Shown piece after piece: positions 1 to 54,363 of a DNA stretch of 54,363 nucleotides. The stretch is from a virus. Lineage: Duplodnaviria; Caudoviricetes. The stretch spans positions 1 to 54,363 of the IMG/VR virus record IMGVR_UViG_3300027784_000007; one strand, written 5' to 3'. A program made the position numbers and the translations under genes. Under the pieces are notes generated by a model. The model saw only the letters and a program-made list of their open reading frames with translations. It searched no databases and was not told the origin of the DNA. Numbering within the stretch: the stretch's first letter is position 1; each line of letters opens with the position of its first letter.

Positions 1-1083
1 GGCGGTGTCGTTGCCGACCTGCAGGGCGAGCTCGGTCAGGAACGGCCAGGGCTCGCCGCCGCTGTCGTTCACGTCGCCGAACCCGATGGTGAACGGGGTC
101 AGCGACCCACGGGCCTGGGCCTCCTCGATGAGCCGCTTCACGATGAACCCCGGGGTCACGCCGGGCGTGACGGACGGGTAGGCGAGGACCTTCCACGGAC
201 CGGCGGAACCGCCAGCGCCAGTGAAGCTGCGGTACAGCACGTCGCCGAGCTCGTCGTTCTCGTCGAGGGCGATGATGGTCACGAGCAGCCCGCCAGGGTT
301 GGGACCGCCGCGGGGAGGGGCGTTCTCCACCTCGAACGCGATGAGGTGCTCCTGGCGGTACAGCTCGATGTCGACGGTCTGGAACTCGCGCCAGTAGTTG
401 CCGGAGGCCACCTCGATGCCGTCGAAAAACGCCCGGTAGGCGGAGGTGGCGGTGACGAACATGCGGGCACGGCCCACGTTGCCGGGCGAGGCGAGCAGGT
501 CGAGCTCGCGACGGAAGTAGTTAACGCCGACTGTGTTGCGCTGGTTGCCGTCGACGGCTTCGCCCCAGACCCACTCGGCAGCGCCATCGGGCCAGCCCTC
601 CGGGAGCAGCCGGTAGCGGGCGATGTCAGCGTCATCTTGCCGGCCGAACCCGTGGTCCAGCGGGGTCACCCATGCGCTGTCGTCGTAGTCGCGGGCCATC
701 CATCCGAACAGGCGCTGGTCGGTCGGGGGGGCCTCCGGGTCGAGGCCGAGGGGCTGGTACACGAGCCCATAGTTGAGCGCCATGGCGACGCCGGGGCCGG
801 TGACCTGGACCGGGTCCCAGACGTCTTGGCGGGTCCGCTGCTTGCGGCGGATGAGCCAGGCGAACCGCTCAGCGTCGCCATCGTCGGCGTCGACCACCTT
901 GATGAGGTTGTCGCCTCCGAGGCAGCCAGGGTTGGCGACCAGGAACGGCGCGTCGTGCGGGATGGTGAACTTCCCTGCGCCGAGGTCGGCGCGCTCGTCG
1001 GCGAGCTCGATGCCGTAGGGCTGGTCGAGCCGGCCGATGAGCGTGACCAGGTCCTGCTCGTACACCTCGAGGCGGAGGTCCAT
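1..1083 (-). CDS. Minor tail protein (baseplate hub/Tal-like), runs off the window end
   Basis: Not in ORF track. ATG at 1083 overlaps the upstream TGA (TGATG); reads MDLRLEVYEQDLVTLIGRLDQPYGIELADERADLGAGKFTIP; second gene after the tape measure gene. Confidence 0.7.
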   Translation of the reverse strand, partial: MDLRLEVYEQDLVTLIGRLDQPYGIELADERADLGAGKFTIPHDAPFLVANPGCLGGDNLIKVVDADDGDAERFAWLIRRKQRTRQDVWDPVQVTGPGVAMALNYGLVYQPLGLDPEAPPTDQRLFGWMARDYDDSAWVTPLDHGFGRQDDADIARYRLLPEGWPDGAAEWVWGEAVDGNQRNTVGVNYFRRELDLLASPGNVGRARMFVTATSAYRAFFDGIEVASGNYWREFQTVDIELYRQEHLIAFEVENAPPRGGPNPGGLLVTIIALDENDELGDVLYRSFTGAGGSAGPWKVLAYPSVTPGVTPGFIVKRLIEEAQARGSLTPFTIGFGDVNDSGGEPWPFLTELALQVGNDTA

Positions 1084-1592
1084 CACTCGCCCATCGTGAG
1101 GATGAACGGCACCGGGACGCGGACGCGGAGGACGCCGAGGGCGTAGCTGCGGGGCTGCAGCTCGAACGTGAGGCGCAGCGGCTGGATGCCGAACTCGTAG
1201 GTGTCGCCCTCGCCGCCATCAGGGACGGTGAGCTCCGCGGCCAGGGTCGCGGAGCCCTCGCGGATGGGACGGATGTAGGTGTCCTCGAACACGCGCCGGT
1301 TCTCGAGCAGCCCAGCAGGGCCGGAGGCGTGAGGGACGCCGGCCTGGTCGGTCGCGCCGGAGAACACGAGCCGGATGCTGTACTCAGTCTCGTCGTCGAT
1401 GATGGGGCGGGCGGACCGGCCGGCCAGCCGCTCGATGGTCGGGTTCTCCCCTCGGAACGCGGGGGACTCGAGCAGCGGGGACAGGTCGGGGGCGCACCAG
1501 GCGGGGCCCTGCAGGGGGACCGTGGCGATGACGAGCGTCCCGTAGCTCTCCGAGCAGTCGAGCGGCAGCGGGCAGTCGAGGTCTGCCATCAT
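1083..1592 (-). CDS. Distal tail (Dit-like) minor tail protein
   Basis: 169 aa, directly after tape measure, overlapping start/stop; synteny only. Confidence 0.55.
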   Translation of the reverse strand: MMADLDCPLPLDCSESYGTLVIATVPLQGPAWCAPDLSPLLESPAFRGENPTIERLAGRSARPIIDDETEYSIRLVFSGATDQAGVPHASGPAGLLENRRVFEDTYIRPIREGSATLAAELTVPDGGEGDTYEFGIQPLRLTFELQPRSYALGVLRVRVPVPFILTMGE

Positions 1593-4222
1593 CGGACTCC
1601 AGCGGGACGACGGAACGGCTCGTTGAGGTAGGCCACGTCGCGGAGGCCTTGGACGGCCTCGCCGGCAGCCTTGACCGGGTCCACGGTGTAGATGTTCTGC
1701 GTGACCTGCATCGACGGGCCGGAGCCAGGCGCAGCCGACGGGGCCACGTCGCTGGGACGGACGGGGCGGGAGGCGTCGCCGGTGCCGAACCCGGACTCTG
1801 GCATCGGCGCGGTGACGCGGCCAGCGTCGACGACGCCGTTGGCGAACCGCTCCACCTCGGCGATGGCCGAATCCATGTTGGCGTGAACGCCGAGGGCGAG
1901 CCCGCCCACGACGTCCTCTCCGATGTCCGCGAACACGCGCGAGGGCGACCCGGTGCGGAACAGGCGACGAGCGCCGTCGACCATCCGGCCGCCCACGTCG
2001 CGGACGGCGTCGACCGGGGCCATCGCCATCGATTTCAGGCCGTCGACCAGGCCCTGCAGGATGTCCTTGCCGACCTGGAACAGCATCTTGCCGACGTTGC
2101 CGAGGGCTTCGATGATGCGGCGAGGCAGGTCACGGACCCAGGCCACGAGCTCGTTGAACTTCTCGATGGCGCCGTCCTTCACGGCCACGACGGCCTCGAT
2201 GAACCGGTCGCGGAGGCCGAGGGCGGCAGCGACCGCGTTCTCGACCATCTCTCCAATGGCCTGGCGGACACGGACGGTGAGCAGGACCCACTCGACGATG
2301 GCGCGGTTGACCAGGTCCTTGACGCCCTCGACGAACCGGGTCGCCAGGTCGGCGACCCACTCGAGGACAGCGGACACCATCGCGGTCACGCCCTCGATGA
2401 CCTGCTGGTGGAGGTTGGCGACCCACTCCACGGCGCCGGTCACGAGGCCGACGAACGCCTCGATGGCGCGGTCCTTGAGGTCGACGAACCATTCGACGGC
2501 GCGGCCCACGAACCCGCGGATGGCGTCGACGACCTGCCCTTCGCCGCCGGTGATGAGCCGGTACAGGATGGCGAGCGGGTGCCATTCGGTCAGCCAGTTC
2601 CAGACGGCCTGGAACCCGGCCTGCATCGCGCCGATGATGCGCTCGGGCAGGCCACGCAGCCAATCCACGACGGCCTGCCAAGCGCCGGACACGAGGTCGA
2701 CCAGCCCGGACCAGAGGCCCTTGAGCCATTCCCAGACGGCCGAGGTGGACTCCTTGAGCCAGTCCCACGCGGCACCTATGGCGGCCATGATTTCGTCGCG
2801 GAAGTACCAGAGGATGGCGACCACCGCGATGACGGCCGCGATGATGAGGAACAGCGGGTTCGTGAGGATGGCCATGCCCAGGGCCTTGAACCCACCGGCG
2901 GCAGCCTTCAGCCCACCGACGAGCTTGCCGCCGAGGCCGCCCGCCAGAAGCTGGCTGGCCTGGTTCGCGCCGAACATCATCGGCCCGAGGGCGCCGAGGG
3001 GGGCGGCGACGAGCCCGGCCACGTCGGCGACGCCGGAGAATCGGAACGCGAGCCGCTCCATGCCGGACTGGAACCGCTGCAGGGGCGTGAACGCATCGCC
3101 GTAGATGTCGGCGTTCCGCTCGATGACCCCCGACGAATCGCCGACGAGCTGGTTGTACTCCTCGAACTGCTCCGCGGTGATGCCGAGCGTGTCCAGGAAC
3201 ACGTTCATGTCGCCATCGGCCTCGCGGACAGCGCCCTGCAGCTCGCGGCGGGCGACACGGCCGGTGAGGCCCATCTCGCGCTCGAGGATGCCCATGGTCG
3301 CGGCGGCCTCGTCGATGGACAGGTCCAGGGTCCCGAGCTCGGGCAGGACCCGCTGGACCGAATCCAGGAACTCGCCGACGCCGGTGGTGGTCTCCTCCTG
3401 GATGAACCCGAACGCCGTGAAGGCTTCCTTCGGGTCGTCGATGTTGAACGCGGCCAGGACCTTCGAGCTCTCCGCGAGGGCGTCTGCGGACTCGCCGGTG
3501 GCATCGCCCACGGTGTCCCACGCGGCGACGAAGTCCATGAGCTGCTCGGTGTTCTGGATGCCCTGCTGGCGGCCGATTTCCATCGTGTTGAGGACCTGGT
3601 CCAGCGGGCGGGTGACGTTCGCCGAGGCGGAGGCGAGGTCGCGAATCTCGTCCTCGGTGGTGCCCAGGGACTCCGCGAGGCGGCGGGACTGCTCGGTCAG
3701 CGGGGCCTGAGCGCGGGCGAACCCCTCGAGGCCAGCGCCGCCAGCGGCGGTGCCCAGGGCGCCCTGGACGGACCCGAGCGCGCCAGCGAGGCCGTCGAAC
3801 GCGCCCGAGGCGGACTCGAGCTCAGCCTCGATTTCGGCCCCGACCCCGTCGAACGCGGCCACGATTTCGCCGGCCGCGTCCTCGGCGTCGCCCACCAGGC
3901 CGCTGAAGTCGGCATCGGCGTCGATGTCGATGTCGATGCCGGACAGCTCGCCCTCCACGGCCGAGGCGGCGTCGCCGGCAGCGTCGGACAGCTCGTCGAA
4001 CGCGCCATCGGTGGCGCCGGACAGGCCGTCAGCGAACCCGTCGCCGGCCATCTCGCCAGCCTCGGTGAGGTCATCGACCACGCCTTCGCCGACCTCGGAC
4101 AGCCCGGCGCCGAGCTCGTCCGCGGCGACATCGGCAGCCGAGGACACGGCATCCGCGAAGTCCTCCGCGAACGGGGATGCATCGCCGAGGATTTCGACGA
4201 ACACCTCGCCGAGCTTGGACAC
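1589..4222 (-). CDS. Tape measure protein
   Basis: ~877 aa, Ala/Gly-rich and helical, Trp/Phe-spaced repeats, hydrophobic middle segment; GTG at 4222 with GGAGG RBS; follows tail chaperones. Confidence 0.92.
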   Translation of the reverse strand: MSKLGEVFVEILGDASPFAEDFADAVSSAADVAADELGAGLSEVGEGVVDDLTEAGEMAGDGFADGLSGATDGAFDELSDAAGDAASAVEGELSGIDIDIDADADFSGLVGDAEDAAGEIVAAFDGVGAEIEAELESASGAFDGLAGALGSVQGALGTAAGGAGLEGFARAQAPLTEQSRRLAESLGTTEDEIRDLASASANVTRPLDQVLNTMEIGRQQGIQNTEQLMDFVAAWDTVGDATGESADALAESSKVLAAFNIDDPKEAFTAFGFIQEETTTGVGEFLDSVQRVLPELGTLDLSIDEAAATMGILEREMGLTGRVARRELQGAVREADGDMNVFLDTLGITAEQFEEYNQLVGDSSGVIERNADIYGDAFTPLQRFQSGMERLAFRFSGVADVAGLVAAPLGALGPMMFGANQASQLLAGGLGGKLVGGLKAAAGGFKALGMAILTNPLFLIIAAVIAVVAILWYFRDEIMAAIGAAWDWLKESTSAVWEWLKGLWSGLVDLVSGAWQAVVDWLRGLPERIIGAMQAGFQAVWNWLTEWHPLAILYRLITGGEGQVVDAIRGFVGRAVEWFVDLKDRAIEAFVGLVTGAVEWVANLHQQVIEGVTAMVSAVLEWVADLATRFVEGVKDLVNRAIVEWVLLTVRVRQAIGEMVENAVAAALGLRDRFIEAVVAVKDGAIEKFNELVAWVRDLPRRIIEALGNVGKMLFQVGKDILQGLVDGLKSMAMAPVDAVRDVGGRMVDGARRLFRTGSPSRVFADIGEDVVGGLALGVHANMDSAIAEVERFANGVVDAGRVTAPMPESGFGTGDASRPVRPSDVAPSAAPGSGPSMQVTQNIYTVDPVKAAGEAVQGLRDVAYLNEPFRRPAGVR

Positions 4223-4276
4223 CGGGACCTCCACCGCGGACGCTGCAGGGAAGTCTACGGTCCCGAGGCCAGGCCG

Positions 4277-4578
4277 TTAGGTAGCGGCCGACGATGCCGC
4301 GCGGGAGGCTTGGGTGAACGCGGCCATTTCGGCTTCGGCAGACCAGGCGGACTCGACGCCCTCGAGGTCCTCGCCGGCAGGGACGTCCTCGAGGCGGGCG
4401 TCAATCTCGGCGCGGCGCTTCTCGTCGGCGTTGCGGACCAGGAACCAGTAGGTCAGGTTGCAGAGCCGGTCGATGGGGAGCTCGAGCGGGTCGACGCCCT
4501 GCGCGGCACACCACCCATCGAACACCGACCATTGACCCCGCGCAGCCGCTATCAGCCTCTGCGCGGACCAGTAGGGCG
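4277..4578 (-). CDS. Tail assembly chaperone, frameshifted C-terminal extension
   Basis: Open -1 frame (PYWSAQRL...WFLVRNADEKRRAEIDARL) overlapping the chaperone end, immediately before tape measure. Confidence 0.65.
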
Positions 4579-4881
4579 GCCGGTGACCTCGCCGACCAAC
4601 CACTTGACGATGCGGCCCAGGTCGGGGAAGTCGAAGTCGTCCTCGGGGTCCTTCAGGCGGGCGATGAGGTAGTCGTTGTCCTCCTCGGACAGCCCGTCGG
4701 ACAGCCAGTCCATCGCGGCCTTCGCCGGAGGCTTGGACTCGTCGTCGTCGTCGAACAGGTCCATGACCATGCCCGACACCTTCTGCGGCACGAACCGCAG
4801 GGTCCGCTCCTTCGGGGTGTCCTCGTCGAGGGTGAACTCGAGCGGGTCACGGCGCTTCTTGGCGGTGGTGAAGCTCTTCAC
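4552..4881 (-). CDS. Tail assembly chaperone
   Basis: GTG at 4881 with AGGAG RBS; acidic 109 aa ending EVTGRPTGPRRG; upstream of tape measure. Confidence 0.75.
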   Translation of the reverse strand: MKSFTTAKKRRDPLEFTLDEDTPKERTLRFVPQKVSGMVMDLFDDDDESKPPAKAAMDWLSDGLSEEDNDYLIARLKDPEDDFDFPDLGRIVKWLVGEVTGRPTGPRRG

Positions 4882-4927
4882 GGGTCGGGCTCCTCGGTGC
4901 GCACGGTGCGCCGACGATACCACCAGC

Positions 4928-5374
4928 TCAGGTGAAATCCTCGAGCAGGAGGCGCTCGGCGGCGCGGCGCAGGAACTTGTGACCCACGACGCCGCGCACC
5001 CGGGGGGCGAACACCATGCCCACGCCGCGGACCGGGAACCGGAGGACCCGAGCGCGACGGGGGACGATGTAGCCGGTGCCGTTGCCGGCGGTGCCCTCGT
5101 GCTGGAACTCGGCGTGCGCGACCTCGGTCACGACCCGGCCGCGGATGAGGTTGCCTTCAAGCTGGACCGTTTCGGCCACGGTCGCGTTGCGCATCTGGCC
5201 GGTGTTCACACGGCCGGGGCCGGTCCACCGGGCGCCAGGGGCGGTCGAGATTTCGACCTTGGCCTGGTCGGCGACCTTGCGGGCCACGGCCTGGACCTTC
5301 GTGGCGCCGTAGTCGGCGAGGTAGTCGCGGAGGGCCTGCTGGTCCAGCTTCATGGTGAGGTTGATGGTCACCAT
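4928..5374 (-). CDS. HK97 gp10-like neck/tail completion protein
   Basis: NTGQMRN...AEFQHEGT...FL pattern; position in the head-tail module. Confidence 0.55.
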   Translation of the reverse strand: MVTINLTMKLDQQALRDYLADYGATKVQAVARKVADQAKVEISTAPGARWTGPGRVNTGQMRNATVAETVQLEGNLIRGRVVTEVAHAEFQHEGTAGNGTGYIVPRRARVLRFPVRGVGMVFAPRVRGVVGHKFLRRAAERLLLEDFT

Positions 5375-5661
5375 GCGGATTCGCCCTCGCCCTCGCCCTC
5401 GCCCTCGAGGGGCAGCTCGGGCACGCCGGACAGGGACCCGAACAGGCCCTTGAGCGGGTCGGCCGGCAGCGGGTCGCCGGCCACGTCAGGGTCGGCGCCC
5501 GAGGGGACGAACCGGCGCTCGTCCTCCGGCGTCGCGGACACGATGGTGAACAGGCCGTTGGCGGCACGGCGCAGTACCTGGTCGGTGAGCTCCACGGTGC
5601 GTTCCTCGCCGACCTTCCAACCGGACAGGCGGACGTTGGCGCGGACGATGGCGGTACCCAT
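5368..5661 (-). CDS. Hypothetical virion-module protein
   Basis: ATG 5661 (MGTAIVRAN) with GAGGAG RBS. Confidence 0.55.
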   Translation of the reverse strand: MGTAIVRANVRLSGWKVGEERTVELTDQVLRRAANGLFTIVSATPEDERRFVPSGADPDVAGDPLPADPLKGLFGSLSGVPELPLEGEGEGEGESAW

Positions 5662-5671
5662 GGCGGGCTCC

Positions 5672-6196
5672 TCAGTCAGGACAGGGGCAGGCGGGAAGGG
5701 CGACCTGGATGCGCCAGCGGCCACCGACGCAGCCGCCGTTGGGGCCGAGCGGCTCCCAACCGCCGAGGCGGAACACGCCGGGGTCAGCGTCCTCCCCGAA
5801 CAGGCAGCACAGGATGGCCTGCAGCATGAGGTCCCGGTCGCGGGACACCTTCTCGGCGTCGGCGGTGACAGCCTCGGGCGAGGGGGCCTCCATCTGGTCG
5901 GTGACGGTCGCGGCGCAGCGGAGCAGGGTCAGGACCATGTTGGCGCCGAACCCGTTCGGGTGGCACCGGTGGGCGCCGGCAGTCTCCTGCGGAAACTGCT
6001 CCGAGGGGAACACGCGCTCCACGGCGACCGCGAGCTGCCCTTCAGCGCCTCCGTCAGCGACGCCGCAGGCGTCCCAGGGGACGTCGGCCCCGGGATGCCA
6101 CACGACGCGGCAGGCGGGCACTCCCGCGGCCTCCAGGGCATCCTCCGCGCAGCCGAGCAGGGCCTTGGCGCGGATGGCGACCACGTCCATCATCAC
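5672..6196 (-). CDS. Tail terminator-like protein
   Basis: 174 aa following the head-to-tail adaptor; synteny. Confidence 0.5.
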   Translation of the reverse strand: MMMDVVAIRAKALLGCAEDALEAAGVPACRVVWHPGADVPWDACGVADGGAEGQLAVAVERVFPSEQFPQETAGAHRCHPNGFGANMVLTLLRCAATVTDQMEAPSPEAVTADAEKVSRDRDLMLQAILCCLFGEDADPGVFRLGGWEPLGPNGGCVGGRWRIQVALPACPCPD

Positions 6197-7014
6197 GAGC
6201 TCTCGTAGGTCGTCACGGACGGCCGCCGGGAGCGGGGCAGGTGAACGGACGACCGGGCGTGCGGACGGGTGACGGACGCGACCCAGGAATCGACGAGCCA
6301 GAGGCCGGTCTTGCCTGCCTCGAGGCCGTCGAACGCATCGAAGATGGCGACGGTCACGCCCTCACGGGACACGGACTGCGTGATGCGTTCCGGTAGGCCG
6401 CAGCTCTTGTCGCCGCCGAGGGCTTTTGCCATTTCGCATGCGAGGACCGCAGCGGCAATCTGTCCACCGGCCGGGACAGGGACGCCCCACCGGTACTCCA
6501 CGGACCAGGTGCCCTCCGCCCCTGCAGGCTTTGACAGGTCCTGGCAGCGCGGCCACGACCCACCGTCGTTGCGGATGAGGGACCTGCGGTTGTCGACCCG
6601 GTAGGCCGAGGCGGGGACGACCTCGCCATCGACGACGACCTCGACGACGGAATCGATGGGTCCGGGCAGGTCGATGGCGGACACCCGGTTGCACGAGCAG
6701 AGCTCGCCGCACGAGGTGCAGGTGATGTTGAACCAGCGGCCTCCGACGAGCGCCGGGGCGAACGGCCATGCGTCGCCCACGGACGGCAGGAACCGGTCAG
6801 GCCGGCCAGCCCAGCCCTCGTAGGTGGTCGGGCCCTGGGCGCAGTCCTCGCGGCATGGCCGCACGGTCACGGGGCAGAGCCCGAACACCTTGTTGGTCCA
6901 GTTCCAGAGGTAGGTCACGGCGGCAGTCTTGACGGCCACCGGGTCCCCCGAGCCCGCGAGCTCAGGACAGTCAGCGATGTTGGACAGGGGCCAGTCGCAG
7001 GGCGCGCTACTCAA
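6193..7014 (-). CDS. Head-to-tail adaptor
   Basis: Cys-rich N-half (CPVTVRPC), WPRCQDL and LACEMAKA...SVSREGVT motifs typical of actinophage adaptors. Confidence 0.75.
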   Translation of the reverse strand: MSSAPCDWPLSNIADCPELAGSGDPVAVKTAAVTYLWNWTNKVFGLCPVTVRPCREDCAQGPTTYEGWAGRPDRFLPSVGDAWPFAPALVGGRWFNITCTSCGELCSCNRVSAIDLPGPIDSVVEVVVDGEVVPASAYRVDNRRSLIRNDGGSWPRCQDLSKPAGAEGTWSVEYRWGVPVPAGGQIAAAVLACEMAKALGGDKSCGLPERITQSVSREGVTVAIFDAFDGLEAGKTGLWLVDSWVASVTRPHARSSVHLPRSRRPSVTTYESS

Positions 7015-7345
7015 CAGGGGCCTCCTCTACTGGCAGCCGGGGACGGACCAGCAGGCGACCGAAGCTGTCGCTTGGGGAGGCGACGTCGGGGTGCGTGACC
7101 TGAAGTAGCCATCGACCCACGCGGAGGTCACCATCGGCGGGCTCCCACTCCCACACTCCATCGCCGAGGTGGCTCATCTCGACGTCCAGCAGGGGGACCC
7201 CGGGCCCGTCGTAGGGGCCTGCCAGCAGCGACGCAGCGACCAGACGAACCCCAGAGGTCACGGGCACGCCATCGGCGTCGAGCACGGTCGTTGTGAACCG
7301 CGCGTTGGGCCCGTAGTCGCCCTCGAACCGCTCCAGCCTGTCCAT
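7007..7345 (-). CDS. Hypothetical protein (possible Ig-like virion protein)
   Basis: 112 aa ORF in tight operon. Confidence 0.5.
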   Translation of the reverse strand: MDRLERFEGDYGPNARFTTTVLDADGVPVTSGVRLVAASLLAGPYDGPGVPLLDVEMSHLGDGVWEWEPADGDLRVGRWLLQVTHPDVASPSDSFGRLLVRPRLPVEEAPVE

Positions 7346-7346
7346 C

Positions 7347-7700
7347 TCAGGTTCCGAACGTCGTCGACCCCGGAGGTGTCTCCAGGCGGCCGTCGAGCTT
7401 GACGGTTGCTGCCATGAGGCTACCAGTGGGGGCTTCGAACCCGGCGCGATTCAGCGCCGCCGCCACCAGCGCACGCAACCGAACCGTCGTCATGTCCGAC
7501 GCGGCCACCGGCGTCGACAGGACCGTAGCCCCATCCGAGGTGATGACGACGACCTCGAGCGTCGCGGCCTGTGTCCGCGAGGGGGCCGGCAGCGTTCTGA
7601 ACCTAACGGTGAACGGCGGCACGAGCTCTGCGGCGACGAGCGCAGCGCCGTAGCCGCGGGTCACGAGCAGCGGCGAGCCGAGCCCGCCGGTGATAATCAT
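7347..7700 (-). CDS. Hypothetical protein
   Basis: 117 aa, ATGA overlap with upstream gene. Confidence 0.5.
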   Translation of the reverse strand: MIITGGLGSPLLVTRGYGAALVAAELVPPFTVRFRTLPAPSRTQAATLEVVVITSDGATVLSTPVAASDMTTVRLRALVAAALNRAGFEAPTGSLMAATVKLDGRLETPPGSTTFGT

Positions 7701-8305
7701 GGCGCAGGAACCCGCTCGAACGGCGCCGTCGAGGTGGGCTGGCCATCCGCGCCGAACAGGTCGAACGTCTGCAGCGGGGTGATGCCGTCAGCATCGTAAA
7801 AGATGAGCTGGTCATCGACGATGCGCCAGCGGCCGCTGTCAATCTTGCGCAGGAACTCGACGCCGCTGACGACGTCGTCCTTCTCCTCCAGCGACCAGAC
7901 GGAGTCGGCCGGAGCCGACCCGTCGACCGTTACGGACTGAGTCAGCGACGAGCGCTCCAGGAACACGGGAACCGTGAACCCCCCGAGCGTCGGGGTGAAC
8001 ACGGGGAGCTCGGCGTCCTCTGCGTACAGGTTGCCGACCACGGTGAGCTCGCCATCGGCCTCGGCGGGGCGGATGCGCCAGCCGTTCTGGTTCTGCAGGA
8101 ACACGTAGGCACCAGCCGTCAGGTCACCGCCGAGGGGGTCACCGCCGAAGATGCGGAACGGAAACGCGAACCGGTTGAGGACCTCGTCGTTGAGCCACTG
8201 ACGCTTCGCGGCGGAGTACAGGTCGCCGAGCACGTCGACGGTCTCGACGGCCGGCTCGATGACGATGAGCCGAGCCGGAACCTGGAACTCCACGAGCTCA
8301 GGCAT
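7697..8305 (-). CDS. Hypothetical structural protein
   Basis: MPELVEFQVP..., ~202 aa, in tight operon. Confidence 0.55.
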   Translation of the reverse strand: MPELVEFQVPARLIVIEPAVETVDVLGDLYSAAKRQWLNDEVLNRFAFPFRIFGGDPLGGDLTAGAYVFLQNQNGWRIRPAEADGELTVVGNLYAEDAELPVFTPTLGGFTVPVFLERSSLTQSVTVDGSAPADSVWSLEEKDDVVSGVEFLRKIDSGRWRIVDDQLIFYDADGITPLQTFDLFGADGQPTSTAPFERVPAP

Positions 8306-8597
8306 CGGGCACATCCGATGGGGAGAGGTCCACGACGAGGCCCGCCAGCAGCGCGTTCCACTCCTGTTCCTCGGTCATCTTCCGGCGGACGATACGGGCG
8401 TGGTCGCCCTCGTCGCCGACATCCCAGGTGCGGCCGAACTCCGACCACCCCAGGAACCATTCGTGGCTCTCGAAGTAGCCGATGACGGGCAGGTGTTCGG
8501 CCTCCGCCGGAGGGCCGTTCTCAGCATGGGTCCGAGCGCGGTAGCAGGCATACCTGACGCGGGAGCGAGGGAGCTCGAGGATGTCGGCGGCCGTCAT
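8298..8597 (-). CDS. Hypothetical protein
   Basis: 99 aa, ATGA overlap. Confidence 0.5.
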   Translation of the reverse strand: MTAADILELPRSRVRYACYRARTHAENGPPAEAEHLPVIGYFESHEWFLGWSEFGRTWDVGDEGDHARIVRRKMTEEQEWNALLAGLVVDLSPSDVPDA

Positions 8598-10153
8598 GCG
8601 CCGGCCACGTAGTTGCGCTCGAGGACGGCGTTGACCGGGAAGTTCAGCCCGACGGCCCTGGTGATGGTGAACGAACCGAGCACGTACTGCGCGGTCTCCA
8701 GGCCGATGGCGACCACCGTAACGCTCGCGTTCGTGCCGAGCGTCCGGCCGCCCTGGACGTTGTTGTCGTAGTCGAAGGTGAACGGCACGGTCGAGGTGGT
8801 GATGGAACCCGCGATGGGCGCTCCATCGGCGTCGTTGACCGTGACGGCGTCGACGGTGTCGAAATCGCCGGAGGGCGTCGAATCGAAGTACATGCGGTAC
8901 TCCGAATCGGCGTCGTCCACGAGCACGGAGTTGAATACCAGGTTCCCGGCGGCGATGAACGGGAAGGTCCTAACGGTGGAGGACAGCGGGACGTCCTCTG
9001 CGTTGAGGCCACCGCCGTCGACCGTGATGTCGGACAGCTCGATACGAACCGCATCGGACGGGTCGAAGTTGCGGATGACGACGCCGGGGTTCGACCGCAG
9101 CGTGTCCCCGATGAAGCCAGCGAACGGGACCGCAACATTGCCGTTGACGACGCCGTAGCCGTCGAGCGCGACATCATCGTTGATGTCCGTCGAGCGCCGG
9201 AGCTGGCGCTGCACGAACTCGTAGATTTGCTCGAGGTTGCCGCCATTGCCGTCGACGACCCGGTTGAACGCGTACCAGTCGTCACCGATTTGCTCTTCGC
9301 CGGAATAGGACTCCCAGTTGCCTGCATCGTCGGCCCGGGCTGCGCCCGAGGTGTGCCCAGTCGTGCAGCGGTACCAGCGGCCATCCGCGGGGTCCTGGAC
9401 CACGTCGTCCGCGACGAACGCGGTGGACGCCGCCCAGGTCGTGAACCCCTGTCCGCGCAGGAAGTCAATCTCCATGCCGGTGTACGGGGCGAGCGAATCG
9501 ATGTCGCCATCGGACGTCTCGACCTTGATGTCGACCTGGTTCGACAGCGGCAGCCGGAACACGGCGTAGTCAAGCGCCGGCAGGTTCTGGTCCAACAGCA
9601 GATTCGATTGCGCGTAGGTCTTGCCCTGCTCGCGCAGGAAGATTTTGAAGAAATTCCTGTAATTGAACGCCCCGTCCTCGTAGATTTGGACGGGCTCGTT
9701 GATGGGCCCGGTGTAGACCATCGTGTTGGTGGACTGGTCGAACCCGACGACCTGCTGGTAGTAGGCGCGGTCCGAGGCGGGGTCGTCCATCGTCCCCAGG
9801 GAGATGATGGTCATCCACTCTTCCTGCGCAACACCGGCGGAGTCACGGACCGCCCAGCCACCGTCGCGGAGCAGCTCGATGGACGTGGCGTCGGCCCAGG
9901 TCCAGCCGTTGATGAGGTCCATCTTGGCTTCAGTGATGGCGTCGAACGGGAACCGCAGCGTGTTGAGGTCCGACTCTTCGAGCCAGAGCTCCTTGCACTT
10001 CGAATAGACGGCCTGCAGCGTCACGCCGGAGGTCGTCGCCGGAGAGCTGTCGTCGAGGTTGCCAGCCGCGACGAGCTGGATGGTTCGAAGGCTGGTGTCG
10101 AACACGATTTCGGTTCCGCGAGCGAGGCCGTCAGGCCCGACAATCTTCGCCAT
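8594..10153 (-). CDS. Putative virion protein with CBM5/12-like module
   Basis: 519 aa, beta-rich; WAASTAFVADDVVQD...GRWYRCTTGHTS resembles chitin-binding CBM5/12 modules. Confidence 0.6.
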   Translation of the reverse strand: MAKIVGPDGLARGTEIVFDTSLRTIQLVAAGNLDDSSPATTSGVTLQAVYSKCKELWLEESDLNTLRFPFDAITEAKMDLINGWTWADATSIELLRDGGWAVRDSAGVAQEEWMTIISLGTMDDPASDRAYYQQVVGFDQSTNTMVYTGPINEPVQIYEDGAFNYRNFFKIFLREQGKTYAQSNLLLDQNLPALDYAVFRLPLSNQVDIKVETSDGDIDSLAPYTGMEIDFLRGQGFTTWAASTAFVADDVVQDPADGRWYRCTTGHTSGAARADDAGNWESYSGEEQIGDDWYAFNRVVDGNGGNLEQIYEFVQRQLRRSTDINDDVALDGYGVVNGNVAVPFAGFIGDTLRSNPGVVIRNFDPSDAVRIELSDITVDGGGLNAEDVPLSSTVRTFPFIAAGNLVFNSVLVDDADSEYRMYFDSTPSGDFDTVDAVTVNDADGAPIAGSITTSTVPFTFDYDNNVQGGRTLGTNASVTVVAIGLETAQYVLGSFTITRAVGLNFPVNAVLERNYVAGA

Positions 10154-10162
10154 GATGCGCTC

Positions 10163-11773
10163 CTAGCTGACGTACCAGCGGTCTCTGGATTGGCTGATGG
10201 GAATCGTGGCGTCGACGCCAGCGAGCTCGATGCCGATGAGCTCGAGCACACTGAACTCTGCGGACACGATGAGAATATCGACCGTGACCGGCGTCGTGTA
10301 TGCATACTCGACGACGCCCAGGGCGCCGACGCTTGGCACCTCGAACAGCTCGGTCTCGGTGCCGGACACGACGTAGGTGACGCGGGAGAACTCTTCGACG
10401 TTGACCAGACGGTGAACCGCGGACACCTCGACGATGGTGGTGGAGGCCCCGGCGTTCTCGACCGTTGGCGAGGGCGAGCCGACCAGGCTGATGGTGACCT
10501 CACCGCCGGAGTCGTTGCGAACGTCGAAGCCGTTGCCGGAGTAGGCCAACTCGGTGAACGTCGCCGTGCCACCGGCCGGCACGGCCTCGAACACGATGCC
10601 GCGACCGTTGTTCGTGAAGGCGCAGCGGGCCACGTCGCTGTCGTCATCCCATAGGTAGGCGCCCACGCTGTTCGGCTCAATCGTGGAGTTGACGGTCGTG
10701 GCCCTCAGCGGCACCACACCGGACAGCAGCCGGCCGCAACCGTCGACCGTGCAGCCGAATGCCTCATGGTCGAGCCCGTTCGTCTCGGCGGACAGCGCCA
10801 CCCCGTCGACGAACCCGGCCAGGCGGGAGGCGTAGAGCAGGACCTCATCGAAGCTGCCGTCGGTCGCGTCGAACGCCCCACCCACGCCGGGAGGGACGGC
10901 AACCGTGCAGCCGTCCACGGACCCTTCCGAGCCGACCTTCGTGCCGAGGCGGAACCGGTTGAAGCCGGAGCCGCCAGCCATCTTCACGCCGAACCAGCCA
11001 CGGTCCGGGGACAGGTTGCGGTCCTCGAACACCACCGTGGCGTTGACGTCCTCGAAGTAGGTGTCCGAGGTCGGGTCACCGAACGTGAGATGACCCTGCA
11101 CACCGAACACGCCCGCTCCCAGCCTGCGGACGATGCCGTGCGCCCGGTCCGCGCCGACGTTCCGGTCCTCGGCCGCGAGCTGCGCCCATGTGCCAGGGTC
11201 GCCGGACGTGCCACCTGCCACCCGGATGCCCTGCCCAGGAGCGGCCCGACGGGAGATGTCCCAGAAACAGTTCGTGGCGCCACCGACAGCCTTCGCCAGC
11301 GTCTTGAACCCGACCCCGATTTGGGTGATAGCTGCCAGGTTCAGCCCGGCGCGGGTGCCTGCGCGGACGGTGAAAGTAGACGGGAGGTTCGTCGGGTCGA
11401 GGACGAGGCACTGCCAGCCGACCGGCCCTTCGGCGTGCCGGAACCCGTCCACGTCCGAGCCGGCCAGGTGGAACACGACCCGGTTCGTGCCGTCGCCGAG
11501 CTGGATGCCGATGCCGCCGTTCGCTGTGGTGTCGAGCACGGCCCGGTGGAATATCCAGAAGTAGATGAGCTCCGGGCTGGCGGACAGGTTCAGCGCCGAC
11601 ACGGTGACGTAGGCGTCCTGCGTCGCGTTGGACACGACCATGCCGAGGCAGCCGGTGCCCTCCACCGGGTCCGGCTCCTCGGTGAACAGCGACACCGTGG
11701 CCGAACCGGTCCAGCCCGCCGTCGCGTTGGCCGTGTTGATGGTGGTGCGCTCCTCGACGACGGTCACCGCCAT
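10163..11773 (-). CDS. Putative virion fibre/decoration protein
   Basis: 536 aa rich in Gly/Thr/Val, beta-helix-like C-half; AGGGAG RBS. Confidence 0.6.
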   Translation of the reverse strand: MAVTVVEERTTINTANATAGWTGSATVSLFTEEPDPVEGTGCLGMVVSNATQDAYVTVSALNLSASPELIYFWIFHRAVLDTTANGGIGIQLGDGTNRVVFHLAGSDVDGFRHAEGPVGWQCLVLDPTNLPSTFTVRAGTRAGLNLAAITQIGVGFKTLAKAVGGATNCFWDISRRAAPGQGIRVAGGTSGDPGTWAQLAAEDRNVGADRAHGIVRRLGAGVFGVQGHLTFGDPTSDTYFEDVNATVVFEDRNLSPDRGWFGVKMAGGSGFNRFRLGTKVGSEGSVDGCTVAVPPGVGGAFDATDGSFDEVLLYASRLAGFVDGVALSAETNGLDHEAFGCTVDGCGRLLSGVVPLRATTVNSTIEPNSVGAYLWDDDSDVARCAFTNNGRGIVFEAVPAGGTATFTELAYSGNGFDVRNDSGGEVTISLVGSPSPTVENAGASTTIVEVSAVHRLVNVEEFSRVTYVVSGTETELFEVPSVGALGVVEYAYTTPVTVDILIVSAEFSVLELIGIELAGVDATIPISQSRDRWYVS

Positions 11774-12174
11774 GATTTGGTCTCCCTGTCACGCAGCACC
11801 ATTACCGCGACCTGGTGAGGCCAGAGCAGCCCGCCAGCCATGGGCGTGTCGATGCGGACGGACAGGTCGCCGGGGCGCAGCATTGCGCGGAAGGGACTGT
11901 AGTTGGCGCGACCGAAGATGTAGACGGCATCCTCTGGGTGCTCGAACTCCGACAGCTCGACAGGTGCGCGCTCGTCGACGAACACGCGAACCCCCGAGGC
12001 CTCGAGGTCCGCGAGGTCCGCTACCTCCTCGAGCTCCGGCTCGTCGATGCCGCTCACGGGCGACATCACCCATCGGTCCACCTGGTAGTCCCTCAAGGGA
12101 AACAGCCAGAGGTCCCGTTCGTTCAGCGGCGCGCAGTAGCCGAGCTCCCAGAGCCCGACCACGGTTACTGCCAT
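11764..12174 (-). CDS. SPOUT (SpoU/TrmH-like) methyltransferase-fold protein
   Basis: ATG 12174; VFVDE..LSEFEHPEDAVYIFG...VRIDTP...VAVMVLRDR matches the SpoU trefoil-knot region. Confidence 0.6.
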   Translation of the reverse strand: MAVTVVGLWELGYCAPLNERDLWLFPLRDYQVDRWVMSPVSGIDEPELEEVADLADLEASGVRVFVDERAPVELSEFEHPEDAVYIFGRANYSPFRAMLRPGDLSVRIDTPMAGGLLWPHQVAVMVLRDRETKSWR

Positions 12175-12257
12175 CCGAAGTTCCTGTGGTGGTGGCGGCC
12201 GGGAGCGGGGGCCGTGCGCGAACCCCACTCCCGGCCGCAGAGCGTCAACCGTCAGAC

Positions 12258-12968
12258 CTAGCCTTCGCCCTCGCCGCCGTACACCGGCATGGCCTGGCAG
12301 CCGCACTCGATGTCCGGGGGAGCGATGGTCGTCAGCCGCATCAGGTGATGCTCGTCCGAGGCCATCGCCGTGCCGAGCGGCCCAGCCGTGTTGAGCGCGT
12401 CGGTCGGGACGACGTCGTACGGTCCGACACCCCAGCCGCCAGACCCGCGGGTGAACCCGCCCACGGTGAATGTGGCGGCGCCGTTCTCGATGGTGATGTC
12501 GCCGAGGACGCCGGGGATGACGAACGGGAGCAGCAGGTAGCCGAACTGCGCGGGCTCGCCCGGGACGCAGTCGGTGCCAGGGACGCCGGTCCAGAGCTCG
12601 AGCGCGAACGCTCCCTCGGGGGCGCCCTGGTAGCCGCGAACCCCGACCACGTCGTCGTTCCAGTCGGTCTCGACGGACACGTTCGACATCAGCGACAGCA
12701 GGTTCGGGTCGACATCGCAGAACTCGGCCTCGACGTTCCAGCGCTTGAACTGGTCGCGGGACCGGTCGACGACGCAGAGGTCGCCATCGGCGTTCATCTG
12801 CGTGATGTCGGTCCCGTCCTCGGTGTCCGAGGACAGGCCCACGGTGATGAAGCCCTTGGTGACGACGAGCGCGCACTCAGCCTCAGACGCGGGAGGGTTG
12901 CCGCAGTCGTCGAGCCGCGTCACGCGGAGCCGCTTGCCTCGGACGACGGTGAAACACTTGGTGGCCAC
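12258..12968 (-). CDS. Major tail protein
   Basis: RGKRLRVTRLDDCG, NADGDLCV, FCDVDP, FALELWT and ITIENGAATF motifs of cluster-B/Streptomyces-phage tail tube proteins; GGAGG RBS. Confidence 0.85.
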   Translation of the reverse strand: MATKCFTVVRGKRLRVTRLDDCGNPPASEAECALVVTKGFITVGLSSDTEDGTDITQMNADGDLCVVDRSRDQFKRWNVEAEFCDVDPNLLSLMSNVSVETDWNDDVVGVRGYQGAPEGAFALELWTGVPGTDCVPGEPAQFGYLLLPFVIPGVLGDITIENGAATFTVGGFTRGSGGWGVGPYDVVPTDALNTAGPLGTAMASDEHHLMRLTTIAPPDIECGCQAMPVYGGEGEG

Positions 12969-12992
12969 GGGGCGCCTCCTGGAAGGCTTGCA

Positions 12993-13032
12993 CCCGGCCC
13001 ATCAGCCAGCGGCGACAGCCGGCAGGGTAGCA
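12993..13032 (-). promoter_or_regulatory. Late promoter (-10 TACCCT) plus conserved leader GCTGGCTGATGGGCCGGG, copy 1
   Basis: Same motif recurs at 17227 and 19689. Confidence 0.6.
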
Positions 13033-13051
13033 GCCGACCCCCGCGGAGGGC

Positions 13052-13246
13052 TTACAGCTCGTCAGCGTCGAGCAGCTCGTCGTCGTCCAGCAGGACCTCG
13101 TCCTCGTCGGCCTCGAGGTCGTCGTCGAGCTCGTCCACGACCGGGATGGCCGGGGCCGTCGAGGCGAGGGGCTCCTCCACGACCGGGACGGGCTCCGGCT
13201 CCGGGGCGGAGCGGCGGACAGCGGAGGTTCCGTCGTTGCACAGCAT
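13052..13246 (-). CDS. Small acidic protein
   Basis: MLCNDGTS..., AGGAG RBS, D/E-rich tail. Confidence 0.5.
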   Translation of the reverse strand: MLCNDGTSAVRRSAPEPEPVPVVEEPLASTAPAIPVVDELDDDLEADEDEVLLDDDELLDADEL

Positions 13247-13254
13247 GAGGGCTC

Positions 13255-14148
13255 CTAGACGATGGGCTCGGGCAGGTCGAGGTCGACGAGCACGGCCGCG
13301 GTGACGCATTCCCAGGTGACCACGTAGACGCGCCAGGCGAAGATTTCGAGGTCGTTGTTGGTGTACTGCGGCCGGAACTCCTCGTCGGGATGGACGAACA
13401 CCTCGCCGCGACGGACCGTGGGGATGCTGGTGGCGTACAGCCAGGCGGAACCGGCCGGGACCGCGTCCCCATCGGGGCCGACGGTGGCGAGGTCGTACCC
13501 ACCTCCGGCGGCGACGTAGTTGCCGAGCAGGGTCTCGAGGCGCTGACCACGCCGCTCGAGCAGCCCACGGTCGCTGGCGTAGGCCCCGAGGCGCCGAGGC
13601 ATGTGGATGACCCCGACGGACGCGTAGTTGATGGCGAGGTAGCTCTCGAGCAGCCCGAACCCGTCGAGGACGGACGCTCCACCGGCAGGGGTCAGGTCCA
13701 CGGCGCCCTGGAATGACGGGGCGGCGTCCCGGTCGCCAGCGGCGATGGTGCGCTCCACCTCGGTCTCTTCCCAGATGGCGAGGTGCTGGCGGGCGCGCAG
13801 GTCGGCCTCGGCGAGGGGCCGGGACACCCCCGAGCACTTGTAGCTGCCGTACACCGCGAACGGCAGCCCGAGCGTGGTGACCACGCCCTCGTTGGCCTGG
13901 ATGGGCCAGCCCGGAACGCCGCCCTCGCCCTCACCATCGACCTCGAGGTCGGCAGGGTCGAAGCAGACCCCCGACACCGAACTGATGGGGGAGCAGGCCA
14001 TGCCCTCCCACTCGATGCCGTTCTGGAACCGGAGCTCCGGCGCGTCGATGCGGGTTGCGACGCTGAACAGGCCGTAGCCAGGCGCCATCCGCGGAGGCGG
14101 CGCAACGTATACGGGCGGTGCAGTGTGGGCGTTGTCGACGGCGCTCAT
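13255..14148 (-). CDS. Second capsid protein (major capsid pentamer-like)
   Basis: 297 aa; YGLFSVA, PFAVYGSYKC and GVIHM motifs; lies between the large capsid gene and major tail, as in cluster B phages. Confidence 0.7.
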   Translation of the reverse strand: MSAVDNAHTAPPVYVAPPPRMAPGYGLFSVATRIDAPELRFQNGIEWEGMACSPISSVSGVCFDPADLEVDGEGEGGVPGWPIQANEGVVTTLGLPFAVYGSYKCSGVSRPLAEADLRARQHLAIWEETEVERTIAAGDRDAAPSFQGAVDLTPAGGASVLDGFGLLESYLAINYASVGVIHMPRRLGAYASDRGLLERRGQRLETLLGNYVAAGGGYDLATVGPDGDAVPAGSAWLYATSIPTVRRGEVFVHPDEEFRPQYTNNDLEIFAWRVYVVTWECVTAAVLVDLDLPEPIV

Positions 14149-14771
14149 ACGGCCTCCTGGCTCTTGGCGAAGGGTAGCGGCCGACCCGTGTTCGACGCGC
14201 GCACCTCACGACACGGACGGCAGGCCCCGCACTGCTGGGGGCCGGACCGGCGGCACCACCAGCACACGGCGAGCAGGTCGTGCGGGAGCTCCTCGACCAT
14301 CTGCGCCTTGGTGAGGTGCGCGAACGGCATCCACCAGGACAGCTCACGGCCGGCCATGAGCTCCGCGAGCTGCTTGCGACGGACCACCCGAGGGGTCGTC
14401 GGGTTCGTGACGGACACGTCGCTGGCGTTGCAGGACACGACGACGGTTCCGATGTCCTGGCGGCGCCGGTCGCGGAGGATGACCCCGGTCAGGAACCCCA
14501 CGAGCTCCACGTCGTAGGGCAGGGCCCCGAGGTTGCCCTGGTTGTAGCCGGACTCGAGCAGCTCGAACCGGGTCAGCCCACGCCGGTTCAGCCAGTCGAC
14601 CACGCCGCGGACAGCCCGGCGCTCTACCTCGGCGCGGCCCTCCCGGTTGTGGATGATGCAGTGGTGCAGCAGGACCTTGCGGCCCTCCGCGAGCAGCCGC
14701 CACGCGGCATGCACCGAATCGACCCCGCCGGACAGGTTGACCAGGACACGCTCCGACGGCCGAGGCGTCAC
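14145..14771 (-). CDS. QueC-like PP-loop ATPase (paralog 2)
   Basis: GTG at 14771 (GTGA overlap); NLSGGVDS PP-loop; C-terminal WWCRR..CGACRPC zinc motif. Confidence 0.8.
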   Translation of the reverse strand: MTPRPSERVLVNLSGGVDSVHAAWRLLAEGRKVLLHHCIIHNREGRAEVERRAVRGVVDWLNRRGLTRFELLESGYNQGNLGALPYDVELVGFLTGVILRDRRRQDIGTVVVSCNASDVSVTNPTTPRVVRRKQLAELMAGRELSWWMPFAHLTKAQMVEELPHDLLAVCWWCRRSGPQQCGACRPCREVRASNTGRPLPFAKSQEAV

Positions 14772-15334
14772 GACCGCTTCTGCAGGGCCCTCGACACCTG
14801 CCGGCAGGTCAGGCACCTGTGGCATCGGTTTCCTCCGACCGGGGTCCGGCACCACCAGGCGAGCTCGAACAGCTCGGGCGGGCAGGCCGCGACGATATCC
14901 GCTTTCGTCATCCGGGCGAGCGGGTGCCACCATCGCGGCTGCCGGCCGGCGGTGAGCTGCACGAACCCCTCGAGGACCGTGGCGCAGCGCTCGCGCCAGT
15001 GCTCGTCGTAGCGGGTGAAGCTGTCCAGGTGCGAGCACACCCCGACCTCGTCCACCTCGGGGCGGCGGAACAGGATGGCGCCGGTGAACAGCGCCCAGAC
15101 GTGGACGTCACGAACCCGCTCGAGGTCGCCCCACCCGAACCGGGACTCGACGTACTCCACGTCGCCACCGACCCACTCGAGGATGCGCGGCACGGCCTCG
15201 GCCTCCTTGACGTGCCGGCCAGCGCGGGTCTCGAGGACGATGTGGTGCGCGAGGACCTTGCGGCCGGACTGGACGGCCTGGTGCAGCACCAGAGCCGAAT
15301 CGATGCCACCGGACACGTTGATGAGCGTCGTCAC
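14768..15334 (-). CDS. QueC-like PP-loop ATPase (paralog 1)
   Basis: GTG at 15334 with GGAGG RBS; NVSGGIDS; TKADIV; WWCRTP...CHRCLTC. Confidence 0.8.
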   Translation of the reverse strand: MTTLINVSGGIDSALVLHQAVQSGRKVLAHHIVLETRAGRHVKEAEAVPRILEWVGGDVEYVESRFGWGDLERVRDVHVWALFTGAILFRRPEVDEVGVCSHLDSFTRYDEHWRERCATVLEGFVQLTAGRQPRWWHPLARMTKADIVAACPPELFELAWWCRTPVGGNRCHRCLTCRQVSRALQKRS

Positions 15335-15396
15335 GGGCCCTCCACACGGGAAGGGCCCGACCATCACGGCCGGGCCCCTCCGTCGAGCTCAGCGGC

Positions 15397-17199
15397 TCAG
15401 GCCTCCCCGCCCTCGGCGGTCAGGGTGCCGTCGCATTCGATGAGGACGCCGCCAGCGGTCTTGCCGTCGGCGCAGATGGGCACGGTGACCTCGCGGCTGT
15501 CGTGGCCACGCTTGGCGACCAGCCAGCCCTCCTCGGTGAACAGCGCCGTGAAGTCGTTCTTGAACAGCAGGGCGCTGTCGAAGATGGCGTCGAGGGAGAT
15601 GATGTCGGACGACCCGCGGGTCCAGGTCCCGGCTGCGTACAGCAGGAACTTGACCTCCGAGCCCCACGCGGTGAACGCGGACGCGTCGCCGGTGATGTCC
15701 TGGTAGTTGTAGACGAACTGCGCGTTGACGCCGCGCTCCCGGAACCAGCCAGCAATCTGCTGGTTGGACACGGTGAGCAGGTCGACGCCCAGCCGGCGGG
15801 AGAGGTCGGCGCGGATGACGCCGCGGACCCACCGCGGGAAGATGGCCTCGAGGACCGCGTTGTCCGCCATGCGGTGGACGTAGCGGTAGTGGGTGGCCTG
15901 CAGCTCGATGGCGGTCAGGACCGGAGCCAGAGCCCCGACCTGGCCGGCCGGCATCGCCACCGCGTCGCTGTCGCCAGCGATGGCGGCGATGGTCTGACCT
16001 GCGAGGCGGTGCTGGTGACCCACCAGGGCCCCGCGGATGGTCCGCGCGGTCACCTCGGGGTAGGCGCGGTTCTGCAGGATGCCAGCCGTGATGGCGAGGC
16101 CGGTGACCTGCAGCCGCTCCTCCTGGAACGCCGGGCAGTCGACCTTGAACGTCGGCTTGTCGCCCTCGGCGGGCTCGCCCTCACCATCCAGGGCGTAGTT
16201 GCCCTCGGCGTCGTCGTCCTCGGTGAACGTGAACCCGGTGTTCGAGAACAGGGTGCTGAAGTCCGGGCCGGGCGTCCAGCGGATGCCACCGCGGATGACC
16301 TGGAACTCCGGGACGGACACGAGGCCTTCGGCGGTCTCGAGCTCGAACAGGTCGTAGACAGTCTCCGACGGGGCGCACCAGCCGCCGGAGGCGAGCAGGG
16401 ACCCACCCGGCAGCCGGCTCTGGTCCGCGGCGCGGGCCATGACCTCCTGGCCGTTGTCGGCCGAGGCCACCAGGTCGTCGGGGAAGTTCTTGATGACGGA
16501 CAGCAGGCCGATGGACGACCGCTGGCGCCGGCCGCTGTTGAACGCGGCGCGGTAGCTGCTGTCGGTCATGCCCTGCGTGCGCTTGAGCAGCGCGTCGGCC
16601 ACCGCGTTGACGTCGACCTCCTGGCCGGCGGACAGGCCCGAGCCGAGGTCGGCGGAGGCGACCACCTTTGGCGACCCGACGTTGCCGGGCGACCGGCGCT
16701 GGCGGGTGCTCTGCCGGCGGCGGACGCCGGACACGGTGATGCGGGACCCGGCGGCGGCGACGGACTCGAGCGGGGCGCCCTCGTCGGCGGGAGCGTCATC
16801 CTCGACGGCCGCGGTCTCGACAGCGTCGACGGCTTCGGCGTCGTCGCCCTCATCGTCGTCGGCGTCGTCGGACGGGCGGATGCGGGTCGCCAGGGCCTCG
16901 GCGGCCTCGCGGTTCGCGGCGCGCTCGTCGTTGCGGCGCTGCTCCTCGCCACGGATGGCGTCGGCAGCGTCGGCCAGGGCCTGCATCGTGGCCACGTCGT
17001 CTGCGGACGGGTCATCGTCGGACTCGTACAGCGCGTCGAACGCGGAGGTGGCGGACTCGCGGAGCTCCACGAGCTGGTCGTCCGACAGCGTCCCGAGGTC
17101 CTCGGGGAGCTCGAACGTGATGTCCTCGGGCTCATCGGTCGCCTTGGCGTAGGCGGTCGCGAGCCGCACGAGGCGGGCGGGGCGAAGATGGGTGAGCAC
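15397..17199 (-). CDS. Major capsid protein (hexamer) with N-terminal scaffold-like region
   Basis: 600 aa; acidic helical N-terminus, ASGGWCAPSETVYD, NDFTALFTEEG motifs of cluster-B-type capsids. Confidence 0.88.
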   Translation of the reverse strand: MLTHLRPARLVRLATAYAKATDEPEDITFELPEDLGTLSDDQLVELRESATSAFDALYESDDDPSADDVATMQALADAADAIRGEEQRRNDERAANREAAEALATRIRPSDDADDDEGDDAEAVDAVETAAVEDDAPADEGAPLESVAAAGSRITVSGVRRRQSTRQRRSPGNVGSPKVVASADLGSGLSAGQEVDVNAVADALLKRTQGMTDSSYRAAFNSGRRQRSSIGLLSVIKNFPDDLVASADNGQEVMARAADQSRLPGGSLLASGGWCAPSETVYDLFELETAEGLVSVPEFQVIRGGIRWTPGPDFSTLFSNTGFTFTEDDDAEGNYALDGEGEPAEGDKPTFKVDCPAFQEERLQVTGLAITAGILQNRAYPEVTARTIRGALVGHQHRLAGQTIAAIAGDSDAVAMPAGQVGALAPVLTAIELQATHYRYVHRMADNAVLEAIFPRWVRGVIRADLSRRLGVDLLTVSNQQIAGWFRERGVNAQFVYNYQDITGDASAFTAWGSEVKFLLYAAGTWTRGSSDIISLDAIFDSALLFKNDFTALFTEEGWLVAKRGHDSREVTVPICADGKTAGGVLIECDGTLTAEGGEA

Positions 17200-17226
17200 G
17201 GTGTGCCTCCTGCGAGGACCATGACA

Positions 17227-17266
17227 CCCGGCCCATCAGCCAGCGGTGCTGGCGGGCAGGGTAGCA
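17227..17266 (-). promoter_or_regulatory. Late promoter plus conserved leader, copy 2
   Basis: TGCTACCCT...GCTGGCTGATGGGCCGGG upstream of the capsid gene. Confidence 0.6.
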
Positions 17267-17354
17267 CCGCCGAACGCGCGCGGAGGGAACCGCGGACGTA
17301 GCAGACCCCCGAGCCGGACTCGAGGTCAGCAGCTCGGGGGTGCGTGGTCTGTCC

Positions 17355-17882
17355 TCACCAGGGGAGGTCGTCGCCATCGGGGGCGGAGCCCCACCAGGTG
17401 CCGGCGGCGGCGCGACGCTCGAGGTCCTCGGCGAACGCGACCTCGGCGAGGCGGTCCAGCTCCACCTCGGCGGCGGCCTGAGCGTCGAGCAGGGCCTCGT
17501 CGTACTCGACCGGCTCGAGCTCGCCACCGACGTAGGTGAACTTCGACGAGGGGACCTCGACCGGCTCGGGCCAGCGGGCCAGGAGCTCGGCGTCGGTCTC
17601 GCCGATGCGGCGCTCCAGGTCCGACGCCAGCTTCCAGATGAACCGGTGGCGGGCGACCATGTTCGCGTCGCCGCGGTAGGCCTCGGGGAGCGGGAACAGC
17701 GAGCTGTTCAGCAGGTAGGCCTCGGCCGGCGGGAACTCGTCGCCGGTGACGACGACGGCGTGGTAGCCGAACAGGGCGTCCTCGGCGGTGATGACGACCC
17801 GGACCAGGGCGCCAGCTACGGCGAGGATGAACTCGTAGCGCTCGGAGGTGTCGATGAGGATGGTGCGGAGCTCGGTGGTCAT
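17355..17882 (-). CDS. Hypothetical accessory (moron) protein
   Basis: ATG 17882 (MTTELRTILIDT) directly behind repeat-promoter copy 1. Confidence 0.65.
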   Translation of the reverse strand: MTTELRTILIDTSERYEFILAVAGALVRVVITAEDALFGYHAVVVTGDEFPPAEAYLLNSSLFPLPEAYRGDANMVARHRFIWKLASDLERRIGETDAELLARWPEPVEVPSSKFTYVGGELEPVEYDEALLDAQAAAEVELDRLAEVAFAEDLERRAAAGTWWGSAPDGDDLPW

Positions 17883-17894
17883 CTCGGTGCCTCT

Positions 17895-17961
17895 CCGGTT
17901 GGTGTAGTGACACCATACCATCCGAGGCGGGCGCGGGTCAAGTCGCTCTGCACTCTTTCTT
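17895..17961 (-). promoter_or_regulatory. Repeat promoter element copy 1
   Basis: AGTGCAG..TTGACC-N18-TATGGT..CTACACCAACCGG. Confidence 0.8.
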
Positions 17962-18020
17962 TGGGCGGGCATGCCACGGCCCCGACGGCGGAGGACGTCG
18001 GGGCCGGGCGCGGGGGCAGG

Positions 18021-18179
18021 TCAGGCTGGGCGGACCTTGCCTCCCCCGCCGTTCTTGGCGTTGGTGACCTCAGCCTCGAGGCGGGTCGGATGCGACGACG
18101 TTTCGCCATCCGGCATCGACAGCTCGTAGCTCGAGGCCTGCGAGGCGAGCTTCTTCTTCTTGGCGCAACCGCAGCCCAT
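18021..18179 (-). CDS. Small basic MGCGC protein
   Basis: Not in ORF track: MGCGCAKKKKLASQASSYELSMPDGE..., 52 aa, TGATG overlap with the protease gene. Confidence 0.65.
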   Translation of the reverse strand: MGCGCAKKKKLASQASSYELSMPDGETSSHPTRLEAEVTNAKNGGGGKVRPA

Positions 18180-19660
18180 CAGGACGCTCCTCGGATTCGG
18201 GACGCAGCGGACGCCACGAGCATACGGCGACGGGCGCCCTCGGCAGCGTCGCGGCGCTCCTGCGAGGCGGCAGCTTCACGGACGGCCATCCGCTTGAGGA
18301 CGGACAGCTCGTCGTCGGTGAGCTCCGCGAGGGGTGACTCGCGGCGGGACACGCCCGGGAGCTGCAGGGTGCGGACCTCGCCAGAGGCGACCAGGGCACG
18401 CGGCACCGGGAAACCCGGCGTGTTGACTGCGAGGACGGCCACGAGCTCGAGGTTCCCGCCGATGCGGCGCCAGTCCCCGGACGGCGGGGAGGCCTTGAGG
18501 CGGGCGACCTGTTCGTCGGACACGCCCGACCGGAGCGACCCGGCCACCCAGATTCCGTGCTGGTCCTCGCCAGCGACCACGTCGGCCACGGCGAGGCCGG
18601 TGTGCTCGTAGTGGGCCAGGGTGTCCACCGCGGACAGGCGACGACCGGCGTGCAGCGTGTCCACGGTCAGGCGGCCGACGGGGAGCTCGCGACCATCGTC
18701 GACCTGCAGGGCGCCGACGTGGAAGTAGCGGTAGCTGGTCGCGGACTGCGGCGGGGACACGCACTCGTTGGCGAACGCGGTGTGGCACGAGCGCCACGCG
18801 GCGATGTGGCCGAACACCTGGCCGTCGTCGGTGACGGTGAGGGGGCAGGCCACGACGCCGAGGTGCTCGTCCTCGACCAGGCGCGGGTCGTTGCGCGGGT
18901 TCGCTCCGAACCGCGGGTTCTCGAACCAGGCCGCCGGAGGGCGACGACGGCCAGCGGAGGCGACGAGCGGCTCGCCCTCGGCCTCGTCGGTGGGGCCGGT
19001 GAGGGCGAGGCGGGCGTCGATGAACGCGGGGATGGCGACCACGGTGGCGGCGCGGATGCGAGCGTCGACGGTGACCATGAGCTCGTCATCCGAGCGGAAC
19101 TCGAACACCTTGACGCGGCCCTCGGCGTCGACCTCGCGCTCGGGGACCTCGCCCTCGACCTCGTCCGCGAACATCGCCTCCTCGCGGGCGATGACGTCCT
19201 CGGCGACCCGGACCTCGATGTCGACGTCGTCGAGGTCGACGGACACGCCGGACACGGTCGGCCCCGAGCCGTCGGTGTCCTCCATGAGCCCGGCCAGGGT
19301 CACGGCTTCGGGGATGCGGAGGTCGAGGTCGCCACGGCCCATGATGCTCTGGCCGTCGCGCCAGACCTCGAGGATGCGGCCGACGGTGACGGCGTTCTTG
19401 TGCTCGCCCTCGTCCTTCTCGACCCACCGCAGCGGCAGCGGGAGGTTCTCCCACCGCAGCGAGCCCTTCTCCATCAGCCGGCCGTCGCCGGTCGGGACCC
19501 CCTCGAGGACCAGCGTCCCCTCCCACCCGAGGTACGGCGACGGGGCGGCCATCTCGTCCTCGGCAGGGGCCTCGGGGGCGTCATCCTCGACGGCCGCGGT
19601 CTGGGACCGGAACCGGTCGGGGACGACGACCTTCACGCGGGGACGGGTCGATGCGGTCAT
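18179..19660 (-). CDS. Capsid maturation protease-like protein
   Basis: EGVPTGDGR, LPLPL, VSVDLD, ATVVAIPAF, GHIAAW..CH and SGDWR motifs; lies between MuF and capsid. Confidence 0.75.
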   Translation of the reverse strand: MTASTRPRVKVVVPDRFRSQTAAVEDDAPEAPAEDEMAAPSPYLGWEGTLVLEGVPTGDGRLMEKGSLRWENLPLPLRWVEKDEGEHKNAVTVGRILEVWRDGQSIMGRGDLDLRIPEAVTLAGLMEDTDGSGPTVSGVSVDLDDVDIEVRVAEDVIAREEAMFADEVEGEVPEREVDAEGRVKVFEFRSDDELMVTVDARIRAATVVAIPAFIDARLALTGPTDEAEGEPLVASAGRRRPPAAWFENPRFGANPRNDPRLVEDEHLGVVACPLTVTDDGQVFGHIAAWRSCHTAFANECVSPPQSATSYRYFHVGALQVDDGRELPVGRLTVDTLHAGRRLSAVDTLAHYEHTGLAVADVVAGEDQHGIWVAGSLRSGVSDEQVARLKASPPSGDWRRIGGNLELVAVLAVNTPGFPVPRALVASGEVRTLQLPGVSRRESPLAELTDDELSVLKRMAVREAAASQERRDAAEGARRRMLVASAASRIRGAS

Positions 19661-19688
19661 GGCGGATTCCTCCAGCCGGCCCTGAACG

Positions 19689-19726
19689 CCCGGCCCATGA
19701 GCCAGCAGCGTCCCCGGAAGGGTAGC
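19689..19726 (-). promoter_or_regulatory. Late promoter plus conserved leader, copy 3
   Basis: GCTACCCT...GCTGGCTCATGGGCCGGG upstream of the protease gene. Confidence 0.6.
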
Positions 19727-19815
19727 GGCAGGCCGGTCCCAGCCCCAGGGACCAGGCCCGTACAGCCCGGCTGCACCCGGCGTGGTACGGTGGAAGCCCA
19801 GATAGGAGGACCACG

Positions 19816-19956
19816 ATGAGCAAGTTCGCGTATGAACCAGGCGAGCTCGAGGTCGTCATGCCAGACGGGACCAGGAAGCCCCTAGCCGATGGCGTCTTCG
19901 ACGACGTCGCGGGCGAACCCGATGATGCGGACGACGGTGGTCTCGGCGGTCTGTGA
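19816..19956 (+). CDS. Small acidic protein antisense to the ADP-ribosyltransferase end (candidate immunity peptide)
   Basis: TGG-TACGGT -10 at 19783-19791, AGGAGG RBS at 19804-19809; MSKFAYEPGELEVVMPDGTRKPLADGVFDDVAGEPDDADDGGLGGL. Confidence 0.6.
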   Translation: MSKFAYEPGELEVVMPDGTRKPLADGVFDDVAGEPDDADDGGLGGL

Positions 19957-21744
19957 CACGACCTCCATCTGCGCACCACGGGCAGCCATGAGCTCGAGCT
20001 CCCCAGGGAAGATGGTGTTCCGCTGGGCATTCATGTAGATGGCGGGCGTCCCCGGGGGCATCTCAATCTGCATCACCCGGCCGTTGTAGCCGAAGCTGTC
20101 GAATGCCTTCTGGCGGGACAGCGAGGTCGACAGGAACCCCTTGTCGCTGAGGACCGAACCCACCGGGGCGGAGGCCACCTGGCGGGCGTAGTTCTCGCCG
20201 ATGCCGCGGTAGGTGGTGAGCGGCTCCGACACGCGCGGCGCGGCCTCGACGGCCTCGTCGAGGTAGCGCACGGCCTTGCGGACCGTGTTGACGTCGGCGG
20301 ACTCGACGGGCGGGACGAGGCGGGAATCCAGCCGGTCGGGCTCGAACCGGAGCGCGCGGTTCATCTTGTCGTAGTCGCCGCCCTGGTACTTCTGGACGGC
20401 GCCGCGGGCGGCATCCTGCCGGTCCGCGGGCAGGTTGAGGTTCAGGTTCCCATCCGAGGCGCGGGTCGGGTCGTCGACGGCCCTCCAGAGGTCCTGCATC
20501 TCGACGTCGTCCTCCCAGCCGTCCATGAGGCGGTACTCGGGGTCGCCGGACAGGTCCAGGCCATCGTAGTGCTCGAGGCCGTCCTCGCGGAGCTCGTAGC
20601 GGCCCGCGCCGGTGTCCTCCACCTCGTCCTCGTCGGGCGGGGCGACCGGGTCGGGAACGGGAGCCTCGGGAGGGGACTCGTCGCGGCGTTCGCGCTCCTC
20701 GTCGATGAGGTCGTCCATCCGGCCGTAGAGCTCCTGGGCCTCATCGCATGACTCGGCGTACACCAGGGTGCAGCGGCAGTTGATGGTCTCCTCGGGCGGG
20801 CCCGAGGGGTCGCCAGGGAAGTCGACGGTGGCGCCACCGACCTCGAACCCCTTGCGCAGGGAGGCGCAGGACCCGTGGGCCTCGAGGTGCGAATCGCGGG
20901 TGCGGTCGTCGGCGGTCGCAATCCAGACCTTGTAGTTGGCCGAATCGCCCTCGTCGCGGGCGCCCTGCAGCGACCCGGCGTTGTAGGCGCCGGTCGTCTC
21001 GGTCCGGGCGATGCGTTCGGCCCGGACCTCCCAGGTGGACTCGACCCGGTCGATGTCGACCACCAGGGACGACCGCTCGTCCTGCAGGCGGGCCACGTCC
21101 GGGTCCAGCACCCGGCCCATGCGGACATCCTCGCGCTCCTTCGAGCCGACCGGCCCGTAGCCGTCGAGGATGCCGTCGAGCCGTTCGGTGACCTCCGACA
21201 GCCGGTCGCGGGACAGCGAGGCGTCCTGGTCCCACGAGAAATCCTGCGCGATGCGGCGGCCGATGGTGTCGATGGACGACCCCCGGGCCATCTCGTCAGC
21301 GAGCCCCACCCGGGCGATGTCCATGGCCTGGTCAGGGATGGTCGGGGTCGCGGTGCGGGACAGCCGGTCGGACACCCGGGCCAGGTACTCGCCCGAGGCC
21401 TGCATCGACGAATCCAGCAGGACCCCGTCGCGGGTTTCCATGTAGCCGGCGCGCCAGAGCGAACCCACCGCGGAGGTGACGTGGTCGTCGAGCTCGGCTT
21501 CCCACCAGCCGCGAATCTCGCCGAGGCGGCCCATCCACCGGTAGGGCGAATCGTCGAACGGGTTGCCGGCGGCGGCAGCGAGGGAGGCGGTGCGGACCGA
21601 ATCGTCCCACGCGGCGACGATGCGGCGCAGCAGGCCACGGATGGCGGCGCCGACGGCGGCCTCCATGCGCTCCTCGGCCTCGAGCAGCATGCGCTCGCGG
21701 CGGAGGCGGAGCTCCTCGACGTTGTCTGGCTGGATGAGGGTCAC
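19882..21744 (-). CDS. MuF-like minor head protein fused to a VIP2-like ADP-ribosyltransferase
   Basis: MuF motifs RIARTET, KVWIATADDRTRDSH, INCRC; ART R-S-E motifs TYRG, FLSTS, ELE. Confidence 0.88.
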   Translation of the reverse strand: MTLIQPDNVEELRLRRERMLLEAEERMEAAVGAAIRGLLRRIVAAWDDSVRTASLAAAAGNPFDDSPYRWMGRLGEIRGWWEAELDDHVTSAVGSLWRAGYMETRDGVLLDSSMQASGEYLARVSDRLSRTATPTIPDQAMDIARVGLADEMARGSSIDTIGRRIAQDFSWDQDASLSRDRLSEVTERLDGILDGYGPVGSKEREDVRMGRVLDPDVARLQDERSSLVVDIDRVESTWEVRAERIARTETTGAYNAGSLQGARDEGDSANYKVWIATADDRTRDSHLEAHGSCASLRKGFEVGGATVDFPGDPSGPPEETINCRCTLVYAESCDEAQELYGRMDDLIDEERERRDESPPEAPVPDPVAPPDEDEVEDTGAGRYELREDGLEHYDGLDLSGDPEYRLMDGWEDDVEMQDLWRAVDDPTRASDGNLNLNLPADRQDAARGAVQKYQGGDYDKMNRALRFEPDRLDSRLVPPVESADVNTVRKAVRYLDEAVEAAPRVSEPLTTYRGIGENYARQVASAPVGSVLSDKGFLSTSLSRQKAFDSFGYNGRVMQIEMPPGTPAIYMNAQRNTIFPGELELMAARGAQMEVVSQTAETTVVRIIGFARDVVEDAIG

Positions 21745-21950
21745 GGCCGGTCCTCCGGCGGCCAGTCGCCGTTGACGGCCCGCCCTGGGGCGGTGGCGCC
21801 GTTCAGTCGGTCAAGCGCCGCGCAGAGCCGCTCAGCCTGGGGAGCGCCGGCATCGGCGAGGTCGGCGGCCACGAGCTGGACCTCGCCGGTGAACTCGACG
21901 ACGGCATCGATGAGCCGAGGGTCGACGTGCAGCACGGGCATGGCGACCAC
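21741..21950 (-). CDS. Hypothetical protein
   Basis: 69 aa filling the gap, GTGA overlap. Confidence 0.45.
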   Translation of the reverse strand: MVAMPVLHVDPRLIDAVVEFTGEVQLVAADLADAGAPQAERLCAALDRLNGATAPGRAVNGDWPPEDRP

Positions 21951-21961
21951 GACGGCTCCAG

Positions 21962-22360
21962 TCAGGCAGGGACGTTCAGGTAGGCGGTGAGGCGGTAGCG
22001 GAGGTCGCGGACGCTGTGGCCCACCATGGTGGCGACCAGGTCACGGACGTAGCGGTCGAGGACCTTGGCGACCTCGTCGGCCTGGACGTTGCAGCAGCCA
22101 TGCTCTTCGCAGACGAGCGGGAGCGCATCCCAGGCGCCGTCGAGGCCTTTCTCGATGACCATCGGGTCGGCCTGCCAGAGCAGGTGAGCCTCATGGCGGG
22201 GACGGCCGTTGAGGCGACCGAACCGGGAACGCTCCACGCGCAGGATGTGGTTGCCGACACGCTCGAGGGCGCGCATCACGAGCACGTCGCAGGCGGCGAC
22301 GAGGGGCAGGTGGGCGTCGACGTTCGGTCCGCCGCAGCAGGGGCAGGACGGCTCAGGCAC
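21962..22360 (-). CDS. Hypothetical protein following portal
   Basis: GTG 22360 with AAGGAG RBS; AACDVLVMRALERVG. Confidence 0.6.
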   Translation of the reverse strand: MPEPSCPCCGGPNVDAHLPLVAACDVLVMRALERVGNHILRVERSRFGRLNGRPRHEAHLLWQADPMVIEKGLDGAWDALPLVCEEHGCCNVQADEVAKVLDRYVRDLVATMVGHSVRDLRYRLTAYLNVPA

Positions 22361-23942
22361 CGGGCGCTCCTTCTGGGACGACCCCGCGGGTGTCGGGCAG
22401 CCCGTTGCCGGACGGGTCAGCGGGGGCGGCGGGGACCTCGACCTCGGCAGGGTCGAGCGTGCCGGACAGCAGCTGCTCGAACACGCCGAGCAGGACCGAC
22501 ACGATGGCGGGGTTCTCGGCCACGACCTGCGGGGCGTTCCGGGCGATGGTGAGGACGGCTTCCACGGCGGCGCTGTTGGCCTGGTCGGGGGCGTCCTCCT
22601 CGCCGAACCCGGTCTCGCGGCGCAGCGCGTCGTCGGACAGGGCGCCACGCTCGTGCAGCGACAGGGCCTCCCCCGACCGGTTGGGGCGCATGGTGAGCTC
22701 CACCGTGTCGAACCAGACGACGAACCGCTCGGGGTTGTCGACCCCGGCCTCCTTCAGCGCCGGCCAGAGGTACTGCGTGGTCAGCGCATCGCAGAGCAGC
22801 GCGAGCCCCGGCTCGATGTGGGTCTTGGTGGTGGCCTCGTCGATTTGCCAGGCCGACCAGTGGTTCGTCCCTCCGAGGCCGAGCAGCACCTCGGCAGGGG
22901 CGTCGAGCCCCAGCGCCAGCCGGCGGATGGCCTCGTCGCGGAGGTCCTTCGCGGACTCGTCGAACGGGGTGTCGAACCGGATGTGCTGGACCTTGTCGAC
23001 GACCTCGTCGGGGACCTTGATGGTCAGCGGGACGATGGCCGCAGCCGAATCGCGGTTCTCGAGGGGCTGCACCATGGCCTCGAGCAGGGCGTCCACGAAA
23101 TCGGACACGGGCTGCTCGGCGGCGGTCTCCGGGTCGAGGGGGGCGCCAGCGACCTCGACGGACTGCGGGAGCACGAGCAGCCCGGCGCCGGCCAGACGCG
23201 AATCGATGGTCGCGCTGACGTGCTTGGTGAGGCCGACGAGCTCGCGCAGGACCGGCAGGTTGGACCGGACAGGCGAATCGGCCTGCCACCATTGGCGAGG
23301 ATGCGAGCGCCACACGCGGATGACCAGGCACTCGTCCTCGGGGAGCTCGATGGGGGAGCCATCGCCCACGTTGAGGACGACGCGGTCCTGGCGGAGCTGC
23401 ACCTCGGACACCGACATGACCTGCCAGGTGAGGTCCTCGAGGGAGGGCCCACCGGTGACGGGCAGCGCCAGCTCGGGCGGCAGCTCCGAGGGGCCCTCGT
23501 CGTGCAGGACCCCGGGCGGCAGACCGACCAGGTAGCAGTCTCCAGGCATGAACAGGTTCAGGAACGCCCGCCGGATGAGCTCCGACCGCCCCAGGGCGTT
23601 GCGGCCGAGCGCCGACACGATGCGCGAGGCCTCGAGCGCGTCCGCGTCGGGACGGTCGTCCTCGTCGTCGGGGTCGATGGGCGACGGCTCGGCATCGCCA
23701 GGCATGACCATCGCGCCGAACAGGCGAGCGCGGGACGCTGCGGCCGCGAGGCTGTTCGCCACGAACCGGAGCTCGCCCACCTCGTCGTGCATCGCCCAGG
23801 CCTCGTCCTGCCATCGGGACGCCCAGGTGCGCTTCATCTCGCGGGAGCTGATGCGCTTCGCCGAGGCCACCATCGACGCCAGCGGGGTCACGGACTGCGG
23901 CGCAGCTCGAGGGGGGCGGGCGGGCAGGTGCGTGTCAGCCAT
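22353..23942 (-). CDS. Portal protein
   Basis: 529 aa; WQDEAW..VGELRF, RVWRSHP, SRLAGAGLL, LALGLDAPAEVLLG, NHWSAWQI motifs of cluster-B-type portals. Confidence 0.88.
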   Translation of the reverse strand: MADTHLPARPPRAAPQSVTPLASMVASAKRISSREMKRTWASRWQDEAWAMHDEVGELRFVANSLAAAASRARLFGAMVMPGDAEPSPIDPDDEDDRPDADALEASRIVSALGRNALGRSELIRRAFLNLFMPGDCYLVGLPPGVLHDEGPSELPPELALPVTGGPSLEDLTWQVMSVSEVQLRQDRVVLNVGDGSPIELPEDECLVIRVWRSHPRQWWQADSPVRSNLPVLRELVGLTKHVSATIDSRLAGAGLLVLPQSVEVAGAPLDPETAAEQPVSDFVDALLEAMVQPLENRDSAAAIVPLTIKVPDEVVDKVQHIRFDTPFDESAKDLRDEAIRRLALGLDAPAEVLLGLGGTNHWSAWQIDEATTKTHIEPGLALLCDALTTQYLWPALKEAGVDNPERFVVWFDTVELTMRPNRSGEALSLHERGALSDDALRRETGFGEEDAPDQANSAAVEAVLTIARNAPQVVAENPAIVSVLLGVFEQLLSGTLDPAEVEVPAAPADPSGNGLPDTRGVVPEGAPGA

Positions 23943-24264
23943 CGTCGTCTCCGAGGTCGAGCAGGCGGGCGAGGTGGCCGGCCAGGTAGTTCAGGGCGAA
24001 CGGCGCAGCGGCGAGCTGCCACCAGGCGGTGGGCACGAGCGCCCACGACCCGACGACCCCCACGGCAATCCACCAGCCGATGCAGAAGGGGCAGCCGAGC
24101 AGCCCCTCCGCGAACCGGCCGCCACGCTCGGGGCCTCCGACGGCCACGGCGAGGGCGGCGACGGGGCGGCGCACGAGCCAGCCGGCGTCGTCCACGACCA
24201 CCAGACGGGTCAGCCGGGCGGCCAGCCCGACCATGAGCGCGATGTCCAGCAGCGACGGTTCCAT
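23935..24264 (-). CDS. DUF1360-like membrane protein
   Basis: RLTRLVVVDD...LLGCPFCIGWW; hydrophobic segments. Confidence 0.7.
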   Translation of the reverse strand: MEPSLLDIALMVGLAARLTRLVVVDDAGWLVRRPVAALAVAVGGPERGGRFAEGLLGCPFCIGWWIAVGVVGSWALVPTAWWQLAAAPFALNYLAGHLARLLDLGDDDG

Positions 24265-24388
24265 GCGGGGCAGTCTACGCATCGGCCCCGGACACGCGTC
24301 GACCCCCGCACCAGGCGAGGGTCAACCGCGGACTCGCGTCCTCCCACGAACCCTGCGACCGTAGCAGCCGGCCGGAGGGGTTCGCAGG

Positions 24389-24574
24389 TCACAGGGGGCG
24401 GATGGACTCGAACGGCTCCCAGCGGCCCTCGACGAGGTCGTAGCAGGTCTGCATGCGGAGCTGGCGACCGTTGCGGTCGGCCACGACCACGGGCTCGGAC
24501 ACCCGGAACGTGGGGTCGGCGGTGGCGACGGACTCGGCGGGGAAGGGGGGCACGGCGGGCTCCTCGGCGCTCAC
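24389..24574 (-). CDS. Hypothetical protein
   Basis: GTGA overlap with upstream gene, 61 aa. Confidence 0.45.
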   Translation of the reverse strand: MSAEEPAVPPFPAESVATADPTFRVSEPVVVADRNGRQLRMQTCYDLVEGRWEPFESIRPL

Positions 24575-24801
24575 GCGCGGTAGATGCTGGCGGCGGAGGC
24601 CATCGACCAGCGGACGGTCTCGCCGAGGTGGTTGACGCCCATGAACGTCATCCGGCCGACGCGGTGGCCGTCGAGGACGGACTCGACCTTGACGGTGCCG
24701 AGCTCGTTGCCGGGGCGGCCCGGGAGGCGGACCACGTCGCCGGCATCGATGTGCATCGCGGCGACGACCTGGGCGGTGGCGGTGTTGATGCTGATGGCCA
24801 T
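24571..24801 (-). CDS. Hypothetical accessory protein
   Basis: MAISINTATAQ, behind repeat promoter copy 2. Confidence 0.6.
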   Translation of the reverse strand: MAISINTATAQVVAAMHIDAGDVVRLPGRPGNELGTVKVESVLDGHRVGRMTFMGVNHLGETVRWSMASAASIYRA

Positions 24802-24814
24802 CTCGAGCTCCGTT

Positions 24815-24877
24815 CCGGTTGGTGTAGTGCAACCGTACCATAGAACAGCCCCACCGGTCAAGGGGGGCTGCACTATT
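24815..24877 (-). promoter_or_regulatory. Repeat promoter element copy 2
   Basis: AGTGCAG..TTGACC..TGGTACGGTTGCACTACACCAACCGG. Confidence 0.8.
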
Positions 24878-24883
24878 CGTGGC

Positions 24884-25117
24884 TCAGCGGGGAGCCCGGT
24901 CGACGTCGAAGATGTCGTTGACGAACACCTTCTGCTGCGAGCCGTCGGCCAGCTCGAGGGTTGCGAACGTCGCGTCGACGTTCTGCAGCCGACCCTGGAA
25001 CCAGGGCTCGCGGTAGGTCCCGAACGCGAGGCCCAGGCCGGCCGTCGCGGGGCTCAAGCGGACCTCGGACCCCAGCAGGTTGTAGAGCTTCTCGCGGGTG
25101 GTGGTGGTGGCGGCCAT
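24884..25117 (-). CDS. Hypothetical accessory protein (Sm/SH3-like beta pattern)
   Basis: 77 aa behind copy 3. Confidence 0.6.
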   Translation of the reverse strand: MAATTTTREKLYNLLGSEVRLSPATAGLGLAFGTYREPWFQGRLQNVDATFATLELADGSQQKVFVNDIFDVDRAPR

Positions 25118-25129
25118 CGTGGTCCCTCT

Positions 25130-25192
25130 CGGTTGGTGTAGTCACACCTTACCATGCCGACCGGCGCGCGGTCAAGCGCCGCTGCACTATTC
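25130..25192 (-). promoter_or_regulatory. Repeat promoter element copy 3
   Basis: TTGACC..TGGTAAGGTGTGACTACACCAACCG. Confidence 0.8.
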
Positions 25193-25414
25193 GTTGGCCC
25201 AATCGTCGAGGGCGGACACGAGCACGGACCAGTCGCCATCCGGCGCGAACCCCTCCCGGCTCCTGGCCTCGGTCGTCCACCGGTCAGCGACCGCGAGCAC
25301 GTCGCCGGGCTCGAGCTGCCCTTCCCGAGCGAGGACCACGCCGAACAGGTCCTCCTGCGCGCAGAGCAGACGGTCGACGAACGGCAGCGGCCAGCCCCGG
25401 CGGCGGCGCCTCAT
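25187..25414 (-). CDS. Hypothetical protein
   Basis: ATGA overlap with terminase; TAG stop lies inside repeat copy 3. Confidence 0.5.
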   Translation of the reverse strand: MRRRRRGWPLPFVDRLLCAQEDLFGVVLAREGQLEPGDVLAVADRWTTEARSREGFAPDGDWSVLVSALDDWANE

Positions 25415-27048
25415 GCGCGGCGGATGCTGCGCTTCGTCGTCGGCAGCGTGGCAGGGCCAGAACCGGACCGGGACCCGGTGGGCAGCCCCACCTGGGCCTG
25501 CGAACGGCGGAGGCGGTCCTGGGCCTGCGTGAACGCGTCGACCTGGTCATCGTTGGCGCCGTTCGGGAACTCGGCGCATTCCTGCACGAACTCGCGAACC
25601 CACTCGGCGTCCTCGGGCGAGGGCAGCCAGACGGACCCGGCCTCGAGGTCGCCCTGGACGGCCCAGGCGCGGGCCTCCTTCGAACCCTTCGGGGTGACAG
25701 GCACGAGCCCGGACAGCTCGCGGCGGAGCTCGCTGAGGATGGCGGGACCGTTGGCGGCATCCTCGACCCATGTGACCTCGGTCGCCGGCCACCGGTTGCG
25801 GAGCTGCCGCATCGCGCGTTTCGTCGCCGCGAAGTCCATCCGCTCGCGGACCTGCTCGAGCAGGAACCGGTCCCCGATGCCGAGGACACCCCAGACCTGG
25901 CCGACGACGTAGTCGGACGACCGCTTGTCCTTGAACGCCATGTCCCACGATTGGACGATGCGCAGCGAGCCCACCTCGACGCGGGAGCCGTCGGGGCGGA
26001 CCAGGTGCTCGCCGGACCGGTGGTAGTACTGCCACCAGGCGCGCTTCAGGATGGTGCCCTCGGGCTCCGAGGGGCGCTGCTGGAACATGCCGTTCCAGAC
26101 GTAGGGCCCGACGGCCTTGCGGATGCGCTCCCACCGGACCCCGGCGCCGTCCTCGTCCTCGGTCGATGAGGCGAGCAGCAGGGGAGCGCCCTCGGGGCGG
26201 CCCAGCGCGTCAGGTTCGACCCGTTTCGCGTCGACGGGGTCGGGGCCCTCGCCCAGGGCGGGGATGCGGAGCACGGTCCAGTCGCCGGGGTCGCCCTCGT
26301 GCTCCGAGGACGTGAGCCGGCCCGACAGGTCGTCCTCGTGCCACCGGGTCATCACGACGATGACGGCGGCGCCGGGCTCGAGGCGGGTCTGGGCGGTGGA
26401 CAGCCACCAGTTCCAGTGAGCGGCCCGAACCTTCATGCTGTGAGCGGCGGCGAAGTCCTTGAGCGGGTCGTCGATGACGAACAGGTGCCCACCGCGGCCC
26501 GTGATGGAACCCCCGATGCCGCGGGACAGCATCCCGCCCCCGAGGGTCGTCTCCCACTCGCCGGCAGCGGCCACGTCGCGGGCGAGGCGGACCTGCAGCT
26601 CGGGCTCGTGCCGGCGGAGCAGGTCACGGACCTTGCGGCCCCAGGACACGGCGTAGTTCGCCTCGTGCGAGGCCAGGATGACGTTCCGGTCGGGGTAGCG
26701 CTCGAGGAACCAGGCAGGGGTCCAGAGCGACGAGGTCCAGCTCTTGCCGACACGCGGAGGCATGTTCACGATGAGCCGGCCAGGGCCCGAGCCGTCCATC
26801 GCCTCCTCGACGGTGCGGCTCACGGCGTCGGACAGCACGGCGACGTGGGGGCGACGCCGGTAGCCAGGGTCAAGGGCCTGCGCGAACTCGGCCGGCCCCT
26901 CGGCGGCGATGTCGCGGCGGGTGCCGTCCGCCCGGGGGAGCATCTCCTCGAGGGCGCGCACCTCGTCGGCGGTGAGGGACTCGACGAGGTCCTCGACCTG
27001 CGAGCGCGACAGGCCAGCGACGAGCTCGCGCAGGCTGGTGGTGTCCAT
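25411..27048 (-). CDS. Terminase large subunit
   Basis: Walker A MPPRVGKS, Walker B FVIDDP, MTRWHEDDL, nuclease SWDMAF and DDQVDA. Confidence 0.95.
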   Translation of the reverse strand: MDTTSLRELVAGLSRSQVEDLVESLTADEVRALEEMLPRADGTRRDIAAEGPAEFAQALDPGYRRRPHVAVLSDAVSRTVEEAMDGSGPGRLIVNMPPRVGKSWTSSLWTPAWFLERYPDRNVILASHEANYAVSWGRKVRDLLRRHEPELQVRLARDVAAAGEWETTLGGGMLSRGIGGSITGRGGHLFVIDDPLKDFAAAHSMKVRAAHWNWWLSTAQTRLEPGAAVIVVMTRWHEDDLSGRLTSSEHEGDPGDWTVLRIPALGEGPDPVDAKRVEPDALGRPEGAPLLLASSTEDEDGAGVRWERIRKAVGPYVWNGMFQQRPSEPEGTILKRAWWQYYHRSGEHLVRPDGSRVEVGSLRIVQSWDMAFKDKRSSDYVVGQVWGVLGIGDRFLLEQVRERMDFAATKRAMRQLRNRWPATEVTWVEDAANGPAILSELRRELSGLVPVTPKGSKEARAWAVQGDLEAGSVWLPSPEDAEWVREFVQECAEFPNGANDDQVDAFTQAQDRLRRSQAQVGLPTGSRSGSGPATLPTTKRSIRRA

Positions 27049-27107
27049 GCGGGGAGCCTACGCGACGGGCCCCCGCGCGGAGCGGGGGCCCGAGGGAGCG
27101 GCGGCGG

Positions 27108-27320
27108 TCACTCGCCCATGTCGTCCAACCAGGCGTCGGGGGCCTCGTCGGTGACCGGGGTCATGCCGACCACGAACGTCCCGAACGGGGTGACCTTGCG
27201 GTCCACGACGACGGGCTGGTCGGGGCCGAACGTGTCGCGCATGGCGCTCATCCAGCCGGGGACGACGGTCTGCATCGCGCAGACCTGGCCGACGGTGCTG
27301 GTGCTGGTGACGGTGTCCAT
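27108..27320 (-). CDS. Hypothetical accessory protein
   Basis: 70 aa behind copy 4, GGGAGG RBS. Confidence 0.6.
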   Translation of the reverse strand: MDTVTSTSTVGQVCAMQTVVPGWMSAMRDTFGPDQPVVVDRKVTPFGTFVVGMTPVTDEAPDAWLDDMGE

Positions 27321-27334
27321 GGGGTCCCTCCCGG

Positions 27335-27398
27335 GGTTTCGGTGTAGTGCAACCGTACCATCCGGGCGGGCGAGCAGTCAAGCGGTTCTGCACTAATC
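27335..27398 (-). promoter_or_regulatory. Repeat promoter element copy 4
   Basis: TTGACT..TGGTACGGTTGCACTACACCGAAACC. Confidence 0.8.
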
Positions 27399-27563
27399 TT
27401 CGGACTGGAATCCGACCACCAGGGCGACCGGGGGCCGGCGGACGGCCACGACCACGGCGTCGCGGTGCGCGTCGACGTACCTGCGGGCAGCTTCCTCGCC
27501 CGAGGCGCCCTGCCAGGACACGACCCGGCCGTCCTCGAGGCGGAGCTCCCACCGGCCGGTCAC
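27393..27563 (-). CDS. Hypothetical protein
   Basis: GTG 27563; stop inside copy 4. Confidence 0.5.
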   Translation of the reverse strand: MTGRWELRLEDGRVVSWQGASGEEAARRYVDAHRDAVVVAVRRPPVALVVGFQSED

Positions 27564-27850
27564 GACCGTGCCTCGAGCTCGGCGCGCAGGGCGCGGACCA
27601 CGGGCCCGTCCTCGAGCAGCCCGGCCGGGACCAGGTAGATGCCAGGCCCGGCGTCCATGGCGAGGTGGCCGTCGGCGATGAGCTCCTCGAGCTCGTCGTT
27701 GCGGACCACGAGCTCGCCCGAGCGTCCGAGGGCGCCAGGGGTCCGGCCGATGAACACGGACAGGCTGGTGTGCCCTGACGTGCGGTCGTCGACGCGGAGG
27801 CGGATGCGGACAGGGCCGGGCTCGGGGCGAGGGGGGCGGGCGGGGCTCAT
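27560..27850 (-). CDS. Hypothetical protein
   Basis: 96 aa, AAGGAGG RBS. Confidence 0.55.
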   Translation of the reverse strand: MSPARPPRPEPGPVRIRLRVDDRTSGHTSLSVFIGRTPGALGRSGELVVRNDELEELIADGHLAMDAGPGIYLVPAGLLEDGPVVRALRAELEARS

Positions 27851-28107
27851 GCGGTCCTCCTTCGGCGGCGGTCGCCGCGGAGGCGGCGCCGGTCATCTTC
27901 GGTGAGGCCTCCACGGATACCACCGGCCCGAGGGTCGGCCAGGGCGTCCTCGGTGCATTCGGCCAGGACGGGGCAGACGGCGCAGACGGCCTTCGCTTCG
28001 TTGGCGAGGTCCTGCTCGGCGATGGGGTGCGCGAACCAGGGGTCGTAGTCCGCGCGGACCATGTGCCGGCAGGCCGCCTTCGCGGCCCAGGCGGCGACCC
28101 GGCTCAT
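27847..28107 (-). CDS. whiB: WhiB-family transcription factor
   Basis: W...AAC...AKAVCAVCPVLAEC...GIRGGLTEDDR with four Cys and a basic tail. Confidence 0.9.
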   Translation of the reverse strand: MSRVAAWAAKAACRHMVRADYDPWFAHPIAEQDLANEAKAVCAVCPVLAECTEDALADPRAGGIRGGLTEDDRRRLRGDRRRRRTA

Positions 28108-28481
28108 GCCGGCACCTCGACGGGGGCGTCGAGCAGCGAAGCCCACCCGAACGCGTCGAGCTCGTCGGCGGTGGTGTGGACCTCGCCGTTCCACGGGGCG
28201 ACGACCTTGCCGACCCGGCCCAGCGTCGCGTGGATGAGGGCGACGGACTCCTCGGCGAGGCGGACGCTGTGGGCCTTCGCGGCGGCCCGGCGCTCGGGGG
28301 AGCCCGGGACCATCGCGTCAACCTCGGCGGAGCGGCGGCTGTCGAGCCGGCCGTAGCATCCGCGGCCGAGGCCGAGCGTGCCGACCGTGGCGTGCGGCCC
28401 GGTGTAGGTCGACGGCTCCCAGACGGACAGGATGACGGTCTGCGAGCCGATGAGGCGGCTGGCCTTGATGATGCGGTCCAT
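28104..28481 (-). CDS. Hypothetical protein
   Basis: 125 aa, CCGGGAGGACC RBS. Confidence 0.6.
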   Translation of the reverse strand: MDRIIKASRLIGSQTVILSVWEPSTYTGPHATVGTLGLGRGCYGRLDSRRSAEVDAMVPGSPERRAAAKAHSVRLAEESVALIHATLGRVGKVVAPWNGEVHTTADELDAFGWASLLDAPVEVPA

Positions 28482-28526
28482 GGGGGGTCCTCCCGGTAGT
28501 GGGGCCCGGCGCGGGCCCCGAGGCGT

Positions 28527-28718
28527 TCAAGGGATGAGCGTGGCGCGGCCGGCCTGGTAGGCAGCCTCGAGGGCGGCGCGGACGTTCCAGACGGCGTGCT
28601 CGTGGAAGTCCAGGTCGTCCATGTTGCGGTCGGCCAGGGTCTCGAGGTGCAGGTACTCGGCGGCGATGGCCTCGAGCTTCTCGTCGCGGGCCTTGCGCTG
28701 GGCGGTGACGGTGGTCAT
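28527..28718 (-). CDS. DUF6900-like protein
   Basis: IAAEYLHLETLADRNMDDLDFHEHAVWNVRAALEAAYQAG pattern. Confidence 0.7.
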   Translation of the reverse strand: MTTVTAQRKARDEKLEAIAAEYLHLETLADRNMDDLDFHEHAVWNVRAALEAAYQAGRATLIP

Positions 28719-28731
28719 CGGGGGCTCCGTT

Positions 28732-28797
28732 CCGGTTGGTGTAGGGGCACCATACCATGCGCGAGGCCGGGCGGTCAAGCGCCGCTGCACCTATTCT
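28732..28797 (-). promoter_or_regulatory. Repeat promoter element copy 5
   Basis: TTGACC..TGGTATGGTGCCCCTACACCAACCGG. Confidence 0.8.
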
Positions 28798-29156
28798 TGG
28801 ACGAACATGAGCGACAGGACCGGGCGCCACGTCGTGCCGGACTCGAGGTTCACGAGCCGCTCCGGCCACCAGTACGGGTCCTCGTCGGACAGGTGGTACT
28901 CGGCGGCGGCCTCACGCGAGGCGTGGAAGGTGAGCCAGGCGCGGTCGGGGAGCCGGTAGCGCTGGACCAGGACGAACCGGTCCACGAGCAGGTCGGTGTC
29001 CTCGAGGTCGGCGAGGCAGTCCGGGTCGGGGTCGAGCTCGTCGATGAGGTCGCGGAGGCGGCCGTGCGCGAGCAGGTCGGCCTCGAGGCCCCGAGGGGCG
29101 GGGACCCCACCGACGGCAGCGGCGGTGGCCTCCTGGGCGGGCGTGGGGCGGGTCAT
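28791..29156 (-). CDS. Hypothetical protein
   Basis: ATG 29156; stop inside copy 5. Confidence 0.55.
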   Translation of the reverse strand: MTRPTPAQEATAAAVGGVPAPRGLEADLLAHGRLRDLIDELDPDPDCLADLEDTDLLVDRFVLVQRYRLPDRAWLTFHASREAAAEYHLSDEDPYWWPERLVNLESGTTWRPVLSLMFVQE

Positions 29157-29368
29157 GAGCGGGCCTCCTGCAGGTCGGCGAGCGTGGCGTCGGGGGCGAC
29201 CATGCCGATGCCCCATTCCTGGCGCCAGGCGTGAGCGTCAGCGACGTTGGCGGCGACGTGCAGCACGGTCCCGGCGTCGGGGCCCGAGGCCTTGACGACG
29301 AGCACACGGGCTCCCTGGCGGTACAGGCGGGCGGTGTGGATGCGGGCGAGGGCGGCGGTGGTGGCCAT
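29153..29368 (-). CDS. Hypothetical protein
   Basis: 71 aa, GGGAGGACC RBS. Confidence 0.6.
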   Translation of the reverse strand: MATTAALARIHTARLYRQGARVLVVKASGPDAGTVLHVAANVADAHAWRQEWGIGMVAPDATLADLQEARS

Positions 29369-29422
29369 GGGGTCCTCCCGGGTGGTGGTGGCGGGCCCGC
29401 GGTCACGGGCCCGGTGGGTCGG

Positions 29423-29647
29423 TCAGGCGGCGTCGATGTGCTCGGCGTCCGCGCGGGCGGTGGCGACGACCTCGTCGGTGGTGAGGCCGGTGAGGCGGGC
29501 GAGGCGGACGGTGCGGTTGCGCATGCTGCGGGCCCGCTGCAGGGACACGAAACCACCGGTGAGCCGGGCGTGGGCGTAATCGGCGGCGAGGGCCTGGCGG
29601 AGCGCGAACGCGTCGGGGGCGGTGGTGGCGGTGGTCTGGGTCTGCAT
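29423..29647 (-). CDS. Hypothetical accessory protein
   Basis: MQTQTTATT, behind copy 6. Confidence 0.6.
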   Translation of the reverse strand: MQTQTTATTAPDAFALRQALAADYAHARLTGGFVSLQRARSMRNRTVRLARLTGLTTDEVVATARADAEHIDAA

Positions 29648-29661
29648 GGTGGCTCTCCGGT

Positions 29662-29727
29662 GGTTTCGGTGTAGTGCAACCGTACCATAGGTGCGCGGCG
29701 CCGGTCAAGCGCCGCTGCACCTTTCTT
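29662..29727 (-). promoter_or_regulatory. Repeat promoter element copy 6
   Basis: 66 bp identical to 30088-30153. Confidence 0.85.
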
Positions 29728-29760
29728 TGGTGTGGCCGGGGCCGGAGCCCCGGCGGTCGG

Positions 29761-30072
29761 TCACCGGGCGGCGAGGCGCTCGAGCTCGGCGATGCTGATG
29801 TTGCGGCCCGAGCAGGTCCAGGTGTTGCGGCGGTAGCGCAGGACCCAGCGGCCGTTCTTGATGCCGAACCGCAGGCACTCGTCGGGGGTCATGTTGTCGA
29901 ACCGGACCCGGCCGCCAGCGACCCAGTCCTCGTCGCGGTACTCGTGGGAGGTCCAGACGTCGAGGGAGACGCGGCCGGCGGCGAACGCGGCAGCGATGCG
30001 GCGGGCGGTGTCGGGGCGGAGGCTGGACAGGGCGTGGTCGGTGGCGGTGGCGAGCTCGGTGGCGGTGTTCAT
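29761..30072 (-). CDS. Hypothetical accessory protein
   Basis: MNTATELATAT, behind copy 7. Confidence 0.6.
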   Translation of the reverse strand: MNTATELATATDHALSSLRPDTARRIAAAFAAGRVSLDVWTSHEYRDEDWVAGGRVRFDNMTPDECLRFGIKNGRWVLRYRRNTWTCSGRNISIAELERLAAR

Positions 30073-30087
30073 CGTGGTCCCTCCCGG

Positions 30088-30153
30088 GGTTTCGGTGTAG
30101 TGCAACCGTACCATAGGTGCGCGGCGCCGGTCAAGCGCCGCTGCACCTTTCTT
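30088..30153 (-). promoter_or_regulatory. Repeat promoter element copy 7
   Basis: 66 bp identical to 29662-29727. Confidence 0.85.
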
Positions 30154-30156
30154 CGG

Positions 30157-30399
30157 TCAGTCGTTCATGACGTCGACGGTGACGCCCGGCCCCTCGTAGG
30201 TCACGACGTCGGACCAGGACGCCTCGACGCGGGCCAGGACCACGAGCCCGGTCGCGGGGCGGAACAGGACCTCGTTCGGCCAGTAGCCAGGGGCCCAGCC
30301 GAGGTCGGACGCGGCGGCGAGCAGCTTGACGCCCTCGCTGTCACGGCGCATCACGTCGACGGCGTCGGACGGGACGATGGGGAGGGTCTGGGTCTGCAT
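30157..30399 (-). CDS. Hypothetical protein
   Basis: MQTQTLPIV; ACACCAACCGGAGAG leader. Confidence 0.6.
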   Translation of the reverse strand: MQTQTLPIVPSDAVDVMRRDSEGVKLLAAASDLGWAPGYWPNEVLFRPATGLVVLARVEASWSDVVTYEGPGVTVDVMND

Positions 30400-30450
30400 G
30401 GTGGCTCTCCGGTTGGTGTGGCCGGGGCGGCCCGGCGGGTGGGGCTGCGG

Positions 30451-30642
30451 TCAGGGGACGATGAGCGCCGAGGGGGCGACGGTCTGCGTGAAGCGGGTCC
30501 CGCGGACCCGGGCCTCGAGCTTGCCGCGGCGGACGGTGACGTGGACCTCGGTGCCGGCGGGGAAGGCGCGGACGCCGGTGTTGACGCGGGTGCGGGGGTC
30601 CTTGGTGGAGAAGGTGATGGTGCGGGCGGTGGTGGCGGTCAT
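30451..30642 (-). CDS. Hypothetical accessory protein
   Basis: 63 aa behind copy 8. Confidence 0.6.
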   Translation of the reverse strand: MTATTARTITFSTKDPRTRVNTGVRAFPAGTEVHVTVRRGKLEARVRGTRFTQTVAPSALIVP

Positions 30643-30654
30643 CGGGGTCCCTCT

Positions 30655-30720
30655 CGGTTGGTGTAGTGCAACCGTACCATCCGGGCGCCGGCCCGGTCAA
30701 GTCATTCTGCACTCTTTCTT
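30655..30720 (-). promoter_or_regulatory. Repeat promoter element copy 8
   Basis: TTGACC..TGGTACGGTTGCACTACACCAACCG. Confidence 0.8.
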
Positions 30721-30875
30721 GCGGACTCGAGCCAGTCGTAGCGGCCAGCCAGACGAGCCAGCGCCAGGACGCAAACCATGGCGATGTTCGGGTCGGGGCG
30801 CTCGCCCCTGCCGACCTGGGCGAGGCCGACGGTGAGGGCGAGGTCCTCGAGGGGGTCGAGCTCCGGGGCGCTCAC
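30702..30875 (-). CDS. Hypothetical protein
   Basis: Not in ORF track: MSAPELDPLEDLALTVGL...ARKSAE; GTGA overlap; stop inside copy 8. Confidence 0.5.
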   Translation of the reverse strand: MSAPELDPLEDLALTVGLAQVGRGERPDPNIAMVCVLALARLAGRYDWLESARKSAE

Positions 30876-31102
30876 TGCAGCACCAGGGCGGAGGCGCCCA
30901 TCGCGCCAGGCCCGAACCGGCGCGCGTCGTAGCCAGACGTGCGGGACACCTGACGGCGCTCGAGGGCCAGGTCGACCCGGGCGATGAGGTTGCGGCCGTC
31001 AGCGAGCGTGAACTCGAGCGGGTCGCCCTCGAGGCGGCGCACCTCGACGCGGACACGGCCGGCGGTGGGGGCGGACAGGACGACGGTGGCTGGGATGGTC
31101 AT
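30872..31102 (-). CDS. Hypothetical protein
   Basis: MTIPATVVL, AGGAG RBS. Confidence 0.55.
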   Translation of the reverse strand: MTIPATVVLSAPTAGRVRVEVRRLEGDPLEFTLADGRNLIARVDLALERRQVSRTSGYDARRFGPGAMGASALVLQ

Positions 31103-31110
31103 GACGGCTC

Positions 31111-31398
31111 CTAGATGCCGAGCCGGGCGCGGAGCGCGGCGAGGTCGTTGTCGATGGGGGCGAGGCGGACGTGGAACCCGGGCTGGTCCTCGACGTGGTG
31201 GCGGTCGCAGAGGACGTCGATGGGGACGGACCCGAGGTCGTCGGGGCCGGCGTCGGCGTCGGTGACCACGGCGAACGCGGCGAACCGGGTGCAGCAGGGG
31301 CCCAGGTCGCAGGTCATCCCTTCGGCCCACTCACGGACCAGGTGGCCGAGCTGCTTGCGACGCTCGAGGTTGGCGAGGGCGGTGGCGGTGTCAGTCAT
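31111..31398 (-). CDS. Hypothetical accessory protein (Cys/His motif)
   Basis: 95 aa behind copy 9. Confidence 0.6.
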   Translation of the reverse strand: MTDTATALANLERRKQLGHLVREWAEGMTCDLGPCCTRFAAFAVVTDADAGPDDLGSVPIDVLCDRHHVEDQPGFHVRLAPIDNDLAALRARLGI

Positions 31399-31411
31399 GG
31401 TGGGCTCCGGT

Positions 31412-31477
31412 GGTTGCGGTGTAGTGACACCTTACCATGCAGGGCGCCGGGCGGTCAAGCGCCGCTGCACCGTTCTT
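31412..31477 (-). promoter_or_regulatory. Repeat promoter element copy 9
   Basis: TTGACC..TGGTAAGGTGTCACTACACC. Confidence 0.8.
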
Positions 31478-31774
31478 TCAGCGGATGGGGAGCTCGTTGA
31501 TGGCCCGGCCCAGGGCCTGTCCGAGCTGCCGCGAGGTCGCCAGGCTCAGGTCGTCCTCGACGCTGACGTGGCTGGCGAGGGCCTCGAGCAGGACGGACGC
31601 GGGCAGGCAGGTCGCGAGGTGGTCGGCCAGGACGCGGAGCTCCTCGGGCGTGCCGTGGTCGGCGAACATCGCCATCGCGCTGAACGCGAGGACGCCGGCA
31701 TCCGGCTCGTCGGGAGCGGCCACCTTGGTGGCGTGCTCGAGGATGAGGGCGGCGGTGAGGTCGGTGGCGGTCAT
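31478..31774 (-). CDS. Hypothetical protein
   Basis: 98 aa, CCGGGAGGACC RBS. Confidence 0.6.
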   Translation of the reverse strand: MTATDLTAALILEHATKVAAPDEPDAGVLAFSAMAMFADHGTPEELRVLADHLATCLPASVLLEALASHVSVEDDLSLATSRQLGQALGRAINELPIR

Positions 31775-31831
31775 GGCGGGGTCCTCCCGGTGGTTGGGGG
31801 GCCCGCGGAGGGCGGGCCCCGTGGTGGGCTG

Positions 31832-32221
31832 TCAGCCGGCGTACCAGGCCTTCAGCGCGTCGCGGTCGATGGCGGCGTGTGCCACGACGACCGGGCAGTC
31901 GGTGAACGTGATGACGCCGAACGCGGTCTCGACGTCGATGGCGTTGTCGGCGGAGGCGTAGCAGCGGACGGTGGTGCCGGCCGGGATGGTGACGAACCCA
32001 ACCTCGGCGCCGACCTTGGTCCAGGACGGGACCAGAGCGAAGTGTCCGTTCTCGCTGCGGCCGACCCACTTGTTGATGCCGTCGAGGTCGTGGGTCAGGC
32101 TGCCGTCGGCGTTGGCCGTGATGTGCTCCACGAACAGCGAGCCCGGCTCGTCCATCAGCATCAGCGAGGGGAGGTTGACGCCGGGGCCGGCGGTGGGGGC
32201 GGTGGCGGTCTGGTTGGTCAT
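31832..32221 (-). CDS. Hypothetical accessory protein
   Basis: MTNQTATA, behind copy 10. Confidence 0.6.
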   Translation of the reverse strand: MTNQTATAPTAGPGVNLPSLMLMDEPGSLFVEHITANADGSLTHDLDGINKWVGRSENGHFALVPSWTKVGAEVGFVTIPAGTTVRCYASADNAIDVETAFGVITFTDCPVVVAHAAIDRDALKAWYAG

Positions 32222-32234
32222 CGTGCGCTCCGTT

Positions 32235-32301
32235 CCGGTTGGTGTAGTAGCACCATACCATCCGGGCGCGGGGCCGGTCAACCGGTTCTGCACTCTTTCT
32301 T
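32235..32301 (-). promoter_or_regulatory. Repeat promoter element copy 10
   Basis: TTGACC..TGGTATGGTGCTACTACACCAACCGG. Confidence 0.8.
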
Positions 32302-32393
32302 CGGGAATCTTCCCGGGCAGAGCGAGGCCCCAGGCCGGGGGGGGGACCTGGGGCCTCGCGGGGGGCCGGAAGGGGACGACCGGCCGAGCTGCA

Positions 32394-32927
32394 TCATGCC
32401 AGAGCGGACCGGAGGTTCGCCAGCGTGGCGCCGTGCTCGTCCTTCCACCAGGTCCAGCCGTTCGCGGCGGTGTTCTTGGCGCCGACGGCGGCCTTGATGG
32501 CCTGGGCGGCGCCGGACGGGGACCGGTAGGCCCCGACGACCTCGGGCGTGAGCTGGTCGGCCCAGATGGGGTCGAGCGGGGACTCGAGGCCGCGCAGCTC
32601 GAGGCCGTCCTCGGTGACCACGGCGGTGGCGCGGAGGCCCTTGTAGCGGGCCACGAGCTCCTGCCCTGGGGTGATGGCGCCAGCGGCCAGCAGGGGCGCG
32701 AGCGGGGCGACACGGGGCGCCCTGACGGGCTCCGGGGCCGGCTCCGGCTCGGGAGCGACGAACCGGTCGCCGAACCGCTCCGAGCAGGCCTTGCAGGTCG
32801 GCGCTTCGTCGGTGGGGTCGAACCGGCCGGTCTGCAGGGCGCGGCCCGAGCAGGCGGTCTTGGTGCCGGCGGCGGTGACGCGGACGGCGTGGACCAGGCC
32901 GGTGGTGGTCATCTTGACGGTGTTCAT
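32394..32927 (-). CDS. RAMA-like (restriction/adenine-methylase-associated) domain protein
   Basis: LLAAGAITPGQEL...ATAVVTEDG...YRSPSGAA...NGWTWWK...TLANLR; N-terminal H/C zinc-like motif. Confidence 0.65.
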   Translation of the reverse strand: MNTVKMTTTGLVHAVRVTAAGTKTACSGRALQTGRFDPTDEAPTCKACSERFGDRFVAPEPEPAPEPVRAPRVAPLAPLLAAGAITPGQELVARYKGLRATAVVTEDGLELRGLESPLDPIWADQLTPEVVGAYRSPSGAAQAIKAAVGAKNTAANGWTWWKDEHGATLANLRSALA

Positions 32928-32979
32928 GGCTTCTCCGGTTGGTGTGAGCCGGGGCCGGTGAGCCCCGGGCGAGCGGCTG

Positions 32980-33279
32980 TCAGTGCTGCCGGCAGCCGCA
33001 GTGGACGGGGCGGTGCAGGAACTCGGGAGCCCGGCAGCCGCAGTCGCCGGGGCAGTAGCAGCGGAGGGTCTTGCGCAGCTTCGGGGCCGGCAGGGTCGCG
33101 GCGAGGTCGATGGCCTGGCGCGACAGGGCCCGACGGGCGTCGGTGGTGCGCTCGGGGACGATGGCGTCGAGCTCGAGCTCGGCCTCGACCAGGGCGGCGC
33201 GGGCCTCGTCGAACCGGCCAGCGGCGACGAGCGCGTCCGAGCGGACGATGAGGGCGGCGGCGGTGTCGATGGCGGTCAT
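32980..33279 (-). CDS. Hypothetical protein with Cys-rich C-terminus
   Basis: 99 aa; CYCPGDCGC...HCGCRQH. Confidence 0.6.
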   Translation of the reverse strand: MTAIDTAAALIVRSDALVAAGRFDEARAALVEAELELDAIVPERTTDARRALSRQAIDLAATLPAPKLRKTLRCYCPGDCGCRAPEFLHRPVHCGCRQH

Positions 33280-33306
33280 GGCGGGTCCTCCCGGGCGGCT
33301 TGGCGG

Positions 33307-33531
33307 TCAGCGGATGACGTGGCAGACCTGGTCCTCGGTGACGCGGAGGTCACGGCGCAGGCCCTCGATGCGGACGACCATGCCGACGGCGCCGCGCCGG
33401 ACGCTGGTAAGCGGGGCCAGGGCGCCACCGCTGTTGACGATGCGGTCGCCGACCTGCAGGGACTCGCCACGGATGGCGATGACGCCCTTGGGGAGGCGGT
33501 CGAGCTCGCGTCGGGTCTGGATGGTGGTCAT
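33307..33531 (-). CDS. Hypothetical accessory protein
   Basis: 74 aa behind copy 11. Confidence 0.6.
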   Translation of the reverse strand: MTTIQTRRELDRLPKGVIAIRGESLQVGDRIVNSGGALAPLTSVRRGAVGMVVRIEGLRRDLRVTEDQVCHVIR

Positions 33532-33543
33532 TGCGGTCCCTCT

Positions 33544-33610
33544 CGGTTGGTGTAGTGCAACCGTACCATGCGAGGCCGACGGCGGTCAAGCGCCGCTGCA
33601 CTCTTTCTTT
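33544..33610 (-). promoter_or_regulatory. Repeat promoter element copy 11
   Basis: TTGACC..TGGTACGGTTGCACTACACCAACCG. Confidence 0.8.
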
Positions 33611-33624
33611 CCCCGGACACGACG

Positions 33625-33650
33625 AGGCCCCGACGCCGGAGCATCGGGGC
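33625..33650 (-). terminator. GC hairpin terminator-like element
   Basis: GGCCCCGATGC-TCCG-GCGTCGGGGCC followed by TCGTCGTGT. Confidence 0.5.
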
Positions 33651-33716
33651 CAGTCGCCGGTGTCCCTTCCCCGTGGACACCTGGCAGGACCGTAGCAGGA
33701 CGGCCGGCAGGTTCGC

Positions 33717-34058
33717 TCAGGACCAGACGACCTGCAGCCCGTCGGCGACCGCGGCCGCAGCGACCTCGTGCAGGCGCTCGAGGCGGGCCTGCAGGTAGCC
33801 AGGCTCGCGGCCGGCGTCGATGAACCGGCCGAACCCGAACTCCGAGGTGCCCTCCCACTCGTGCTCGGGCAGGCCCTCGTCGGTGGGGGCGACGGCCAGC
33901 GCCATCAGGACGCGGCCCAGGAACTCCTGAGCGTCCATCGACCCGCACCAGAGGTCGTCGCCCTCGATGCCCAGGGACTCGAGGACCGGCCGCGCGTTGC
34001 GGTTGGACATGTTGACGCCGTCGACGTTGCCGGCGGTGGTGGTGACGGTGACGGACAT
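33717..34058 (-). CDS. Hypothetical protein
   Basis: 113 aa, GGAGG RBS. Confidence 0.6.
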   Translation of the reverse strand: MSVTVTTTAGNVDGVNMSNRNARPVLESLGIEGDDLWCGSMDAQEFLGRVLMALAVAPTDEGLPEHEWEGTSEFGFGRFIDAGREPGYLQARLERLHEVAAAAVADGLQVVWS

Positions 34059-34101
34059 GGTGGCCTCCGGTTGGGGAGGGGCCCCGTGGGGCCCGGGACG
34101 G

Positions 34102-34338
34102 TCAGGCTGGGTCTTGGATGGCGACGACGGTGAGGCCGTTCTCGGTGGCGGTCTTGCGGATGGCGGCCTCGTTGGCGCTGAAGCGGACGACCAGGCCCGA
34201 GGTGGTGTAGGGGTTGCCGGTGCCGACGGCGGCCCAGGCGGCGTTCTTGTTCTTGGCGGCGATGGTGGCGCCGTCGTGGGCGACGGTGACCTCGCGGCCA
34301 GCGGTGCCGGCGGTGGCGGTGGCGGTGGCGGTGGTCAT
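34102..34338 (-). CDS. Hypothetical accessory protein
   Basis: MTTATATATA, behind copy 12. Confidence 0.6.
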   Translation of the reverse strand: MTTATATATAGTAGREVTVAHDGATIAAKNKNAAWAAVGTGNPYTTSGLVVRFSANEAAIRKTATENGLTVVAIQDPA

Positions 34339-34349
34339 CGTGGGCTCCT

Positions 34350-34416
34350 CCGGTTGGTGTAGTCACACCTTACCATGCGAGGGCCGAACCGGTCAAGGGG
34401 GACTGCACTCTTTCTT
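34350..34416 (-). promoter_or_regulatory. Repeat promoter element copy 12
   Basis: TTGACC..TGGTAAGGTGTGACTACACCAACCGG. Confidence 0.8.
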
Positions 34417-34449
34417 CGATGTAGGCGCGGCGGCGGGCGGCGAGCGTGG

Positions 34450-34683
34450 TCATCGGGGCAGCGACAGCGCGGCGGAGCGCTTGTCGGCGAGGTCGCTCCG
34501 GGACCAGCGCGAACCGGCCGGGCGCCAGCCGTAATAGGAGCCGCCGTGGCTCTCGAGCCGGACGTACTCGATGGCGCCCAGGACGCGGCCCGAGGGGTCG
34601 AGGATGCGTTCAGCGAGGATGGCGGTGGCGGTGGGGACACGCTCGGCAGCGAGGTCGGTGCCTGCGATGCGGATGGCGGTCAT
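34450..34683 (-). CDS. Hypothetical protein
   Basis: 77 aa, ATGA overlap. Confidence 0.55.
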   Translation of the reverse strand: MTAIRIAGTDLAAERVPTATAILAERILDPSGRVLGAIEYVRLESHGGSYYGWRPAGSRWSRSDLADKRSAALSLPR

Positions 34684-34772
34684 CGCGCGCGGTCGATGGC
34701 GAACAGGACGGGCAGCCCCAGCGTGCCGAACAGCACGAGCGTGGTGACGACCCAGAGGCCGATGGCGGTCAT
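34680..34772 (-). CDS. 30-aa single-TM peptide
   Basis: Not in ORF track: MTAIGLWVVTTLVLFGTLGLPVLFAIDRAR, CCGGGAGGACC RBS. Confidence 0.55.
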   Translation of the reverse strand: MTAIGLWVVTTLVLFGTLGLPVLFAIDRAR

Positions 34773-34819
34773 GGTGGTCCTCCCGGTGGTTGTGGCGGGG
34801 TTGTCGGCGGTTGTGCCGG

Positions 34820-35274
34820 CGGTTCTGCAGCTCCCGAGGTGCAGGGGCCAGGCCCTGAGCCCCTGAGCGGGGGAGGGGAGGCGAGCGGCCTCGGGAGCCG
34901 GGACATCAGCAGCCTCCGGGACACTCGGCGCGGCGGCCGGCGGTCCTGGTGAGCATCTGGGTTCAGGGGATTCGTCGCTGGTCGCGCGGCCGGCCTCATC
35001 GGTGACGGCGCACCCCTTACTAACTCGCTGCCTTCGCCCGTGTCCCGGTCCTTGCCCACCCCGAGGGGCTGCTGGTTGCCGGGAGCCGTATCGCCGTGGT
35101 CGTCGGCTCGAGGGCGGTGGCTAGCCGGCCCCGAACGTCCTCCCACCTTGCGAGGTCTTACGCGTTCCCAGACCCCCCGGTCATCGCCGGCCACCGCTCG
35201 CGGATGGTGCCACCGTCCGCGGTGCCGAGCGCCCTGGGGGCTGCTGAGGTCCCTATGCAGTTCTCAACCGGTAC
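34820..35274 (-). ncRNA. Candidate large structured non-coding RNA (~450 nt)
   Basis: Own promoter, no credible ORF, 30-bp long-range helix 35224-35253/34900-34929, 10-bp stem 34830-34839/34889-34898, and several internal hairpins. Confidence 0.65.
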
Positions 35275-35330
35275 AGGGGCACCGTACCATGGGCGCGCGA
35301 CGGCGGTCAAGTAATCCTGCACTATTCTTT
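35275..35330 (-). promoter_or_regulatory. Repeat promoter element copy 13 (drives candidate ncRNA)
   Basis: AGTGCAG..TTGACC..TGGTACGGTGCCCCT, without the ACACCAACC leader/RBS. Confidence 0.75.
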
Positions 35331-36665
35331 CGGCGGGAGGAACCGGGACCGGACCGCGGGCTCGCCAGTCTCGTCCTCGAGGCGGGCCACGATGACGTCG
35401 ACGTAGCCAGGGTCGAGCTCGATGCCGGCGCCGACCCGGCCGACCCGGGCTGCAGCGACCAGGGTCGAGCCCGAACCCGCGAACGGGTCGACGACGAGCT
35501 CGCCAGGCAGGGTGGAGTTCAGCAGGGACCTGCCGATGAGCTCGAGCGGCTTCATCGTCGGATGCAGGTCGGACCGGGCAGGACGGGGGATGGTCCACAC
35601 GGTCGTCTGCTTGCGGCCTCCCCACCAGGGGTGAGCGCCACCAGGCGTCCATCCGTACAGCAGCTCGGCGTGGTCGGGGGCGTAAGCGGCCACCTCGTCA
35701 GGGTCGGGGTCCACGCGCGGGTCAGCGCCGGGCGTGGCGCCGAACAGGACGGACTCGTGCTGGCCGTGGTAGTCGGACCGGGCGAGCACGAGCCGGTCCT
35801 TGGCCCAGACGATGGTCTGGCGCCACACCTTCAGCTCGGTGAGGACCAGGGCGAACGCGAGCAGCTCCGGCCCGGACGGGGAGGCGACGTACCACGGGGC
35901 GCCGGGCTTGGTCACGGCGAGCAGCGGCTCGAGGGCGTCGCGGAGCAGGGCGGCCAGGGCGTCGATGCCGAGGTCGTCGTTCGCAATCTTGCGGTGGCGG
36001 GAGCCCTCCTCGACGTAGTCGATGCCGTAGGGCGGGTCGGTCCAGACGGCGTCTACGGGCCCGTCGCCCACCGCGGCGCCCAGGGCCAGCGGGTCGGTCG
36101 CGTCGCCGCACACGACGCGGTGTGGGCCCACCTCCCACACGTCGCCGAGGGCGGCGGTCGGGACCTCGGGCAGCGGCGGCGGGTCGTCGTCCTCGAGGGA
36201 CACGGCCCGGGCGGCGTCGAGCTCGGACCGGAGCTCGTCGATGTCGCCACGGTCGTAGCCGACCCCTGCGAGGCCGTCGGGGGCGTTCTGCAGGTCGTCG
36301 AGCAGGGCCAGCAGGGCCTCGCCATCCCAGCCTCCGACCTCGGTGGTGCGGTTGAGGGCGATGAGGGCGGCCTCGGCCTCGAGGTCGTTCGCGGAGGACC
36401 AGCCGACGACGCGAGGCACGAGCCAGGCGCCGTTGTCGCCGGTGTCGATGCCATCTGGCGGAGGTTGCTCTGTGTCGCGGAGGTGCTGCAGGGCCTTGAG
36501 GCGGCCGTGGCCGGCGGCGAGCTTCCCGGTCCGCTCGTCGATGACGACGGGGTCGATGAACCCGAACCGGGCGAGCGACCCCGCGATGAGCTCCACGTCG
36601 TGGGCTTTGGGGTTGCGCTCGTGGGCCACGAGCTCGTCGAGGGGGGCGTAGGTCACGGACAGCAC
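35322..36665 (-). CDS. ParB-like N-terminus plus DNA (N6A/N4C) methyltransferase
   Basis: ERNPKAH..FGFIDPVVID..AGHGRL; TDPPYG, HPTMKP, DPFAGSGST, GIELDPGY. Confidence 0.9.
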   Translation of the reverse strand: MLSVTYAPLDELVAHERNPKAHDVELIAGSLARFGFIDPVVIDERTGKLAAGHGRLKALQHLRDTEQPPPDGIDTGDNGAWLVPRVVGWSSANDLEAEAALIALNRTTEVGGWDGEALLALLDDLQNAPDGLAGVGYDRGDIDELRSELDAARAVSLEDDDPPPLPEVPTAALGDVWEVGPHRVVCGDATDPLALGAAVGDGPVDAVWTDPPYGIDYVEEGSRHRKIANDDLGIDALAALLRDALEPLLAVTKPGAPWYVASPSGPELLAFALVLTELKVWRQTIVWAKDRLVLARSDYHGQHESVLFGATPGADPRVDPDPDEVAAYAPDHAELLYGWTPGGAHPWWGGRKQTTVWTIPRPARSDLHPTMKPLELIGRSLLNSTLPGELVVDPFAGSGSTLVAAARVGRVGAGIELDPGYVDVIVARLEDETGEPAVRSRFLPPKE

Positions 36666-36736
36666 GGCAGTCTCCGCGGTCGGGGAGGCAAGCGTAGGCC
36701 CCGGCGCGGAGCCGGGGCCAGGACGGGCGGCGGCGG

Positions 36737-37090
36737 TCAGCGGCCGGCCCAGTGCGCTTGGGCGTCGAGGGCGGCGCGGGCGGACTCGCGGCGGTCGACC
36801 TGGTGGTGGCCGGTCGCGACGTCCCATCCGTCGACGGGGAGGCGCATGACGCTGAGCAGGACCTCGAACGCGGCGTCGCGGCGGAACGTCTCGCCACGGG
36901 CGACGAGCATGCCGCGGAACGCGTCGCCGCCGGTGAGGGCGTGAGCGGACCAGGGGGCGCCGGCCTCGGGGCGGTCGACCCATCCGACCTTGACGCCGTC
37001 GAGGATGAGGTCGTAGCGGGACCAGTCCTCGAGGTGCTCGAGGCGGACGCGGCGGAACGTGAGCTGGCCGGTGGCGGTTGTGGTGGTCAT
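36737..37090 (-). CDS. Hypothetical protein
   Basis: MTTTTATGQLTF, CCGGGAGGACC RBS. Confidence 0.6.
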   Translation of the reverse strand: MTTTTATGQLTFRRVRLEHLEDWSRYDLILDGVKVGWVDRPEAGAPWSAHALTGGDAFRGMLVARGETFRRDAAFEVLLSVMRLPVDGWDVATGHHQVDRRESARAALDAQAHWAGR

Positions 37091-37124
37091 CGTGGTCCTC
37101 CCGGGACTGGTAGGGGCGGGGCGG

Positions 37125-37346
37125 TCAGCCGAGGTAGTCGAACAGGCGGTCGCGGAGCCGGGCGTAGTCGCCACCGAAGTAGAACCCGTCGTCGTCCATC
37201 GTGTCGGTGGTGAACGCATCCGCGGCGTCGAGCACGTCGTCGTCGGACAGGAACCCGTTGCGGGCCTCGAACGTGGCTGCGACCTGGTCCACGGCGAGGC
37301 GGAACCGGTCGTCGAAGCTGAGGGGGGCGGTGTCGGTGCGGGTCAT
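37125..37346 (-). CDS. Hypothetical acidic accessory protein
   Basis: MTRTDTAPL, behind copy 14. Confidence 0.6.
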   Translation of the reverse strand: MTRTDTAPLSFDDRFRLAVDQVAATFEARNGFLSDDDVLDAADAFTTDTMDDDGFYFGGDYARLRDRLFDYLG

Positions 37347-37357
37347 CGTGAGCTCCT

Positions 37358-37423
37358 CCGGTTGGTGTAGCACCACCGTACCATCGGCGGGCCCGGCCGG
37401 TCAAGGGGTTCTGCACCTTTCTT
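37358..37423 (-). promoter_or_regulatory. Repeat promoter element copy 14
   Basis: TTGACC..TGGTACGGTGGTGCTACACCAACCGG. Confidence 0.8.
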
Positions 37424-37439
37424 CCGGCGAGGCGGGCGA

Positions 37440-37925
37440 TGCCGAGCTGTGGGGAGCGTTGGCCGGTTGTGGCCGGGGTTCTCGAGGGTTCTCGAGGTGT
37501 GGGCGCCAGCGCCGCGGGAGGACGCGCCGAGCTCGAGGCGGCCCGGGAAGTTGGCCGTTGTTGGCCGGTTCTCGCGCAGTTCTCGGGGAGTTGCCGGGAG
37601 TTGGCGAGGTGTGGGGAAGTTGCCGAGCGATGCCCAGCGATGGCCGGTTGTGGGCGACGTTGGCGGGTTGTGGCCGGGGTTGCCAGAGGTTCCGCGGCGA
37701 TGCCCGAGGCGGGGCGAGGACAGCGAGGGCGGGCCAGTAGTTGGCGGCATCTCGCGGTTGTTGGCGGGTTCTCAGGAAGTTGCCGAGGGTTGCGCAGAGG
37801 TGGCCGGAGGTGGGGAGGTGTGGCCGGAGGTGGCGGGCTGTGCCGCGCGTTCGGGAGCTGTGGCCGGCGGTGGCGGGTTGTGGGCAGCGTTGGCCGGTTG
37901 TGGGCGGGGTTGGCCGCCGTTCCAG
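37440..37925. repeat. Degenerate decamer tandem array (about TGGCCGGKTG)
   Basis: e.g. tggccggagg tggggaggtg tggccggagg tggcgggctg ... tggccggttg tgggcggggt; strong G/T strand skew. Confidence 0.7.
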
Positions 37926-38161
37926 AGCATCGGCGGCATCTCGCCGCGGAGCTCCTCGAGGACCAGGCCCTTCGTCATGCCGTCGAGGACGGCCGAGGCG
38001 TGGCTGTGGCAGAGGTCGCTGAACCGGCGGACGCACAGGGCGCGGATGAGCCAGCGGGACATCTCGGCCGGTTCGATGCCGGCGCGCTCGAGGCGGGCAG
38101 CAACCCTGGCGGCGACGCCCGGCTCGGCAGGGCGTGGGTCGCGGCAGGTCGGGTGGCACAC
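37772..38161 (-). CDS. Hypothetical protein whose C-terminus runs into the decamer array
   Basis: Protein-like first half (AARLERAGIEPAEMSRWLIRAL), low-complexity tail. Confidence 0.35.
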   Translation of the reverse strand: MCHPTCRDPRPAEPGVAARVAARLERAGIEPAEMSRWLIRALCVRRFSDLCHSHASAVLDGMTKGLVLEELRGEMPPMLWNGGQPRPQPANAAHNPPPPATAPERAAQPATSGHTSPPPATSAQPSATS

Positions 38162-38163
38162 GG

Positions 38164-38325
38164 TCAGCGGGCGCCGAGGCGTGCGAGGCAGGTCGGGCAC
38201 CAGGACCGGCCTGGGGCGCAGGGACGGCTGCAGCCGCTGGTGACGCAACCGGCCTTGACGTGCATGCCGGTGTGGGCCAGCGGGGGGCGCTGCAGGCCGA
38301 CGTCGAGCTCGGGCAGCTCGCTCAC
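38164..38325 (-). CDS. Small zinc-finger-like protein
   Basis: Not in ORF track: MSELPELDV...CVTSGCSRPCAPGRSWCPTC; GTGA overlap. Confidence 0.45.
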   Translation of the reverse strand: MSELPELDVGLQRPPLAHTGMHVKAGCVTSGCSRPCAPGRSWCPTCLARLGAR

Positions 38326-38567
38326 TCGGGCACCAGCAGGCCGAGGGCGACGGCAGCGGCGACGGATGACACGGTGACCTCCCAGCGGACCAGGTCGCCG
38401 TTGTCGTCACGGACGGACACGGGCCCGAACGTGAGGTCCGTGGACCAGGACCCCTGCTGAATCGACAGGGGCGCCACGGCCCGGTAGGCGGCCCCGTCGA
38501 CGCTGAGGGCGGGCCCCAGGGCGTCCACCAGGGGCAGGGACGGTACGGGCAGCGTGACGGTCCTCAT
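38322..38567 (-). CDS. Hypothetical protein
   Basis: MRTVTLPVP, ATGA overlap. Confidence 0.5.
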   Translation of the reverse strand: MRTVTLPVPSLPLVDALGPALSVDGAAYRAVAPLSIQQGSWSTDLTFGPVSVRDDNGDLVRWEVTVSSVAAAVALGLLVPE

Positions 38568-38719
38568 GCGGGTCCCCTCACGGGCTCGAGGCGCATCATG
38601 CGCTCGGGGCCGACAGCGGCGTCGGCGATGACGCGGTAGCTGATGCCGTCGGGGCCTTCGATGAGGTCGCCGAGGGCACGGCCGTCGAGGGCGGCGACCC
38701 ATCCGTCGATGTCGAGCAT
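38564..38719 (-). CDS. Hypothetical protein
   Basis: MLDIDGWVAALDG, AAGGA RBS. Confidence 0.4.
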   Translation of the reverse strand: MLDIDGWVAALDGRALGDLIEGPDGISYRVIADAAVGPERMMRLEPVRGPA

Positions 38720-38922
38720 CTGCCGTCCTTGCCGTAGTTGTCGCGGGCCCACTCGTCCGGGCGGCCCGAGGTCCATGCGAGCACGTCGGCGACCCGTTGG
38801 CCGGTGATAGGGCCGGGGCGGGCCCAGCCGGCGCAGGCCGACATCGACATCACGGCCAGCGCGTGCCGGTGCGGGTCGCCGGTGACGCGGAGCATCGCGT
38901 CGACCCGGTAGGCCTCGCTCAT
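38596..38922 (-). CDS. Hypothetical protein
   Basis: MSEAYRVDAML, ATGA overlap with the upstream gene; long 3' overlap with next ORF. Confidence 0.4.
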   Translation of the reverse strand: MSEAYRVDAMLRVTGDPHRHALAVMSMSACAGWARPGPITGQRVADVLAWTSGRPDEWARDNYGKDGRCSTSTDGSPPSTAVPSATSSKAPTASATASSPTPLSAPSA

Positions 38923-39404
38923 GACGACGCCTCGTCCGAGGCCTGCAGGGCGAGCAGGCGTTCCACCAGGGTCTCGCGGCCAGCCTCCACGTCGATTTCG
39001 GAGCGGCGAGGGGCACCACCGCGGTCTGCGAGGTTCTCGGCGGCGCGGAGCCGGTCCGAGGTCTTGGCGGCAGGGTCGACCATGATGCGGGCGAACGTCT
39101 CGACGACGGCGCCCTGCAGCGCGGCGTATCGCAGACGGGCGGAGGTGCGGCCCGAGGGGGTCGACCCGGCGTGGTGCTTGCAGCGGCCGGCGCCGGGATG
39201 GTCGGTGCCGTGGCCGGCGCGGTTCCCGCACCAGCGCCAGGGGTTCTCGATGCCGCGGGCGATGTCCTGCTGTATCTGGCCGGGCTGGCGGGCGGCGCCG
39301 CAGAGCAGGCCGCCGGCTGAGGGGTCCTCGGGGGTGGGGGGAGGGGAGCCGGCGGGGAGGTGGCGGAACGGCGTTTGCATGGCGGGTTCGGTTTCCACGG
39401 TCAC
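38919..39404 (-). CDS. HGGxSTG-like protein, candidate terminase small subunit
   Basis: CGA...C...AGHGTDHPGAGRCKHHAGSTP and DRLRAAENLADRGG motifs. Confidence 0.6.
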   Translation of the reverse strand: MTVETEPAMQTPFRHLPAGSPPPTPEDPSAGGLLCGAARQPGQIQQDIARGIENPWRWCGNRAGHGTDHPGAGRCKHHAGSTPSGRTSARLRYAALQGAVVETFARIMVDPAAKTSDRLRAAENLADRGGAPRRSEIDVEAGRETLVERLLALQASDEASS

Positions 39405-39438
39405 CTCCGGGGCGGGTCGGGGCAGGCTACCTGGCTGG

Positions 39439-39630
39439 TTAGCCGAGCCGGAGGGCGGCGGCGATGGCGAGGGCGATGAGGGTGAGCCAGAGCGCGAGCT
39501 CGAGGGTGTTGGGGCGGGGCGTGCGGGTGGCGAGGCGGCTGATGTAGTCCTGGCAGCCGGGGCAGCCGGCGAGGGAACCGACGGGGTGTTCTTCGCGGCC
39601 GATGTGGGCGGGGCGGCGGTGGATGCGCAT
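39439..39630 (-). CDS. Small membrane protein
   Basis: H..CPGC motif plus C-terminal TM helix. Confidence 0.5.
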   Translation of the reverse strand: MRIHRRPAHIGREEHPVGSLAGCPGCQDYISRLATRTPRPNTLELALWLTLIALAIAAALRLG

Positions 39631-39682
39631 GGTGTGCTCCGTGTTGGTGGGGGCCCGGTGGTGTGCCGGGCCCCGGCCGGTG

Positions 39683-40414
39683 TCAGCGGCGGTTGAGGGC
39701 GAGGGGGGCGCCGACCATGAGGGCGCCTAGACCCATGAGGGCGAGCAGCCAGGCGGGTGCTCCCGTGACGGGGAGGGTGCCGCCGGTGCCGGCCTCCACG
39801 GAGGTGGGCAGGGGGATGGGGTCGTCGTCGGGCTCGGCGCGTTCGATGACCTGGGGGGTGCCGAGCTCTACCTCGGGCTCGTCCTCGGGTTCGGGCGTCG
39901 GGTCCGGGTCAGGGGTCGGGTCAGGGTCGGGGGAGGGCTCCGGGTCGGGCGTCGGCTCCGGGTCGGGCGTCGGGTCGGGGTCGGGCGAGGGCTCCGGCTC
40001 GGGCTCCGGCTCGGGTTCAGGCTCCGGCTCGGGCTCTGGCTCCGGTTCGGGTTCCGGCTCCGGCTCAGGTTCGGGCTCGGGCTCGGGCTCCGGCTCGGGG
40101 GAGGGGTAGATGACGTAGTAGCTGACCCCGGGGACGTTGTCGTTGCCGACACGGATGCCGGCGTCCTCCACGTAGTCGGACAGGGACCGGACCCCATCGG
40201 CGGTGAAGATGCCGGTGGCGAACGGGCCAGCCTTGACGCACGCCTCGGTGCCGGCCTCGAGGACCAGGTCGTCGTTGGCGCCCTCGACCTTGGTGACGTC
40301 CGAGGATTGGTGGTCGGGGCAGTGCTCGTTGGCGGCGAGGGCGGGCACGGCGAGCGTGAGCGCGAACGCTGCGATGACAGCGACGACCAGGGGCCGTCGT
40401 CGGGTCGGTTTCAT
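39683..40414 (-). CDS. Secreted LPXTG cell-wall-anchored protein with PE/PD stalk
   Basis: Signal peptide, (EP)n linker, LPVTG plus TM plus RR. Confidence 0.8.
39887..40103 (-). repeat. Coding hexamer repeat (Pro-Glu/Pro-Asp)
   Basis: GAGCCS/GACCCS tandem units. Confidence 0.85.
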
Positions 40415-40716
40415 CGGGTGCTCCTTCGGGTGACGATGACGCCGAGGTCGGCAGGCATCGTGCGGGTGGTGGACCAGTCGACCTCGAACACGGCGTCGCC
40501 GTTGATGACGGCGGCGGCGAGGGTCACGGTCGACCCGTCCTCGAGGACATCGCCTCGGGTGAGGGACGCTGCGAGGACACTAACGGTGGACGGGGCGGTT
40601 GGTGGGGTCAGCAGCACTCCTGGGTTGTGGGTCGGGTCGGGGACATCGGGTGGGGCGCCGGTCTTAGACCAGGCGCGTTCGGCGGCGAGGGCTGCCGAGG
40701 CGGACAGGGCGGTCAT
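40411..40716 (-). CDS. Hypothetical protein
   Basis: [18 protein letters not shown]. Confidence 0.55.
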
Positions 40717-40811
40717 GGTTGGTCCTCCGGGTCGGTGGGGCGGCTGTCGAGCTCGGGGTCGAGCACGAGCTCGTCGTAGGGGTCGTCGGGGTAGGCGTCG
40801 AACAGGGGCAC
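40713..40811 (-). CDS. 32-aa acidic peptide
   Basis: Not in ORF track: [41 protein letters not shown]. Confidence 0.45.
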   Translation of the reverse strand: MPLFDAYPDDPYDELVLDPELDSRPTDPEDQP

Positions 40812-40862
40812 GGGCCCTCCTCTCGGGAGGCCCGGGGCTGGTGAGGCCCCGGGCGGGGTCGG

Positions 40863-41402
40863 CTAGAAGTAGGTGGCGCAGATGGGGCCGATGCCGGCGG
40901 CGATGCTGTCCTCGTCGGTGAGGGTGGCGCCGCAGCGGCAGCACACGCCGTAGAGCTTGCCGAACTCCTGCGCGTCCTCGAGGGTCATCATGGTGGCGTC
41001 GGACAGGGACGCGAGGGGGCGGGCGCCGCGGTACTCGAACGTGCCGTCGACGAGCTCCTTGGCGTACAGGCGGCCGTGCTGCGAGCGCTGGACCTTCCAG
41101 ACGGTGCCCTGGACGTAGTGCATGCCCTCGGGGACCTCGGCCTTGGCCGGAGCAGCGGCGGAGGCCTGGCGGGCCTCGTTGCGGTAGTGGTCGCGCAGGG
41201 CGATGAGGCGGGTGATGGCGGCGGAGGCGTGCTTGCGGTCGACGGCGACCTCGTCGAGGTGGAAGGGGCGAACCTGCTGGGTCCACGCTTCGTGGGCCTC
41301 GGGGTCGCCGGTGGCGGCGACGAGCCGGTCGATTTCGGTGACCAGGTCGTTGGCGAAGTTGACCTGGCGGATGCTGGCGGCGGCGGTGGTGGTGGTGGCC
41401 AT
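40863..41402 (-). CDS. DUF6011-domain protein
   Basis: C-terminal CCRCGATLTDEDSIAAGIGPICA; behind copy 15. Confidence 0.75.
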   Translation of the reverse strand: MATTTTAAASIRQVNFANDLVTEIDRLVAATGDPEAHEAWTQQVRPFHLDEVAVDRKHASAAITRLIALRDHYRNEARQASAAAPAKAEVPEGMHYVQGTVWKVQRSQHGRLYAKELVDGTFEYRGARPLASLSDATMMTLEDAQEFGKLYGVCCRCGATLTDEDSIAAGIGPICATYF

Positions 41403-41415
41403 CGGGGACTCCGTT

Positions 41416-41482
41416 CCGGTTGGTGTAGGGGCACCATACCATCGCCGCGCGCCGGCGGTCAAGTCTCGCTGGACTCTTTCTT
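41416..41482 (-). promoter_or_regulatory. Repeat promoter element copy 15
   Basis: TTGACC..TGGTATGGTGCCCCTACACCAACCGG. Confidence 0.8.
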
Positions 41483-42076
41483 GCGGGCCCACGAGGCGGC
41501 GGCCACGGACAGCTCGGCCTCGACGTACTCGAGCAGGTACCGATACAGCCGGGCCTCCTCCAGGTGGAGGTGAGCGTCGGCCAGAGCGCGATGGGGCTTG
41601 CTGGGCGCGTCGGGCAGCGGGACCGGCACGGAGGCAAGCTCGCGGCGGATGACGCCGACGTCGTGGGTCCAGTAGGTCAGCAGCTTCGACGAGCGGGGCA
41701 GGTGCAGGCGCAGCCAGCGGCTGTCAAAGTGGCCCACGCCGGAGCCGGCGAGGATGAGCCGGCCCTTGACGGTGAAGGGCTCGAGGAACTGCTCGAGCAG
41801 CAGGTCGGCGTCGCGCGGATGGAAGTCGTCGCGCTCGTGGCCGGCGTCCTCCCGGGCGTCGTTGGCCTCGAGCTCGGCGAGCAGCCCGGACGACCGGTGC
41901 ATCTCCACGACGACCTCGGGCATCAGCGCGAGGTGCTCGGTGAGCGGCTCCACCAGGCAGTCGAACTCGGCCAGCGGCTGGAACTCCGGGTTGGCGATGA
42001 TGCAGCCGACCTCGAGGATGGAACCCTCACGCTCGTTGGCGCAGGTCGTTTCGAGGTCGATGAACGCGTAGTTCAC
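41459..42076 (-). CDS. Oligoribonuclease-like DEDDh exonuclease
   Basis: FIDLETT..ILEVG, MHRSSGLL, HFDSRWL, HRALAD motifs. Confidence 0.85.
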   Translation of the reverse strand: MNYAFIDLETTCANEREGSILEVGCIIANPEFQPLAEFDCLVEPLTEHLALMPEVVVEMHRSSGLLAELEANDAREDAGHERDDFHPRDADLLLEQFLEPFTVKGRLILAGSGVGHFDSRWLRLHLPRSSKLLTYWTHDVGVIRRELASVPVPLPDAPSKPHRALADAHLHLEEARLYRYLLEYVEAELSVAAASWARKKESSET

Positions 42077-42483
42077 GGCAGGTCCTCCCGGTAGGTGGCG
42101 GCGGCCTTGGCGGCTTCGATGGCGGCCTGCAGCCGTCCGGCCCGGCGGGCACGGACGGTGGCAGGGTCGGGGTCGGTGCGGGACGTGGGCACGTACTCCT
42201 CGAACCGGGACTCGATGGCGGCGAGCAGCTCGCGGACGACGTAGCCAGGGACCAGGTCGGACGCTTCCCACGGCGGCGGTTCGGGCAGGCGCTGGTGAGG
42301 GTCGCCCGGGTTGCAGACGATGTCGCTGGCTCCCAGGGGGGCGTGAGGCACGGCGTAGCTGAGGCGCCAGCGGTCACCGTGGGGCTGTGAGGCGAGGACG
42401 CGGCAGCGGGCCCGGCCTCCGAACACGAGCACGTCGCCGGGGCGGAGCTCGTCGGCGCGGGCCTTCACGGTCGGGTTGGTCAT
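42073..42483 (-). CDS. Hypothetical protein
   Basis: 136 aa. Confidence 0.55.
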   Translation of the reverse strand: MTNPTVKARADELRPGDVLVFGGRARCRVLASQPHGDRWRLSYAVPHAPLGASDIVCNPGDPHQRLPEPPPWEASDLVPGYVVRELLAAIESRFEEYVPTSRTDPDPATVRARRAGRLQAAIEAAKAAATYREDLP

Positions 42484-42491
42484 GGCGGTTC

Positions 42492-42959
42492 CTATCGGTA
42501 GCCGAGCAGCCGGGAGCAGACGGGCCAGGCGGCCCAGCCCTGCCGGGCGAGGACCTCCTCGGCCACGGCGACCTGCTGCTCGATGGTGGCGTCATAGGCG
42601 TAACGGGGAGGGCTGGCCAGGGCGACGGGCGCGAGCCAGGACCAGGTGTCGGGGTGGAACTGCAGACCCCCGTGGTGGACGCGGGTGCCCCAGGGGGGGA
42701 CCGTGTCCCCTGGGGCGGCCCACGACCACCGTGCGGAGCCGGGCACGAACGCCGCTCCGCGGTCGAGCCAGTCGCCGGACTCGCAATCGGCCAGGTCGGC
42801 CCAGACGGCGGGGAGCTCCCAGGCGGGAGGCTCCCATGCCGGCCGGTCCTCGAGCAGGACGATGGCCTCGAGGCGGTCCATCCTCGGCGGGTCGATGCGC
42901 GGCTGGTCCTCGAGGGCGAGGCCAGGCACGAGCACGGCGAGCAGGGAGAGGACGGTCAC
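42492..42959 (-). CDS. Resuscitation-promoting factor (Rpf) transglycosylase
   Basis: WADLADCESG, GGLQF..TW, ATIEQQVAVAEEVLARQGWAAWPVC; hydrophobic N-terminus. Confidence 0.88.
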   Translation of the reverse strand: MTVLSLLAVLVPGLALEDQPRIDPPRMDRLEAIVLLEDRPAWEPPAWELPAVWADLADCESGDWLDRGAAFVPGSARWSWAAPGDTVPPWGTRVHHGGLQFHPDTWSWLAPVALASPPRYAYDATIEQQVAVAEEVLARQGWAAWPVCSRLLGYR

Positions 42960-43384
42960 GCGTCGGCCAGCAGGGCGCCAGGGCAGTCCCACTCGACGTC
43001 GTCGACCTCGACCTCCTCCTCCTCGTACACCGGGTCGCTGACCTTGACCTTCTTGGTCACGGTCTTGGTGCCGACGACGCGGGCGGTGCAGACGGACCCA
43101 CCGCCGTAGAACACCTCGAGGTTGTCGAGGGGGGCGGAGAGCTCGATGGCGCCGGCATCGAACTTCTTCTCGACGGTGACGCCGAGGACATCGCGCATGG
43201 CGCGGAGCACGAACGCGGCGAGGTCCTTCCGCTCCTCGGGGTCATTGACGGACCAGGACGGCAGCAAGCTGATGCGGTCGTAGCCGGTGAACACGATGAG
43301 CTGGTCAGAGCGGGGCTCGAGGGCGTCGAGCAGGTCGGCGGCGCGGCGCAGCGAGGCGGACAGGGTGGTTGGGCGGGCGGACAT
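42956..43384 (-). CDS. Hypothetical protein
   Basis: MSARPTTLS, GGAG RBS. Confidence 0.6.
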   Translation of the reverse strand: MSARPTTLSASLRRAADLLDALEPRSDQLIVFTGYDRISLLPSWSVNDPEERKDLAAFVLRAMRDVLGVTVEKKFDAGAIELSAPLDNLEVFYGGGSVCTARVVGTKTVTKKVKVSDPVYEEEEVEVDDVEWDCPGALLADA

Positions 43385-43436
43385 GGCTATCTCCGGTGTG
43401 GTTGAGGGGCCCGGGCGGTCCCGGGCCCCAGGTCGG

Positions 43437-44630
43437 TCAGCGGGCGGCGGACACCAGGGCGTCGAACGCGGCCGCTTCGACATCAGCGGCAGCGTCGGCG
43501 TCCTCGAGGGTCTGGGCCACGGACGTGACGGCGTTCATGACACCCCCGGCGGTCATCGACCCACCGCGGATGAAGTGCTCGAGGACGGCGTCCTGGTGGG
43601 CGGTCATTCGGACCTCGCGGACCACGCGCTCCACGGTGCCGGCAGCGTCCTCGACGGGCTTGCCGGCCTTCTCGCGCAGTCGGTCGAGGACCCCGCGCAG
43701 GTAGTCGACGTTGAGGAACGTCGCCACCGCATCGCGGGACATCGACGTGACCAGCTCGAGGTTGCGCTGCTGCGTTTCGTCGGACCAGCGCACCACGCCC
43801 TCGTCGAGCTTCGCGCCGAGGTGGACGTGCCGGAACGCATCCTTGGTGATGGTCATGCCGTTGTCGCAGACCCGGAACGTGATGCGGGGCACGAGCGACC
43901 AGGCGCCAGCCCCGACCTCGCTGTTCTGCAGGACGAACCCTGCGAACACGACCGGGACGTCCGAGCCGGAGGTGCCATCGAACGGCGAGCGGTAGTCGCC
44001 GAGCAGGTCGGGGGCGAGGACCTGCACGTCGGGGGCGGCGAGCTTCACGTACATGCGGCGCTCGGTGAGGTCGCAGGCGGTGACCTCGGTGTCGACGCCG
44101 GAGGCGCGGACCCCCTCGAGGGCGGCCATCAGCACGTCGAGGTTGTCGACGATGCGGTAGCGGTCGGACAGGAACGCGCGAGCGACCCCGACCCCGCCAT
44201 CGCCACGGAACGTGCGCACCATGAACTTGCGCGGGTCCGGGCCCGAGGCGGGAACGTCGTCGACGGCGGGGCGGCCGTGCAGCCAGCCGTTGACGTTGGC
44301 GTCGTACAGGTCGATGCGCTCGGACCGGAGCCGGCGCAGGTACTGGCGAGGGACGCCCAGCTTCTCGCCGAGGCCCTCGTCAGCGACCTCGGTCGGCAGG
44401 AAGCTGCCGGTGGTCGTGTCGACGCCGGAGGCGGTCAGGACGGGCTCGGTGCCGTCGACCATCCAGTGCCCCTCGACGGACTCGATGGCCGAGGCCGGAG
44501 CGACCACGTCCACCTTGCGGGACTGCTGGTCCTTCAGCATGGCGGCGAGGTCGGCCAGGTCGGCGTTGCGGGTGGTCAGCGGGACGTCGTTGACGACGCC
44601 CACGGATGCAGGTGCTCGGGTGATGCTCAT
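43437..44630 (-). CDS. DUF932-like protein
   Basis: ARAFLSDRYRIVDN, NSEVGAG, RVCDNGM and HLG motifs. Confidence 0.7.
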   Translation of the reverse strand: MSITRAPASVGVVNDVPLTTRNADLADLAAMLKDQQSRKVDVVAPASAIESVEGHWMVDGTEPVLTASGVDTTTGSFLPTEVADEGLGEKLGVPRQYLRRLRSERIDLYDANVNGWLHGRPAVDDVPASGPDPRKFMVRTFRGDGGVGVARAFLSDRYRIVDNLDVLMAALEGVRASGVDTEVTACDLTERRMYVKLAAPDVQVLAPDLLGDYRSPFDGTSGSDVPVVFAGFVLQNSEVGAGAWSLVPRITFRVCDNGMTITKDAFRHVHLGAKLDEGVVRWSDETQQRNLELVTSMSRDAVATFLNVDYLRGVLDRLREKAGKPVEDAAGTVERVVREVRMTAHQDAVLEHFIRGGSMTAGGVMNAVTSVAQTLEDADAAADVEAAAFDALVSAAR

Positions 44631-44710
44631 CGGTCCCTCCCGGGTCGGTCGGCAGCCGGTCGGCTGCAGACGGTCACGATGCCATCTGGATGCGACATCG
44701 CGAGCTGGTG

Positions 44711-44755
44711 TGGTGGGACCATACGCCTCGACCCGAGCGAAGTCAAGTCCCACCA
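44711..44755 (-). promoter_or_regulatory. Promoter TTGACT-N17-TATGGT framed by a 9-bp inverted repeat
   Basis: TGGTGGGAC (44711-44719) / GTCCCACCA (44747-44755). Confidence 0.7.
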
Positions 44756-44764
44756 GACGCACGA

Positions 44765-44793
44765 ACGCCCTCGCAACCGGAGAGCGAGGGCGT
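44765..44793 (-). terminator. Hairpin terminator-like element
   Basis: ACGCCCTCGC-loop-GCGAGGGCGT followed by TCGTGCGT. Confidence 0.5.
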
Positions 44794-44868
44794 CGTGCCT
44801 GACACGGGGACCACCGTGGCAGCCGGGGGCCCAGGCACCACCCTGGACCACCGTCCAGCCTAGCGGGC

Positions 44869-45519
44869 CTACGGGCGGTCCGACAGGCGAGGCAGGGAAT
44901 CGATGTAGCGCTGGATGCGGTTGATGTTGTCCTTGGCCTTGAACAGGCGGCCGAGCAGGGTCTCCTCGAGGGCAAGCAGGGAACGGTGGCGGCCAGCGAT
45001 GCCGTCGACCTCGAGGGCCTCCTCGACCTCGGCGTCGATGTCGCCGGAGGTGCGGCGGCCACGCTCCACGGGGTTCTTGCGTGCCTCGCGGCGGGCGCGG
45101 GCGCGGGCCAGGATGAGGTCGCCCTCGATGGATGGGGCCTCGGGGTCGTCGGGGTCGCCAGCGAGCCAGACGCGGACCTGGGCGAGCTCCTCGGTGACGC
45201 CGTCGTGCTCCCAGGCCCACGCGTCGATTTCGTCCTGGGCGGTGAAGATGTTCAGGTCGGCGGGCAGGTGCTCGCGAGGGGGGACGGGACCACGGGTGCG
45301 GGGCGGCCAGGCCGAGGCGGCGGTGTCGGGCTGGTAGGCCCGCTCAGGGCGCTGTGCCTGCAGCGGGGCGAGGGCGGCAGCGATGACACGCGGGTCGATG
45401 CCGGTGCGCGGCTGCTCGTCGACGCGACGGCCACCGGGCGCAGGCCCGGACGGGGGCGGGGCCAGGTCGGCGACGGGTCCGGACGATGGGTAGCCGCCGG
45501 AGCGGTCACGTTGGCCCAT
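44869..45519 (-). CDS. Hypothetical protein (helical C-half)
   Basis: 216 aa, GGGAGGACC RBS. Confidence 0.55.
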   Translation of the reverse strand: MGQRDRSGGYPSSGPVADLAPPPSGPAPGGRRVDEQPRTGIDPRVIAAALAPLQAQRPERAYQPDTAASAWPPRTRGPVPPREHLPADLNIFTAQDEIDAWAWEHDGVTEELAQVRVWLAGDPDDPEAPSIEGDLILARARARREARKNPVERGRRTSGDIDAEVEEALEVDGIAGRHRSLLALEETLLGRLFKAKDNINRIQRYIDSLPRLSDRP

Positions 45520-45697
45520 GGGGCGGGTCCTCCCGTCTGGTGACCAGGCCTGCGGCGACGCGGAGCGAGGTGGCGCGGTACAGGCAGTCGCAGTCGTCGG
45601 TGGGCAGGCAGCGGTCTTGGTGAACGGTCAGGGCGTCCTCGGCGGCCTCGCGGAGCAGGGAGCGGGGCAGACGGACCTCGGCGTAGTCGTTGCTCAC
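45506..45697 (-). CDS. Hypothetical protein
   Basis: GTGA overlap with the RuvC-like gene. Confidence 0.45.
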   Translation of the reverse strand: MSNDYAEVRLPRSLLREAAEDALTVHQDRCLPTDDCDCLYRATSLRVAAGLVTRREDPPHGPT

Positions 45698-46200
45698 GGC
45701 CGAGCCCGATGGGCGGCGAGCCAGAGCGTCTCGGCGGCGTGGCTGTGGTCCCACGCGGCCCGGACGTGGCGGAGGCGGTCCTTGCCTTTCGAGCCCGAGG
45801 CGGGACGGATGGGCTCGGGGTAGCTCTGCGGGTGGTAGTCGGCGACACCGCGGCCGGACTCCACGACGATGGCGTTCGGCCAGCGGGCGAGCAGGGACCC
45901 GATGACCATCGCGGTGCCGTACAGGTGGGTCTGGTTCTTGCGGGTCGGGCCGTGGTCGGGCCAGTAGGCGACGGCCTCGATGCCGACGACGTAGGTGTCG
46001 CGCAGGGACGCGTCGAGGCCGGCATCGTTGAGGACACGGTTGCAGGCGAGGCGGACCTGGGTGATGTAGGCCCCACCGGGCATGGTGGTGCCGGTGGGGC
46101 GAACCACGAGCTCCCAGGCGAGCAGGTCCTCGCGTCGACGGACGACCAGGCCGGTGTTGCGGGCGCCAGGGTCGATGCCGAGGATGACGGGTGGGCTCAT
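45694..46200 (-). CDS. RuvC-like Holliday junction resolvase
   Basis: ILGIDPGARNTGLV and VVGIE RNase H-fold motifs. Confidence 0.7.
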   Translation of the reverse strand: MSPPVILGIDPGARNTGLVVRRREDLLAWELVVRPTGTTMPGGAYITQVRLACNRVLNDAGLDASLRDTYVVGIEAVAYWPDHGPTRKNQTHLYGTAMVIGSLLARWPNAIVVESGRGVADYHPQSYPEPIRPASGSKGKDRLRHVRAAWDHSHAAETLWLAAHRARP

Positions 46201-46340
46201 CGGGGAGGCCTCCCGTACAGGCGGGTGACGCCGGCCATGGCGAGCACGAACCCGACGAACCAGACGGGTGGCGGGTCGCCGAGCATGAGCGCGAAGCCAG
46301 CGCCGAGGAACGCGAACGTCACGATGCGCGACCAGGTCAT
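46197..46340 (-). CDS. Small two-TM membrane protein
   Basis: MTWSRIVTFAFLGAGF... Confidence 0.5.
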   Translation of the reverse strand: MTWSRIVTFAFLGAGFALMLGDPPPVWFVGFVLAMAGVTRLYGRPPR

Positions 46341-46705
46341 TGCCAGCTCCACGGGGCGTCGCGGTAGGGCGGGACGTCGTGCTCGTCGGCGGGGCGCCAT
46401 TCGGCGGCGCCGGGCTCCCAGACCTCACGATTGTAGGTCCAGCGGTACAGCTCGTCGGGGCCTTCGTAGCGGCCGCGGACGAACCGGCCGGGGATGTCCA
46501 GGAACACGGCCTGGGCGAGCTTGGGGTTGGCCTCGGCCCAGCCGTGGCAGCCCCGGACCCCGTCGCCGCAGAGCGGGACGCAGTTGAACAGGTCGGTGGG
46601 GCCACCGCGGCCGGCGGACACGCGGTGCTGCCATGACTCGGCTCGGCGGCCGCACCTGGCGCAGAGCAGCGCCGAGGCGGGCCCGAGCTTCGAGGTGTTC
46701 GACAT
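46337..46705 (-). CDS. HNH endonuclease
   Basis: CARC...QHRVSAGRGG...NCVPLCGDG..GCHG. Confidence 0.8.
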   Translation of the reverse strand: MSNTSKLGPASALLCARCGRRAESWQHRVSAGRGGPTDLFNCVPLCGDGVRGCHGWAEANPKLAQAVFLDIPGRFVRGRYEGPDELYRWTYNREVWEPGAAEWRPADEHDVPPYRDAPWSWQ

Positions 46706-46929
46706 CAGAAGGGGGGGTCGGCGGGGTAGACGATGACGGCGGTCGCCTCCCAGGACAGGATGGTGTTGTCCAGGGCGATGACGTGGGGGGCGCCGGAGCG
46801 GAGGTCGAGCCAGTAGTCGCGGGTGGTGCCGAGCAGGGCCTCCGCGGCCCGGTGGGCGTTGGCGACGAGCTCGTCGTAGCCGTTGCCGGTGACGGGGACC
46901 TCGACGGTGAGGCGGGTGTCCTGTCCCAT
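46705..46929 (-). CDS. Hypothetical protein
   Basis: 74 aa, TGATG overlaps. Confidence 0.55.
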   Translation of the reverse strand: MGQDTRLTVEVPVTGNGYDELVANAHRAAEALLGTTRDYWLDLRSGAPHVIALDNTILSWEATAVIVYPADPPF

Positions 46930-47306
46930 CAGTTGTCGCCGTGGACGCGGGCGCGGAGCTCCTCCGGGTCGACCAGGGCGTCGACGGCGGCCTCGTGCCG
47001 GGCATCGCGGGCGGCAGCTTCAGACGACGGCTCTTCCTCGTCGCTAGACGGGTCGGGCCAGCCGGACATGACCGGCTCGAGCAGCGAACCCGACGGTCGG
47101 GTGTCAGCCAGGCGGCCAGCGCGGTAGTGGACATGCTCGAGCGCGTCGGCGAGGTGGTTCGCGCGGAGGGCCTTCGCCGCATCGGCGATGGTGCCGATGT
47201 AGGTGGCAGCCTCCTTCGGGTCGGGGGCGAGGTCGAGCAGCTCCTCGGCAGCCCCGATGAGGGCGGCGGCGTCACGGACAGCAGAGGTTTCGGGGCGGTC
47301 ACTCAT
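46929..47306 (-). CDS. Hypothetical protein
   Basis: MSDRPETS, AAGGA RBS. Confidence 0.55.
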   Translation of the reverse strand: MSDRPETSAVRDAAALIGAAEELLDLAPDPKEAATYIGTIADAAKALRANHLADALEHVHYRAGRLADTRPSGSLLEPVMSGWPDPSSDEEEPSSEAAARDARHEAAVDALVDPEELRARVHGDN

Positions 47307-47622
47307 CGTCGGTTCCTTCGAGGTCGTCGTCGAGGGAGGTCTGGCCGGCCTCTTCGTCGGCACGGCGCTTGAGCTCGGCCTCGAGCTCGCGGGCGAGCTC
47401 CTCCGAGGCCAGGATTGCGTCGGACACCTTGAAACTCTGGACCAGGTTCATCACGCCGAACGCGTTGACCTTGAACGCGTCGCCGGTGACACGGCCGCGG
47501 ACCATGAGGACCATCGGCTCGTCGACGGGCAGCGGGTCGTCGCCACGCCAGCCGTCGTCCTTTCCGCTGAACGCGATGTGGTGGCCGGAGGGGACCCGGC
47601 CACCGTGCTCTGGCAGGTTCAT
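47299..47622 (-). CDS. Hypothetical protein
   Basis: MNLPEHGG, AAGGAG RBS. Confidence 0.55.
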   Translation of the reverse strand: MNLPEHGGRVPSGHHIAFSGKDDGWRGDDPLPVDEPMVLMVRGRVTGDAFKVNAFGVMNLVQSFKVSDAILASEELARELEAELKRRADEEAGQTSLDDDLEGTDDE

Positions 47623-48083
47623 CTGTGCTCCTTGGGTGGGTCGAACAGGGAGAGCGGCTCCGCGGGGGGCGGGGCAGGACCTGCGTCGCGGCCGTCGAAC
47701 GCGGACCACGGGATGAGGACCTGCCGGTCGACGTCGGCGCGGATGAGGTACGGGGACCGGGCGCCGTTCTTGAGGACGTCGGCGGCGTAGGCGCGGACGA
47801 CGTCCCACGGGACCCGGGCGGTGTTGGGTCCAGCGAGCAGCACGAGCTCCCGGGGGGGAACGGCGTGCTGGTCGCAGGTCTGGATGACCTCGAGGTTGAC
47901 GCCGACGCCGGGGGAGGTGCGCCAGGCGTGCCGGGACGGGTCGAACCGCTTGGTGAGGATGCCTCGGGACAGGACGCCCACGGCGACGCGACGCCGGCCG
48001 GTGTTGAGCAGCCAGGTTCTGCCGGTCGAGCCGTGCTTCTCGAGCAGGGCGGGACGGGAGGGAGGCGGGAGCCGGTCAGTCAT
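47619..48083 (-). CDS. Hypothetical protein
   Basis: 154 aa. Confidence 0.55.
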   Translation of the reverse strand: MTDRLPPPSRPALLEKHGSTGRTWLLNTGRRRVAVGVLSRGILTKRFDPSRHAWRTSPGVGVNLEVIQTCDQHAVPPRELVLLAGPNTARVPWDVVRAYAADVLKNGARSPYLIRADVDRQVLIPWSAFDGRDAGPAPPPAEPLSLFDPPKEHR

Positions 48084-48594
48084 CGTCGTTGTCCAGGGAC
48101 AGGCCGCTGGGGCGCCAGACGGAACCGTGCATGTCGACGGCGGACACGTTGAGGATGACGCCGCTGGTGAGGGCGAACTCGAACCCGTTGTCGGCGCGGA
48201 GCAGCAGCGGCCACGACCAGGGGTTGATGGCGCGCTGGGTGGCGCGCTCGAGGACGCAGGCCATCTCGTACATGCGGCGGCAGGCGGCGGCCTCGGTGGC
48301 GGTGCGGTAGTAGCCGTCGTTGCGTTCGACCTGGACCATCCGGGACCAGAGCTCGCCGAACTTGACCTCGTCGAGCGTGCCGAACCCTTCCGCGGAGGCG
48401 TGCTGGGCGCAGCGGTCGCAGGCGTCGAACAGCAGCGCGTCCTCCGGGTCGTCGTAGATGAGCGAATCGCGCTCGGGGACCCGGTCGACCAGGGCGATGC
48501 GGCAGCCGGGCTCTCCGTAGCGGCCGAACACCTGGTCGGTGGCGACGGCGAACGGCCAGGGTCCGCTGATGGGGTGGGGACGGTGAACGGTCAT
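48076..48594 (-). CDS. Hypothetical protein
   Basis: MTVHRPHP, GGAGG RBS. Confidence 0.55.
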   Translation of the reverse strand: MTVHRPHPISGPWPFAVATDQVFGRYGEPGCRIALVDRVPERDSLIYDDPEDALLFDACDRCAQHASAEGFGTLDEVKFGELWSRMVQVERNDGYYRTATEAAACRRMYEMACVLERATQRAINPWSWPLLLRADNGFEFALTSGVILNVSAVDMHGSVWRPSGLSLDNDDD

Positions 48595-49058
48595 GTGGCG
48601 ACCTCCTCGGCGACGGCCCATTCCTCGCCAGCGTCGGTCCGCATCGGCCACCAGGCGGTGACGTCGAACCCGACGACGCGAGGCGGGGCCGGACGGCCAC
48701 CGGACAGGTACTCCGGTGGGGCGTGGCGGATGCGGGACACGTAGCCGACGATGCCTCCGGCCGGGACCTCGAGCTGGGCGGCGAAGTCGCGCGGGACGTA
48801 GCCGACGTGGCGCTCGAGCAGCAGGGGGAGGTCCTCGTCGTCGATGCTGCCGACCCGGTCAGGGTCGGTGATGGATGAGGACACCCGGTAGGGCTGACGG
48901 AGCGCTTCGAACGGGGCGATGTGAACACGGACGGCGTTCGGGTCGTGGGGATTGTCGGGCTCGGGCACGAGCAGGGCAGGGTCGCCCACGTCGACGCCGG
49001 CCGCGAGGTGCTCGCGACCCCCGGCCACCATGCCGACGATGCGGATGGCGGCCTTCAC
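48591..49058 (-). CDS. HIRAN-domain protein
   Basis: LVPEPDNPHDPNAVRV...VGYVPR. Confidence 0.8.
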   Translation of the reverse strand: MKAAIRIVGMVAGGREHLAAGVDVGDPALLVPEPDNPHDPNAVRVHIAPFEALRQPYRVSSSITDPDRVGSIDDEDLPLLLERHVGYVPRDFAAQLEVPAGGIVGYVSRIRHAPPEYLSGGRPAPPRVVGFDVTAWWPMRTDAGEEWAVAEEVAT

Positions 49059-49336
49059 GGGTGAACCTCGGCGTGGATGAGCTCCGACACGGTGAACCCG
49101 GCCACCGCGAGGCCGATGTTCGCCTTGGTGTTGACGTGGACGATGGCCTCGAGCAGAGCGCCGCAGACGATGAGCACGTCGAGGTCGGACAGGTCGAGGC
49201 CGCGGTCGCGGCAGGCAGCCTCGAACTGGTCAGCGTGCCCCATCGCGCGCCAGTCCGGCAGGTCGCCGGCATTCTGCAGAGCGACGTGGGCGGCGGCGAG
49301 GCGGACGGCAGCCTCGACACGGGGCTTGTTGGTCAC
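49055..49336 (-). CDS. Hypothetical protein
   Basis: 93 aa behind a diverged repeat promoter. Confidence 0.55.
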   Translation of the reverse strand: MTNKPRVEAAVRLAAAHVALQNAGDLPDWRAMGHADQFEAACRDRGLDLSDLDVLIVCGALLEAIVHVNTKANIGLAVAGFTVSELIHAEVHP

Positions 49337-49348
49337 GGTGGTCCTCCC

Positions 49349-49403
49349 GGTGGTGTAGCCGCACCCTACGCGAGCGCGGCGGGGCGGTCAAGGGGGGCTG
49401 TTC
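49349..49403 (-). promoter_or_regulatory. Diverged repeat promoter
   Basis: CAGCCCCCC-TTGACC-N17-TAGGGT..CTACACC. Confidence 0.65.
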
Positions 49404-49834
49404 TACATGCGGGCGCGCATCGTTGGTTCGGCCCAGGGCGTGCCGTCGTAGACGGCGACGTCGCGGAGGCAGGACGGGCAGACCACGAGGACGATGTCGC
49501 GGCCGTCGCGGCGCTGGGGTCGAGCGCCGGGGATGTCGACCCCGCACGGGCACGGGACGGTGGGCAGGGCCTGCTCCTCGTTGAGCATCGACAGCGTCGA
49601 CACGACCCGGTCGAACATGCGGTCGCCGTAGTGGGCGACGGCCTTGAGGTAGCTGACGCGGAGGCGGGACAGGGCGGGCCCGAGGCCGGACAGGTGGTTG
49701 AGGGTTTCGGTGAGGTGGGGCCAGACCCAACCGGACACGAGGTCGCGGTCCTCGATGCGGGCGAGCAGCTCGGCGACGTCACGGTCGTCCTCGGCGAGCT
49801 GGTCGGGGTCAGGTGAGGGGATGGCGCGGTCCAT
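49403..49834 (-). CDS. Hypothetical protein with C-terminal zinc ribbon
   Basis: CPCG...CPSC. Confidence 0.55.
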   Translation of the reverse strand: MDRAIPSPDPDQLAEDDRDVAELLARIEDRDLVSGWVWPHLTETLNHLSGLGPALSRLRVSYLKAVAHYGDRMFDRVVSTLSMLNEEQALPTVPCPCGVDIPGARPQRRDGRDIVLVVCPSCLRDVAVYDGTPWAEPTMRARM

Positions 49835-50324
49835 CGGACGGTCCTTGGTCGAGGGCGGGAAGGGAGCCGCGCACGAGCTCGGCGGCGGCGTCACGGGTGG
49901 CGCGAGCGGTGACGGTCTGCCAGTAGTCACGGAACTGCGCGCGGGTCGCTGGGTCAGACGGGTCGAAGCTGCGGCAGAGGTTCGCCCATCCGCCCATCGA
50001 CTCGACGTAGGCCACCAGCCGCGGGTCCAGCGTGTCGGGTCGGCCCCAGACGGCCCCGTAGCGGCGCACGGCCCGGCTCAGCGTCCCGAGGGCTTCCGCC
50101 CAGGCCTCGGTATCCCCGAGGGTCCCGCGAAGCTCTCCGGGGCTCTGAGGCGGCCATGAGCGGGACGGGTCGGACGCCCAGGACAGCAGGGCGGCGCGGA
50201 CCTCGTCGGCCTCGAGGTCGGCGAGCAGGCCGTACCACGGCTCCACGGACTCGGGGGGAAGGGGACGGTGCGGCCAGAGGCCGGCCCAGAGCCCGACGAT
50301 GCGAACCCACTCGGACTGCTTCAC
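49809..50324 (-). CDS. Replicative helicase loader/inhibitor-like protein
   Basis: WYGLLADL..EVRAAL, EAW..AVRRYG, GGWANLC..RAQF; follows the initiator gene. Confidence 0.65.
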   Translation of the reverse strand: MKQSEWVRIVGLWAGLWPHRPLPPESVEPWYGLLADLEADEVRAALLSWASDPSRSWPPQSPGELRGTLGDTEAWAEALGTLSRAVRRYGAVWGRPDTLDPRLVAYVESMGGWANLCRSFDPSDPATRAQFRDYWQTVTARATRDAAAELVRGSLPALDQGPSDGPRHPLT

Positions 50325-51124
50325 AGGCCCCTCCGCTCGAGCTCGGCCGCCACGTCGTCATAGGTAGCAGCCAGCGACGACCGTTGGTGGCGGGAGGCCT
50401 CGAGGCGGAGCCTTGAGTACTGCTCCCGGAACTTCGGCGCGGAACGGATGACCACACCCCAGCCGGGGAACCCGGGACCCCCGCGGACGTCGCGCATGGC
50501 GTGCAGCATCACGGACCGGACCTCGTCGACGCCGGGCGGGTCAGCGTCGCCGGTGTCGCCGGGAGGGCCGATGCGGAGCAGCCGGTCGAAGGCTTGATAC
50601 CAGGCCTGGATGGCCTGGGTCCCCTTCGACGGCAGCGGATGACCGTTGGACCGCACGAGCTGCGCGAACTCGCGGGTGAGGTCCCTGACATCCGGGGACC
50701 AGTCGAACCCGTCGGGCGAGGACGACGGACTAGAGGTCTTAGGGGTTAGGTCTTTGGACGGTTCATGGACGGTTTGGGCGGCGCCAGTGTCGCCCCCGGG
50801 GCGGCGCCCAGGTCGCCCCTCCTCCTCATCCGGGGCGGCAATTTGTCGCCCCAGCGGCAGGTCGTAGCAGACGGGACGACGAGCCTTGTCGATGTGCTCA
50901 GGCTGCCAGCCGGACCGGGCGACGAGCCCGTCCTTCTCGAGGGCGCGCAGGGACCGCTGGACGGTGCGCCGGTCGCAGTCGGCGTAGCCGGACAGGGTCT
51001 CCACGGACGGCCAGGCGCCGGTGCCGTCGGCATGGGCGTGGTTGGCGAGGCCGAGCAGCACGAGCTTCGCGGTCGGGGTGGGGCAGCGCTGGTGCAGCGC
51101 CCACGCGGTCGCTTCGATGGACAC
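50321..51124 (-). CDS. Phage replication initiator with N-terminal HTH
   Basis: AKLVLLGLANHA...AWPSVETLS...RRTVQRSLRALEKDGLV. Confidence 0.8.
   Translation of the reverse strand: MSIEATAWALHQRCPTPTAKLVLLGLANHAHADGTGAWPSVETLSGYADCDRRTVQRSLRALEKDGLVARSGWQPEHIDKARRPVCYDLPLGRQIAAPDEEEGRPGRRPGGDTGAAQTVHEPSKDLTPKTSSPSSSPDGFDWSPDVRDLTREFAQLVRSNGHPLPSKGTQAIQAWYQAFDRLLRIGPPGDTGDADPPGVDEVRSVMLHAMRDVRGGPGFPGWGVVIRSAPKFREQYSRLRLEASRHQRSSLAATYDDVAAELERRGL
50731..50852. other. Candidate replication origin (three palindromic iterons plus AT-richer tract)
   Basis: GGGCGGC-N5/6-GTCGCCCC at 50776, 50798 and 50832, inside the initiator gene. Confidence 0.55.
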
Positions 51125-51247
51125 GGTGCCTCCGGTTGGTGAGGTGGGCGTCCGGGGCCGCGCTAGATTCCGCGGTGCGCCGAGGGACGCCTCGAGCGTT
51201 CCGGGGCCTCCGCGTTTGGTCGGGCGCGGGGGCCCCGTCGGCGAACG

Positions 51248-52207
51248 CTAGCTCGGCTCGCCCTCGCCTCGTAGCTGCGTTTCGGCTTCGGCGATGGTCG
51301 AGGCCACCAGGTCCAGCCAGGCGTGCAGGTCCTCGAGCTCGAGGGCCTCGACCTCGCTGCGGCCGGGGAACCGGGACCTCCACTCCCCCACCAGGAACTC
51401 GCGCAGCCCGAGGCGGTGCGCGTCGACCTGCATGTTGGCCCAGCGCTCGAGCAGGGCGAGCCGCTCCTGCTCGTCGCCGGTGCCGAGCTGCGCCAGCGCC
51501 GGGGTCCCGAGGGCTTCGCCGGACCGGGCAGCGAGGGCCTCGAGCGAGGCCTGGCTGTTGGCGATGGCGAGCTGGAACTCGGTGACCTCGTGGACCTTCC
51601 CACGGCCGTCGCGGACGGTGCGGTCCACCATCGTGAGCCGGGCAGGGACAGCGGCCTGCGAGGCGCCGACCATGGTGAGCGCGGCCACGACCCCCTTCAG
51701 CGACGCGGCGGTGCCCCAGGCGTTCGAGCGGAGCTCCCAGATACCGAACCGCTCCACGTCGAGCTCGATGAGGATGGGCATGGTGCTGTGAGGCCGACAG
51801 GACCGCTCAGCGCCCTTCGCCATCTCCTCGGCGCACAGGCACGGCCGGTCGGTCGGGCGGCCGTCCAGGGTCGACATGGTGACCCCGTCGCATCGGCGGA
51901 CGCACTCGGCAGCGCGCCAGAGCTCGAGGGCCTGCCGGAACCCGGCCGGGATGGTGAGCACCTCCGCGGACCGGACATCGGACACCACGTCGTACTCCCA
52001 GGTGAGGGAATCGGACACGATGTCGCCACCGAACTTGACCTGGACGGCGTTCGCCACCTCCGGGTCGTCGGTGTGGAACACCAGCGTCTCGGACCGGGTC
52101 GGCCGCGAGTACGGCTTCCCTTGGCGCGAGGTGGCCTCGACCCCGCGGCCGCAGGTCACGGTGCCGAGGCGAGGGATGCGAGGGCGCAGGACGTCGTTGT
52201 CAATCAT
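51248..52207 (-). CDS. Gp3-like recombination protein (recombination directionality factor-like family)
   Basis: RLGTVTCG...RP, RRCDG, CLC...CRP, GIWELRSNAW motifs. Confidence 0.7.
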   Translation of the reverse strand: MIDNDVLRPRIPRLGTVTCGRGVEATSRQGKPYSRPTRSETLVFHTDDPEVANAVQVKFGGDIVSDSLTWEYDVVSDVRSAEVLTIPAGFRQALELWRAAECVRRCDGVTMSTLDGRPTDRPCLCAEEMAKGAERSCRPHSTMPILIELDVERFGIWELRSNAWGTAASLKGVVAALTMVGASQAAVPARLTMVDRTVRDGRGKVHEVTEFQLAIANSQASLEALAARSGEALGTPALAQLGTGDEQERLALLERWANMQVDAHRLGLREFLVGEWRSRFPGRSEVEALELEDLHAWLDLVASTIAEAETQLRGEGEPS

Positions 52208-52460
52208 CGGGTGGTCCTCCCGGGGCGAGCAGGGCGTGGTAGTCGAAGTACATGAGCAGACGCCGGACAGCGGCATGGCGGCGCGACACGCCACGGGCGA
52301 CCTCGACGCCGGAACGGGTGACAGCAAGCCAGCCGTCAGCGACCTTCATCACGAACCCGACAGGTCGCCCCTCCACGTTGACCACGAACGTGGCCTCGGC
52401 GGACAGGGCGACCTGGGCGATGCCGGACGAGGTGAGCGCGCGGGCCTCTGCGGCGCGCAT
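52200..52460 (-). CDS. Hypothetical protein
   Basis: 86 aa. Confidence 0.5.
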   Translation of the reverse strand: MRAAEARALTSSGIAQVALSAEATFVVNVEGRPVGFVMKVADGWLAVTRSGVEVARGVSRRHAAVRRLLMYFDYHALLAPGGPPDD

Positions 52461-52463
52461 GCC

Positions 52464-52706
52464 CTACAGCTTCCCGTCGTCGAGCTTGCGGAGCAGCTCG
52501 TGGGCCCAGCCCTTGGTGTAGCCGAGGGCGCGGGCAGCGGCGGTCGGGTTCACGTCGCGCTCGTCCGAATCGCGGGTCGCGGCCAGCATCTCCGCGAGGA
52601 CCCGGGTCTCGTCCTTGACGGCCTGCCGCAGCTTGTAGAGCTTCTCCTGCTGGCGGACGATGGGACGCAGCTCAGGGTGAATCTTGACGGTTGGGTCGGC
52701 AGCCAT
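52464..52706 (-). CDS. Small HTH DNA-binding protein
   Basis: PTAAARALGYTKGWAHELLR; first gene after a promoter. Confidence 0.6.
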   Translation of the reverse strand: MAADPTVKIHPELRPIVRQQEKLYKLRQAVKDETRVLAEMLAATRDSDERDVNPTAAARALGYTKGWAHELLRKLDDGKL

Positions 52707-52730
52707 GACGGCTCCAGTCGGTCGGGGGCG

Positions 52731-52775
52731 GTGTCGTACACCTGCACCTTACCACGACCGGGCCGGTCCAGTCCA
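52731..52775 (-). promoter_or_regulatory. Promoter TGGACT-N18-TAAGGT with palindromes
   Basis: GACCGGGCCGGTC in the spacer and GTGTNNNACAC near +1. Confidence 0.5.
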
Positions 52776-52778
52776 GGC

Positions 52779-53576
52779 CTACTGAACGCGGAGGGCTGCG
52801 CGCCAGGTCTTGTCGCCCACGACGTAGTCGGGCACGGACGGGCTCGAGGGCCGGCCGGTGGCGAACCGGGCCTGGACGGTGCCAACCGCGGCCTTGGTCA
52901 GCGGGCCACCGATGCCGTCGAGGTTCCCGCTGTAGGCCCCGAGGGCGGCGAGCAGGCCCTGCAGAGCACGGACGTTGTTGTTCGGCTTCGCGCGGGAGCC
53001 GACCCACGTCGACGAGCTCCGGGTCACGCGGCTGAAGTTCAGGACGGGCAGCACGTCGAGCACCCCCTCGGGCGATGGCGGCGGGACAGGGACGGTCACG
53101 GACGACCCGAGCACCTCGCGGATGGTCGCCAGCGTGAGCTTCGACGCCGCAGCAGGCGTGAGCTCGAGGTGGATGTGGTCGTAGTGCGGATGGACGCCGC
53201 GGTAGGGCTCGCCGGCGGGGTCACGAACCGCGGACCAGTGGGTTCGGTTGAAGATGACGTACTGCACGCCGAGGCGGGACGGATGGTTGGCGACGCGGCG
53301 CAGGAACTCGTAGGCCACGGCATGGCCGGCGGCGTCAACAGGGACCGCGAGGTCGGTCGCGCGGCCGCAGGCGTGCATCGACAGCGACGACGCACCACGG
53401 ACCTCGCGGCATGCGTAGATGCCGAGCGACCGGGCCAGCGGCTCGAACTCCTCGAGCCAGTAGGCCATCATCGCGGCCGCTCCTGGGGCGGGACCACCGG
53501 AGCAGGCGGTGCATCGCTGCCACGACGGCATCTGCTCGAACCGGACCTGGGTGGACACGCCGGGGAACGTCCTCAC
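52779..53576 (-). CDS. Endolysin: M15-like Zn peptidase plus peptidoglycan-binding domain
   Basis: SMHACGRATD...HYDHIHLE; VRALQGLL..DGIGGPLTKAAV..Q..DYVVGDKTW. Confidence 0.85.
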   Translation of the reverse strand: MRTFPGVSTQVRFEQMPSWQRCTACSGGPAPGAAAMMAYWLEEFEPLARSLGIYACREVRGASSLSMHACGRATDLAVPVDAAGHAVAYEFLRRVANHPSRLGVQYVIFNRTHWSAVRDPAGEPYRGVHPHYDHIHLELTPAAASKLTLATIREVLGSSVTVPVPPPSPEGVLDVLPVLNFSRVTRSSSTWVGSRAKPNNNVRALQGLLAALGAYSGNLDGIGGPLTKAAVGTVQARFATGRPSSPSVPDYVVGDKTWRAALRVQ

Positions 53577-53740
53577 GTCAGGTCCTCCTCGACGACCGCG
53601 CCAGGGTCGGCGTAGGCCGCAGCGACCGCGCCGGGCTCGAGCTCGTCGTCCGAGGCGTCCGACCCCTCGCCGCCATCCACGTCGATGCGGAGGGCGGGGT
53701 CGACCTCGGCGAGGTCGCCGGTGTCGCGTGGCTCGTCCAT
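53573..53740 (-). CDS. Small acidic protein
   Basis: MDEPRDTGD, AAGGAG RBS. Confidence 0.5.
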   Translation of the reverse strand: MDEPRDTGDLAEVDPALRIDVDGGEGSDASDDELEPGAVAAAYADPGAVVEEDLT

Positions 53741-53765
53741 CGGGGCTCCTTCGACGGAGAGCAGC

Positions 53766-54131
53766 CTACCTTCCCGCAAGTCGAAACAGGGCACGTCGTT
53801 CGCAGGCGAGCATCCACGCATCCGCGGCGACGAACAGGTGCTGCAGTGTCAGCGCGGCGACGAACAGTCGAGCAGCCGGCCCGAGGGGAGCTTCGAGGGG
53901 CAGTAGCACCACCAGCAGGACGATGCCCTTCGCCAGAGCGGTGAGCAGGATGCCGAGCCGGAACACGGCGGAGCGCATGTAGTGGCGTGCCACGACCGCG
54001 CGTCCGTTGGGGGCAGGCAGCATCCGAACGGCACGTCGCGTGCGGAGCGCATCCACCAGGACGGACACGCCGGCAGGGACCGACAGGGCCATGCTGACCA
54101 CTGCCAGCACGGCGAGCGCGACGTCAGTCAT
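53766..54131 (-). CDS. Membrane protein (holin-like)
   Basis: About three hydrophobic helices near the endolysin. Confidence 0.5.
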   Translation of the reverse strand: MTDVALAVLAVVSMALSVPAGVSVLVDALRTRRAVRMLPAPNGRAVVARHYMRSAVFRLGILLTALAKGIVLLVVLLPLEAPLGPAARLFVAALTLQHLFVAADAWMLACERRALFRLAGR

Positions 54132-54318
54132 CGTGCCGGGAGGCCTGCGCGTCCAGGTCGTGCTTGAGGGTAGTTAGGCGCCGCGCGGCCTCTTCGAACG
54201 TGAGCCGGGGGGCAGGCCCGGACACCCCCAGGGTGGCCTGGGTGTGCTGCAGACGGACGGTGGCCTCGGCGTACCGTTCGGGGGCGGACAGCGAGGCCGC
54301 CGGAGCGACCAGCCTCAC
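54124..54318 (-). CDS. Hypothetical protein
   Basis: 64 aa, GTGA overlap with a partial upstream gene. Confidence 0.4.
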   Translation of the reverse strand: MRLVAPAASLSAPERYAEATVRLQHTQATLGVSGPAPRLTFEEAARRLTTLKHDLDAQASRHDD

Positions 54319-54363
54319 CGTGGCCTCCCCTGAACAGCAACCTCGGCTGCGGTGAGGGCCTCG

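What the first reader, a model, noticed from the sequence alone, without database searches (positions are those of the whole stretch)
34820..35274. Candidate novel ~450-nt structured phage ncRNA under its own strong promoter
Seen: repeat-promoter copy 13 lacks the usual leader/RBS and fires into ~500 nt without a credible gene, in an otherwise gene-dense genome. The minus-strand transcript can form: (i) an outer stem CGGUU/AACCG plus CUGCA/UGCAG with a bulged GAGAA; (ii) a 30-bp long-range helix (35224-35253 with 34900-34929; 25 Watson-Crick pairs, 2 G-U, 3 mismatches) enclosing ~295 nt; (iii) internal stems CGCGGA/UCCGCG, GCGGUGGC/GCCACCGC, GGGGUCU/AGACCUC (its loop GAACG could pseudoknot with CGUUC), UCCCGG/CCGGGA and AGGGG/CCCCU; (iv) a 3' domain closed by a perfect 10-bp stem. 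The 5' end UUGAGAACUGCAUAG resembles the actinobacterial rrn boxA-type sequence. I do not recognise tRNA, tmRNA, RNase P or intron cores. Inference: a large ncRNA in the manner of GOLLD/ROOL or Ms1/6S-like RNAs, perhaps an RNA polymerase/Nus-factor sponge or anti-defence RNA.
Basis: partly seen in the sequence, partly recalled or inferred. Interest (0 to 1): 0.88.

Follow-up and report, generated by a model that had tools for sequence, protein, structure and literature searches.

The report
Orphan non-coding leader RNA in phage
One of fifteen near-identical phage promoters fires into about 480 bases of non-coding sequence, closed by an unusually long hairpin-like duplex, before reaching two small genes; it is probably a leader RNA, but no relatives could be fetched to prove that it is a folded, functional RNA.

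Summary
Promoter copy 13 (35269-35330, minus strand) is the only one of 15 copies not followed by a ribosome-binding site and ATG within about 20 nt. A profile of the standard unit splits here. Positions 3-68 match 35334-35269. The RBS part reappears only as a non-significant match at 34787-34767. The roughly 480 nt between are non-coding by composition, homology and public gene calls.

The 30-bp long-range helix has exactly the claimed counts and is the strongest inverted repeat in the 54-kb genome. The interior does not fold better than shuffled sequence (z +0.84 and +1.77). The helix shows no strand bias. Rfam gives nothing. No homologous DNA could be obtained, so covariation is untested.

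Best reading (0.45): a transcribed non-coding leader with a long duplex and a 3' hairpin, upstream of a 30-aa membrane peptide and a 77-aa protein. It resembles the ~500-nt Pleft non-coding RNA of mycobacteriophages L5 and D29. A GOLLD/ROOL-like ornate RNA is not supported. A neutral small insertion remains a serious rival.

The parts
35269..35330 (-). Promoter repeat copy 13. It has -35 TTGACC (35305-35310), an 18-nt spacer, an extended -10 TGGTACGGT (35281-35289) and the 5' part of the standard leader (CTGTACCG). The methylase stop codon TAG (35322-35324) lies inside its upstream element.
   Evidence: (D1, 15 copies). The unit profile matches positions 3-68 only, E 1.9e-12.
34788..35268 (-). 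Non-coding stretch of about 480 nt that separates the promoter half of a standard unit from an RBS-ATG context.
   Evidence: the RBS-side match alone is not significant, E 29. Composition. No protein homologues. No ORF of the gap appears in public gene calls.
35254..35274 (-). Predicted 5' tail of the transcript with GAGAACUGCAUAG. Its ends pair with 34820-34828 (outer stem of 5 + 4 bp with a bulged GAGAA).
   Evidence: GAGAAC-type motifs recur in the array at 37425-37925. The transcription start is inferred from promoter geometry, not measured.
35224..35253 (-). 5' arm of the long-range duplex.
   Evidence: 25 WC + 2 GU + 3 mismatches with 34900-34929. Pair probabilities 0.96-1.0. 0 of 300 shuffles reach its score.
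34900..34929 (-). 3' arm of the long-range duplex.
   Evidence: (I1, longest inverted repeat in the window).
35185..35221 (-). Hairpin CGCGGA/UCCGCG (35199-35221) and the 13-nt strand 35185-35197, which extends the duplex by pairing with 34930-34942.
   Evidence: Mean best-partner probability is 0.83 for the 5' arm region and 0.92 for the 3' arm region.
34930..34942 (-). Partner strand of the 13-bp extension of the duplex. In an ungapped DNA alignment it can instead continue against 35210-35223.
34943..35184 (-). Interior of about 240 nt. It is G-rich for this strand and has no excess secondary structure.
   Evidence: z +0.84 and +1.77 on the minus strand, +0.99 and +0.83 on the plus strand. 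Best-partner probability 0.34. GC skew differs from coding sequence. G-tract density is 11 per 250 nt against a mean of 3.6.
34829..34899 (-). 3' hairpin domain with a stem of 10 WC pairs plus 1 G-U pair. No U tract follows.
   Evidence: dG -42.0, z -2.34 (5 of 200 shuffles as good) on the minus strand and -2.04 on the plus strand. No intrinsic terminator is called on the minus strand. Three natural C>U variants (34844, 34851, 34865) all fall at positions with pairing probability 0.00.
34793..34828 (-). C/A-rich spacer with four 10-12-nt units (CAGAACC, CACAACC, GACAACC, CACAACC) of the motif family seen in the array at 37425-37925.
34680..34786 (-). RBS GGGAGG (34781-34786) and a 30-aa single-helix membrane peptide gene (ATG at 34772). 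The RBS is predicted mostly unpaired.
   Evidence: The exact protein is called in public assemblies, with a V8A variant.
34450..34683 (-). 77-aa protein gene overlapping the peptide gene by ATGA. It is the last gene before promoter copy 12 (34355-34416).
   Evidence: Three clusters of relatives at 95, 87 and 67% identity with a protein-like conservation pattern.

Best explanation
The stretch is a non-coding 5' leader RNA. Host RNA polymerase, probably with the principal sigma factor, starts at promoter copy 13. It transcribes about 480 nt of non-coding sequence and continues into a 30-aa membrane-peptide gene and a 77-aa gene. These have no promoter of their own.

In the RNA, a 27-pair duplex (extendable by 13 pairs) clamps a 240-nt G-rich, poorly structured loop. 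A 71-nt hairpin follows. A C/A-rich single-stranded spacer then presents an accessible ribosome-binding site.

I infer that the duplex and hairpin act in cis. They would be a target for a double-strand-specific RNase (RNase III type), or a partial stop or stabiliser like the U-less hairpins that end other cassettes of this phage. This would set how much and when the downstream small membrane protein is made. It would possibly also leave a stable leader fragment, as the Pleft leader of mycobacteriophages L5 and D29 does.

Shown here: promoter homology, the split unit, the non-coding nature, the significance of the duplex, the absence of a U-tract terminator, and an RBS predicted to be accessible.

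Inferred: transcription itself, processing, and any effect on expression.
For: - Promoter family and the exceptional copy 13.
- Non-coding status. GC1/2/3 is 0.77/0.69/0.70 against GC3 0.87-1.00 in the ORFs I selected as genes with a GC3 >0.86 filter. There are 0 hits for ORF 34769-35194 among 322 candidates and 0 among 1472 for the read-through of the peptide frame. Of 9 ORFs looked up exactly, only the 30-aa and 77-aa ones are in public gene calls; none of the 6 in or over the gap is, and the methylase as delimited here is not either.
- Duplex.
- Whole-region z is -3.0 on the transcribed strand against -1.2 on the other.
- No promoter-like site on either strand inside the element, in a crude regex scan. 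No U-tract terminator.
- Hairpins with 8-15-bp perfect stems sit just upstream of 4 of the 15 promoter copies (17900, 29667, 32240, 33548), so this phage uses U-less hairpins at cassette ends.
- The element is kept at about 99% identity in soda- and salt-lake metagenomes. Contigs of three coded studies were laid; 13 listed runs from 7 studies hold at least part of it.
- In run X3, 3 differences are listed in 502 nt, against 11 at about 260 third codon positions of the adjacent methylase (Fisher p 0.0008). All three are C>U at unpaired positions.
- Precedent: a ~500-bp transcribed region without ORFs over about 30 codons behind the early promoter Pleft gives an abundant stable non-coding RNA in L5, D29 and StarStuff (PMC5712189, passages read).
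Against: - There is no RNA evidence at all.
- No homologous DNA was obtained, so there is no covariation test.
- The interior folds worse than most shuffles.
- The duplex has the same 25 WC / 2 GU / 3 mismatch count on both strands, so it may be a DNA-level repeat.
- A whole-region z of -3.0 is only modestly beyond the genome background, where 3 of 18 windows are at or below -2.2.
- The conservation argument is weak. The read-laying table hid 53 differences. If all 7 unlisted X3 differences fell in the element, p rises to 0.10. The adjoining 170 nt of coding sequence are equally invariant (1 difference), so a recent recombination block would explain it. The X6/X8 pieces give p 0.13.
- The predicted accessible RBS argues against direct translational control.
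Confidence: 0.45

Rival explanations
1. The stretch is a neutral insertion or remnant. A small non-autonomous mobile element (MITE-like, or like the roughly 440-bp ultra-small mobile elements of mycobacteriophages, recalled from memory) or another piece of foreign DNA landed inside a promoter-leader unit. The inverted repeats are relics of its ends. Transcription through it is incidental and tolerated.
For: - The unit is split exactly between its promoter/5'-leader part and an RBS context.
- The outer-stem-bounded length is 451 bp and the whole stretch about 480 bp.
- There are nested inverted repeats without strand bias.
- The interior has no excess RNA structure.
- GC skew is unlike the phage's own sense strand.
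- Cassettes are exchanged between promoter copies in natural populations: a joint 34418->35281 occurs in one X3 contig.
Against: - No target-site duplication at either candidate pair of ends (read).
- The long arms are not terminal: 15 nt and about 105 nt from the ends of the stretch.
- There is a single copy in the 54-kb record.
- No match in phage records (where a 701-nt query spanning the element was used), plasmid records or IMG/VR.
- Divergence is low relative to neighbouring synonymous sites (with the caveats given).
Confidence: 0.25
2. One reading: a stand-alone, trans-acting non-coding RNA of about 445 nt. It would run from about 35274 to the 3' hairpin at about 34829 and act on host or phage factors, for example as a decoy for RNA polymerase or Nus factors, or against defence. 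Read-through would serve the downstream genes.
For: - It has its own consensus promoter.
- It has a 3' hairpin with a stem like the U-less hairpins that close other cassettes.
- Its 5' end is paired, which would protect it.
- The large single-stranded G-rich loop could be a binding platform.
- The 5' motif GAGAACUGCAUAG resembles, as I recall it, the NusA-binding BoxC RNA of the M. tuberculosis rrn leader. That NusA binds BoxC, with an AUA trinucleotide critical, is stated in PMC2724277 (passages).
Against: - No Rfam match.
- No relatives and no covariation.
- No evidence of termination at the hairpin, and the two downstream genes depend on this promoter.
- The interior lacks defined structure.
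- The BoxC comparison rests on memory. The original papers are not held and the recalled motif was found in no mycobacterial paper of the library.
- GAGAAC also belongs to a DNA motif family repeated in this phage.
Confidence: 0.15
3. A DNA-level site. The two 30-44-bp arms, the second palindrome and the four C/A-rich units would be protein-binding or recombination sites: an operator pair or looping site, an invertible segment, an origin or an attachment site.
For: - It is the strongest inverted repeat in the genome, with identical quality on both strands.
- The same motif family forms a 500-bp array of 10-bp units upstream of promoter copy 14.
Against: - No recombinase, invertase or integrase was found among the 20 early-region proteins scanned.
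- All contigs that cross an arm in four runs have the window's orientation, and no strand-changing joint was listed. Contigs drop rare variants.
- There is no AT-rich stretch or iteron set inside the element.
- The position inside a transcribed leader fits an RNA element better.
Confidence: 0.08
4. A protein-coding gene that gene callers miss: ORF 34769-35194, or an N-terminal extension of the 30-aa peptide frame, which is open from 35120.
For: - A 141-codon ORF exists and ends in ATGA with the next gene.
- The peptide frame is open for 116 codons upstream of its ATG.
Against: - GC3 is 0.70 and 0.69, against at least 0.87 in the ORFs selected as genes.
- The products are P/R-rich and of low complexity.
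- No Pfam hit.
- No homologue among 5.8 billion proteins.
- Not called in any public assembly.
- No ATG, GTG or TTG in the peptide frame upstream of 34772.
- ATGA overlaps arise at every ATGACC start of this phage.
Confidence: 0.03

Closest known systems
Pleft leader non-coding RNA of Cluster A mycobacteriophages (L5, D29, StarStuff)
   Same: An actinobacteriophage, a strong early-type promoter, and about 500 transcribed bases without a credible gene ahead of the first protein genes. In those phages the RNA is abundant and stable and its function is unknown (PMC5712189, passages).
   Different: No sequence similarity: a 701-nt query spanning the element found nothing in 50,697 phage records. 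Here the promoter is one of 15 repeats rather than a unique early promoter. Expression and stability are untested. No long-range duplex was mentioned for the Pleft RNA in the passages I read.
RNase III processing stalks and leader duplexes (pre-rRNA stalks, T7 early mRNA sites, lambda N leader)
   Same: A near-perfect duplex of more than two helical turns, formed by distant segments of one transcript just behind a promoter and enclosing an RNA segment. This comparison rests on established knowledge, not on a call.
   Different: No cleavage data. The enclosed segment is not a known stable RNA. The host and its RNase III are unknown.
GOLLD and ROOL large ornate RNAs
   Same: Phage- or prophage-associated, several hundred nucleotides, non-coding (PMC12286853 and PMC5737381, seen as search listings and abstract starts only).
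   Different: No covariance-model match. No neighbouring tRNA genes. The interior has no excess structure. No family of relatives is available.
Ultra-small mobile elements and MITEs in phage genomes
   Same: Size of about 450-480 bp, inverted repeats, no functional gene, and a position in an intergenic leader. The size and features of the mycobacteriophage elements are recalled, not checked.
   Different: No target duplication, arms not terminal, a single copy, and no similarity to any phage record.
Type I toxin mRNAs (hok, tisB and similar)
   Same: A tiny hydrophobic peptide gene (30 aa, one membrane helix, charged tail) behind a long leader whose 5' end pairs with a distant downstream segment. 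The properties of these systems come from established knowledge.
   Different: No antisense promoter was found in a crude scan of the element. The RBS is predicted open. The peptide gene is translationally linked (ATGA) to a conserved 77-aa gene. Toxicity is untested.

Membership tests
Any Rfam 15 family (including tRNA, tmRNA, RNase P, 6S, Ms1, group I/II introns, riboswitches, GOLLD, ROOL, HEARO) | A covariance-model match at or above the family's gathering score. | tested here: not met
   0 matches in the whole window at gathering thresholds. In E-value mode on 34650-35400 the best hit is 22.4 bits against a cut-off of 38, to an unrelated vertebrate UTR element. ARAGORN finds 0 genes.
GOLLD/ROOL-type large ornate RNA | Many conserved stems and pseudoknots supported by covariation across a family. 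| not testable with these tools
GOLLD/ROOL-type large ornate RNA | Folding of the body beyond what its composition gives. | tested here: not met
   Interior halves give z +0.84 and +1.77. Excess stability comes only from the long duplex and the 3' hairpin.
6S / Ms1-like RNA polymerase-binding RNA | A long irregular rod with a central open-promoter-like bubble, and a family model match. | tested here: not met
   No model match. The predicted shape is a clamp around a 240-nt loop, not a rod. The shape is a prediction only.
Intrinsic (U-tract) terminator at the 3' hairpin | A G+C-rich hairpin followed by a run of U. | tested here: not met
   No terminator-like site on the minus strand in 33000-38500. 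The hairpin is followed by GCAGAACCGCC.
rrn-type antitermination leader (boxA/boxC, Nus factors) | A match to the host's own boxA or boxC sequence, and NusB/E or NusA binding. | not testable with these tools
   The host is unknown and no actinobacterial genome handle could be obtained. The source papers are not held. The recalled motif was found in no mycobacterial paper of the library. The resemblance rests on memory only.
MITE or ultra-small mobile element | Terminal inverted repeats flanked by a target-site duplication. | tested here: not met
   The long arms lie 15 and about 105 nt inside the stretch. The outer 10-bp repeat has a 5-nt indel. No direct repeat flanks either pair of ends.
MITE or ultra-small mobile element | Several copies in one or in related genomes. 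| tested here: not met
   Single copy in the record. No match in phages, plasmids or IMG/VR. The host genome could not be searched.
Type I toxin-antitoxin locus | A small hydrophobic toxin ORF plus an antisense or divergent antitoxin RNA with its own promoter. | tested here: inconclusive
   A small hydrophobic ORF is present. No -35/-10-like pair lies on the plus strand inside the element (a crude regex). Toxicity is untested.
Pleft-type leader non-coding RNA of Cluster A mycobacteriophages | Sequence homology to the L5/D29 right-end region. | tested here: not met
   No blastn match, using a 701-nt query spanning the element, in the phage collection that should hold those genomes.
Pleft-type leader non-coding RNA of Cluster A mycobacteriophages | An abundant, stable transcript from a ~500-nt gene-free region behind a strong promoter. 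| not testable with these tools
   The architecture is met. No RNA run is listed for this sequence.

The most novel reading that the evidence does not exclude
The element mimics a pre-rRNA leader. A NusA-binding BoxC-like motif at the 5' end of the transcript is followed at once by a processing-stalk-like duplex, so the phage RNA would recruit or titrate the host's Nus-factor / RNase III machinery. It would act either to make transcription from this promoter termination-resistant or as a decoy. This would be a new class of phage RNA, so far seen in only one lineage of soda-lake actinophages.
Probability: 0.07. Interest if true: 0.8.

Novelty: new member of a known kind. Interest (0 to 1): 0.35.

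Why it matters
If the leader is functional, it would be a second, unrelated case of an actinobacteriophage placing several hundred non-coding bases behind a strong promoter. The Pleft RNA of L5/D29 is abundant and toxic, and its function is still unexplained.

This case has a simple, testable architecture: one long duplex, one hairpin and an open loop. It is also a natural experiment. Fourteen sister promoters carry a 20-nt leader, so the effect of the extra 480 nt can be measured directly by swapping leaders.

If it is only a tolerated insertion, it shows how repeated promoter cassettes in phages absorb foreign DNA. Either way the present evidence is from one lineage and is not strong.

Tried and rejected
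Searches for homologues
- blastn of 34700-35400 against phages: no match.
- blastn of 34773-35274 against plasmids: no match.
- nhmmer and blastn against 80 loci downstream of methylase homologues, all at or below 39% identity: nothing.
- Strict promoter pattern in IMG/VR: 0 hits.
- Loosened promoter pattern in IMG/VR: 37 contigs with one match each, which I take as chance.
- Strict promoter pattern in metagenome contigs: 2 hits, both about 53% GC and unrelated.
- Strict promoter pattern in GTDB genomes: 1 hit in a Mediterraneibacter MAG, which I take as chance.
- Capsid protein in IMG/VR: none.
- Two-arm pattern in IMG/VR: 0.
- Alignment of the 77-aa protein in IMG/VR: none.

Tools that gave no answer

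Sequencing runs
- No RNA holder is listed.
- In read laying some bins had little cover in X6 and X8, and 53 differences were not shown. No conclusion is drawn from holes.

Ideas rejected
- Paralogue inside the phage: only RBS-context matches.
- Degenerate second promoter in 34790-34835: no profile hit.
- Antisense promoter: none in a crude scan.
- tRNA or tmRNA: none.
- 16S rRNA in the record: none.
- G-quadruplex reading: one loose motif, and the fold is unchanged with G-quadruplexes allowed.
- Strand asymmetry of G-U pairs in the duplex: none.
- Microbacterium phage Terij, a distant capsid relative, shows no gap between annotated genes of more than about 250 nt in its first 50 kb. Its DNA was not searched for the promoter motif.

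Literature
- The original NusA-BoxC papers are not held.
- Motif searches found no mycobacterial paper.
- Two further searches gave nothing relevant.
- Supplementary files were not consulted. Those of PMC5712189, with the alignment of the Pleft region, might bear on the comparison.
Full report
**What the window is.** The window is a complete IMG/VR virus record of 54,363 bp, estimated 76% complete, with 71% G+C. Every ORF that passed my minus-strand composition filter lies on the minus strand. It encodes a large terminase, portal, major head protein and tape measure. Its capsid region is only 65-68% identical, over 18% of the query, to Microbacterium phages. It is therefore an uncultured actinobacteriophage without close cultured relatives. 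Near-identical DNA occurs in soda-lake, salt-lake and lake-water metagenomes. 13 listed runs from 7 studies hold at least part of the stretch, 5 of them half of the sampled words or more, and none is on record as RNA.

**The promoter family.** A 62-nt repeat occurs 15 times, always in the minus orientation (D1). Read on the minus strand it has four parts:
- an A-rich upstream element (AAGAAAGAGTGCAG);
- a -35 element TTGACC;
- an 18-nt spacer;
- an extended -10 TGGTA(C/T/A)GGT, followed by CTACACC.

In 14 of 15 copies a stereotyped leader with a ribosome-binding site follows, and an ATG lies 16-20 nt after the repeat. Copy 13 (35269-35330) is the exception. After CTGTACCG the sequence runs on for 497 nt before the next RBS-preceded ATG at 34772.

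A profile built from the 14 standard units matches them over positions 3-91 (E 1e-18 to 1e-23). It matches copy 13 over positions 3-68 only (E 1.9e-12). The RBS-ATG part (positions 69-90) aligns at 34787-34767, but only at E 29. Such RBS contexts also precede promoter-less genes. So about 480 nt (35268 to about 34788) lie where the other units have nothing. Whether this arose by insertion into a unit cannot be proved. No degenerate second promoter is detectable before the 30-aa gene.

**Is it coding?** No.
- ORF 34769-35194 (141 aa) has GC1/2/3 of 0.77/0.69/0.70.
- The upstream extension of the 30-aa frame, open from 35120, has 0.72/0.77/0.69. It holds no ATG, GTG or TTG before 34772.
- The 66 ORFs that I selected by requiring GC3 >0.86 and GC2 <0.62 have GC3 0.87-1.00 and GC2 0.40-0.62. 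This threshold is my own.
- Plus-strand ORFs in the gap are no better.
- ORF 34769-35194 has no Pfam match and no homologue among about 5.8 billion proteins (0 of 322 candidates). Nor has the read-through of the peptide frame (0 of 1472).
- In an exact look-up of 9 ORFs, only the 30-aa and 77-aa ones are in the public collection. None of the six ORFs in or across the gap is there, and neither is the methylase as I delimited it.
- The 77-aa protein has three clusters of relatives (95, 87 and 67% identity) with a protein-like conservation pattern. The peptide has a V8A variant. The two downstream genes are therefore real, and they have no promoter other than copy 13.

**The structure claims.** The minimum-free-energy fold of 35274-34773 is -260.9 kcal/mol. 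Shuffles average -240.2 +/- 6.9, giving z -3.0, with 1 of 100 shuffles as good.
- the outer stem;
- the 30-bp helix, with exactly 25 Watson-Crick pairs, 2 G-U pairs and 3 mismatches;
- the CGCGGA/UCCGCG hairpin;
- a 3' hairpin closed by 10 Watson-Crick pairs plus one G-U pair.

The long helix has pair probabilities of 0.96-1.0. It is extended by a 13-bp helix (35185-35197 with 34930-34942). It is far beyond chance:
- With a simple RNA score it reaches 24.5, against 11.0 +/- 1.4 (maximum 15.5) in 300 dinucleotide shuffles.
- The next best of 215 half-overlapping windows of this genome scores 16.5.
- The repeat finder ranks it first of 129 inverted pairs within 600 nt.

**What is not beyond chance.**
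- The two 150-nt halves of the interior fold no better than their shuffles (z +0.84 and +1.77; 158 and 197 of 200 shuffles are at least as stable). The same holds on the plus strand (+0.99 and +0.83).
- The mean best-partner probability in the interior is 0.34, against 0.83-0.92 in the arms.
- All the excess stability comes from the long duplex and the 3' hairpin (z -2.34 on the minus strand, -2.04 on the plus strand).
- The whole-region z is also only a mild outlier. 18 other 502-nt windows of the same strand, sampled every 2.2 kb from 1000 to 38400 with 30 shuffles each, range from +1.0 to -2.54, and three are at or below -2.2.
- The plus strand of the region gives z -1.2. This slightly favours the transcribed strand.
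- The duplex itself, however, has the same 25/2/3 count on both strands, because its two C-A mismatches become G-U on the other strand. The duplex therefore does not tell RNA from DNA.

**Known families.** Rfam 15 gives no match at gathering thresholds in the whole window. In E-value mode it gives nothing meaningful (best 22.4 bits against a cut-off of 38). There are no tRNA or tmRNA genes. No U-tract terminator follows the element on the minus strand. No -35/-10-like pair lies inside it on either strand. The ribosome-binding site of the 30-aa gene sits in a C/A-rich stretch with low pairing probability.

Four of the 15 promoter copies are preceded by simple hairpins with 8-15-bp perfect G+C-rich stems and no U tract. 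This phage thus appears to end cassettes with such hairpins. The 11-pair stem at 34829-34899 resembles them, but it encloses 49 nt.

**Population data.** Contigs of four runs from three coded studies were laid on 34100-36100.
- One X3 contig covers 34456-35324 with 23 differences. 16 are listed, and only three of these lie in the element (34844, 34851 and 34865, all C>U in the RNA). One more lies in the promoter (35279).
- All three element variants sit at positions with pairing probability 0.00 and leave the fold energy unchanged. The chance of that is about 0.04.
- In the adjacent methylase, 12 of the 13 listed variable positions are third codon positions, the signature of a gene under selection.
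- In X3, 3 differences in 502 nt compare with 11 in about 260 third positions (p 0.0008).

This argument is weak for three reasons:
- The table hid 53 differences. If all 7 unlisted X3 differences fell in the element, p would be 0.10.
- The adjoining 170 nt of coding sequence have only one difference, so the low divergence may reflect a recently exchanged block.
- The X6/X8 pieces give 2 differences in 456 nt against 20 in 1393 nt (p 0.13).

One X3 contig joins 34418 to 35281, that is, promoter copy 12 to copy 13. This suggests that cassettes are swapped by recombination between promoter repeats.

**Relatives.** I could not obtain any homologous DNA. All the searches are listed under Tried and rejected. 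Relatives do exist in public assemblies. Covariation, the decisive test, is therefore open.

**Interpretation.** The simplest account of all the facts is a non-coding 5' leader. It would be transcribed from a consensus principal-sigma-type promoter, clamped by a long duplex and followed by a hairpin, ahead of a tiny membrane-peptide gene and a conserved 77-aa gene.

- By analogy with RNase III substrates (pre-rRNA stalks, T7 early mRNAs, the lambda N leader; established knowledge), a duplex of 27 pairs, or 40 with its extension, is a likely processing site.
- By analogy with this phage's own cassette-end hairpins, the 3' hairpin may stop or stabilise part of the transcripts.
- The closest described case is the ~500-nt gene-free region behind Pleft in mycobacteriophages L5, D29 and StarStuff. 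It yields an abundant, stable non-coding RNA of unknown function that is toxic to M. smegmatis (PMC5712189, passages read). It has no sequence similarity to this element.

I give this reading 0.45.

The main rival (0.25) is a tolerated insertion of a small foreign element. Its repeats would be relics. This would explain the structureless interior, the foreign GC skew and the strand-neutral duplex. It lacks target duplications, terminal arms and further copies.

**The boxA remark.** The 5' end reads GAGAACUGCAUAG. From memory, it resembles the short BoxC RNA of the M. tuberculosis rrn leader that NusA binds. A paper I read in passages confirms that NusA binds BoxC there and that an AUA trinucleotide is critical (PMC2724277). 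It does not give the sequence. The original papers are not held, and the recalled motif turned up in no relevant paper.

GAGAAC is also one variant of a motif family (GAGAAC, GCCAAC, CACAACC) that forms a 500-bp array of 10-bp units at 37425-37925. The same family appears four times at 34793-34828, between the hairpin and the RBS. The resemblance is thus a lead only. I keep it as the novel reading at 0.07.

**Verdict.** This is a real and unusual non-coding stretch behind a strong promoter, with one highly significant long-range duplex. It is not shown to be a large structured RNA. It is an orphan, with moderate interest.

Noticed in passing
window 37425-37925 (minus strand): A second non-coding stretch of about 500 bp, made of roughly 50 tandem 10-nt units (GGCCACAACC, GCCAACNNNN, GAGAACCC and similar). 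Base autocorrelation is 0.50 at lag 10 and 0.47 at lag 20, against about 0.3 elsewhere. There is no codon-position signal. The transcribed strand is strongly C-rich and G-poor. It lies directly upstream of promoter copy 14. CCACAACC occurs 9 times in the window against 1.4 expected. It may be a protein-binding array on one face of the helix, or a Rho-loading (rut-like) stretch.
   Followed up: partly
window 17900-41482 (15 sites), plus 49331-49403 and 52724-52787: A promoter-leader cassette repeated 15 times, with an upstream A-rich element, -35 TTGACC, an extended -10 TGGTANGGT, and a fixed 17-21-nt leader with RBS. Two weaker profile matches exist (E 8e-6 and 0.002). No other IMG/VR contig carries several copies of the core pattern.
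   Followed up: partly
window 34418 / 35281 (run X3): One metagenome contig joins promoter copy 12 to copy 13, skipping the element and both small genes. The same run also holds the element at similar depth. This suggests cassette exchange by recombination between promoter repeats.
   Followed up: no
window 18000-18050, 29740-29790, 32309-32372, 33630-33685 (minus strand): Simple hairpins with 8-15-bp perfect G+C stems and no U tract sit just upstream of four promoter copies. They are probably cassette-end terminators or 3' stabilisers.
   Followed up: partly
window 34450-34683 (minus strand): The 77-aa protein has no Pfam match. A language-model look-alike search gave a PRC-barrel cluster as third hit (score 0.92, 172 shared features, the family on 34% of members). 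This is a lead only.
   Followed up: no
window 39683-40414 (minus strand): This gene carries a long run of 12/18-nt tandem repeats (14 copies, 39861-40130). They encode an acidic Pro/Glu/Ser-Gly-type low-complexity segment, with a weak sub-threshold match to a procyclin-like repeat family.
   Followed up: no
window 35322-36983 (minus strand): An N6/N4 DNA methylase gene whose stop codon lies inside the upstream element of promoter copy 13. 12 of the 13 listed natural variants are at third codon positions. The ORF as delimited from the first ATG is not in the public protein collection, so its true start probably lies further in.
   Followed up: no
window 51248-52327 (minus strand): A Gp3-like recombination-directionality-factor-like protein (E 9.7e-17). 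No integrase was found among the 20 early-region proteins scanned. The record is incomplete.
   Followed up: no
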